In this document: positions 1 through 34,558 of the stretch, in pieces | Numbering within the stretch: position 1 is the stretch's first letter | Layout: every line of letters begins with the position of its first letter | Source of the DNA: a virus | Taxonomy: Duplodnaviria; Caudoviricetes | Reading direction: 5' to 3' (one strand) | DNA: 34,558 nt | Virus record (IMG/VR): IMGVR_UViG_3300020042_001134 | Location: 1 to 34,558 of that record | Translations under genes and position numbers: made by a program | The notes under the pieces: generated by a model | Database searches by the model: none | Seen by the model: the letters and a program-made list of their open reading frames with translations, nothing else | Told to the model about the DNA's origin: nothing

Positions 1-32
1 AACCACATGGGTTTCAATCACAGGGGCATAAA

Positions 33-569
33 TTGGGCTTAGACAGCGATATTCACAGCGCAGACAACCATTTGCACGTTGAATTTTACGTTTACGACAA
101 AGAACCGTATAAAGAAAAGCCATTTGTTAGAATTATAGTACCTGGCGATAAGACGAACATTGTTGAACAACCCGTTCGGGAAGATCATAAAAAGCGTTTT
201 CCTCGCCAATGGTTACACTTTCAGATGCAAAACAATAACGCAGAAGTTATTGGTGTGCCTTTGAAACAATGGGTACAAGACGATCCTGATAACTTTAACG
301 ATATGCAGATGGCAGAATTGCAAATCTTTAAGTTTCAGACCGTTGAGCAAGTTGCTACAGCTACCGATAGCCAATTGCAAAGAGTTGGCATGGGTGCAAC
401 GGGCTTGCGAGAGTTAGCAAGGCGTTATTTAGCAGTTAAAAACCAATCTTCTAGTCAGACTGAGATTGAAAACACTAAGCAAGAGCTTGCTCAAATGAAG
501 GAGCAAATGGCGGCTTTGATGGCTCAGTTGGCAGACAAAAAGGTTGGGAGGCCAAAAAAAGAGGAATAA
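33..569 (+). CDS. conserved phage protein in head/neck module (unknown function), TTG start
   Basis: 178-aa ORF, GGGG SD-like element upstream, abuts next gene; C-terminal coiled coil and basic GRPKK tail. Confidence 0.75.
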   Translation: MGLDSDIHSADNHLHVEFYVYDKEPYKEKPFVRIIVPGDKTNIVEQPVREDHKKRFPRQWLHFQMQNNNAEVIGVPLKQWVQDDPDNFNDMQMAELQIFKFQTVEQVATATDSQLQRVGMGATGLRELARRYLAVKNQSSSQTEIENTKQELAQMKEQMAALMAQLADKKVGRPKKEE

Positions 570-1478
570 ATGTCATCAACGATGCTACAGCTAGTCACCC
601 AAGTTACCAATGAATTGGGTGTATCCACGCCAACTACTGTGGCATCGAATACAAACCAAGATGTAATTCAAATCTTGGCGTTGATGAACGCTGCTGGCTA
701 TGAGTTCTTGCGGAAGCACGATTGGCGGGAATTAACAAAGCAGCACACATTTACCACGGTTTTTACCCAAACAACGGGTGATGTAACCGAAAATACATAC
801 ACGATTACCAATATTCCATCGACTGCTGGGCTTGATACAACTTATCAGGTTGTAGGCAACGGCATTTCAAATGCTGCCTACATTGAGTCGGTTGATTCAG
901 CCACACAAGTCACGGTTAATTTGCCCTCTACAGGGACGTATACAGGTACTTCAATTACTTTTGAAAAAGTGAAGTATGACTTGCCCTCAGATTACGAATC
1001 CACAGTTCCTCGCACCCATTGGGATAAGTCAAAGCATTGGGAGATGCTAGGGCCAGAAAGCCCACAGCAATGGGAATGGTTGCTCTCAGGCTTTATCGCT
1101 ACAGGCCCACGGATTCGTTGGCGCTTGTTGGGCAAATACTTCCAAATTTGGCCTGGCGTTTCTACAAATGAGCTTTTGGGCTACGAATACAGATCAAAAG
1201 GTTGGGCATTATCTTCTACAAATGTAGTAAAGAATTCTTTTACTGCTGACACGGATACTTGCATTTACCCTGATCGACTAATGGTATTGGCTACAAAGCT
1301 GAAGTATTTTGAGGCTAAAGGCTTTGATACCACGGCGATGTATCGCAACTATATTGAAGAATTTGAGATTGTTCGGGCGCAGGATATGTCGGCGGCTAAC
1401 TTGTCGTTTGCACCACGCCCAGGCACAGTCTTGATTGGATACGACAACATCCCTGATACTGGCTACGGGACAAACTAA
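570..1478 (+). CDS. head-tail adaptor / tail tubular protein A-like
   Basis: Position after the capsid module; adaptor-like N-terminus (LQLVTQVTNELG), YDLPSDY motif, inserted Thr-rich beta segment. Confidence 0.65.
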   Translation: MSSTMLQLVTQVTNELGVSTPTTVASNTNQDVIQILALMNAAGYEFLRKHDWRELTKQHTFTTVFTQTTGDVTENTYTITNIPSTAGLDTTYQVVGNGISNAAYIESVDSATQVTVNLPSTGTYTGTSITFEKVKYDLPSDYESTVPRTHWDKSKHWEMLGPESPQQWEWLLSGFIATGPRIRWRLLGKYFQIWPGVSTNELLGYEYRSKGWALSSTNVVKNSFTADTDTCIYPDRLMVLATKLKYFEAKGFDTTAMYRNYIEEFEIVRAQDMSAANLSFAPRPGTVLIGYDNIPDTGYGTN

Positions 1479-3007
1479 TGGCAAGCCGATTGATTCAAGG
1501 CCAAGCGGCTCGGGTTCAGTCACTTCCCTCACCCATTGGTGGTTGGAACGTGCGGGACTCCATTGCAAACATGGATGTGCTTGATGCGGTTCAATTAACC
1601 AATTTGTTTCCCACGGTCAACAATGTAGTGTTGCGTGGTGGCTATACAAAATACTCAACGGGTATTACAGGTCAAGTTCAAACGCTTATGTCGTACTCAA
1701 GCGGTGCAACTGACGAACTGTTTGCCATTGCGGGAACGTCAATTTATGACTGTACGGCGGGCGGTGCGGTAGGCGCAGCTGTAAAAACAGGCTTGACCAA
1801 CGCTCAATGGGAATATGTCAACGTCACAACTCCCGCTGGTGGCTACATTATGGCAGTCAATGGCGTGGATGCGCCATTACTGTACAACGGATCGGTTTGG
1901 ACAAACCCAACGATTACGGGCGTGACTGCAAGCACATTTAGCAATATCACCACATTTAAAAACCAAGTATGGTTTACGCAAGCCTCGACATTAAAAGCGT
2001 GGTATCTAGGTACATTAAGCGTTGCAGGCGCAGCGAATTATATTGATCTTAGTTCGGTTGCCCAGCTTGGCGGTTATCTTGTGTCGGTTGGGACATGGAC
2101 GCTAGACGCAGGCTACGGTGTGGACGATAACCTAGTGTTTATAACGTCCAATGGCGAGGTTATTGTCTACGCAGGTACTGATCCATCAAATTCTGAGAAA
2201 TGGGCGCTAGTGGGCGTTTGGAGGCTTGGTAAGCCCGTTGGCAAGCGATGCCTGTTGAAATACGGCGGTGACATACTTGTTTTGACTTATAACGGTCTTT
2301 ATCCGCTTGCCGCAAGCCTTCAATCATCTAGGCTTGACCCACGGGTTGCGTTATCGGACAAGATTCAGGGCGCATTTACTGCCGCAACGCAACAATATGG
2401 CGGTAATTTCGGGTGGGATATTAGCTTTGACCCCCAACACAACGCTTTGACGGTCAATGTGCCTGTTGCGGAAGGGCAACAACAGCAATATGTAATGAAT
2501 AACATTACAAAAGCGTGGTGCAACTTTACTGGTCAATACGCTAACTGTTGGGTGATTTTTAACAATGAACCGTATTGGGGTGGCAATGGATTTGTTGCCC
2601 ATGCGTGGGATGATAATTACGCCGATGATACAAGCGACATAAACGGCTATGCGTTGCAAGCGTTTAATTATTTTGATGCCCGTGGGTACAAAAAGTATTT
2701 CACCCGTGCCAGACCGTCAATTTTTACAAACGGTACACCGTCGATATTTGTCGGGCTGAACATGGATTTTGATTTAGCAGACACAACGGCGGCGCTAAGT
2801 TTTAGCCCCCAAGTCAATGCCAAGTGGGACACAGCGTTGTGGGATGTGGCGTATTGGGCTACGGACACGGTTATTACAAACAATTGGCAGGGCGTGACTG
2901 GCATTGGATATTGCGCTGGCACACAGTTTAAGACTGCAAGTCAAGGAACGACAATTCTATGGGCATCAACGGACATTGTGTACCAACAAGGTTGGGCTGG
3001 CATATAG
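1478..3007 (+). CDS. head closure / tail nozzle protein (P22 gp10 / tubular protein B-like)
   Basis: 509 aa, beta-rich propeller-like composition, TAATG coupling to adaptor, typical podovirus synteny. Confidence 0.65.
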   Translation: MASRLIQGQAARVQSLPSPIGGWNVRDSIANMDVLDAVQLTNLFPTVNNVVLRGGYTKYSTGITGQVQTLMSYSSGATDELFAIAGTSIYDCTAGGAVGAAVKTGLTNAQWEYVNVTTPAGGYIMAVNGVDAPLLYNGSVWTNPTITGVTASTFSNITTFKNQVWFTQASTLKAWYLGTLSVAGAANYIDLSSVAQLGGYLVSVGTWTLDAGYGVDDNLVFITSNGEVIVYAGTDPSNSEKWALVGVWRLGKPVGKRCLLKYGGDILVLTYNGLYPLAASLQSSRLDPRVALSDKIQGAFTAATQQYGGNFGWDISFDPQHNALTVNVPVAEGQQQQYVMNNITKAWCNFTGQYANCWVIFNNEPYWGGNGFVAHAWDDNYADDTSDINGYALQAFNYFDARGYKKYFTRARPSIFTNGTPSIFVGLNMDFDLADTTAALSFSPQVNAKWDTALWDVAYWATDTVITNNWQGVTGIGYCAGTQFKTASQGTTILWASTDIVYQQGWAGI

Positions 3008-3405
3008 TCCAAGGCGCTGAAGTTGGTGCTTGGGTTGCGGATCGAATTGCAGGTGAGTTTTACTCAGAAACAAGTAGCGCCATTGGGCTTGAGAAAAATG
3101 GCGTGATAGTAGCAGGCGTAATTTACGAAAATTGGAATCGGGCATCAATTTTTTGTCACATTGCAATTGAAGCAAGACTGACAAAAGCGTATTTAAAAGC
3201 GATTTTTGACTATCCGTTTAATGTTTGTAATGTTAAGAAAATTATTGTTCCAGTGGTATCTAACCACGTTAAAAGTATAAAATTAGTAACAAATATGGGT
3301 TTTACCGAGGAAGCTCGAATCGTTGACGGTTCGCAAGACGGTGACATTATATTTTTGACAATGACAAAAGAAAATTGTCGATTTTTAGGGGTTCGTTATG
3401 GGTAA
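2959..3405 (+). CDS. GNAT-family acetyltransferase-like protein (true start possibly TTG 2992)
   Basis: GNAT-like C-terminus (NHVKSIKLVTNMGFTEEARI); usual position before ejection proteins. Confidence 0.65.
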   Translation: MGINGHCVPTRLGWHIVQGAEVGAWVADRIAGEFYSETSSAIGLEKNGVIVAGVIYENWNRASIFCHIAIEARLTKAYLKAIFDYPFNVCNVKKIIVPVVSNHVKSIKLVTNMGFTEEARIVDGSQDGDIIFLTMTKENCRFLGVRYG

Positions 3406-4741
3406 GTCAGTTAGTACGCCACCAGTGCCAGATTATGTCGGCGCAGCCAAACAGCAAGGGATTGATAACCTTACTGCGGCTCGGCAATCCAATGTTATGT
3501 CGAACCCCAATATGTATACGCCGTTTGGCAATCAGACTGTCACTTATTCAAACCCAACTTTTGACCAAGCCTCTTATGATGCGGCGTTGGCTAAATACAA
3601 CGCTGGCAATGTAGACCGTAATCAGTATTATCAGACAGGCGGTGGTTCTGGTGATGCTGGCACAGGTTATACATATTTTGACCAAGCAGGCTACGATGCC
3701 GCACAAGCAAAACGAGGTGCTGCGCCAACCCGTGAAGGTTTTATGACGGGCGGCGGTCAGCCAACTGTTACCCAAACGCTGACCCCACAAGCGCAGCAGA
3801 CGCTAGAATCGCAGCAACGTGTCCAAACCGCTTTGGCAAACCTTGGCGAAGTCGGCATTGCTAATGCTTACGACACGCTATCTAAACCCTTTGTCCCAAC
3901 CTCAACGGATATTAAAAAAGATTTTGGCGGGTATGGTGCTGTACCGTTAGCCGATCAATACGGATTAGCTCAAGCAAAAACCGCTGCTGATACTTATGGG
4001 TTAGCGCAAAGAGAAATAGATACAAGCGGTTTAACGCAAATGCCTACTAATTCAGGCATCAATGCTCAACAAGCTATTTTGGCAAGACTTGACCCGACCA
4101 TTCAGGCTGGTGACGTATCATTTAAGCAAGCATTGGCAAACCAAGGTTTAGCACCTGGGACAGCTGCCTACGATGCGGCGTACAGAAACCGTCAAATGGG
4201 CATTAACGACTTGTATAGCCAAGCTGCGCTACAAGGCATTAACATTGACATGGCAGCTCGTCAGCAAGGATTAAACGAACAACTGTCAAAAGCTGGTTTG
4301 TATAACACGGCAGTTGGTCAAAACTTTGGTCAAGGCGTAACGGCGGATCAATTAAGAAATGCTGCAATTGGTCAAAATTTTGGCCAAGGGATGACGAGTC
4401 AAGGTACGCAATTTAGCCAAGGGCTTAACAAAGCTCAGTTTCAGAATACCGCACAGCAACAACAGTTAGCGCAAGACTTTGCATTACGCTCGCAGCCGAT
4501 CAACGAAATTATTGGGCTTATGGGCGGCTCACAGATTCAATTGCCGCAATTCCAAGGCTATCAGGGTACATCTGTCGCACCAGCGCCAACCTTTGCGGGC
4601 ACGCAAGCGCAATATCAAGGTCAGCTAGGTGCTGCAAACGCTCAAAATGCTGCAAACGCACAAGGGATGCAAGGATTGTTTGGGTTAGGTGCGGCAGGCT
4701 TGATGGCTCCAGCGGGGACATTTAAAGGTCTGTTTGGTTAA
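3398..4741 (+). CDS. internal virion / DNA ejection protein 1
   Basis: MGK start, Gln/Ala/Gly-rich, repeats FDQAxYDAA, ADxYGLAQ and GQNFGQG, hydrophobic Gly-rich C-terminus. Confidence 0.6.
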   Translation: MGKSVSTPPVPDYVGAAKQQGIDNLTAARQSNVMSNPNMYTPFGNQTVTYSNPTFDQASYDAALAKYNAGNVDRNQYYQTGGGSGDAGTGYTYFDQAGYDAAQAKRGAAPTREGFMTGGGQPTVTQTLTPQAQQTLESQQRVQTALANLGEVGIANAYDTLSKPFVPTSTDIKKDFGGYGAVPLADQYGLAQAKTAADTYGLAQREIDTSGLTQMPTNSGINAQQAILARLDPTIQAGDVSFKQALANQGLAPGTAAYDAAYRNRQMGINDLYSQAALQGINIDMAARQQGLNEQLSKAGLYNTAVGQNFGQGVTADQLRNAAIGQNFGQGMTSQGTQFSQGLNKAQFQNTAQQQQLAQDFALRSQPINEIIGLMGGSQIQLPQFQGYQGTSVAPAPTFAGTQAQYQGQLGAANAQNAANAQGMQGLFGLGAAGLMAPAGTFKGLFG

Positions 4742-4758
4742 TTATAGGATAATTTAAA

Positions 4759-6285
4759 ATGGCTAATCCAATTGCTCAAACAATGAACCCTATGTCTGCA
4801 ATGATGGGGGGCGATGTTACTCGCCAACAGTACGAGCTTGCACAAAATCAGCGTTATGCGGATATTTTGATGCAACAAGCTCTGCAAGAACAGCCGCAAG
4901 GTCAAATGGTGTCTGGTCATTATGTGCCACCAAGCCCTATTCAGGGCATTGCTCAATTGCTTAAAGCGTACATTGGTCGCAGAGCTTCTGACATGATTCC
5001 TGAGCAACAATCCAAACTTTCTTCTGCACAAATGCAACAAGTGCAAAATATGTTTGGTGTTGGTGGCGGCACAACTGAACCGCAAGCAAGAGATATGGCT
5101 TTAGCGGGTGGCGCAATGCAAGGCGATGTTGGGCCAACAAACACAAACGCATCTCGTATGACAGGCGTACAGACAGGCACAGGCGCTGCAATGCCAATCC
5201 CTGCGGGTATGGATCCACGAACAGCAATGATGCAATACATGATTAACCCACAGGCTTATGCTACCGCTTTAGGTACGCACAGCGCACCTGCTGAAATTCA
5301 AAAAATTGCAGCAGCGTCTGGGTTTGCACCGGGTTCGCCACAATATCAAGCAATTATGCAAGGCAATGTGGCTAAATCTAATTACATTGCTCCTACAGTT
5401 GTTGGAGAGGGCGGTTCACTTGTTCAGCCGGGCGCTAACAGAGCATCATTTATTGCTCCAAAAGGCGGCATACAAATTAACCCAACAACGGGACAATCAA
5501 GCGTATTGCCGGGTTACACGCAAGCAACAGGAGCAATTGAGCAATCACAAGCGTATGCCAAAGGCTTAGGTGGCGCACAAACTGCCCCAGCAACAAGATT
5601 TGATCCAGAAACAGGTAGAACCGTAGCAACTACACAAGCGGCAAACATGGGATTGCCAACTCAAGGAATGGGTGGCGCACAAGCAAATACACAACCTGTT
5701 GTGACGGCTGAAAATCCAGTTGTTGTAAGTGCGGGAACAAAATTAAACGAGCAATGGATTACAGGCGAGCTTGAACCTGCTCGACTTGCAGGTGATGCAG
5801 CAAAAAACGCTATGAACAACATTCGAGTGTTAAAAAGTATTGATTTAACAACCGGATTTGGCACTGACGCACAAAAAACCGCTGCAAGTATTTTGGCAAC
5901 ACTTGGAGTTAAAAACGCTGCTAAATTTGCTACAAATGCTCAAGTGTTTGAATCTAAGATTTATGAAAGTCTTGTGGACACTTTAGGTGGTCAAAAAGGT
6001 GTTCAAACCAAATCCGACTTTGAGAACATTCAAAAGACTTACGCACAGCTTAAAAACACGCCTCAAGCCAACCAATTCTTGCTTGATGTTGCTGAAGCTA
6101 AGGCTATGCAAGATCAGCGTAAGTCTGGTTATTATCAGAAAGCAGCGTCAATGCCTGAATTGCGTAACAATTTGTCTGCCATTACGAACGAATGGGGCAA
6201 GATTGCTGGCTCAATGTTTGAAGTGCCGCTTACTGATCGTGCTGGTAACACTTACACATTGGCTCAAAAATACGGTATTCGTTAA
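4759..6285 (+). CDS. internal virion / DNA ejection protein 2
   Basis: 508 aa, Q/A/G/M-rich, synteny between nozzle and tail fibre. Confidence 0.6.
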   Translation: MANPIAQTMNPMSAMMGGDVTRQQYELAQNQRYADILMQQALQEQPQGQMVSGHYVPPSPIQGIAQLLKAYIGRRASDMIPEQQSKLSSAQMQQVQNMFGVGGGTTEPQARDMALAGGAMQGDVGPTNTNASRMTGVQTGTGAAMPIPAGMDPRTAMMQYMINPQAYATALGTHSAPAEIQKIAAASGFAPGSPQYQAIMQGNVAKSNYIAPTVVGEGGSLVQPGANRASFIAPKGGIQINPTTGQSSVLPGYTQATGAIEQSQAYAKGLGGAQTAPATRFDPETGRTVATTQAANMGLPTQGMGGAQANTQPVVTAENPVVVSAGTKLNEQWITGELEPARLAGDAAKNAMNNIRVLKSIDLTTGFGTDAQKTAASILATLGVKNAAKFATNAQVFESKIYESLVDTLGGQKGVQTKSDFENIQKTYAQLKNTPQANQFLLDVAEAKAMQDQRKSGYYQKAASMPELRNNLSAITNEWGKIAGSMFEVPLTDRAGNTYTLAQKYGIR

Positions 6286-8510
6286 TGGAAAACCAAGTCA
6301 ATCCTGCTGTTGCTAATCTATTGCCTGCATTAGACAATCCTAATGTCCGTAGCTTTTTGGACATGATTTCTGCGGCAGAAGGCACTACTAAACACGGCTA
6401 TAACACGCTGTTTGGTGGCGGCAAGGTTGAATCATTGGTTGACCATCCTAGACAACTATTTGACTTTACTGAAACAACTGGCAGACCAAACAAAACAACG
6501 GCAGCAGGTCGTTATCAATTTCTGTCAAATACATGGGATGAGCAAGCAAAGAAGCTAGGGTTGCCTGATTTTGGTGAGCGTAGTCAAGACTTGGCGGCTG
6601 TCAATTTACTGCAAGAGCGAGGGATTCTTCCTGACGTATTGCAAGGCAATTGGGAATCTGCGGTAAAGAAGTCTGGGCCAATCTGGGCAAGTTTGCCATC
6701 AAGCCCGTACCCACAACCTCGTCAATCAAATGAGTTTGTAATGGGCAAACTTAATCCAAATCGAATGTATGCACAAACAACAACGTCTGATGCGAATCCA
6801 CCTATGGCTAACCCAAGAAACAATCCGTTTGAAGCGCTAAACGAAGAATTTAGACTTGGCGTTGCGCCTCAAGCACAAACACGACAAGCCAACCCGTTTG
6901 AATCATTGAACGCAGAGTTTGCATTAACTCCTGTTCAAGCACAAGCGCAAACGCAACCAGTAAATGCTGCACCTGCACAAATGCCTTTAAGCGATGTTGC
7001 ATACGGAGCAATAACAAATCTTCCAGCAAGCGCAGGAAAGTATGGCAGAGAGCTATACGAAGCAGTTACAAATCCTATAGCAACTGCAAGCAGTATTTTA
7101 GATGTTGGTGCTGGTGCGTTACAAAAATTATTGCCAAAACAAGTAGTTGATTTTGTTAACCAATTTGAATCTAATCCTGAAGCATCGCAACGTGCGGTGC
7201 AAGCAGCTAACGCTGTTGGCGGTGAGTACGCTAAAAGATATGGCACTTTAGAAGGCTTCAAAAAAGCTGTAGCAACTGATCCAGTTAGCGTCATGGGCGA
7301 TATGTCAATTTTGCTAACAGGCGGCGGTTCTGTTGCGGCAAAAGTGCCAGGAATTGCAAAGGTAGGTCAAACAACGGCTCAAATAGGGCGCACAATTGAC
7401 CCATTAAACATTGCAACAAAAGCGGTTACAAAACCGTTTCAATTAGCTGAAGCGTTAGTTACACCGTCATTAGGTTTGTCAACAGGCGCAGGTGCAGAAG
7501 CGATCCGTGAAGCTGCAAAAGCAGGCATGGCAGGTGGCACAAAAGCAGATGCGTTTTTAGAACAAATGCGTGGCAATGCGCCAATTGAAAATGTTGTCAG
7601 CACGGCACGAGACGCTGTTGCAGAACTGTATAAAAATCGTTCTGACGCATACACCTCTGGCATGACGGGCGCTACGGGAAGCAAAGCAATATTGGATTTT
7701 GCGCCAATTGATGCAGCAGTTTCAAAAGCTGAAAAAATTGGCACATTTAACGGTATTGAAATTCGTGGCAATGCAGCTGCTACTTTAAAAGAAATTGCAG
7801 ACAAAATTCAAGAATTTAAAGTTGGTGATCCTGCTATTTTTAGAACTGTTGAAGGTTTTGACAAACTAAAACAAGCAATTAGCGACATTCAACAATCACA
7901 ACCGTATGGTTCGCCAGCTCGAAAAGTGGCGGATGAATTGTATGGCGCTGTCAAAAATGAAATTGTCAAACAAGCGCCTGAGTATGCAAAAGTAATGGGC
8001 GATTATGAAAACGCTAGTGCTTTATTAAAAGATATTCAAGGCACATTGTCGTTAAACAAAAACGCTAACGTAGATACATCAGTTCGTAAACTACAGTCTA
8101 TTTTGCGTAATAATGCAAACACTAACTACGGGCGCAGATTAGATTTAGCTAGAGAATTGGAAGCAACTGGAGTGCCTGGTGCTGATACGTTGTTTCCTCA
8201 ACTTGCAGGGCAAATGCTCAGTTCAAAAACGCCACGAGGCATCCAAGGCGGTATATTGCCTAGCGCAGCAGGGGGTGCAGCATTTTTGGGTGGATTAACA
8301 AATCCAGCAACACTTGCAGCGGTTGGTGCGGGCGCTTTAGCAAGCTCGCCACGTCTTGTCGGTGAGGCAGCATATTACGGCGGTAAAGCAGCAGGAACAA
8401 CAAAAATGTTGTCTGACGCATTGAAAAATTACACGGGCAAAGTTCCGTTAGACCCCTACACATTGCGTATGCTTGCAACTACATTAGGTCAACAGACTGA
8501 GGAACAATAA
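6285..8510 (+). CDS. ejection protein 3 with N-terminal lambda-R-type lysozyme / lytic transglycosylase domain
   Basis: FLDMISAAEGT, YNTLFGG, TAAGRYQFLSNTW, SQDLAA and WASLP motifs of the lambda R family in the first ~155 aa; remainder helical and Ala-rich. Confidence 0.85.
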   Translation: MENQVNPAVANLLPALDNPNVRSFLDMISAAEGTTKHGYNTLFGGGKVESLVDHPRQLFDFTETTGRPNKTTAAGRYQFLSNTWDEQAKKLGLPDFGERSQDLAAVNLLQERGILPDVLQGNWESAVKKSGPIWASLPSSPYPQPRQSNEFVMGKLNPNRMYAQTTTSDANPPMANPRNNPFEALNEEFRLGVAPQAQTRQANPFESLNAEFALTPVQAQAQTQPVNAAPAQMPLSDVAYGAITNLPASAGKYGRELYEAVTNPIATASSILDVGAGALQKLLPKQVVDFVNQFESNPEASQRAVQAANAVGGEYAKRYGTLEGFKKAVATDPVSVMGDMSILLTGGGSVAAKVPGIAKVGQTTAQIGRTIDPLNIATKAVTKPFQLAEALVTPSLGLSTGAGAEAIREAAKAGMAGGTKADAFLEQMRGNAPIENVVSTARDAVAELYKNRSDAYTSGMTGATGSKAILDFAPIDAAVSKAEKIGTFNGIEIRGNAAATLKEIADKIQEFKVGDPAIFRTVEGFDKLKQAISDIQQSQPYGSPARKVADELYGAVKNEIVKQAPEYAKVMGDYENASALLKDIQGTLSLNKNANVDTSVRKLQSILRNNANTNYGRRLDLARELEATGVPGADTLFPQLAGQMLSSKTPRGIQGGILPSAAGGAAFLGGLTNPATLAAVGAGALASSPRLVGEAAYYGGKAAGTTKMLSDALKNYTGKVPLDPYTLRMLATTLGQQTEEQ

Positions 8511-8512
8511 TT

Positions 8513-9079
8513 ATGTCTTTCAACGGCAGCGGTACATTTGTCATTAACTCAACTGGTCAGCCAGTTGTCACAGGCACGATCATCTCATCGTCGGCGTTCA
8601 ATGCGCTGACTGCTGATTTGGCTACTGGTTTGTCCACTACGATGACCAAAGACGGTCAAACGACAGCGACAGCCAATATTCCAATGGGGTCGTTTAAGTT
8701 TACGGGATTGGGCGTTGGCTCGGCTGCAACTGATTCTGCCAACATTTCGCAAGTGCAAAACTCGTTTGGCTCTTTCTTGACGGTATCGGGAACGGACACA
8801 ATTACGGCTTCGGTTAGCCCGTCATTGACTGCGTATGCGGTTGGTCAATCGTTTAACTTTATTGTGTCGGCTACCAATACGGGTGCTGTCACCATCAACA
8901 TTAGCTCACTTGGCGCAAAATCTATTGTTAAAAACGGGTCAACGGCATTATCAGCGGGTGATTTAGTTATTAACAGATTATGCCAAATTGTTTATGATGG
9001 CACTAACTTTCAACTTATTGGGGCTGGCGGATTATCGTCGGGCAAATCAATAGCTTTCTCAATTATCTTTGGACTATAA
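8513..9079 (+). CDS. short tail fibre / fibre base protein
   Basis: Tail-fibre-like N-terminus, TNTGAVTINI...YDGTNFQL domain, hydrophobic terminal GKSIAFSIIFGL. Confidence 0.65.
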   Translation: MSFNGSGTFVINSTGQPVVTGTIISSSAFNALTADLATGLSTTMTKDGQTTATANIPMGSFKFTGLGVGSAATDSANISQVQNSFGSFLTVSGTDTITASVSPSLTAYAVGQSFNFIVSATNTGAVTINISSLGAKSIVKNGSTALSAGDLVINRLCQIVYDGTNFQLIGAGGLSSGKSIAFSIIFGL

Positions 9080-9082
9080 ATC

Positions 9083-9457
9083 ATGGCTGCTCCTAATATT
9101 GTCAATATCGCAACAATGCTTGGCAAAGTAGTAACTGCCGACTTAACAACGACTTCCGCAACATCTGTTTTAAGCAACGCCGCATCAAGTGGCAAAGTGT
9201 TTAAAGTCAATTCGCTAGTGGTGGCTAATATTGATACTGCAAACGCAGTCAATGTCACGGTTAACCATTACTCTGCTGCGGCGCTTGGCGGGACTGCCAC
9301 GCCTATTGCATCGACTATTTCTGTCCCCCCTAATTCAAGTTTAATTGTGATTGATAAAACAACCATGATTTATCTTGAAGAAAATATGTCTATTGGTGCA
9401 ACGGCTGGCACATCAAGCAAGTTAAAAGTCGTTTGTTCTTATGAGGACATTTCGTAA
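9083..9457 (+). CDS. tail-associated beta-sandwich protein (putative)
   Basis: 124-aa beta-rich ORF (MAAPNIVN...) within the fibre module. Confidence 0.55.
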   Translation: MAAPNIVNIATMLGKVVTADLTTTSATSVLSNAASSGKVFKVNSLVVANIDTANAVNVTVNHYSAAALGGTATPIASTISVPPNSSLIVIDKTTMIYLEENMSIGATAGTSSKLKVVCSYEDIS

Positions 9458-10257
9458 TGGCTCTAGGAAATCAAGGTCAAATAGGCCCATACCGTGCGCC
9501 TACAAACGGGATGTTGCGGTTATCGACATTGCAACAAAACAAATCAGCACCGTACAGCGTTAATTATCTTGTAGTAGCAGGCGGTGGTGGCGGTGGTTCA
9601 AATGGTGGCGGTGGCGGCGGTGGTGGCGGTTTGCTTGCCTATACTGATTCTGTAGTAATAGGTGGAACAGCATATACCGTTACGATAGGCGCTGGTGGTG
9701 CGGGTTTCACAGGCTCTGGCAACGGTTCTAATGGTAACAATTCTGTATTTGGCTCATTTACGGCAATAGGTGGCGGTGGTGGCGGTGGTAATGTAAACGC
9801 TGGTAATGTTGGTGGTTGCGGCGGTGGTGGCGCACATACTGCTGGAAACAATTATGCAGGTGGTGCTGGTACTTTTGCACAAGGATATGCTGGTGGAAAT
9901 GGGTCAACACCTAACGCTGGAGGTGGAGGCGGTACAGCCGCAGTAGGAACTGCCCCAAACGGGGGCGCAGGAGCTTCAAGCTCTATTAGTGGAACAGCGG
10001 CTAATTATGGCGGTGGTGGTGGTGGAAACGCAGGTGGTACTGGTGGCGCAGGAGGTGGTGGCGCTCAAGGGGTGAATGGGACAGTAAACACAGGCGGTGG
10101 TGGTGGCGCAAATACTGGTGTATCTGTAGGGTCAGGCGGTAGCGGCGTAGTCATTATTTCTTACGCAGGCGTACAACGTGCTACAGGCGGCACAGTTACA
10201 TCATCTGGCGGTAATACGATTCACACGTTTACATCTTCAGGGACGTTTACAGCATGA
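9457..10257 (+). CDS. glycine-rich tail/adhesin-like protein
   Basis: YLVVAGGGGGG, GGGGGAGG runs, GSGGSGVVIISY and HTFTSSGTF motifs. Confidence 0.7.
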   Translation: MALGNQGQIGPYRAPTNGMLRLSTLQQNKSAPYSVNYLVVAGGGGGGSNGGGGGGGGGLLAYTDSVVIGGTAYTVTIGAGGAGFTGSGNGSNGNNSVFGSFTAIGGGGGGGNVNAGNVGGCGGGGAHTAGNNYAGGAGTFAQGYAGGNGSTPNAGGGGGTAAVGTAPNGGAGASSSISGTAANYGGGGGGNAGGTGGAGGGGAQGVNGTVNTGGGGGANTGVSVGSGGSGVVIISYAGVQRATGGTVTSSGGNTIHTFTSSGTFTA

Positions 10258-10661
10258 GTTATTTTGCAAGAGTACCCACACTTATAGACGGTAAAGGCAT
10301 TGTTGATTATGTTATTGCCGCTGACCAAGAATTTATTGATTCAGGCGCAGAAGGTGATGCAAGTCTGTGGTGGCAAACCTCTTACAACACGCATGGAAAT
10401 GTTCACTACGGTCAAGACGGTCAACCAGATGGCGGCGTAGCTTTGCGTTCAAATTATGCCGGAATTGGCTACACACTTGACACAACGGTTGTACAAAATG
10501 GTGTGATTGGTGTGTTTTATGCGCCTCAACCTTACCCCTCGTGGGTTCTTGATACCCAAACTTATTATTGGGAAGCGCCTGTGCCGTATCCTACCGACGG
10601 TGGAGATTACGTTTGGGATGAAGCTACTCAATCATGGGTGCTTGCACCAACTGAGACATAA
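10254..10661 (+). CDS. conserved partner of the Gly-rich protein (unknown function)
   Basis: ATGA overlap; MSYFA...WWQTSYN...NYAGIGY...PQPYPSW...WDE motifs. Confidence 0.65.
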   Translation: MSYFARVPTLIDGKGIVDYVIAADQEFIDSGAEGDASLWWQTSYNTHGNVHYGQDGQPDGGVALRSNYAGIGYTLDTTVVQNGVIGVFYAPQPYPSWVLDTQTYYWEAPVPYPTDGGDYVWDEATQSWVLAPTET

Positions 10662-10663
10662 TC

Positions 10664-10918
10664 ATGGAATGGCAAAATCTTATTAACGTAGGCGGCGGCT
10701 TATTACTAACAATAGGTGGTTGGTTTTGCCGCCAGTTATGGGATTCTGTCAAAGAACTTAAAGCTGACATTGCTGACTTGCGTTTGCACGTTAGCGAAAG
10801 TTACGTCAAAAAGTCTGAAATTGAAACGCTAAGGATGGAAATGGATAAGCGTTTTGACCGCATAGAATTATTGTTAGACCGTTTGTACGAAAAACTTGAT
10901 TCTAAGGTAGACAAATGA
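10664..10918 (+). CDS. membrane-anchored coiled-coil protein (lysis-cassette accessory, holin/antiholin-like)
   Basis: N-terminal TM segment then coiled coil; first gene of the lysis cassette. Confidence 0.55.
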   Translation: MEWQNLINVGGGLLLTIGGWFCRQLWDSVKELKADIADLRLHVSESYVKKSEIETLRMEMDKRFDRIELLLDRLYEKLDSKVDK

Positions 10919-11175
10919 AATTAGTTGACAATGCGAAAGACTGGTCTAAATGGTGGTCTGTTAGGCTTTCTATTATTGGCGGTGGTTTGCTAACTTTTTT
11001 GGAGATGTATCCCAATGCTGTCGGAACTGTTATCCAAGCTATTCCAGCGGAACTTAGAGCAAGCATCCCCTCCGACATCTTCCGGATCGTTGGAATCGTC
11101 TGCGTCATTGCCAGTCCAGTCGCAAGAGTTATCAAGCAATCCAAACTGGATAACAACGCTGACAAAGCAACTTAG
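10915..11175 (+). CDS. holin
   Basis: 86 aa, two TM segments, KWWSVRL motif, VARVIKQ basic tail, next to endolysin. Confidence 0.75.
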   Translation: MKLVDNAKDWSKWWSVRLSIIGGGLLTFLEMYPNAVGTVIQAIPAELRASIPSDIFRIVGIVCVIASPVARVIKQSKLDNNADKAT

Positions 11176-11578
11176 AAGCGACGAGGGCGAAGTTTTAAGC
11201 GCATATCAAGACCATTTAGGGTATTGGACAATCGGCGTAGGTAGGCTTATAGACAAGCGCAGAGGCGGTTGTATAAGCAAAGAAGAATCTACCTATCTTT
11301 TGACCAACGACATAAACAGATGCGTCAAAGATATTGCCGCAGCATTGCCGTGGTTTGAAGCCCTTAACGATGCTCGCAAGGGGGTGCTTATCAATATGTC
11401 GTTTCAGCTCGGTGTAGCGGGTTTAATGCAGTTTAAAACCATGCTAGGATACATTGAAGCGGGGAAGTATAGCGAAGCCGCTGATAGTATGTATCAATCG
11501 TTATGGGCAAAGCAAACACCTGAACGATGCAACCGCATGGCGCAACAAATGAGGTCAGGGCAATGGCAATTTGGCTAA
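11015..11578 (+). CDS. endolysin, T4-lysozyme-like (GH24)
   Basis: DEG...AYQDHLGYWTIGVGRL gives the E-x8-D-x5-T catalytic pattern; NMSFQLG and WAKQTPER motifs; GGAG at 11001-11004 before ATG 11015. Confidence 0.9.
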   Translation: MLSELLSKLFQRNLEQASPPTSSGSLESSASLPVQSQELSSNPNWITTLTKQLRSDEGEVLSAYQDHLGYWTIGVGRLIDKRRGGCISKEESTYLLTNDINRCVKDIAAALPWFEALNDARKGVLINMSFQLGVAGLMQFKTMLGYIEAGKYSEAADSMYQSLWAKQTPERCNRMAQQMRSGQWQFG

Positions 11579-11799
11579 AATTTAAAGTGTATATTTTGTC
11601 TATTGGCGCAGCTTTGGCGGCTATTTTTGGTGTTTATTTATATGGGCGCAAAACTGGCACATACAAAGAAATGGAACGCCAGGCTGAAGCAGACCGCAAA
11701 CAATCAAGGGAAATAGAAAATGCAGCGGATAACGCTAGGGATATTGATGCTGACCCTCTTGAGCGGTTGCGTAAGCACAAGAAGCTCAGAGACTTATAG
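11563..11799 (+). CDS. inner-membrane spanin (Rz-like)
   Basis: ATG 11563 with GAGG SD; N-terminal TM then charged helix; follows endolysin. Confidence 0.7.
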   Translation: MAIWLKFKVYILSIGAALAAIFGVYLYGRKTGTYKEMERQAEADRKQSREIENAADNARDIDADPLERLRKHKKLRDL

Positions 11800-11923
11800 A
11801 TCAGTGTGTAGGGAGCTAGAGCGAGACTTGCCAACATATTCGGCTAAAGACACACAAGAAACCCTGCAAACTGGCGCAAGGTTTCTTGATGTGTTTGCTG
11901 CGGTTTGTACTAAAAACAAGTAG
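11720..11923 (+). CDS. outer-membrane spanin lipoprotein (Rz1-like)
   Basis: Signal peptide with lipobox LSGC; overlaps the 3' end of the i-spanin. Confidence 0.75.
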   Translation: MQRITLGILMLTLLSGCVSTRSSETYRSVCRELERDLPTYSAKDTQETLQTGARFLDVFAAVCTKNK

Positions 11924-12059
11924 TGTTGCAGTTGTTGCCGTAACAGCAAGTTGTGCAAGTCACCATACGCCCACCTGACATATAAGTGTGCGTTGTGCAA
12001 GCTGCATAAGCTGCGGTAGCTGACATTGCCAGCACAATTCCAATCAGATACTTTTTCAT
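11910..12059 (-). CDS. small secreted cysteine-rich peptide (49 aa; not in ORF track)
   Basis: MKKYLIGIVLAMSATAAYA-ACTTHTYMSGGRMVTCTTCCYGNNCNTTCF; Sec signal with AxA site, 6 Cys, ATGA coupling to upstream gene, AAGGA SD. Confidence 0.8.
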   Translation of the reverse strand: MKKYLIGIVLAMSATAAYAACTTHTYMSGGRMVTCTTCCYGNNCNTTCF

Positions 12060-12256
12060 GTTTTATCCTTAATTAAGTAATAACGAGCAAAACGAACTTC
12101 ACCTTCATCAATCATCTTGGTCACTATGTTGTGGCCTCGTTGCTTGAGTTTAAAAATAATATCGGCAAGCCGTGTTACACGGTAAAGCATAATGGCTTCC
12201 CAGCTAGTAATAGGGTTTTTTGTAAGATGCGTCAATACCTGGTCAGTTTTAGTCAT
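12056..12256 (-). CDS. small winged-HTH protein (true start 12256)
   Basis: PITSWEAIMLYRVTRLADIIFKLKQRGHNI phage wHTH pattern; ATGA overlaps on both sides. Confidence 0.75.
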   Translation of the reverse strand: MTKTDQVLTHLTKNPITSWEAIMLYRVTRLADIIFKLKQRGHNIVTKMIDEGEVRFARYYLIKDKT

Positions 12257-12441
12257 TTTGTGATCCAATGCAAAAGTGGCAAGAAACCAAAAACAGCAAA
12301 CAACACAAGTGCGCCAAGCACCCAACCTTCTAGCGGGATGCGTTGGTCGGCATTGGTATAACGTGAGTATCTTTTCATTTGGCGTGGTGTCCGTAATGTC
12401 CAGTTTGGATGCGAATAGTCTGCTTGTTTGCCCCAATTCAT
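12253..12441 (-). CDS. small protein with C-terminal TM helix
   Basis: ATGA overlap with upstream stop; GWVLGALVLFAVFGFLPLLHW. Confidence 0.65.
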   Translation of the reverse strand: MNWGKQADYSHPNWTLRTPRQMKRYSRYTNADQRIPLEGWVLGALVLFAVFGFLPLLHWITK

Positions 12442-12671
12442 AGCCACCCCCCAATTTCTGCTTCAAGTTCTTCAACCAATTCTTTGTACTTTGCTTCTTT
12501 GCGATTTTTCACAAGAATCATCACAATGTTGTACAAAGCGTCACCACCCTCAATGCGCTCAAACCAGTCAAGCCAGTGAATACCGTCTTGGTCAATGCCG
12601 CTGTGTTCAATCACATCCATTACTTCGTCAGCGGTTTGTGTGTTTAAGTTGAAACGTTCGTCATCGTCCAT
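12438..12671 (-). CDS. acidic hypothetical early protein
   Basis: 77 aa, first gene after the distal leftward promoter, CAGGTG SD. Confidence 0.7.
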   Translation of the reverse strand: MDDDERFNLNTQTADEVMDVIEHSGIDQDGIHWLDWFERIEGGDALYNIVMILVKNRKEAKYKELVEELEAEIGGWL

Positions 12672-12714
12672 TTATGCACCTGTATGTAGTTAATGGCGTT
12701 ATTGCCATGTAGAA

Positions 12715-12743
12715 ATATTAAGCTAACTTAACAATCAATACAA
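12715..12743 (-). promoter_or_regulatory. leftward sigma70 promoter (distal)
   Basis: TTGTAT-17 nt-TAATAT on the minus strand. Confidence 0.7.
12718..12731. promoter_or_regulatory. operator TTAAG-N4-CTTAA (perfect)
   Basis: TTAAGCTAACTTAA overlapping the -10 and spacer; one of four copies. Confidence 0.7.
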
Positions 12744-12779
12744 CATTATTTTATAGGGACAAACCCTAAGTGTTGTATT
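12737..12779. repeat. nested inverted repeat
   Basis: AATACAACA...TGTTGTATT enclosing TAGGG-ACAAA-CCCTA. Confidence 0.7.
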
Positions 12780-12789
12780 TTTGTTGGGG

Positions 12790-12839
12790 TGCGGGTACTA
12801 ACCGGAACAAGGAGTGGGAGGGACACGGCTTTCCCCGCA
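12790..12839 (-). ncRNA. loop-E hairpin RNA with anti-SD loop (candidate sRNA or 3' UTR element)
   Basis: UGCGGG-GAA-AGCCG-[UGUCCCUCCCACUCCUUGUUC]-CGGUU-AGUA-CCCGCA. Confidence 0.55.
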
Positions 12840-12844
12840 GTTAA

Positions 12845-13579
12845 TTATAGGTTGTTTTTAATTTTGTAAAACAACAATAAACATTGAAAACATTGCCAAG
12901 CATCAGCCAAATCCTCCTCTGAATGTTCGATTAGTTTTACATTACCATCAGCAGTAAAAAACACATTGGCGCATCTGGCGGTCGGTTTGCCAAGACCAAC
13001 ACGGTAGGCTGCTAGTTGCATAATTTGTTCGTGGTACGGCACAACTTTGTCGAGCTTGTCTTTGCTCTTAAAGTCAATCACGATGTTCTCAGCAATTAAA
13101 TCCACTTTGCCGCCAAAACCCTCGAAAGCAAACGAGCGTTCTGCTTCCCATCGTTGATCCTGCCCAAAGTGGATTTGGATTGCAGCATCCACTTGGTCAA
13201 CATAACGAGGGTAATCGTCACGCTCACCGCTGTAGTACCGTTCCAACACACCGTGCATTTGTGTGCCACGATCCATAGCTTCACGGCCTGTAGACCTAGA
13301 ATCGGACATAACCCGTTCTAACCAGTTTTCCTCCGTTTCGCCAGCAATGCGTGGCAAGGTCAGCGCAGCCAGTAAGACTTGTTGCTGCAACCAAGTGTTT
13401 AGACCAGGCTTGGCAACTATCCCCAAAACAGTGGTAACCGATGGCACAAGGTTGCGTTCTCGTGCGTCACGAACCGTTGTGTTGCGTTCTTTGCCGTTTT
13501 TGCCAATGATCCGGTAAGCAGGGCTACCGTCTACCGCATACCAATGGCCTGACTCTGAATCTGCTGATTTAATAATCAT
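12845..13579 (-). CDS. PD-(D/E)XK exonuclease (recombination-module nuclease)
   Basis: PSVTTVL, RGTQMH, E...GKVDL...IDFKS and QLAAY motifs; linked to ERF and SSB. Confidence 0.85.
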   Translation of the reverse strand: MIIKSADSESGHWYAVDGSPAYRIIGKNGKERNTTVRDARERNLVPSVTTVLGIVAKPGLNTWLQQQVLLAALTLPRIAGETEENWLERVMSDSRSTGREAMDRGTQMHGVLERYYSGERDDYPRYVDQVDAAIQIHFGQDQRWEAERSFAFEGFGGKVDLIAENIVIDFKSKDKLDKVVPYHEQIMQLAAYRVGLGKPTARCANVFFTADGNVKLIEHSEEDLADAWQCFQCLLLFYKIKNNL

Positions 13580-13767
13580 TTCCGTGCCTCCATCATTGCG
13601 TTTGCAACAACATAAGCATCTTCTGCCATTTGGCTTAATTCTCCACCTTGTGCAGCAAATCCAGTTAATGCCGCAGCAGCAAAGTAATCCCGCAGACTCA
13701 TGCCCTGAGCCATTGAATCATCTTGTATCCAAGTCGGAAAAGCTGGAATCAATTTGTTTATATTCAT
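13576..13767 (-). CDS. small conserved phage protein
   Basis: PAFP...GMSLRDYFAAAAL...AYVVANAMMEAR pattern; ATGA overlaps. Confidence 0.8.
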   Translation of the reverse strand: MNINKLIPAFPTWIQDDSMAQGMSLRDYFAAAALTGFAAQGGELSQMAEDAYVVANAMMEARK

Positions 13768-13907
13768 TTGTTCACCTGTTTAGCTAATTTTTTAAGCATC
13801 TCAATGGCATCTTGTAGGTCTTGCATGGCACGAGGGTCTAGCACCATGCCCTCGTACCATTGCTGCAGCCGCCAAGATATTAGGATTGCTTCTTCAGTCT
13901 TGTTCAT
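13764..13907 (-). CDS. hypothetical 47-aa protein (not in ORF track)
   Basis: MNKTEEAILISWRLQQWYEGMVLDPRAMQDLQDAIEMLKKLAKQVNK; fills the gap exactly with TGATG and ATGA overlaps. Confidence 0.7.
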   Translation of the reverse strand: MNKTEEAILISWRLQQWYEGMVLDPRAMQDLQDAIEMLKKLAKQVNK

Positions 13908-14326
13908 CAGAAAGGCACATCATCTGCAAGGTCAGCAAGGTCAACGACATTGCCTTCTTTGATTGCCCGATATGCGTCAGGTTTCTTTGGTGCTGGCGAT
14001 TCTTCAGATTTGCCGCCAAGCATCTGCATTTGGTCAGCAACGACTTCCGTAGAAAATTGCTCTACACCGTCTTTGTTTTGCCATTTGCGAGTAGTCATTC
14101 TGCCAGCAATGTACACTTGCGAGCCTTTGCGTAGATAATCACCACAAACGCCAGCAAGTTTGCCAAACGCAACAATGCGAATCCACTCAACGGATTCTTT
14201 TTCTTTGGACTTCCATCCACAAGCAATTGAGAAGTTTGCAATGGCCTCACCAGAAGCGGCAAAGCGCACTTCTGGATCACGCCCAAGCCTGCCAATAAAC
14301 TCACAACGATTTAGGTCATTTGCCAT
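13907..14326 (-). CDS. ssb: single-stranded DNA-binding protein (start 14326)
   Basis: LNRCEFIGRLGRDPEVR, LRKGSQVYIAGRMTTRKW, acidic tail DDVPF; GGGAG SD. Confidence 0.95.
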   Translation of the reverse strand: MANDLNRCEFIGRLGRDPEVRFAASGEAIANFSIACGWKSKEKESVEWIRIVAFGKLAGVCGDYLRKGSQVYIAGRMTTRKWQNKDGVEQFSTEVVADQMQMLGGKSEESPAPKKPDAYRAIKEGNVVDLADLADDVPF

Positions 14327-14327
14327 A

Positions 14328-14891
14328 TTATTTTGCTCCCGCAAGTTGAACTTTGATCCCATCGTACATAGCTTTCAAGACTTCTTTCTGCGAATCAGGC
14401 GCAGATTTGTACCATTTGGCAAAACACGCTTTTAAAGCCTCTAAATCGGTCTGTGCCGCCATTTCGTCTACTGCGTAATCCATGTCTATCGTTACGGCTA
14501 TTGGCGGCTTAGGCAGCGTTTTTACAGCGGCTTCACCATCATCGTCAGCCGAAGCAACGCAAAGCGCCGTTTGAATTGAGTACCGTTTTGCGTAACTTAA
14601 CGCCGAGCCGAAGCCCTGACTGTCTTGTTTGCTTGCAGGTACAAACAATTTGCCAAACGACATTTCTTGACCTGATTCGTGAATCAACACGGTTTCAACA
14701 CAAACACCGCCTTCTGCATCGTGTGTTTTTTGCACAATAGCCAATCCGTTTCCGGCAAGATGAGGTCTTATGGCATCTATGACGGAAGCAAGCGAACTGT
14801 ACGAAGATTTAAAGTGGGGGTTTTTACTATCTTTTGCTGCGTGGTTCATAGCAGCCTGGGCGGAAACTAATGCTTTTGCTAATTCTTTCAT
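14328..14891 (-). CDS. erf: ERF-family ssDNA annealing protein
   Basis: KDSKNPHFKSSY, LIHESGQ, QGFGSALSYAKRY and DDDGE motifs. Confidence 0.92.
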   Translation of the reverse strand: MKELAKALVSAQAAMNHAAKDSKNPHFKSSYSSLASVIDAIRPHLAGNGLAIVQKTHDAEGGVCVETVLIHESGQEMSFGKLFVPASKQDSQGFGSALSYAKRYSIQTALCVASADDDGEAAVKTLPKPPIAVTIDMDYAVDEMAAQTDLEALKACFAKWYKSAPDSQKEVLKAMYDGIKVQLAGAK

Positions 14892-14934
14892 TTTTGCACC
14901 TGTATGTAATCCTGACGGGTATGTCAGTAGCTAG

Positions 14935-14963
14935 ATATTAAGGCATCTAAACAAATGTGTCAA
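14935..14963 (-). promoter_or_regulatory. leftward sigma70 promoter (PL-like) with imperfect operator at 14938-14951
   Basis: TTGACA-17 nt-TAATAT on the minus strand; TTAAGGCATCTAAA operator copy. Confidence 0.8.
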
Positions 14964-14977
14964 ATACAAAGTAATTA

Positions 14978-14993
14978 TGTTAAGATTGCTTCA
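14978..14993 (+). promoter_or_regulatory. extended -10 promoter and operator for a leaderless cro-like mRNA
   Basis: TG-T-TAAGAT ends 6 nt before ATG 14993, no SD present; TTAAGATTGCTTCA operator copy at 14980-14993. Confidence 0.55.
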
Positions 14994-15229
14994 TGAATAC
15001 AACAGAAATCATACAAACTTTAGGCGGGACAACAAAGGTTGCCAAATTGTGCGGCGTAAGTGTGCCAGCTGTCAGCCAATGGAAAACCAACGGAATCCCT
15101 GTGGATAAGCTCGTTTTTATGGGTGGGGAACTGGAGCGTTTGTCTGATGGCAAGTGGACTCGACGCAACGCTTTCCCTGACAACTTTACAATTATTTGGC
15201 CTGAGTTGCGTAAAAAACAAAAATCGTAG
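14993..15229 (+). CDS. Cro/YdaS-like HTH transcription regulator
   Basis: IIQTLGGTTKVAKLCGVSVPAVSQWKTNGIP HTH; divergent from the early leftward operon. Confidence 0.88.
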   Translation: MNTTEIIQTLGGTTKVAKLCGVSVPAVSQWKTNGIPVDKLVFMGGELERLSDGKWTRRNAFPDNFTIIWPELRKKQKS

Positions 15230-15234
15230 ATAAT
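15206..15234 (+). promoter_or_regulatory. sigma70 promoter at the end of cro driving the ncRNA region
   Basis: TTGCGT-17 nt-GATAAT. Confidence 0.6.
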
Positions 15235-15246
15235 TTGCACATCCCT

Positions 15247-15356
15247 TGGTCGGGGAGATAAAGCAATAAGGCTTCACATGGATACTCAGTAGGTTATTGC
15301 ACCTACCCGACCAGACCCCTTAAAAAAGGGTTGAGTATTCAGGTGAAGCCTTTTTT
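15247..15356 (+). ncRNA. c4/CI-type antisense RNA with upstream target sites and U-tract
   Basis: Outer stem AAGGCTTCAC/GTGAAGCCTT, inner GATACTCA/TGAGTATT, two internal hairpins; loop TTATTGC and linker CCCGACCA complement GCAATAA (15263-15269) and TGGTCGGG (15247-15254). Confidence 0.7.
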
Positions 15357-15370
15357 ATGTTTAAACGGAA

Positions 15371-15614
15371 CGCAGACCAAAGTTAGCTGCGGACAAAGTG
15401 GGACTCAGAACCCAGCCGAGTGTAGTACGTTGTGATCTGGAGGCTCTAACGACATACCAGCGGATCACGATAGCAAGCAGACTGGGGGATAGTGGATGGA
15501 ATACTGCACAAATAGGCGGCGAAGTTAGCACCTATTCCACGAATGGCTGACGGGTTCTGTGGCTCCGGAAAGGATACAGATTAAGGCGAATCTAGGTAGG
15601 CTAGGTTCGTCCAC
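15371..15614 (+). ncRNA. large structured non-coding element (unassigned)
   Basis: No plausible ORF; at least six helices, several with G-U pairs favouring a + strand RNA. Confidence 0.55.
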
Positions 15615-15644
15615 CAGACAGGATCAACAGTAAAGGGAGTAGTG

Positions 15645-15800
15645 ATGAATAAAGAGGAAGATGTTAAGTCGTTGCCTAGTAACTTAAAGGATTGGACTGA
15701 ATTACATTTAATTGAAACTTTTAAATTGACCAAAAAATTAGATTTGCGTGAAATAATTGCTACAGAGTTGGCAAAAAGAATTAAAGACAGCAAAAAATAG
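15645..15800 (+). CDS. hypothetical 51-aa protein (not in ORF track)
   Basis: GGGAG SD; MNKEEDVKSLPSNLKDWTELHLIETFKLTKKLDLREIIATELAKRIKDSKK. Confidence 0.6.
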   Translation: MNKEEDVKSLPSNLKDWTELHLIETFKLTKKLDLREIIATELAKRIKDSKK

Positions 15801-15801
15801 T

Positions 15802-15837
15802 TTGCTTTTTTTTACTCACAGGATTAAGCTATCTTAA
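15802..15837 (+). promoter_or_regulatory. rightward promoter with perfect operator
   Basis: TTGCTT-17 nt-TAAGCT; TTAAGCTATCTTAA at 15824-15837. Confidence 0.6.
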
Positions 15838-15849
15838 ACAAGGAACATT

Positions 15850-16002
15850 ATGAAAACATTGATCGAATGGTTAAGGGACAAGCTCAGGAAAGAGGATAGC
15901 AAAGAAAACGTTGAGCAGATTTGTGATTGTTGTGGACAAGTCTCAAGGCTTACAGACGGTTTGTGCGAATGGTGTGAACGATTTTACAAGGCAAATAAAT
16001 GA
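15850..16002 (+). CDS. small C4 zinc-finger-like protein (50 aa; not in ORF track)
   Basis: AAGGA SD; CDCCGQVSRLTDGLCEWC; ATGA overlap with the next gene. Confidence 0.7.
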   Translation: MKTLIEWLRDKLRKEDSKENVEQICDCCGQVSRLTDGLCEWCERFYKANK

Positions 16003-16199
16003 ACATTGACAAAGCGATTGAGATATTGCAATCAGGGCTAATTACGCAACAAGAGCAAACCGAACTAGCAAAGGTATTGCAAGCCAAGCGTGAGTGGGTT
16101 GGGCTGACTGATGATGAGCGAAACGAAATATACGAAACTCTTGATGCTTATGCTGATTTAGTTGCCATCGAAGCCAAACTACGGGAACGCAACACATGA
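15999..16199 (+). CDS. small protein with WxxLTxDE motif
   Basis: REWVGLTDDE...IEAKLRERNT; ATGA coupling. Confidence 0.75.
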   Translation: MNIDKAIEILQSGLITQQEQTELAKVLQAKREWVGLTDDERNEIYETLDAYADLVAIEAKLRERNT

Positions 16200-16828
16200 G
16201 CTACATTGTTGCGTCATTACCGCCAATCAAATGCTTTGTGCGGCGTGAGTTTTTGTATAACTTTGAGAAAGGTTACGGCGAATACGAACCTGCTATTTGG
16301 GTAAGCCTAAAAGCTCTGCGTGGGCAAGTGTTCCGCATTGAAAGCCTGTTACCAGCTTACGGTGCGCTTTACGACAAGCTACCGATACACGCCTATGTCT
16401 GGCACACAAACTCGCCTGAAGCATTGCCCATTGACACGCTACAGCTCTGGGACTGCATGGGTTACAAGTTTACCGTCATTGAAAAGATAGGCTTGCGTAA
16501 CCTTGGGGTTAAGTTTTTAGGTAAAGACAAGCAATGGCACTTTGGCACATACTTGTTTACCGTAGACTTTTGCGCTGACGGGCTAGAGGTTGACACCGGA
16601 TTTACAGAGCAAGCTGAAGAACATAAATCGTTTAACTGGATACGCTTGGACAATGGGCAATTTGCTTGCCAACCTAATAACCGTTGCTTGTGGTATGACC
16701 AGTCGCTTATCCCTGCTGAGACAAAATTTCCTGACTTTCAAGCATCACGCCACATTTGGACAGTGGATGGATCACGCAAATGGTCAGCTGGTGACGATTG
16801 GTTTTACAACATTGAGGAGCGCACATGA
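16196..16828 (+). CDS. conserved phage protein of unknown function
   Basis: 210 aa, aromatic-rich; LQLWDC, YLFTVD, EHKS and GQFACQPNNR motifs. Confidence 0.75.
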   Translation: MSYIVASLPPIKCFVRREFLYNFEKGYGEYEPAIWVSLKALRGQVFRIESLLPAYGALYDKLPIHAYVWHTNSPEALPIDTLQLWDCMGYKFTVIEKIGLRNLGVKFLGKDKQWHFGTYLFTVDFCADGLEVDTGFTEQAEEHKSFNWIRLDNGQFACQPNNRCLWYDQSLIPAETKFPDFQASRHIWTVDGSRKWSAGDDWFYNIEERT

Positions 16829-17004
16829 AAAATGATGACGATGACACACAATCATATATTGGACAGCGGAAGTGGATTGATTTAACAGAGGATGAAATCA
16901 TTGGACACACTTGTGAGTGTGTTGATGATGGAACTTTTGACATGAAATGCGCTATAACTTTTGCAAAATTTATCCAAGAAACTTTAAAAAGGTACAACAC
17001 ATGA
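16825..17004 (+). CDS. second WxxLTxDE-motif protein (59 aa; not in ORF track)
   Basis: GAGGAG SD; RKWIDLTEDE...IQETLKRYNT; ATGA overlaps at both ends. Confidence 0.7.
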   Translation: MKNDDDDTQSYIGQRKWIDLTEDEIIGHTCECVDDGTFDMKCAITFAKFIQETLKRYNT

Positions 17005-17375
17005 GCTTTGATGAGTTCTGGGTCAAATACCCTCGCAAAGTCGCTAAAAAGACCGCTATGCAATCTTTTGCCAAGCTCCCGATGGATGAGCAGGAATTAG
17101 CATTGGACGCATTAGAGACGCATTGTGAGTATTGGAAGCTAAAAGAGACAGCAACAGATTACATTCCGCATCCGTCGACTTGGCTTAACCAAGGACGGTA
17201 TTACGACGAACTGGATATGCAGCCTAAACAACCTAAAAAACCTGCGTTGCCTTGGTATTCGACAGAGCAAATGACGATGGACAAAGCGAGGGAGTTGGCG
17301 ATGACACCAAGACCAGGCGAGGACATGGGACAGTTTAGGGCTAGGATTGCCCAGAAAGTAGCGGAGGCCGTGTGA
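17001..17375 (+). CDS. replication-initiator-like protein, C-terminal domain only (start 17001)
   Basis: FDEFWVKYPRKVAK...YIPHPSTWLNQGRYYDE resembles the C-terminal domain of phage replisome organisers; ATGA coupling fixes the start. Confidence 0.65.
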   Translation: MSFDEFWVKYPRKVAKKTAMQSFAKLPMDEQELALDALETHCEYWKLKETATDYIPHPSTWLNQGRYYDELDMQPKQPKKPALPWYSTEQMTMDKARELAMTPRPGEDMGQFRARIAQKVAEAV

Positions 17376-17695
17376 AAGACCAACACGATGCAATTGATTA
17401 CATTTACACAACAGCACCGCTGTACGGACAAGCAAAAGGACGGGTTGCAGAGCTAGAAACCTATAAATCTAGCTTAAAGTCAATTATGATGAAGCAATCA
17501 GGAGAATTAGCAATTGGGGCGCAAGAGCGAGAAGCCTACGCAAGCGATGAATATCAAAACCTATGCAAAGCCATAGGCGAAGCTACGGAAGCGGCTGAAA
17601 CGCTGAAATGGCGGCTTGAATCGGCAAAGATGAGGTTTGAGGCCTGGCGCACGGAACAAGCTAGTAACCGACAGATTGAGAAGTTGACCAAATGA
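17372..17695 (+). CDS. conserved helical phage protein
   Basis: GGAGG SD with GTG start; AQEREAYAS...EAWRTEQAS motif. Confidence 0.7.
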   Translation: MKDQHDAIDYIYTTAPLYGQAKGRVAELETYKSSLKSIMMKQSGELAIGAQEREAYASDEYQNLCKAIGEATEAAETLKWRLESAKMRFEAWRTEQASNRQIEKLTK

Positions 17696-17898
17696 GAAAA
17701 AAGGACACCCAAGTTGGCGGCACACATTACCAAATTGCAATAGAACCTTGGGACTACATCATTGCTAATCAAATAGGGTATTTAGAAGGAAATGTAATTA
17801 AATATGTAACTAGGTACAAAAACAAAGGTGGCGTAGAAGATTTAAAGAAAGCGCAACATTACTTAAGTAAACTAATCGAAGTTCACTCAAAGGATTGA
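17692..17898 (+). CDS. DUF3310 (T7 gp1.7-like) protein
   Basis: QVGGTHY, IEPWDYI, GNVIKYVTRYKNKGGVEDLKKAQHYL. Confidence 0.88.
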   Translation: MRKKDTQVGGTHYQIAIEPWDYIIANQIGYLEGNVIKYVTRYKNKGGVEDLKKAQHYLSKLIEVHSKD

Positions 17899-17899
17899 C

Positions 17900-18073
17900 A
17901 TGAAACTTAATTTTATTTCAGAGCAAGACGATGGCACTCAAATTTGCGTGACAACTGATGCAGAAGGTTTGTCAGCAATTTTTGAGGTGTTTAAAAACTT
18001 TCTTAAAGCAAACGGGTTTGACCCAGATATATTTGATTTTAACCAAGAGCAGTTAGACTTTGACGATGAGTAG
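17900..18073 (+). CDS. acidic hypothetical 57-aa protein (not in ORF track)
   Basis: AAGGA SD; MKLNFISEQDDG...FKNFLKANGF...DFDDE. Confidence 0.65.
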   Translation: MKLNFISEQDDGTQICVTTDAEGLSAIFEVFKNFLKANGFDPDIFDFNQEQLDFDDE

Positions 18074-18212
18074 TTGGCTCATTGTTGTGACTGGCTTAAT
18101 CTACGGCTACATAGCTGTGGAGCAGGGCTTTAAGGGCAATATGGCTATGCTTGTCATTTACGGCGGCTATGCGTTTAGCAACATTGGTCTTTATTTGATG
18201 GCGGCAAAATGA
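18066..18212 (+). CDS. small two-TM membrane protein (48 aa; not in ORF track)
   Basis: MSSWLIVVTGLIYGYIAVEQGFKGNMAMLVIYGGYAFSNIGLYLMAAK. Confidence 0.7.
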   Translation: MSSWLIVVTGLIYGYIAVEQGFKGNMAMLVIYGGYAFSNIGLYLMAAK

Positions 18213-18319
18213 TTTACCTGTTAACGGCTTTTGTGTTGGCGCATTTAGAGGCGGGTTATGGCTGGTGGATACTGTTTGTTGTTTGTATGGTGCTTGATTT
18301 TGTTCGCAGCTTGCCTTGA
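18209..18319 (+). CDS. small hydrophobic protein (36 aa; not in ORF track)
   Basis: MIYLLTAFVLAHLEAGYGWWILFVVCMVLDFVRSLP; ATGA and TTGA overlaps. Confidence 0.6.
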   Translation: MIYLLTAFVLAHLEAGYGWWILFVVCMVLDFVRSLP

Positions 18320-18591
18320 ATAAAAAAAAGCTGTACGACAAAATAGCCCAGCTAGGGTGTTCTTTGTGTCGGCATCTTGAATATGGCGAAACACCGTGCG
18401 AGATTCACCATATACGCCACGCAGGGCGCAGGGATTTAGCACCAGTTATAGGACTTTGCCCAGAACACCACAGAGGCAACACGGGCGTTCACGGCATGGG
18501 TCGCAAAGCATTTGCCAAGCATTACGGCGTGACTGAAGAAGATTTATTGAGCCAAACTATAACTCTAACGGGTCAAAACCAAGCTCAATAG
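18316..18591 (+). CDS. Ref-like (RecA-dependent) HNH nuclease
   Basis: GCSLC...EIHH...LCPEHHR...GVH...FAKHYG..EEDLL pattern. Confidence 0.75.
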   Translation: MNKKKLYDKIAQLGCSLCRHLEYGETPCEIHHIRHAGRRDLAPVIGLCPEHHRGNTGVHGMGRKAFAKHYGVTEEDLLSQTITLTGQNQAQ

Positions 18592-18901
18592 CAATACGGC
18601 GAGCGTAATTCCTAAACACTTGATCGTGTTTGTTCCAACCCTTAGTTTTGCCTCGTTTCATGTGGATCATCTCATGCGCCATTGTTCGGATGACGGTTTC
18701 AAGATGGGCGTTTTTGGCTTTAGAGATGGTTACAATGTGTTTTTCTTGTAAATCATCGTAGACATAAGTACCCATTGCATCCAGTTCGTTTGTGACTTGA
18801 AACAGTATTTCTTCTGGCGGCGGCATTTTCCAAGCGCAAAAGGGCTTGAGTTTAGCTAACATCAAGTAAATTGCTTGTAACCTGCCAGCAGTCAATTTCA
18901 T
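18557..18901 (-). CDS. SprT-like zinc metalloprotease domain protein
   Basis: AHEMIH (HExxH) followed by WNKHDQVF third His ligand. Confidence 0.75.
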   Translation of the reverse strand: MKLTAGRLQAIYLMLAKLKPFCAWKMPPPEEILFQVTNELDAMGTYVYDDLQEKHIVTISKAKNAHLETVIRTMAHEMIHMKRGKTKGWNKHDQVFRNYARRIAIELGFDPLEL

Positions 18902-18903
18902 CG

Positions 18904-19875
18904 TTACACCTTAATAATTTTTCCACGGAATACGACTTCATCTTCGCCAAAGACTTGTACAAGTTCTGGCATAAGCAACTGCCCACGATCAAAGGTCAGC
19001 ACGGCAAAGCCGCTACGCCAATCTTTAGGGTTGTCCTCGGTATAGTCAGCAAACTGCATATTGTTAGGTTCGGCAAGAGTGCCTGTCTGCACACCCCAAA
19101 TTGTGCCGTTGTAATTGGTAATGGGTTGAACTGCTAAGACATGGGTGTGGCCTGTAATAATGTTTACACCAGAATTCAAGGCATTGGCATAGCCTGCCGT
19201 GCGTCCACCCTTGTAGCGGTGCTTGATAACCGTATCCTCGTTGACCCAATATGACCAACAAGGCTGCCAGCGTGGGAAATGATCTTTAAGGGTAAACCCT
19301 TTGACGCCTTCAAACTGTGAAGAGCTGTTGGCGAGGATCGTTTCGAACCGTGCATCGTGGTTGCCAAGCGTCCAGATTAAGGGACATTTTGCAATGTCCT
19401 CAATTTCACCTAGATAGAATTGACAGGCTTCAAGTTCTTGCTTGACCGTGGGTTTAGAATCCCAGCCAATGCGAGGGAAGCGGCTAATTGCGCCTCCGTC
19501 AAAGGCATCCCCGTTGTTGACAATGACTTTTGGTTTGAGTTCTTTAATAAAGTGAATCAACGCACGAAATGCGGTGGTTGTATCATCAGGCCAGAAGTGT
19601 GCGTCTGAGAATACGATTACTACGCCCTTCTCAAGTGTAATGCCACGCCTTACGTGTCCCGGTGTTTGGTGTATTTTCTTTACAGTTGAATGGGTAAGCC
19701 CCCCATTGCCTTGCGGATTACTAGTTGGCAATTCAATCCTGTGCTTAAATTCAATTGTCCTGCGCCGATTGTAAGTATTGCGTAGACTTAATTTGAGATG
19801 TTCTGAAACTTTAATTGGTGATCCTAACTCGTTCCAAACTTTGATAAACTCATCGTCGGTAATGTAATAGGACAT
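18904..19875 (-). CDS. calcineurin-like metallophosphoesterase with N-terminal HTH-like segment
   Basis: SDAH, NGDAFD, GNHD, IKH and GHTH motifs. Confidence 0.88.
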   Translation of the reverse strand: MSYYITDDEFIKVWNELGSPIKVSEHLKLSLRNTYNRRRTIEFKHRIELPTSNPQGNGGLTHSTVKKIHQTPGHVRRGITLEKGVVIVFSDAHFWPDDTTTAFRALIHFIKELKPKVIVNNGDAFDGGAISRFPRIGWDSKPTVKQELEACQFYLGEIEDIAKCPLIWTLGNHDARFETILANSSSQFEGVKGFTLKDHFPRWQPCWSYWVNEDTVIKHRYKGGRTAGYANALNSGVNIITGHTHVLAVQPITNYNGTIWGVQTGTLAEPNNMQFADYTEDNPKDWRSGFAVLTFDRGQLLMPELVQVFGEDEVVFRGKIIKV

Positions 19876-19886
19876 AGGTTTGCCTT

Positions 19887-20156
19887 ATGAGAGCGAAGCG
19901 AGTTGACTGCAATCAAAAAAATATCGTCCACGCACTACGAACATTTGGTGCAGTTGTCGTGGATTTGTCTGGCGTAGGCAAAGGTTGCCCTGATCTGTTG
20001 GTAGGTTTTAACAGTAAGACCTATCTTATAGAAGTAAAAAAAGACAGTAAAGCAAAATTTACGCCCCAACAATTACAGTTTAATGAATTGTGGACAGGCG
20101 GCATCATTGCCCGTATAGAAACTATTGACGAAGCTCTTGCGCTCTTAAAGGTTTGA
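19887..20156 (+). CDS. VRR-NUC domain nuclease (resolvase-like)
   Basis: GCPDLLVG...LIEVK...TPQQ..F. Confidence 0.82.
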   Translation: MRAKRVDCNQKNIVHALRTFGAVVVDLSGVGKGCPDLLVGFNSKTYLIEVKKDSKAKFTPQQLQFNELWTGGIIARIETIDEALALLKV

Positions 20157-20164
20157 TTTATAAT
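20137..20164 (+). promoter_or_regulatory. candidate promoter upstream of the packaging/late operon
   Basis: TTGCGC-16 nt-TATAAT, followed by a GAGG SD. Confidence 0.45.
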
Positions 20165-20183
20165 AAAGAAAATCGAGGCTATT

Positions 20184-20540
20184 ATGGATTATCCTGCCGT
20201 TTTCGTGTCTACCTTGTTCCATAGCGGGACAAATGCACACTTTATGCACCTGCAAACAGACAGCTATGCTAAACACGTTGCGCTGGGTGAATACTATGAC
20301 ACGATAATTGATTTAGTCGATAAGTGGGCAGAGGCTTATCAAGGGGCACACTCAATCATTAAGAGTTACCCCAAAGATTTCCATTTAGCCACCGATCCAG
20401 TCAAATACATCACATCTGTTAAAGCGTTCGTCAAAGACATTCGGGACGAGCTGCCCAAAGACTCAGAGTTACAGAACATTGTGGACGAGATTGCAGACCT
20501 GATTGACTCAACCTTATACAAGTTAAAGGCCTTCAAATGA
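20184..20540 (+). CDS. Dps/ferritin-like four-helix protein (DUF5856-like)
   Basis: HFMHLQTDSYAKHVALGEYYD...DKWAEAYQG resembles Dps metal ligands. Confidence 0.7.
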   Translation: MDYPAVFVSTLFHSGTNAHFMHLQTDSYAKHVALGEYYDTIIDLVDKWAEAYQGAHSIIKSYPKDFHLATDPVKYITSVKAFVKDIRDELPKDSELQNIVDEIADLIDSTLYKLKAFK

Positions 20541-20689
20541 AAGCTGGACTATACGCAAATATCTTAGCAAAGCAAGAACGAATCAAGGCGGGATCAGGCG
20601 AGACGATGCGAAAGCCCGGCTCACCAGGCGCACCTACGGCTAAAGATTTCAAAGAATCAGCCAAGACAGCTAAAGACGCAAAGAAATGA
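20537..20689 (+). CDS. small basic protein (50 aa; not in ORF track)
   Basis: MKAGLYANILAKQERIKAGSGETMRKPGSPGAPTAKDFKESAKTAKDAKK; ATGA overlaps at both ends. Confidence 0.78.
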   Translation: MKAGLYANILAKQERIKAGSGETMRKPGSPGAPTAKDFKESAKTAKDAKK

Positions 20690-20970
20690 CAGCGGCGTGG
20701 ACTCGCAAAGAGGGCAAAAACCCTGAAGGCGGTCTAAATGCCAAGGGTAGAGCGAGTGCTAAAGCTGAAGGCATGAACCTCAAGCCACCAGTTAAATCAG
20801 GTGACAACCCAAGACGAGCCAGTTTCCTCGCAAGAATGGGTAATATGCCAGGGCCAATGGAAAAAGACGGAAAGCCCACTAGGTTAGCCTTAGCATTAAA
20901 AGCATGGGGCGCATCAAGCAAAGAAGATGCAAAGTCAAAAGCTAAGAACATTAGCAAACGCAATAAATGA
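20686..20970 (+). CDS. basic phage protein (DUF6321-like)
   Basis: AWTRKEGKNPEGGLNAKGRAS...RRASFLARM...ALKAW. Confidence 0.75.
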   Translation: MTAAWTRKEGKNPEGGLNAKGRASAKAEGMNLKPPVKSGDNPRRASFLARMGNMPGPMEKDGKPTRLALALKAWGASSKEDAKSKAKNISKRNK

Positions 20971-21015
20971 GCTAAACTATCTCATAGACTTAAACTATCA
21001 CAATTGGATAAGTTA

Positions 21016-21315
21016 ATGACGCAAGCTAAAAAACAATTAACAAATATTAAAGGTGCAGGCAGACCCAAGGGAGTGCCTAACAAAAGCACTACGAAGGCTC
21101 GTGAGGCGATTGCAGCGTTCGTTGATGGTAATGCCCACCTTTTGCAAACATGGCTTGAGCAGGTCGCTATGGACGAGCGATACGGGCCAAAGACAGCGTT
21201 TGATTGTTTTATGGCTGTCGCTGAGTACCACGTTCCCAAATTAGCGAGACAAGAACACGTTGGGGCTGACAATGGCCCGATTGAGATGGTGGTCAAGTGG
21301 CAAGACGGGAAGTAA
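21016..21315 (+). CDS. terS: terminase small subunit (putative; start 21016 or 21004)
   Basis: GAGRPKGVPNK motif; directly upstream of and overlapping terL. Confidence 0.65.
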   Translation: MTQAKKQLTNIKGAGRPKGVPNKSTTKAREAIAAFVDGNAHLLQTWLEQVAMDERYGPKTAFDCFMAVAEYHVPKLARQEHVGADNGPIEMVVKWQDGK

Positions 21316-22634
21316 CGCTACCTTACAGTCCACGGGGGGCGTTTAAGCCGTTTCACAACCGCACAGAGCGTTGGGCTTGCTTAGTCGCACACCGTCGAGC
21401 AGGAAAGACTGTCGCAGCAATCAACGACATTATCAGGGCTGCTTTGATGTGCAAAAGCCCAAATCCCCTATTTGCTTACATTGCTCCGTTTCGCAGCCAA
21501 GCTAAGTCCGTGGCGTGGGACTACCTTAAACACTTTGCTAGACCAGTCCTCGCGTCAAGCAATGAGGCTGAATTGACCATTGAGCTAGTAACTGGCGGCA
21601 AGATACGCTTGTTTGGTGCTGACAACGCTGATGCAATGCGAGGCTTGGGCTTTGATGGTGTGTTTATGGACGAGTATGGTGACTTTAGACCTAGCGTCTG
21701 GGGTAACGTCATTCGTCCTACATTGTCAGACAAGCAAGGGTGGGCAGTGTTCGCAGGTACGCCGAAGGGAAAGAATCAGTTTTGGCAGATATTTGAAACA
21801 GCCCAGAAAACACCTAGCGAGTGGTTTCATCTTGTCCTAAAGGCTAGTGAGTCTGGATTGCTGCCTGACACAGAGCTACAAGCGGCTGCGGCACAGATTA
21901 GCGATGACCAATTCCTACAAGAATACGAGTGTTCGTTCGAGGCGGCTATCCTTGGTGCGTTCTACGGCGAGGACTTACGCAAAGTTACAGATGCGGGACA
22001 GGTTTGCAGAGTTGACTACGATCCGCACCTACCTACCTACACAGCTTGGGACTTAGGATACAGGGACGATACGGCTATTTGGTGGTATCAGGTCGTGCGT
22101 AACGAAATCCACATCATTGATTATTTTGCAATAAGTGGTGCAAATGTCGCAGAAATCGCTAAAATAGTGACAGAAAAGCCGTATAAATACGCAAAACATT
22201 ACCTACCGCACGATGCAAGGGCTAAAACACTAGCAGCAGCGGGTAAGTCAGTTATTGAGCAATTGAGTGAGTATCTAGGCATCAACAACATGGCTATCGT
22301 GCCTGACTTGTCGGTGCAAGATGGAATTCAGGCGGTGCGTCAAATGCTGCCGATGTGTTGGTTTGATAGCGAACGGACACACGATGGTTTAGAGGCACTA
22401 AGGCAATATCAGCGGGAGTATGACGAGGACAAGAAAGCGTTTAGGCAAACACCACGGCACGATTGGACAAGCCACCCAGCAGATGCTTTTAGAATGTTAG
22501 CGATTGCATGGAGGCTAGAGCCAAAGGTTAAGCCACCAGATGTTGTCAAGCCGCTAATGGTTGGGCCAGAGAACACAGTTACATTGAACGATATGTGGGC
22601 AACCCACACAACACCACGGAGTAGAAGATTATGA
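21297..22634 (+). CDS. terL: terminase large subunit
   Basis: Walker A HRRAGKT, Walker B FMDEY, GTPKG, nuclease motifs WDLG and HPADAFR. Confidence 0.95.
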   Translation: MARREVTLPYSPRGAFKPFHNRTERWACLVAHRRAGKTVAAINDIIRAALMCKSPNPLFAYIAPFRSQAKSVAWDYLKHFARPVLASSNEAELTIELVTGGKIRLFGADNADAMRGLGFDGVFMDEYGDFRPSVWGNVIRPTLSDKQGWAVFAGTPKGKNQFWQIFETAQKTPSEWFHLVLKASESGLLPDTELQAAAAQISDDQFLQEYECSFEAAILGAFYGEDLRKVTDAGQVCRVDYDPHLPTYTAWDLGYRDDTAIWWYQVVRNEIHIIDYFAISGANVAEIAKIVTEKPYKYAKHYLPHDARAKTLAAAGKSVIEQLSEYLGINNMAIVPDLSVQDGIQAVRQMLPMCWFDSERTHDGLEALRQYQREYDEDKKAFRQTPRHDWTSHPADAFRMLAIAWRLEPKVKPPDVVKPLMVGPENTVTLNDMWATHTTPRSRRL

Positions 22635-22942
22635 GCGGTATACAGCACCCTTACGAGTATCAATACGAACACGTTGCAGCAAGTCAAACAGCACACGTTT
22701 TAGGTGGCACAGGTGCGGCAGGCGATTATTTGCATAGATTGATTTGCACCGTGTCCACAGCTGCAACAGGTAACGTAATTTTGCTAGATGGTGCGACTTC
22801 TCATACGTTATTGCCAGTATCAGCAGGTACAGGCGTTAACGTCTACAACATTGAAGTCAACGCTATCTCTCGCAATGGCTCGTGGAAAATCACGACAGGC
22901 GCAGGCGTGGAAGTCTTAGCCATTGGCATATTTAGCGCATGA
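22631..22942 (+). CDS. small beta-rich hypothetical (possibly virion) protein
   Basis: 103 aa, ATGA coupled on both sides. Confidence 0.7.
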   Translation: MSGIQHPYEYQYEHVAASQTAHVLGGTGAAGDYLHRLICTVSTAATGNVILLDGATSHTLLPVSAGTGVNVYNIEVNAISRNGSWKITTGAGVEVLAIGIFSA

Positions 22943-23529
22943 TCGTAGCAAGCGTATTGCGTTCGGGTGGGGATTTTAAGCCTGAACACGTTTATGCGCT
23001 GCAAAAGATGTGTGCTAAGTATCTGCCACCGCATGAGTTTGTGTGTTTGTCAGATGTTGAGCTAGAGTGCAAAACCATCTTTTTGCTGCATGATTGGGTT
23101 GGTTGGTGGGCAAAGATGGAGTTGTTTAGGCTACCGAGTGCGTTGTATTTTGATCTCGATACGGTGCTGACTGGTGACTGCACAGAAATGATTGAAGCGG
23201 CAAAGCAGCACGATTTTGTGATTATGCGTGATGTTTATCGGGGTCAATACAACCCGAAAGCGATGCAAAGTAGCATGATGTACTGGTCAAAGCCTGTCAA
23301 TTTGTACGACAAGTTTGCAGAATTACAGATGTACGCAGCGGGTGGCGATCAAAGTTATATTGAACACCACATGAAAGACAAAGTAACGTACTGGCAAGAT
23401 ATTTGTGATGGGATTGTGAGCTTTAAGGCTGATGTGCTACCCAAAGGGTTAGACAATGCCAAAGTGGTGATATTCCACGGCAAACCTAGACCGTGGGAAC
23501 AGACAAGGATACCGTATGAAATTGGTTAA
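22939..23529 (+). CDS. GT-A fold glycosyltransferase (GT8-like)
   Basis: WWAKMELF, YFDLD (DxD), GGDQ and FHGKPRPW motifs. Confidence 0.85.
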   Translation: MIVASVLRSGGDFKPEHVYALQKMCAKYLPPHEFVCLSDVELECKTIFLLHDWVGWWAKMELFRLPSALYFDLDTVLTGDCTEMIEAAKQHDFVIMRDVYRGQYNPKAMQSSMMYWSKPVNLYDKFAELQMYAAGGDQSYIEHHMKDKVTYWQDICDGIVSFKADVLPKGLDNAKVVIFHGKPRPWEQTRIPYEIG

Positions 23530-24127
23530 CGGGTGGCACGTTCCAGACATTGATGAGTGTTGTTTGCCAGCGATATTGTCTGAATTGCCGGATTTAAAGG
23601 CAAGCTACGCTTTTATGACCAAGTTTCGCACTGTTATTCAGGCAGGCGGCAATGTTGGCGTGTATCCCGCAACGATGGCAGAGCAATTTGAGCGTGTCAT
23701 CACAGTCGAGCCTGATACAGCTAATTTTCAAGCATTGGTATTAAATGTTGCTGACATCAAAAACATTGATTTCGCCCAAGCCGCATTTGGGGACAAAGAA
23801 GGCACAGCGTCTGTTGACCATGTGTACCCTGACAACATAGGGGCGCATCAGCTAAAAGCGGGTAACGATGTGCGAGTCATACCAATTGATTTCTTTGAAG
23901 TCCATGACTGCGATTTCATCCAGTTGGACATTGAAGGCTATGAGCATTTAGCATTGCTAGGTGCTGAACAAACCATTAAAAAGACTTATCCGGTAATTAC
24001 GCTTGAGCTAAAGGGCTTAGGCACTCGATACGGATACAGCGACGAGGACACAATCGAATTGCTTGCCAGTTGGGACTATGAGATTGTCGGACGGGTCAAC
24101 CGTGACGTAATTTTTGCGAGATATTGA
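23516..24127 (+). CDS. FkbM-family SAM-dependent methyltransferase
   Basis: IQAGGNVG, VEPD...NF and QLDIEGYE motifs. Confidence 0.88.
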   Translation: MKLVNGWHVPDIDECCLPAILSELPDLKASYAFMTKFRTVIQAGGNVGVYPATMAEQFERVITVEPDTANFQALVLNVADIKNIDFAQAAFGDKEGTASVDHVYPDNIGAHQLKAGNDVRVIPIDFFEVHDCDFIQLDIEGYEHLALLGAEQTIKKTYPVITLELKGLGTRYGYSDEDTIELLASWDYEIVGRVNRDVIFARY

Positions 24128-24128
24128 A

Positions 24129-26435
24129 ATGGAAGCATTGACGGGTGTTCAGAAGTGGCTAAACACGATCAGCCAATACGATAACGAGTTCAAGAAATGG
24201 GAAGCTCGTTCGCAAAAGATTGTAAAACGGTATCGTGACGATAACCGCAATCAAAACACGAACGAAACGGCTAAATTCAACATTCTGTGGTCTAACGTAC
24301 AGACGCTGATTCCTGCCGTGTACGCCAGGCTACCCAAAGCTGATGTATCTCGACGCTTTGGGGACAATGATCCAGTTGCCCGTGTTGCCTCGCAATTGAT
24401 TGAACGTGCGCTTGACTTTGAAATTGAGCATTACAGCGATTTCAGATCAACGATGAGACACGCAGTCGAGGACAGGTTCTTGGGTGGGCGTGGCGTGGCT
24501 TGGGTTAGGTACGAGCCGCACGTTCGGGCGCAAGACATTCCTGAAGATGGTTTGCAAGTAACTGAAGATGTGGACGAGGTTGACCGCACAAGTGAGCAAG
24601 CGCAGAACACAATGACGCTTGACGGTGCTATGGGCGAAGAACCTCAAGAAGAAATCGAGTACGAGTGTGCGCCTACCGATTATGTGCATTGGAAGGACTT
24701 TGGACACTCAGTAGCTCGAACATGGGAAGAAGTCACTGCCGTTTGGCGTTGGGTCTACATGACTAAAGAAAGCCTTGTTGAGCGGTTTGGCGAGGAAATG
24801 GCGAAAACAATCCCATTGGATGCAGGGCCAGAGACAAACAAGCAATATTCCACCCAATCTAAGGATTTCACACGGGCTAAGATATGCGAGATGTGGGATA
24901 AGGAAAGCGGCAAAGTCTACTGGATTAGCAAGAGCTGCCCAAACATTCTTGACGAGCGTGACGATCCGTTAGAGCTTGAGAATTTCTTTCCATGCGCCAA
25001 GCCTTTGTACGCCACAATGACAAGTGATACGCTTGTGCCGATCCCTGACTTCGTGCTGTATCAGGATCAAGCCAATGCGCTAGACATTTTGACAGACCGT
25101 ATTGATGGGATGGTGAAAGCCTTGCGGGTGCGTGGGGTCTATGACGCATCACAACCCACCTTACAGCGTCTTTTGACCGAAGGTGATAACAATACCCTCA
25201 TCCCTGTAGATAAGTGGATGGCGTTCTCAGAAAAGGGTGGTCTGAAAGGGTCAATTGATTTGTTGCCGATTGACACGTTAGCAAACGCATTGCTGCAATG
25301 CTATCGGGCGCAAGATGAGATCAAGCAAACCATTTATGAAATCACAGGCATTAGCGACATCGTTCGAGGCCAAGGCGCAGCAAGTGAAACCGCCACGGCA
25401 CAACAGATTAAAGGTCAGTATGCAGGATTGCGGTTGCGTTCAATGCAGGAAGATGTTGCCTTGTTTGCGAGTGAGCTATTTCAGCTAAAAGCACAGGTTA
25501 TTTGCACCAAGTTCCAACCGTCTACGATCCTCCAGTACGCAGCTGCCCAGGCAATGAACCCTGCCGATCAAGCGTTGATCCCGCAAGCGTTAATGCTGTT
25601 GAAAGACAAGCCTTTGCGTTCATTCCGAATTCAGGTTGATTCCGATAGCCTAGTGCAAATTGACGAGCAACAGAATAAGCGTGATCGGGTTGAGTTCCTG
25701 CAAGCAATGGGTGGGTTCTTAAATCAAGCACTCCCAATGGGTCAGCAAGCACCTCAGTTAGTGCCAATGCTTGTGGAATTGCTCAAGTTTGGCGTAGGTG
25801 CATATAAGAAAGCCGAGCCAATTGAGGGTGCAATAGATCAAGCAATGGAACAAATGAAACAACAACAGCAGCAAATGGCGGCAAATCCCACGCCACCGCC
25901 CCCAGACCCAGAGATGCTGAAGTTGCAAGGACAGCAGCAGATTGAGCAGATGAAAATGCAAGCGACAGCGCAAGCCGAACAGTTGCGGGTACAGGCTGAT
26001 GCACAAAACGCTCAGACTCAAGCTCAGTTTGATATGCAAGTTGAGCAAATGAAGCTACAAGCTGAGTCGCAATTAGAGGCTCAGAAGCAACAATTTGAGA
26101 TGGCATTGGCTAACCAAGAATTGCAAGTAAAAGAGCGTCAAGAGCGGTACAAAAGCGAACTGGATGCTGCAACAAAGATTACAATAGCCTTGCTTTCTGC
26201 TGATCCTAACAAATCGGTAGAAGAAGCAAATGCCCAAGCTACGCAATTAACCAGTCAAATTAGCGAGAATATCAACGCTGCAATGGCACAAATGGCTCAA
26301 TCTAGCGAGAATATGGCGGCTATGCACGGTCAGACTTTGGCTCAATTAGGTAATGTCGTGCAGTCCTTGGGTGCGCCAAAACGAATCATTAGGGGCGCTG
26401 ACGGGCGAGTTGCGGGTGTTGAGGCGGCTATTTAA
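24129..26435 (+). CDS. portal protein
   Basis: ~770 aa after terL; FNILWSN, GISDIVRG and ETATAQQIK motifs; long Gln-rich C-terminal coiled coil like the P22 barrel. Confidence 0.85.
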   Translation: MEALTGVQKWLNTISQYDNEFKKWEARSQKIVKRYRDDNRNQNTNETAKFNILWSNVQTLIPAVYARLPKADVSRRFGDNDPVARVASQLIERALDFEIEHYSDFRSTMRHAVEDRFLGGRGVAWVRYEPHVRAQDIPEDGLQVTEDVDEVDRTSEQAQNTMTLDGAMGEEPQEEIEYECAPTDYVHWKDFGHSVARTWEEVTAVWRWVYMTKESLVERFGEEMAKTIPLDAGPETNKQYSTQSKDFTRAKICEMWDKESGKVYWISKSCPNILDERDDPLELENFFPCAKPLYATMTSDTLVPIPDFVLYQDQANALDILTDRIDGMVKALRVRGVYDASQPTLQRLLTEGDNNTLIPVDKWMAFSEKGGLKGSIDLLPIDTLANALLQCYRAQDEIKQTIYEITGISDIVRGQGAASETATAQQIKGQYAGLRLRSMQEDVALFASELFQLKAQVICTKFQPSTILQYAAAQAMNPADQALIPQALMLLKDKPLRSFRIQVDSDSLVQIDEQQNKRDRVEFLQAMGGFLNQALPMGQQAPQLVPMLVELLKFGVGAYKKAEPIEGAIDQAMEQMKQQQQQMAANPTPPPPDPEMLKLQGQQQIEQMKMQATAQAEQLRVQADAQNAQTQAQFDMQVEQMKLQAESQLEAQKQQFEMALANQELQVKERQERYKSELDAATKITIALLSADPNKSVEEANAQATQLTSQISENINAAMAQMAQSSENMAAMHGQTLAQLGNVVQSLGAPKRIIRGADGRVAGVEAAI

Positions 26436-29400
26436 TGGCAACCATTGACGTAACAACCTCACGAAACCTCACAGCGGTTACATACGCTCAGGACGATATT
26501 ATCAACGTCCTTGATGGCGTGACGCTCACCATTAACTCTCAATGGTCAATCAGACCAAGGTTAATTCAAGCACTTGGTACAGGGCGCATTGAGGTCAGCA
26601 ACGCAAGCACTACAACGCCGCATCTGCAAGAGTTCTATATGCAGAATGGTTTAAGCTCTGCTGCTTTAAATAATGGTGGTTTTACTGTCCAACAAAACGG
26701 TGTTCTACAAGTCAGGGGTGACTGGATTACGGTTGGCACTTCCACAGGCACAAACAACCAAGTTCTGTTTAGCGCAAACAGTATTGGTGGTGTAGCGATT
26801 GACTACCCGACAATGATTCAAGTCGAAACCGGAAACGCTACAAACGTCTGGGAAGTATGGCAAGCAATACCAGAAGATGTGACGGGCGGCACAGTCAACA
26901 CTTATGCTTTTAATGCACCAAACGCTACTACAGGTACGGTAGCGGTCACGGCTGGCGGTGTAGTCACAGGGATCGGTACAAACTTTGTTAGTACAAACAT
27001 TGGTTTGCCTTTTAAGCTGCCAAGCATTGCCCGTGACTTTGTTATTAGTGCTGTTGCTTCCACTACCTCTGCGACCATTCAAGAACTAGACGGCACAACC
27101 TATACGGGCGGTGTAATAGCGGCAGGCGCAACCTACATTATTCGTTCAGGTTCTTTAATCAATCAGATTCAGGTTGGCGCAAGCGAAGTTGGTAAAGTGT
27201 TGTTTTTTAACCCCTTGACCACAGCGGTCAGAATGGGCGATGGAACGAACGGAACAAAAATACCTACAGGCGCAAGGGTGCGAGTACCCAACATTCACTT
27301 TAACTCTGCCCTGCAATCAACAACACTTGCTACGGCAATTACGTCTACAGCGGCACAGGCTTTTACATTAGCCACAGCAATTGGGCCAACAACTAACGGC
27401 GCTATCAACGTCAACCAAGCAATTGGTTCTTTTCTGTTGGTTAACAGTACAACGATTGAGCGTATCCACTATTTGACCCGTGCGGGTGCGGTAGTTAGCG
27501 CAACCTCACAATTGCGGGGTCAGTACGGCACAACGGCTCAAGCTAGTTTTCCAATCGGCACTACAGTTTATTGGATTCCATCGCCTAATACCACAATCAA
27601 TAACGCTGGCTTTAGCTGTAACCCTAGCGGCACGATTGACATAGAAACTTGCAGTACAGGGATGCGATTTAGAAATGAATTTAACAACTACGCTGATTTA
27701 ACGCTTAAAGACTTTGGTTGTTTTGTAACAAACGTTACTAGCTCTGCCGGAACGTATGAGTTAGATACCTTGAGCATTTTAGGTTCTAACTGGCAAGCCC
27801 CTACAGCAGTCTCCGCAACAGTTCAATTTAACTCCATGCTTGGTAGCGGTAGTATTTCAAGTATTCATGCTAATGCTAACTATTGTGGCAACACCAGCGC
27901 AACAACTTATAACTGCATTAACATCCAGAACGCTCAAGTAATCAGTAATTTACGCTCTAGGCAATGGGGTCGAAATGGGGCGGCGGGTTCAACCGCATTT
28001 AAAAGCTTTAACTTTACGACTGTTAAATGTGCCACTCCTGTTGATGGTATTTATCTGGCTGGCGGTGGTTTTGTTATATCAGCGACTACCAACATTGATA
28101 TAAAGAACATTTTTATTGCATCTTTGCCTAACGGCAATAGCACTAGCTCTACTGACAGCTATACATTTCCAGTAATACAAAACACAGTCAACAGCACGTT
28201 TCGAGGCTTACAAGTCTGGGGTGGCGGTATTGTTTCAAGAGGTCCTTTAATTAACATTGACTCATCGTGCGAAAGCGTTGTTTGTCATAACAAGGGATAT
28301 TCAGCGATTGCAGGTTCATTACAAACAACTGGTATTGTTCAAGATGCTGGATTAAACAGCATCATTGCATTTATATCTGTTACAAACCCTCGTATAGTTG
28401 CCGCTGCTCAAAGCTATTTGTTTGGTACATCTGTTTCCAATAGCGGTGGTTTATTTCGTATGTTGTTAATTGATTCAATTACAAGCACAGCGGCTGGTAC
28501 TGGAGGAGCGGCAAAAAGCGGCGTAGAAATGGATATGGTTGCTGGACCGCATCGTTTGTTCCAGACGGTTGCAACAGCCGCAATTATTCCAAACTTGGTC
28601 GATGTGCAGCCTATTATTGTTATGTCAAACACAGCCAAAAGTGTTGGCTCGGTTTATGTTGGGGCTTTTTCAGCGCAAAGCTCTTTTGATATGTACACCT
28701 TTGGTGGCGGTACTTTTCAAGATAACCTTGGTCGTATCTACTATCCTGCAATTGACGATTCAGTCATCGTCAAGTCGGTGTTTGCGTTAAAAGGCATCAC
28801 AAACTTCACAGGCACAGCGTTTGACTTTAACTACAACTTAGGCTCTGGCACTAACCCAATTCCTGCTGGCACGACTGTCGAATTTAGAATGACCAATTGG
28901 GGTACTGCTAACACTGGCGCATGGACAGCGTTTACTAATAACGCAAGCCTTGAAACGGCAAGGGCTGCGCTGACAGGATACAGCTCGTCGGTTGGTTTGG
29001 ACTTGCAATTCCGCATTACTGGCACGACTGCGGTGGCTGGTCGCTACTTGATGAGTCTTAAACTGCCTGTCACGATTGATGCGGCTTATGACCCTGCCGT
29101 ATACAGAACAGAGATTGGCTTTACTGGCGCACAAGTTAGTACGCTGATTGCAGGTTATCTGAACGCAGACCCAAATAATCCGTCACTGCAAGCAAGCCTG
29201 ACGCTAACAGGAAGCAGCGGCTCTGTGCCAATGCCGTACAACTACGATGCTATTCCCGTCCCCTACAGGCTTGTGGCTCGGTTGCCCGGCTGGACGTTTA
29301 CTAGCCTGACCGGAACATACACCAAGACGGAAATTAGCATCCCAATCACGCAAAACCAAGTGCTTGATGTCAACGGCAATCCTCTGTATGTATCGGGCGT

Positions 29401-31453
29401 GACAGGCGTAACTGTTGACCACATTGCTCAGACCATTACTGTCAGCGCCAGTCGTAGCGCAGTGCAGATTTGGTCTGCGGTGCAGGACAATATTTCTTTG
29501 CTTGCAAACTTAACCGTAGCTGACCCATTCACAACAAACAACGGCACAGTTTTTGATAGCAGCTACACGCTGATTGTCACGGGCGGCATTACAGCGGGCA
29601 ACATTGATTCAAACGTAACCCTGAGCGGCACACTTTCAAGTGGTGTGGTGATTGTTGGTAACGTAGCGCAAGCCACGCCAACCAATTTAACGGGTGTGTC
29701 CATTGGTGGCAACCTCACTTACAACACAGCCTCGTCACCCACAATCACCTTAACCAATACCACCATCACAGGCACGGTCAGCAACGCTGGTGCAGGTACA
29801 GTCACAATCAGTACAGATAACAGCACAATCGGCACAGTCGGCACTCGCATCGTCACCCGTCCGGTTACTGCCCTGACACTCAACGGCTTGACCGCAGGTT
29901 CGCAGGTTTATGTTGAAAATGGTTCAGGTACGCAAGTGGCGTATGTTGCATCGTCAGGCACAAGTTACACGCTTAACACCACAGGTCAGACTGGCGCTTG
30001 GGTTTGGAAAGTGGCTCGTTATGGCTTTACAGCACAATACGGTGGTCACAGCCCCGCTGTGGCAAGTACAACGGTTACGGTTATCTTATCCGCAGACGTA
30101 TTCATTACGCAGCCTGTGAAGGCTACAGTAGCAGCGTATGAGTTCCTGCCTAACATGGACACGCTGTACGACTATGCTGCGTACTACGAAACGCTAGAAG
30201 AAGGCATACCTTACGCCAGAATTATTGTTAAGGCGGGAACAAACGCTTCTGCTGGCGCATATCCGGTCACGCTCAACGATACGGGCGATGTATGGATTTT
30301 TGATGGCTCGTCGCTCTCAATTTGGTGTGGCGATAGGCTGAGTCCTGGTACGACAATTACAGGCCCATTGTTTAGCTCAAGCCCTGTAACAATACTGCCG
30401 TCTAACTTTGTTAATACAGCTATTACAGCGAATGTCATACAGCCTATTCCATTAGACTTGTCTGGTATGACTATCACGGGCAACTTGACTTATGACGATA
30501 GCGCACCACTCGCCTATACCGTAACGATTACTGACAGCACGATTTCAGGCACGATTAGTAACGCTGGAACGGCGGAAGTTAAAGTCATTAAAGCGGGTAC
30601 TAGCCCATTCTTTACTGCTGGCGCAAGGGTAACTGTCGTGGCTATCGTGACTATTACAACCCCTAATAACTTAGCCCTATCTACCTACATCCTTAAAAAC
30701 GCAGGCATTGACCTTGGTTGGGTCGTACAAAATACGGCTAGAAGTTTAGAGATTCAAGCGGGGGATACGTTTTCGGTCTATGCCGTAGCATACGGCTATC
30801 AGCGGACATTGTTCTACCCCACAGCCTCAAACTTCAACTCGTTTAGCGTATCGTTACTCCCAGAAACCAATGTTGATACATCGTTAAACACTGTAACTAG
30901 AGATTTCATTGCGACACAGATAAGCACAGCTCTTGTCGGCCCAGCACTTGCGGTATCGGTTTTGTCAGACTTGCGTGCTTATTCGCCAGCAGACGTTCTG
31001 AACGGGTTGCAGTATTACAGCGTGGTCTATGGTGAATTGCCAGCGTACATCTCGGTTCTAACGGGAACAACGGAAGGGTTTACTATCATCTCAGGCGGCG
31101 TTTATATATCGTCTCCTTCTTTCTACGCCCAAGTGAATAACTCAGTCACTACTACGACAAACTTAGGTATTCTCATTCCGTTGTATTTTGACGTAGACCC
31201 AGCGGTGTATATTGCAGACCCAACTTATACCCCGACCAAGAAGAACACTTCTGGCATTGTTTTGCAGACTGCACCTTGGACACAGCAAACAGCGACAATT
31301 AGCCAAACAGACAAAGAAGACATTGCAGACGAAAGCGCAACTGCTACGTTAATTGCAATGAACGCAACGCCACCAGATGTAAACATTGCTAAGATTAACG
31401 GGTATGTTGTTGATGGCGTTGGCTCAGACACAAATCCGTGGGGGCCTGCGTAA
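26435..31453 (+). CDS. giant Thr/Ser/Gly-rich fibre/adhesin-like protein (1672 aa)
   Basis: Beta-strand-rich composition, internal duplicated beta-helix-like module, TAATG coupling to portal. Confidence 0.7.
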   Translation: MATIDVTTSRNLTAVTYAQDDIINVLDGVTLTINSQWSIRPRLIQALGTGRIEVSNASTTTPHLQEFYMQNGLSSAALNNGGFTVQQNGVLQVRGDWITVGTSTGTNNQVLFSANSIGGVAIDYPTMIQVETGNATNVWEVWQAIPEDVTGGTVNTYAFNAPNATTGTVAVTAGGVVTGIGTNFVSTNIGLPFKLPSIARDFVISAVASTTSATIQELDGTTYTGGVIAAGATYIIRSGSLINQIQVGASEVGKVLFFNPLTTAVRMGDGTNGTKIPTGARVRVPNIHFNSALQSTTLATAITSTAAQAFTLATAIGPTTNGAINVNQAIGSFLLVNSTTIERIHYLTRAGAVVSATSQLRGQYGTTAQASFPIGTTVYWIPSPNTTINNAGFSCNPSGTIDIETCSTGMRFRNEFNNYADLTLKDFGCFVTNVTSSAGTYELDTLSILGSNWQAPTAVSATVQFNSMLGSGSISSIHANANYCGNTSATTYNCINIQNAQVISNLRSRQWGRNGAAGSTAFKSFNFTTVKCATPVDGIYLAGGGFVISATTNIDIKNIFIASLPNGNSTSSTDSYTFPVIQNTVNSTFRGLQVWGGGIVSRGPLINIDSSCESVVCHNKGYSAIAGSLQTTGIVQDAGLNSIIAFISVTNPRIVAAAQSYLFGTSVSNSGGLFRMLLIDSITSTAAGTGGAAKSGVEMDMVAGPHRLFQTVATAAIIPNLVDVQPIIVMSNTAKSVGSVYVGAFSAQSSFDMYTFGGGTFQDNLGRIYYPAIDDSVIVKSVFALKGITNFTGTAFDFNYNLGSGTNPIPAGTTVEFRMTNWGTANTGAWTAFTNNASLETARAALTGYSSSVGLDLQFRITGTTAVAGRYLMSLKLPVTIDAAYDPAVYRTEIGFTGAQVSTLIAGYLNADPNNPSLQASLTLTGSSGSVPMPYNYDAIPVPYRLVARLPGWTFTSLTGTYTKTEISIPITQNQVLDVNGNPLYVSGVTGVTVDHIAQTITVSASRSAVQIWSAVQDNISLLANLTVADPFTTNNGTVFDSSYTLIVTGGITAGNIDSNVTLSGTLSSGVVIVGNVAQATPTNLTGVSIGGNLTYNTASSPTITLTNTTITGTVSNAGAGTVTISTDNSTIGTVGTRIVTRPVTALTLNGLTAGSQVYVENGSGTQVAYVASSGTSYTLNTTGQTGAWVWKVARYGFTAQYGGHSPAVASTTVTVILSADVFITQPVKATVAAYEFLPNMDTLYDYAAYYETLEEGIPYARIIVKAGTNASAGAYPVTLNDTGDVWIFDGSSLSIWCGDRLSPGTTITGPLFSSSPVTILPSNFVNTAITANVIQPIPLDLSGMTITGNLTYDDSAPLAYTVTITDSTISGTISNAGTAEVKVIKAGTSPFFTAGARVTVVAIVTITTPNNLALSTYILKNAGIDLGWVVQNTARSLEIQAGDTFSVYAVAYGYQRTLFYPTASNFNSFSVSLLPETNVDTSLNTVTRDFIATQISTALVGPALAVSVLSDLRAYSPADVLNGLQYYSVVYGELPAYISVLTGTTEGFTIISGGVYISSPSFYAQVNNSVTTTTNLGILIPLYFDVDPAVYIADPTYTPTKKNTSGIVLQTAPWTQQTATISQTDKEDIADESATATLIAMNATPPDVNIAKINGYVVDGVGSDTNPWGPA

Positions 31454-31804
31454 ATGGCTTCGGCTTGGGGTCTATCGTTTGGCAACGCATGGGGGTTTTC
31501 ATTTGGTAAAACCGTCATTTTTGACGTTGATACCCACGATGGCGGCGATAAAAAACGCAAATTTGTTAATGAGGCAAACAAAAAACGCAAACAACGGGCA
31601 GAAATAGTACGTTTGTTTGAACAACTGGTGGAAGGTAAACCAGAAGTTGCAAGGCAAATTGTTGCGCCAATTGTACAAAATGCGTCAATTGTTGAATTAA
31701 AATCAATTAACTTTGACCAATTACTTGCTGATTTATCAAGGGTTGAGTCAATTTATGCGGCATGGATTGAGATGGATGACGAGGAGGTTTTAAGCCTGCT
31801 ATGA
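31454..31804 (+). CDS. hypothetical protein (AWGxSFG repeat, DTHDG motif)
   Basis: 116-aa ORF abutting the giant gene. Confidence 0.7.
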   Translation: MASAWGLSFGNAWGFSFGKTVIFDVDTHDGGDKKRKFVNEANKKRKQRAEIVRLFEQLVEGKPEVARQIVAPIVQNASIVELKSINFDQLLADLSRVESIYAAWIEMDDEEVLSLL

Positions 31805-32121
31805 GGAAAACATACGTTTACGTTAATGGCAAGTTGGTTGAAAAAGGCTCAAACGAGCATTATGAGAACCTTGGCCCAATGGTCATGCCTGACATACAGC
31901 CATACAAATCTATGATTGACGGGTCAATGATTACAAGCCGTTCTGTGCATCGTGACCATCTGCGACAGCATGGTTGTATTGAGGTTGGCAACGAAAAAAT
32001 GGAAAGCAAGCCGCCGCCATTAAAAGACACTAGACGGGAAGTCATGCGCCAACAATTGGCAAACATGACGCATAAACAAGCAAATCAAGTTCTTTCACAA
32101 CTTCGCCGTAAATTTACCTAA
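31801..32121 (+). CDS. conserved head-module protein
   Basis: GAGGAGG SD; DIQPYKSMIDG..ITSRS.HR.HLR.HGCIEVGNE. Confidence 0.75.
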   Translation: MRKTYVYVNGKLVEKGSNEHYENLGPMVMPDIQPYKSMIDGSMITSRSVHRDHLRQHGCIEVGNEKMESKPPPLKDTRREVMRQQLANMTHKQANQVLSQLRRKFT

Positions 32122-32132
32122 AGGGGTATAAA

Positions 32133-33047
32133 TTGGAAAATACTGAACAACCGGATCGTCGGGAATTACTGTCACAGCAGTTCGACGAAGTTCAGAATGA
32201 AGCACCAGTCGAGGCAGTAAAGCCGCAAGTAGAGCCTGAGCCAGAGCCTGCGCCAGAGCCGCCCGTTTGGGAAAGACCGCCCGCATCGTGGAAAAAGGAT
32301 TACCACGAAGCCTGGACAACGGCTGACCCAAAGCTCAAGGAATACGCTTGGAAGCGTGAAGAAGAAATGAGGGCGGGGGTTGAACCTTTGCTGTCAAAAG
32401 CTCAATTTGCCGACCAAATGCAGCAAGCCCTTGAGCCGTACATGAATAATATCCGTGGATTGGGCATTGAAGCACCACAAGCGGTCAAAGCCTTGATGGA
32501 AGCTGACAATGTTCTGCGCCACGGAACACCACAACAAAAACAAGCCTATTTTGCCCAATTAGCCCAACAATACGGTATCAATATGGGCGATGTGCAGGTG
32601 CAACCTACTGATCCCAACTTTTACGCCATTCAAAATGAGCTTGCACAAGTTCGTGGCGAGGTGTTAAATTGGAAGCAACAGCAGGAAGCAGCACAAAATC
32701 AAGCGCTTTTGCAAGAAATTAACCAATTTCAAACAAAAGCAGAGTATTTTGAGGAAGCTCGTCCAACAATGATCCAGTTGCTCAACAGCGGCGTGGCTCA
32801 AGACTTAGATGATGCTTACCAAAAAGCAATACGCCTAGATAACGACTTGTTTACAAAGCACCAGCAAGCCTCACAGGGCGCAGCAGATGCAGCAAAACGA
32901 GAAGCATCGAACAAAGCAGCGAAAGCGGCTCGGGCGGCAGCGGTCAGCGTTAAAAGTTCCACACCAGGAGCAGCAACGAGTACCAAAGCGCAAGATAGGC
33001 GTTCGTTACTCATGGAACAGTTTGACAACATGAACGAGCGTTTTTGA
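32133..33047 (+). CDS. capsid scaffolding protein (TTG start)
   Basis: Acidic Pro/Glu N-terminus, PASWKK, helical Q/A-rich body, directly upstream of the capsid gene. Confidence 0.75.
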   Translation: MENTEQPDRRELLSQQFDEVQNEAPVEAVKPQVEPEPEPAPEPPVWERPPASWKKDYHEAWTTADPKLKEYAWKREEEMRAGVEPLLSKAQFADQMQQALEPYMNNIRGLGIEAPQAVKALMEADNVLRHGTPQQKQAYFAQLAQQYGINMGDVQVQPTDPNFYAIQNELAQVRGEVLNWKQQQEAAQNQALLQEINQFQTKAEYFEEARPTMIQLLNSGVAQDLDDAYQKAIRLDNDLFTKHQQASQGAADAAKREASNKAAKAARAAAVSVKSSTPGAATSTKAQDRRSLLMEQFDNMNERF

Positions 33048-33067
33048 TAACCTAATCGGAGATTACT

Positions 33068-34069
33068 ATGGCATTTGCCAATAGCTCGATCAGCGACATC
33101 ATTGCGACTAACATTCAAAGCCGCACGGGTGAACTTGCTGACAACGTAACAAACAACAACGCTTTATTGCGCCGCCTCAAAGAGCGTGGCAACGTAAAGA
33201 CTTTCTCTGGCGGTAACGTGATTTTGCAAGAAATCATGTATAACGACAGCGCAACCGACAACACCAACTCGTACTCTGGCTACGAAGTGCTAAACGTGTC
33301 GCAGAACTCGCCAATTTCGGCGGCTCAGTTCTCGATTACTCAGTACGCAGCAGCTGTGTCGATTTCTGGTCTGGAAATGATCCAAAACAGCGGCAAAGAA
33401 GCAATCATCGACTTGCTCGATGGTCGTATGTCTGTTGCTGAAGCTCAGTTGGCTAACCGACTGTCGGGTGACATTTACCTTGACGGTACTGGCAACAGCG
33501 GCAAGAATATCACAGGCCTTGGCGCTGCTGTTCCTGACGCACCTAGCACCGGAACATACGGCGGCATTAACCGTGCATCGTTCTCGTTTTGGCGTTCGCA
33601 GAAATTTTCAGGCGTAACTGATGGCGGCTCTGCTGTTTCGGCATCGAACATTCAAGCATACATGGATGCTCTAGCTGTTCAGTTGATTCGTGGAACAGAC
33701 AAACCTGATTTGATCGTTTGCGACAACAACTATTACAAGCTGTATTTGCAATCGTTGCAGTCGATCCAGCGCATCACAGATGGCGGCAATTCGTCAGCTG
33801 GTGCAGGCTTTGCATCGTTGAAATACTACGGCGCAGGTATGGCATCTGATGTGGTTCTAGACGGTGGTATCGGTAACGATGCAACTGCCAACCATATGTG
33901 GTTCTTGAACACCAAATACATGATGTTCCGTCCACACGCTGATCGTAACTTCGTGCCAATCGGCGGCGAGCGTCAAGCAGTCAACCAAGACGCTATCGTC
34001 AAGTTGATTGGATTTGCCGGGAACCTCACTTCTTCAGGCCCGCAATTCTGCGGCGTTCTGATCGCTTAA
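33068..34069 (+). CDS. major capsid protein
   Basis: 333 aa, GGAG SD, LADNVTNNNALL...SGG and GTYGGINR motifs; position after scaffold. Confidence 0.88.
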   Translation: MAFANSSISDIIATNIQSRTGELADNVTNNNALLRRLKERGNVKTFSGGNVILQEIMYNDSATDNTNSYSGYEVLNVSQNSPISAAQFSITQYAAAVSISGLEMIQNSGKEAIIDLLDGRMSVAEAQLANRLSGDIYLDGTGNSGKNITGLGAAVPDAPSTGTYGGINRASFSFWRSQKFSGVTDGGSAVSASNIQAYMDALAVQLIRGTDKPDLIVCDNNYYKLYLQSLQSIQRITDGGNSSAGAGFASLKYYGAGMASDVVLDGGIGNDATANHMWFLNTKYMMFRPHADRNFVPIGGERQAVNQDAIVKLIGFAGNLTSSGPQFCGVLIA

Positions 34070-34080
34070 AGGAAACCATC

Positions 34081-34558
34081 ATGGCATATACATTCAACGA
34101 ACCACGTTTGGGACTTCAGCAAATTGCAGAAGTTAACGAGACAGTAGTTACGGCTGGCGGTACAACTATCGTTGCGCCACCAGCAGTTTTGGGCAGCATT
34201 GTTCGTGCATTTGATCCAACTTTTGGCGAGGGTGAGTTCATCCTGTTGCTAGGCGTGGCATCAACTGTTGTTGGCTCGGTTGTGCGTTACAACGCAACAA
34301 CTTATCAAACAACTTTGGTTGTCAACACCGCTGTTCAAGACGTACCTGTCGCAGTCGCTATGTCGGCTTGCACAGCTGGTCTTTACGGTTGGTATCAAAT
34401 TTCTGGTAATGCAGTCATCAAGAAAACAGCTGTGACCGTTGCACCTAACGTCACTTTGTTCTTGTCGGCTACAGCTGGTCGTGTCAAAGTCTTGGCAAGT
34501 GCTGGTCTGCAAGTTGTTGCTGCTCGTTCGGCAAACTTGACTACCGTTACTTCTACGA
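34081..34558 (+). CDS. capsid decoration/cement-like protein, truncated by the window end (not in ORF track)
   Basis: AAGGA SD, ATG 34081, open to the end of the window; MAYTFNEPRLG...GEGEFILL...YGWYQISG. Confidence 0.7.
   Translation, partial: MAYTFNEPRLGLQQIAEVNETVVTAGGTTIVAPPAVLGSIVRAFDPTFGEGEFILLLGVASTVVGSVVRYNATTYQTTLVVNTAVQDVPVAVAMSACTAGLYGWYQISGNAVIKKTAVTVAPNVTLFLSATAGRVKVLASAGLQVVAARSANLTTVTST

Follow-up and report, generated by a model that had tools for sequence, protein, structure and literature searches.

An extended form of the RNA motif RF02932 occupies, between the cro-like gene and small early ORFs of a small tailed phage, an exchangeable slot that is otherwise filled by O-like and P-like genes. 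Strong comparative evidence indicates that this RNA substitutes for the protein initiator module: because it lies in the same slot as the initiator genes and is never found together with them, it likely starts the copying of the phage DNA in place of a protein. The window, that is, the whole stretch of 34,558 nucleotides analysed here, is a viral record estimated by CheckV to be 99% complete, and 18 DNA runs from freshwater metagenomes each contain at least 0.41 of its words. A preceding sequence-only reading had placed a candidate RNA-based replication system at the position of the initiator. That proposal now has strong comparative support, whereas the ColE1-like details attached to it fail, as described below.

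Table 1. Positions of the features discussed, in window coordinates
Feature	Positions	Strand	Basis or remark
Cro-like repressor gene	14993–15229	+	Pfam P22_Cro, E 6.5e-10; left landmark of the slot
Predicted sigma-70 promoter	15206–15234	+	TTGCGT-17-GATAAT; would drive leader and slot
Structured leader	15241–15356	+	Long stem and U-tract; left boundary of the slot
Two-hairpin 5′ module	about 15362–15420 (hairpins 15371–15414)	+	15371/15387 and 15399/15411; compensatory changes
RNA core, RF02932	15430–15555	+	83 bits against gathering threshold 49.4; covariation
P1	15430/15461	+	Part of the RF02932 core
PK1	15457–15460/15482–15485	+	Part of the RF02932 core; takes up the G5 tract
P2	15477–15480/15504–15507	+	Part of the RF02932 core
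PK2	15492–15496/15536–15540	+	Part of the RF02932 core
T-loop-like motif	15497–15501	+	Part of the RF02932 core
P3	15511/15531	+	Part of the RF02932 core
PK3	15524–15529/15546–15551	+	Part of the RF02932 core
3′ extension	15556–15625	+	Not in the Rfam model; P4 15556/15576, P5 15585/15601; flanked by duplicated word
Duplicated word, copy 1	15569–15575	+	In the P4 loop; 7/8 identity to copy 2
Duplicated word, copy 2	15618–15624	+	Just 3′ of P5; GC content falls afterwards
51-aa ORF in the slot	15645–15800	+	Variable among relatives; without family
Palindromic operator-like site	15824–15837		Right boundary of the slot
Stand-alone initiator C-terminal domain, 124 aa	17001–17375	+	phrog_270 positions 179–266 of 383, E 2e-17

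Fold and extent of the RNA

The sequence-only reading had recognised no family for the element. A covariance-model scan of the whole window against Rfam gives a single match, RF02932 (Betaproteobacteria-1; B1 in the following), aligned over model positions 1–120 of 120. As only this family passes, no known ribozyme family is matched in the scan, and other families in 14800–16100, at E up to 10, yield only sub-threshold noise. The family, which we take to come from a survey of 224 motifs and whose description presumably lists three pseudoknots, is typed in Rfam as Gene; sRNA, with no function given. The term “Betaproteobacteria” is absent from the main text of that survey (PMC5737381), the supplement of which may describe the gene context, and a literature search, with subscription journals outside its coverage, found nothing on the function of this RNA.

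The folding energy of the single sequence is not significant (plus strand z −1.46, with 16 of 200 shuffles as good; minus strand z −0.13), and the reality of the element therefore rests on comparison. A search with a core pattern found 77 viral loci and 58 genome loci (GTDB), the latter mostly in Burkholderiales or Rhodocyclales. The 126 loci with enough flank, including the window, were reduced to 84 representatives at 85% identity; one false positive and five truncated sequences were dropped, and 62 of the remaining 78 were aligned, those left out being mainly ones with long insertions. In this alignment a structure of 43 pairs has 87.0% of its cells paired, against 72.6% in shuffles and 32–45% in slid controls, and 32 of the pairs show double changes. 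No weight was given to seven invariant pairs of P3 and PK3 that fall within the search pattern or next to it; additional covariation of PK3 was seen in loci obtained without that pattern. Covariation supports all three pseudoknots and the 3′ extension. PK1, PK2, and PK3 are paired in 96.8%, 89.4%, and 100% of cells, respectively, with double changes, and the top covariation scores, with z up to 18, fall on the pseudoknots, P2, P3, and the new stem P4 (pair z 14–17; 91% paired; 4 of 4 pairs covarying). A covariance model of our own, with the window in its training set, matches 15422–15635 at 137 bits. The RF02932 unit is about 70 nt longer at its 3′ side than catalogued and ends in a word, a hairpin, and a second copy of the word.

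All helix arms quoted in the sequence-only reading, together with its run of five G, are present where it had placed them, and the region is free of ORFs as it had stated, with no ATG-started frame of at least 30 aa within 15230–15644. Among 13 close relatives, its helices 15430/15461 (110/110 cells paired, 12 double changes), 15511/15531 (75/78, 7 double), and 15371/15387 (40/44, 3 double) hold, as does 15585/15601 (134/138, no double and 15 single changes), the P5 of Table 1, whose register is variable and which is only 67% paired in the 62-homolog alignment. Its other pairings are replaced. The pairing 15420/15502 is broken in 28 of 88 cells, its 3′ arm pairing instead with 15477–15480 (44/52, 5 double); 15414/15544 is broken in 10 of 50, and 15546–15551 pairs instead with 15524–15529 (78/78, 6 double); the long-range or alternative pairing 15492/15608 has no double changes and 8 broken cells, the alternative being 15492–15496 with 15536–15540 (65/65, 6 double). 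The outer arm 15406/15552 could form (69/70, wobble changes only), but the compensatory changes are found in the local hairpin 15399/15411 instead (32/32, 4 double). What had been described as a single 250-nt element is made up of the RF02932 RNA with its 3′ extension and, ahead of it, a portable 5′ module. The two-hairpin module precedes three different RNA bodies and is missing from some B1 copies; on comparative grounds it is a separate portable unit and not part of the RF02932 core. The earlier argument that G-U pairs favor a plus-strand RNA gains support from a U-G/C-A swap and from a U-A/G-G loop swap that resembles a T-loop, and the core contains many invariant unpaired residues in addition to its T-loop-like motif.

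The duplicated word is 6–9 nt long and its two copies change in step. Both anchors are present in 47 of 78 representatives; in these, the two copies within a sequence match at 6.68 of 8 positions, compared with 4.75 of 8 across sequences (maximum 5.36 in 10,000 permutations), and an identity of at least 7/8 is reached in 28 of 47, against 5.5%. The cultured Acidovorax phage AP1 (OM049504.1) also has its word repeated and gene-free chromosomal copies of B1 retain the duplication; in one B1 copy, that of the clade member L150, the words are poorly matched. The complement of the word, searched for with 70 of the 78 representatives parsed, is not enriched in the 5′ part of the RNA (1/54, 2.4 expected), between the copies (0/54, 1.3 expected), or upstream (7/54, 4.7 expected), and is mildly over-represented at scattered sites 120–400 nt downstream (10/54, 4.3 expected). 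A third pairing partner inside the transcript was rejected, none being enriched, and the complement would thus as a rule exist only on the template strand. The purine fraction of the RNA tail is 0.63 against 0.55 and 32 of 40 words favor the hybrid, both against weak controls.

Exchange of RNAs and O/P genes in one slot

Relatives were gathered by three independent queries, the 124-aa protein, Cro, and the exonuclease. They yielded 115 distinct loci with a cro match, of which 81 with at least 900 nt downstream were kept and 34 shorter ones dropped. The slot contains B1 in 18 of these relatives, one of three further RNAs in others (R2 in 30, R3 in 24, R4 in 2), and a DUF1376 gene, matching “primosomal protein” PHROGs, followed by a P-like gene in 7; it holds both RNA and O/P in 0/81 and neither in 0/81. 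The swap is seen in near-identical phages. Through cro and the leader, L186 hardly differs from the window, and right after the U-tract at 15356 it turns into DUF1376; GenBank MW202520.1 makes the same switch, its next gene being annotated “replication protein P”, and a contig in run X22 also passes from the shared leader to DUF1376. A tree of the cro region, built from cro plus 150 nt with 76 rows, requires 25 changes of slot type where the minimum possible is 4, and strongly supported branches force at least 4 O/P changes and at least 9 B1 changes; since the phages are mosaic, this counts exchanges and not origins. In the converse direction, 77 DUF1376 loci (893 kb, 11 sharing the window's leader) contained no B1 by covariance model and no R2–R5 or 5′ module by BLAST.

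The exclusion extends to whole records. These include 43 that bear an RNA, among them AP1 and 28 IMG/VR records with a completeness of 90% or more, and were searched for DUF1376, HTH_36, phrog_270, and phrog_678. DUF1376 is found in 0/43, compared with 6/6 controls, and HTH_36 is above the cut-off in 0/49 records. Only frames of 116–168 aa match phrog_270, mainly to its C-terminal half, in 18/43. DnaB_C is seen in 0/25 records, O/P controls included, and a P-like protein in 0/19 RNA genomes and 2/5 controls. As the sequence-only reading had noted, there is no polymerase, primase, helicase, or full initiator in the window, either among its 54 ORFs compared with PHROGs or in the whole-record searches. 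It also has no homolog of O or P, genes that sister phages carry at this slot; a lambda-type origin has a full-length initiator gene with internal repeats, followed by P.

The elements that bound the slot are shared between both kinds of phage. The promoter ahead of the leader is below the scan threshold in the window; among the 81 relatives the best match upstream of the leader reaches at least 9/12 in 58, against 10/81 shuffles. In the leader (fold z −4.83), the 5′ segment 15247–15254 is complementary to the inner 15306–15313, and the two segments covary between relatives whose leaders differ strongly in sequence. It is a candidate attenuator family without an Rfam match. The sequence-only reading had made this leader a “c4-like switch” acting with the RNA, but it is near-identical in the O/P-carrying phages L186, L448, and MW202520.1, and would hence regulate the slot and not be an RNA-specific partner. 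On the right side, the operator palindrome follows the slot in 73/81 relatives, including 5/7 O/P phages, in which it lies 1075–1196 nt past the start of O. Operator-like palindromes occur in the window at 12718, 14931, 14980, and 15824 and are probably Cro sites, and neither a CI-like repressor nor an integrase was seen among the window's ORFs. Several relatives (L157–L174) have a further conserved non-coding insert of 150–250 nt with hairpins between cro and leader, where L181 has two tRNA-like stretches. The window also has a stand-alone HTH_39 winged-helix gene at 12056–12256 (minus strand), and L077 has a small gene resembling it upstream of the RNA.

The other RNAs of the slot are distinct from B1, and 14 loci of R2–R5 submitted to Rfam gave no match. 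R2 (L139:1850–2170; L145, L148, L154, L156–L173, and others) is a structured RNA of about 300 nt. R3 (L153:4800–5110, L228, L231, and others), also of about 300 nt and without an Rfam match in two loci tested, ends in four G-runs resembling a G-quadruplex motif, followed by A/T-rich DNA; complete R3 genomes have no match to DUF1376, phrog_270, a P-like protein, or DnaB_C. Compensatory changes were seen by eye in R2, where they are many, and in R3. No clear covarying duplicated word was seen by eye in either, and a model based on the word may therefore not cover all slot RNAs. R4 (L175:235–620, L437, L146) joins the window's 5′ module to a different body of 250 nt with short direct repeats near its 3′ hairpin. 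R5 (L526, L537, L541, L550, L554; 36 loci) has the 5′ module and about 330 nt that look unrelated and likewise end in word, hairpin, and word; five different words occur in 34 loci, 28 of which share one word. It is usually followed by a stand-alone initiator C-terminal domain.

A candidate RNA origin and its alternatives

That the RNA plays a part in replication initiation of some kind appears highly probable from this pattern of exchange. With moderate confidence we favor a narrower reading, in which the element would act in cis as an RNA origin, replacing O/P and needing no origin-binding protein to start replication; a guide-like pairing step by the word is a tentative addition, for which we put the chances below even. 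In such an origin, RNA polymerase starting from about 15206–15234 would read through the terminator-like stem of the leader, which would set the dose. The triple-pseudoknot core would fold during synthesis and hold the 3′ domain of word, hairpin, and word. In RNA form, one copy of the purine-rich word would then bind the template strand at the other copy, the template being the sole place with a complement, and this pairing would nucleate or lock a persistent RNA–DNA hybrid adjoining A/T-richer DNA. From the hybrid, synthesis would proceed rightward, with either a primer or an opened bubble as its start. The host would load the helicase, aided in some phages by a domain of the 17001–17375 type and elsewhere by a phage helicase and a Toprim primase. 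At its widest, the proposal is that small tailed phages repeatedly swapped their initiator for at least five structured RNAs (B1 and four without an Rfam match) that serve as self-targeting origins with a guide word of 6–9 nt and host enzymes, with the chromosomal copies as instances of this device that spread locally through self-primed duplication; taken as a whole this is possible, although we would not expect all of it to hold.

The protein partners of the RNA vary. The 124-aa protein of the window lies 1.4 kb downstream of the RNA and lacks the N-terminal DNA-binding half of the initiator. A Foldseek search with its model (pLDDT 89) gave nothing at E ≤ 0.001, and the best VIA Z is 5.8. 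Near-identical copies accompany B1, R2, R3, and once O/P, those with other RNA families being 92–94% identical, and complete R3 genomes have no such protein; it is possibly an accessory factor at most. Because these near-identical proteins accompany other RNA families, the word was rejected as an iteron read by this protein. Outside the clade, a Toprim_3 primase is the upstream ORF in 35/77 representatives, usually with its end about 100 nt ahead of the core anchor, and in AP1 the RNA is directly behind the primase. Stand-alone C-terminal domains of the initiator accompany the RNA there too, directly downstream of B1 in 6 loci, in one of which a DnaB-like helicase comes next. A T7-like primase-helicase is downstream in 2 loci, and phages with a helicase plus a primase also carry B1, so that the partners are not fixed. 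Among 73 neighboring proteins scanned, a subset of the ORFs, no N-terminal initiator family was found. A fixed coupling to the Toprim primase was also rejected, as only 5/80 primase relatives have B1 within 3 kb.

This variety bears on the possibility that the RNA initiates by scaffolding, mimicking or recruiting proteins at the origin (a host helicase loader or restart proteins, the C-terminal domain, or a phage primase), without priming or invading DNA. Scaffolding would produce the same exclusion between RNA and O/P, the invariant unpaired residues and the T-loop-like motif suggest a protein-binding fold, and stand-alone C-terminal domains follow B1 and R5. It nevertheless seems unlikely to us, since it leaves unexplained why both copies of a word that otherwise varies freely are kept identical, and since near-identical 17001–17375 proteins accompany entirely different RNA families and the stand-alone protein is absent from complete R3 genomes.

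Of the 58 GTDB genome loci, about 41 lie outside phage replication modules, as chromosomal copies of B1 without genes; a phage origin gives no explanation for them, and they count against the reading as an origin. They form a subfamily of about 450 bp with its own conserved promoter-like motif (L078–L135; Paraburkholderia, Caballeronia, and other Burkholderiales). Their neighbors are metabolic, transport, transposase, or defence genes (57 neighbors scanned), 31 loci have 20 distinct upstream flanks, and five genomes have 1–5 B1 matches each. Possibly they are a small self-spreading element or a host-captured copy. In one case (L121:6453–8168, minus strand) a gene for a 571-aa reverse transcriptase lies 1.4 kb upstream, and in L127 the RNA is followed, about 110–150 nt past the core, by some seven tandem, iteron-like units of 7–8 nt. 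A search of 72,556 plasmids gave one match, in a 1.5-Mb Burkholderia replicon, and thus no sign of small RNA-only plasmids. That the phage RNA is itself a selfish or trans-acting passenger (a mobile element, ribozyme, or small RNA) in a recombination-prone slot, replication starting elsewhere, for instance in a recombination-dependent manner through Erf, SSB, and exonuclease, would suit these multicopy copies, some of them degenerate or truncated and clustered within about 40 kb, as well as the Rfam type sRNA and the 75/80 primase relatives without B1 nearby. A passenger should, however, sometimes be found beside O/P or be lost, and the lack of any empty or doubly filled slot counts against it, as does the filling of the same slot by at least four RNA families; we give this view a low probability, slightly below that of scaffolding.

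Which nucleic acid acts is a further question, as the displaced top DNA strand could serve as a folded single-stranded origin or primosome site in which the word lets the slipped strand extrude P5. Slipped pairing is possible where direct repeats surround a hairpin, the element adjoins primases in the 35 representatives mentioned above, and the strand asymmetry gives no formal separation of RNA from single-stranded DNA. Pseudoknots, G-U pairs, and T-loop-like loops are typical of RNA, and the three pseudoknots, the frequent G-U pairs, the U-G/C-A swap, and the T-loop-like loop make action as DNA improbable, together with the promoter motifs ahead of both the slot and the chromosomal copies and a weak hint of a transcript. 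The latter is one metatranscriptome contig of 151 nt at depth 19, located inside the RNA and the sole cover in 19.9 kb, which is weak and comes from contigs, in a run itself found using this stretch; runs X20, X22, and X23 probably derive from DNA, with X21 scattered. No cleavage or ligation joints were seen among the metatranscriptome contigs. The minimum of the cumulative GC skew near 15 kb was rejected as a sign of an origin, as it coincides with the switch in gene strand. At fourfold sites G is in excess on the plus strand whichever way the genes are oriented (+0.063 against −0.204 in coding sense; p 3e-4), which fits rightward one-way synthesis but also rolling-circle replication from any origin, and it was not used. 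Very improbable, finally, is a cis-regulatory leader (attenuator or riboswitch-like) of downstream early genes, which would fit the position behind an early promoter and ahead of ORFs, but the gene that comes next differs among loci (a 51-aa ORF, an HNH nuclease, an initiator C-terminal domain, and others), downstream of the slot there is a separate promoter and operator, the RNA lies behind a primase stop in 35/77, and the loss of O/P would be left unexplained.

Relation to known replication systems

An orphan Rfam family is hereby given a specific, testable job, and near-identical phages exhibit a natural exchange in which RNA modules take the place of a protein initiator module; with AP1 as a cultured carrier, the idea can be put to a direct test. 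If the RNA origin is real, it would explain complete 34-kb genomes without a recognisable replication gene and would provide compact protein-free replicons, their specificity perhaps set by a short word. The likeness to RF02932 itself is a full-length match with the same conserved core; the differences are the longer 3′ side, the portable 5′ module, and the position as an allele of the O/P slot rather than as a free sRNA. Lambda-type O/P sister phages share the slot, leader, and downstream operator with the window, which differs in having no O, P, or iteron-bearing gene and only a stand-alone C-terminal initiator domain. The antisense systems of P1/P7 c4 and P4 CI have a structured leader behind an early promoter and short phage-specific repeated words, features also seen in the window; short loops in these antisense RNAs are complementary to repeated target sites. 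Here, in contrast, the complement of the word is not enriched upstream, the window and L138 have the same word with different leaders, and Rfam C4, c4-2, and c4-a1b1 give no match at E up to 10 in 14800–16100.

ColE1-type replicons have a conserved G-tract for hybrid formation and a persistent R-loop that RNase H cuts and Pol I extends. The sequence-only reading had likened the G5 tract of the element to that G-tract; here this tract is present in only 10/62 homologs and its bases are paired in PK1. The antisense control it had suggested by analogy, exerted in ColE1 by an RNA I complementary to the 5′ end of the primer, is likewise not borne out, with no minus-strand promoter starting within 15360–15650 in a sequence scan and no match to Rfam RNAI at E up to 10 in 14800–16100. 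The RNA is also shorter, about 200–270 nt instead of 550 nt, and differs in its triple pseudoknot, its duplicated phage-specific word, and its setting in tailed-phage genomes. Shared with ColE1 RNA II (PMC5043065) are the lack of an encoded origin-binding initiator and, as candidate starter, a non-coding transcript that folds and arises from an upstream promoter; unidirectional priming, too, would fit. The window's phage, in contrast to T4, encodes no helicase, primase, or polymerase, and has a highly conserved RNA fold; T4 origins combine a promoter with an unwinding element and T4's own replisome and are not known to have a conserved RNA fold. If the RNA-origin model holds, the mode of working would nonetheless resemble that of the T4 R-loop origins (PMC3016281). 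RNA-started replication would then extend from ColE1 plasmids and T4 to a widespread group of temperate-like and lytic tailed phages, with several independent RNA folds and, possibly, a new guide-like step.
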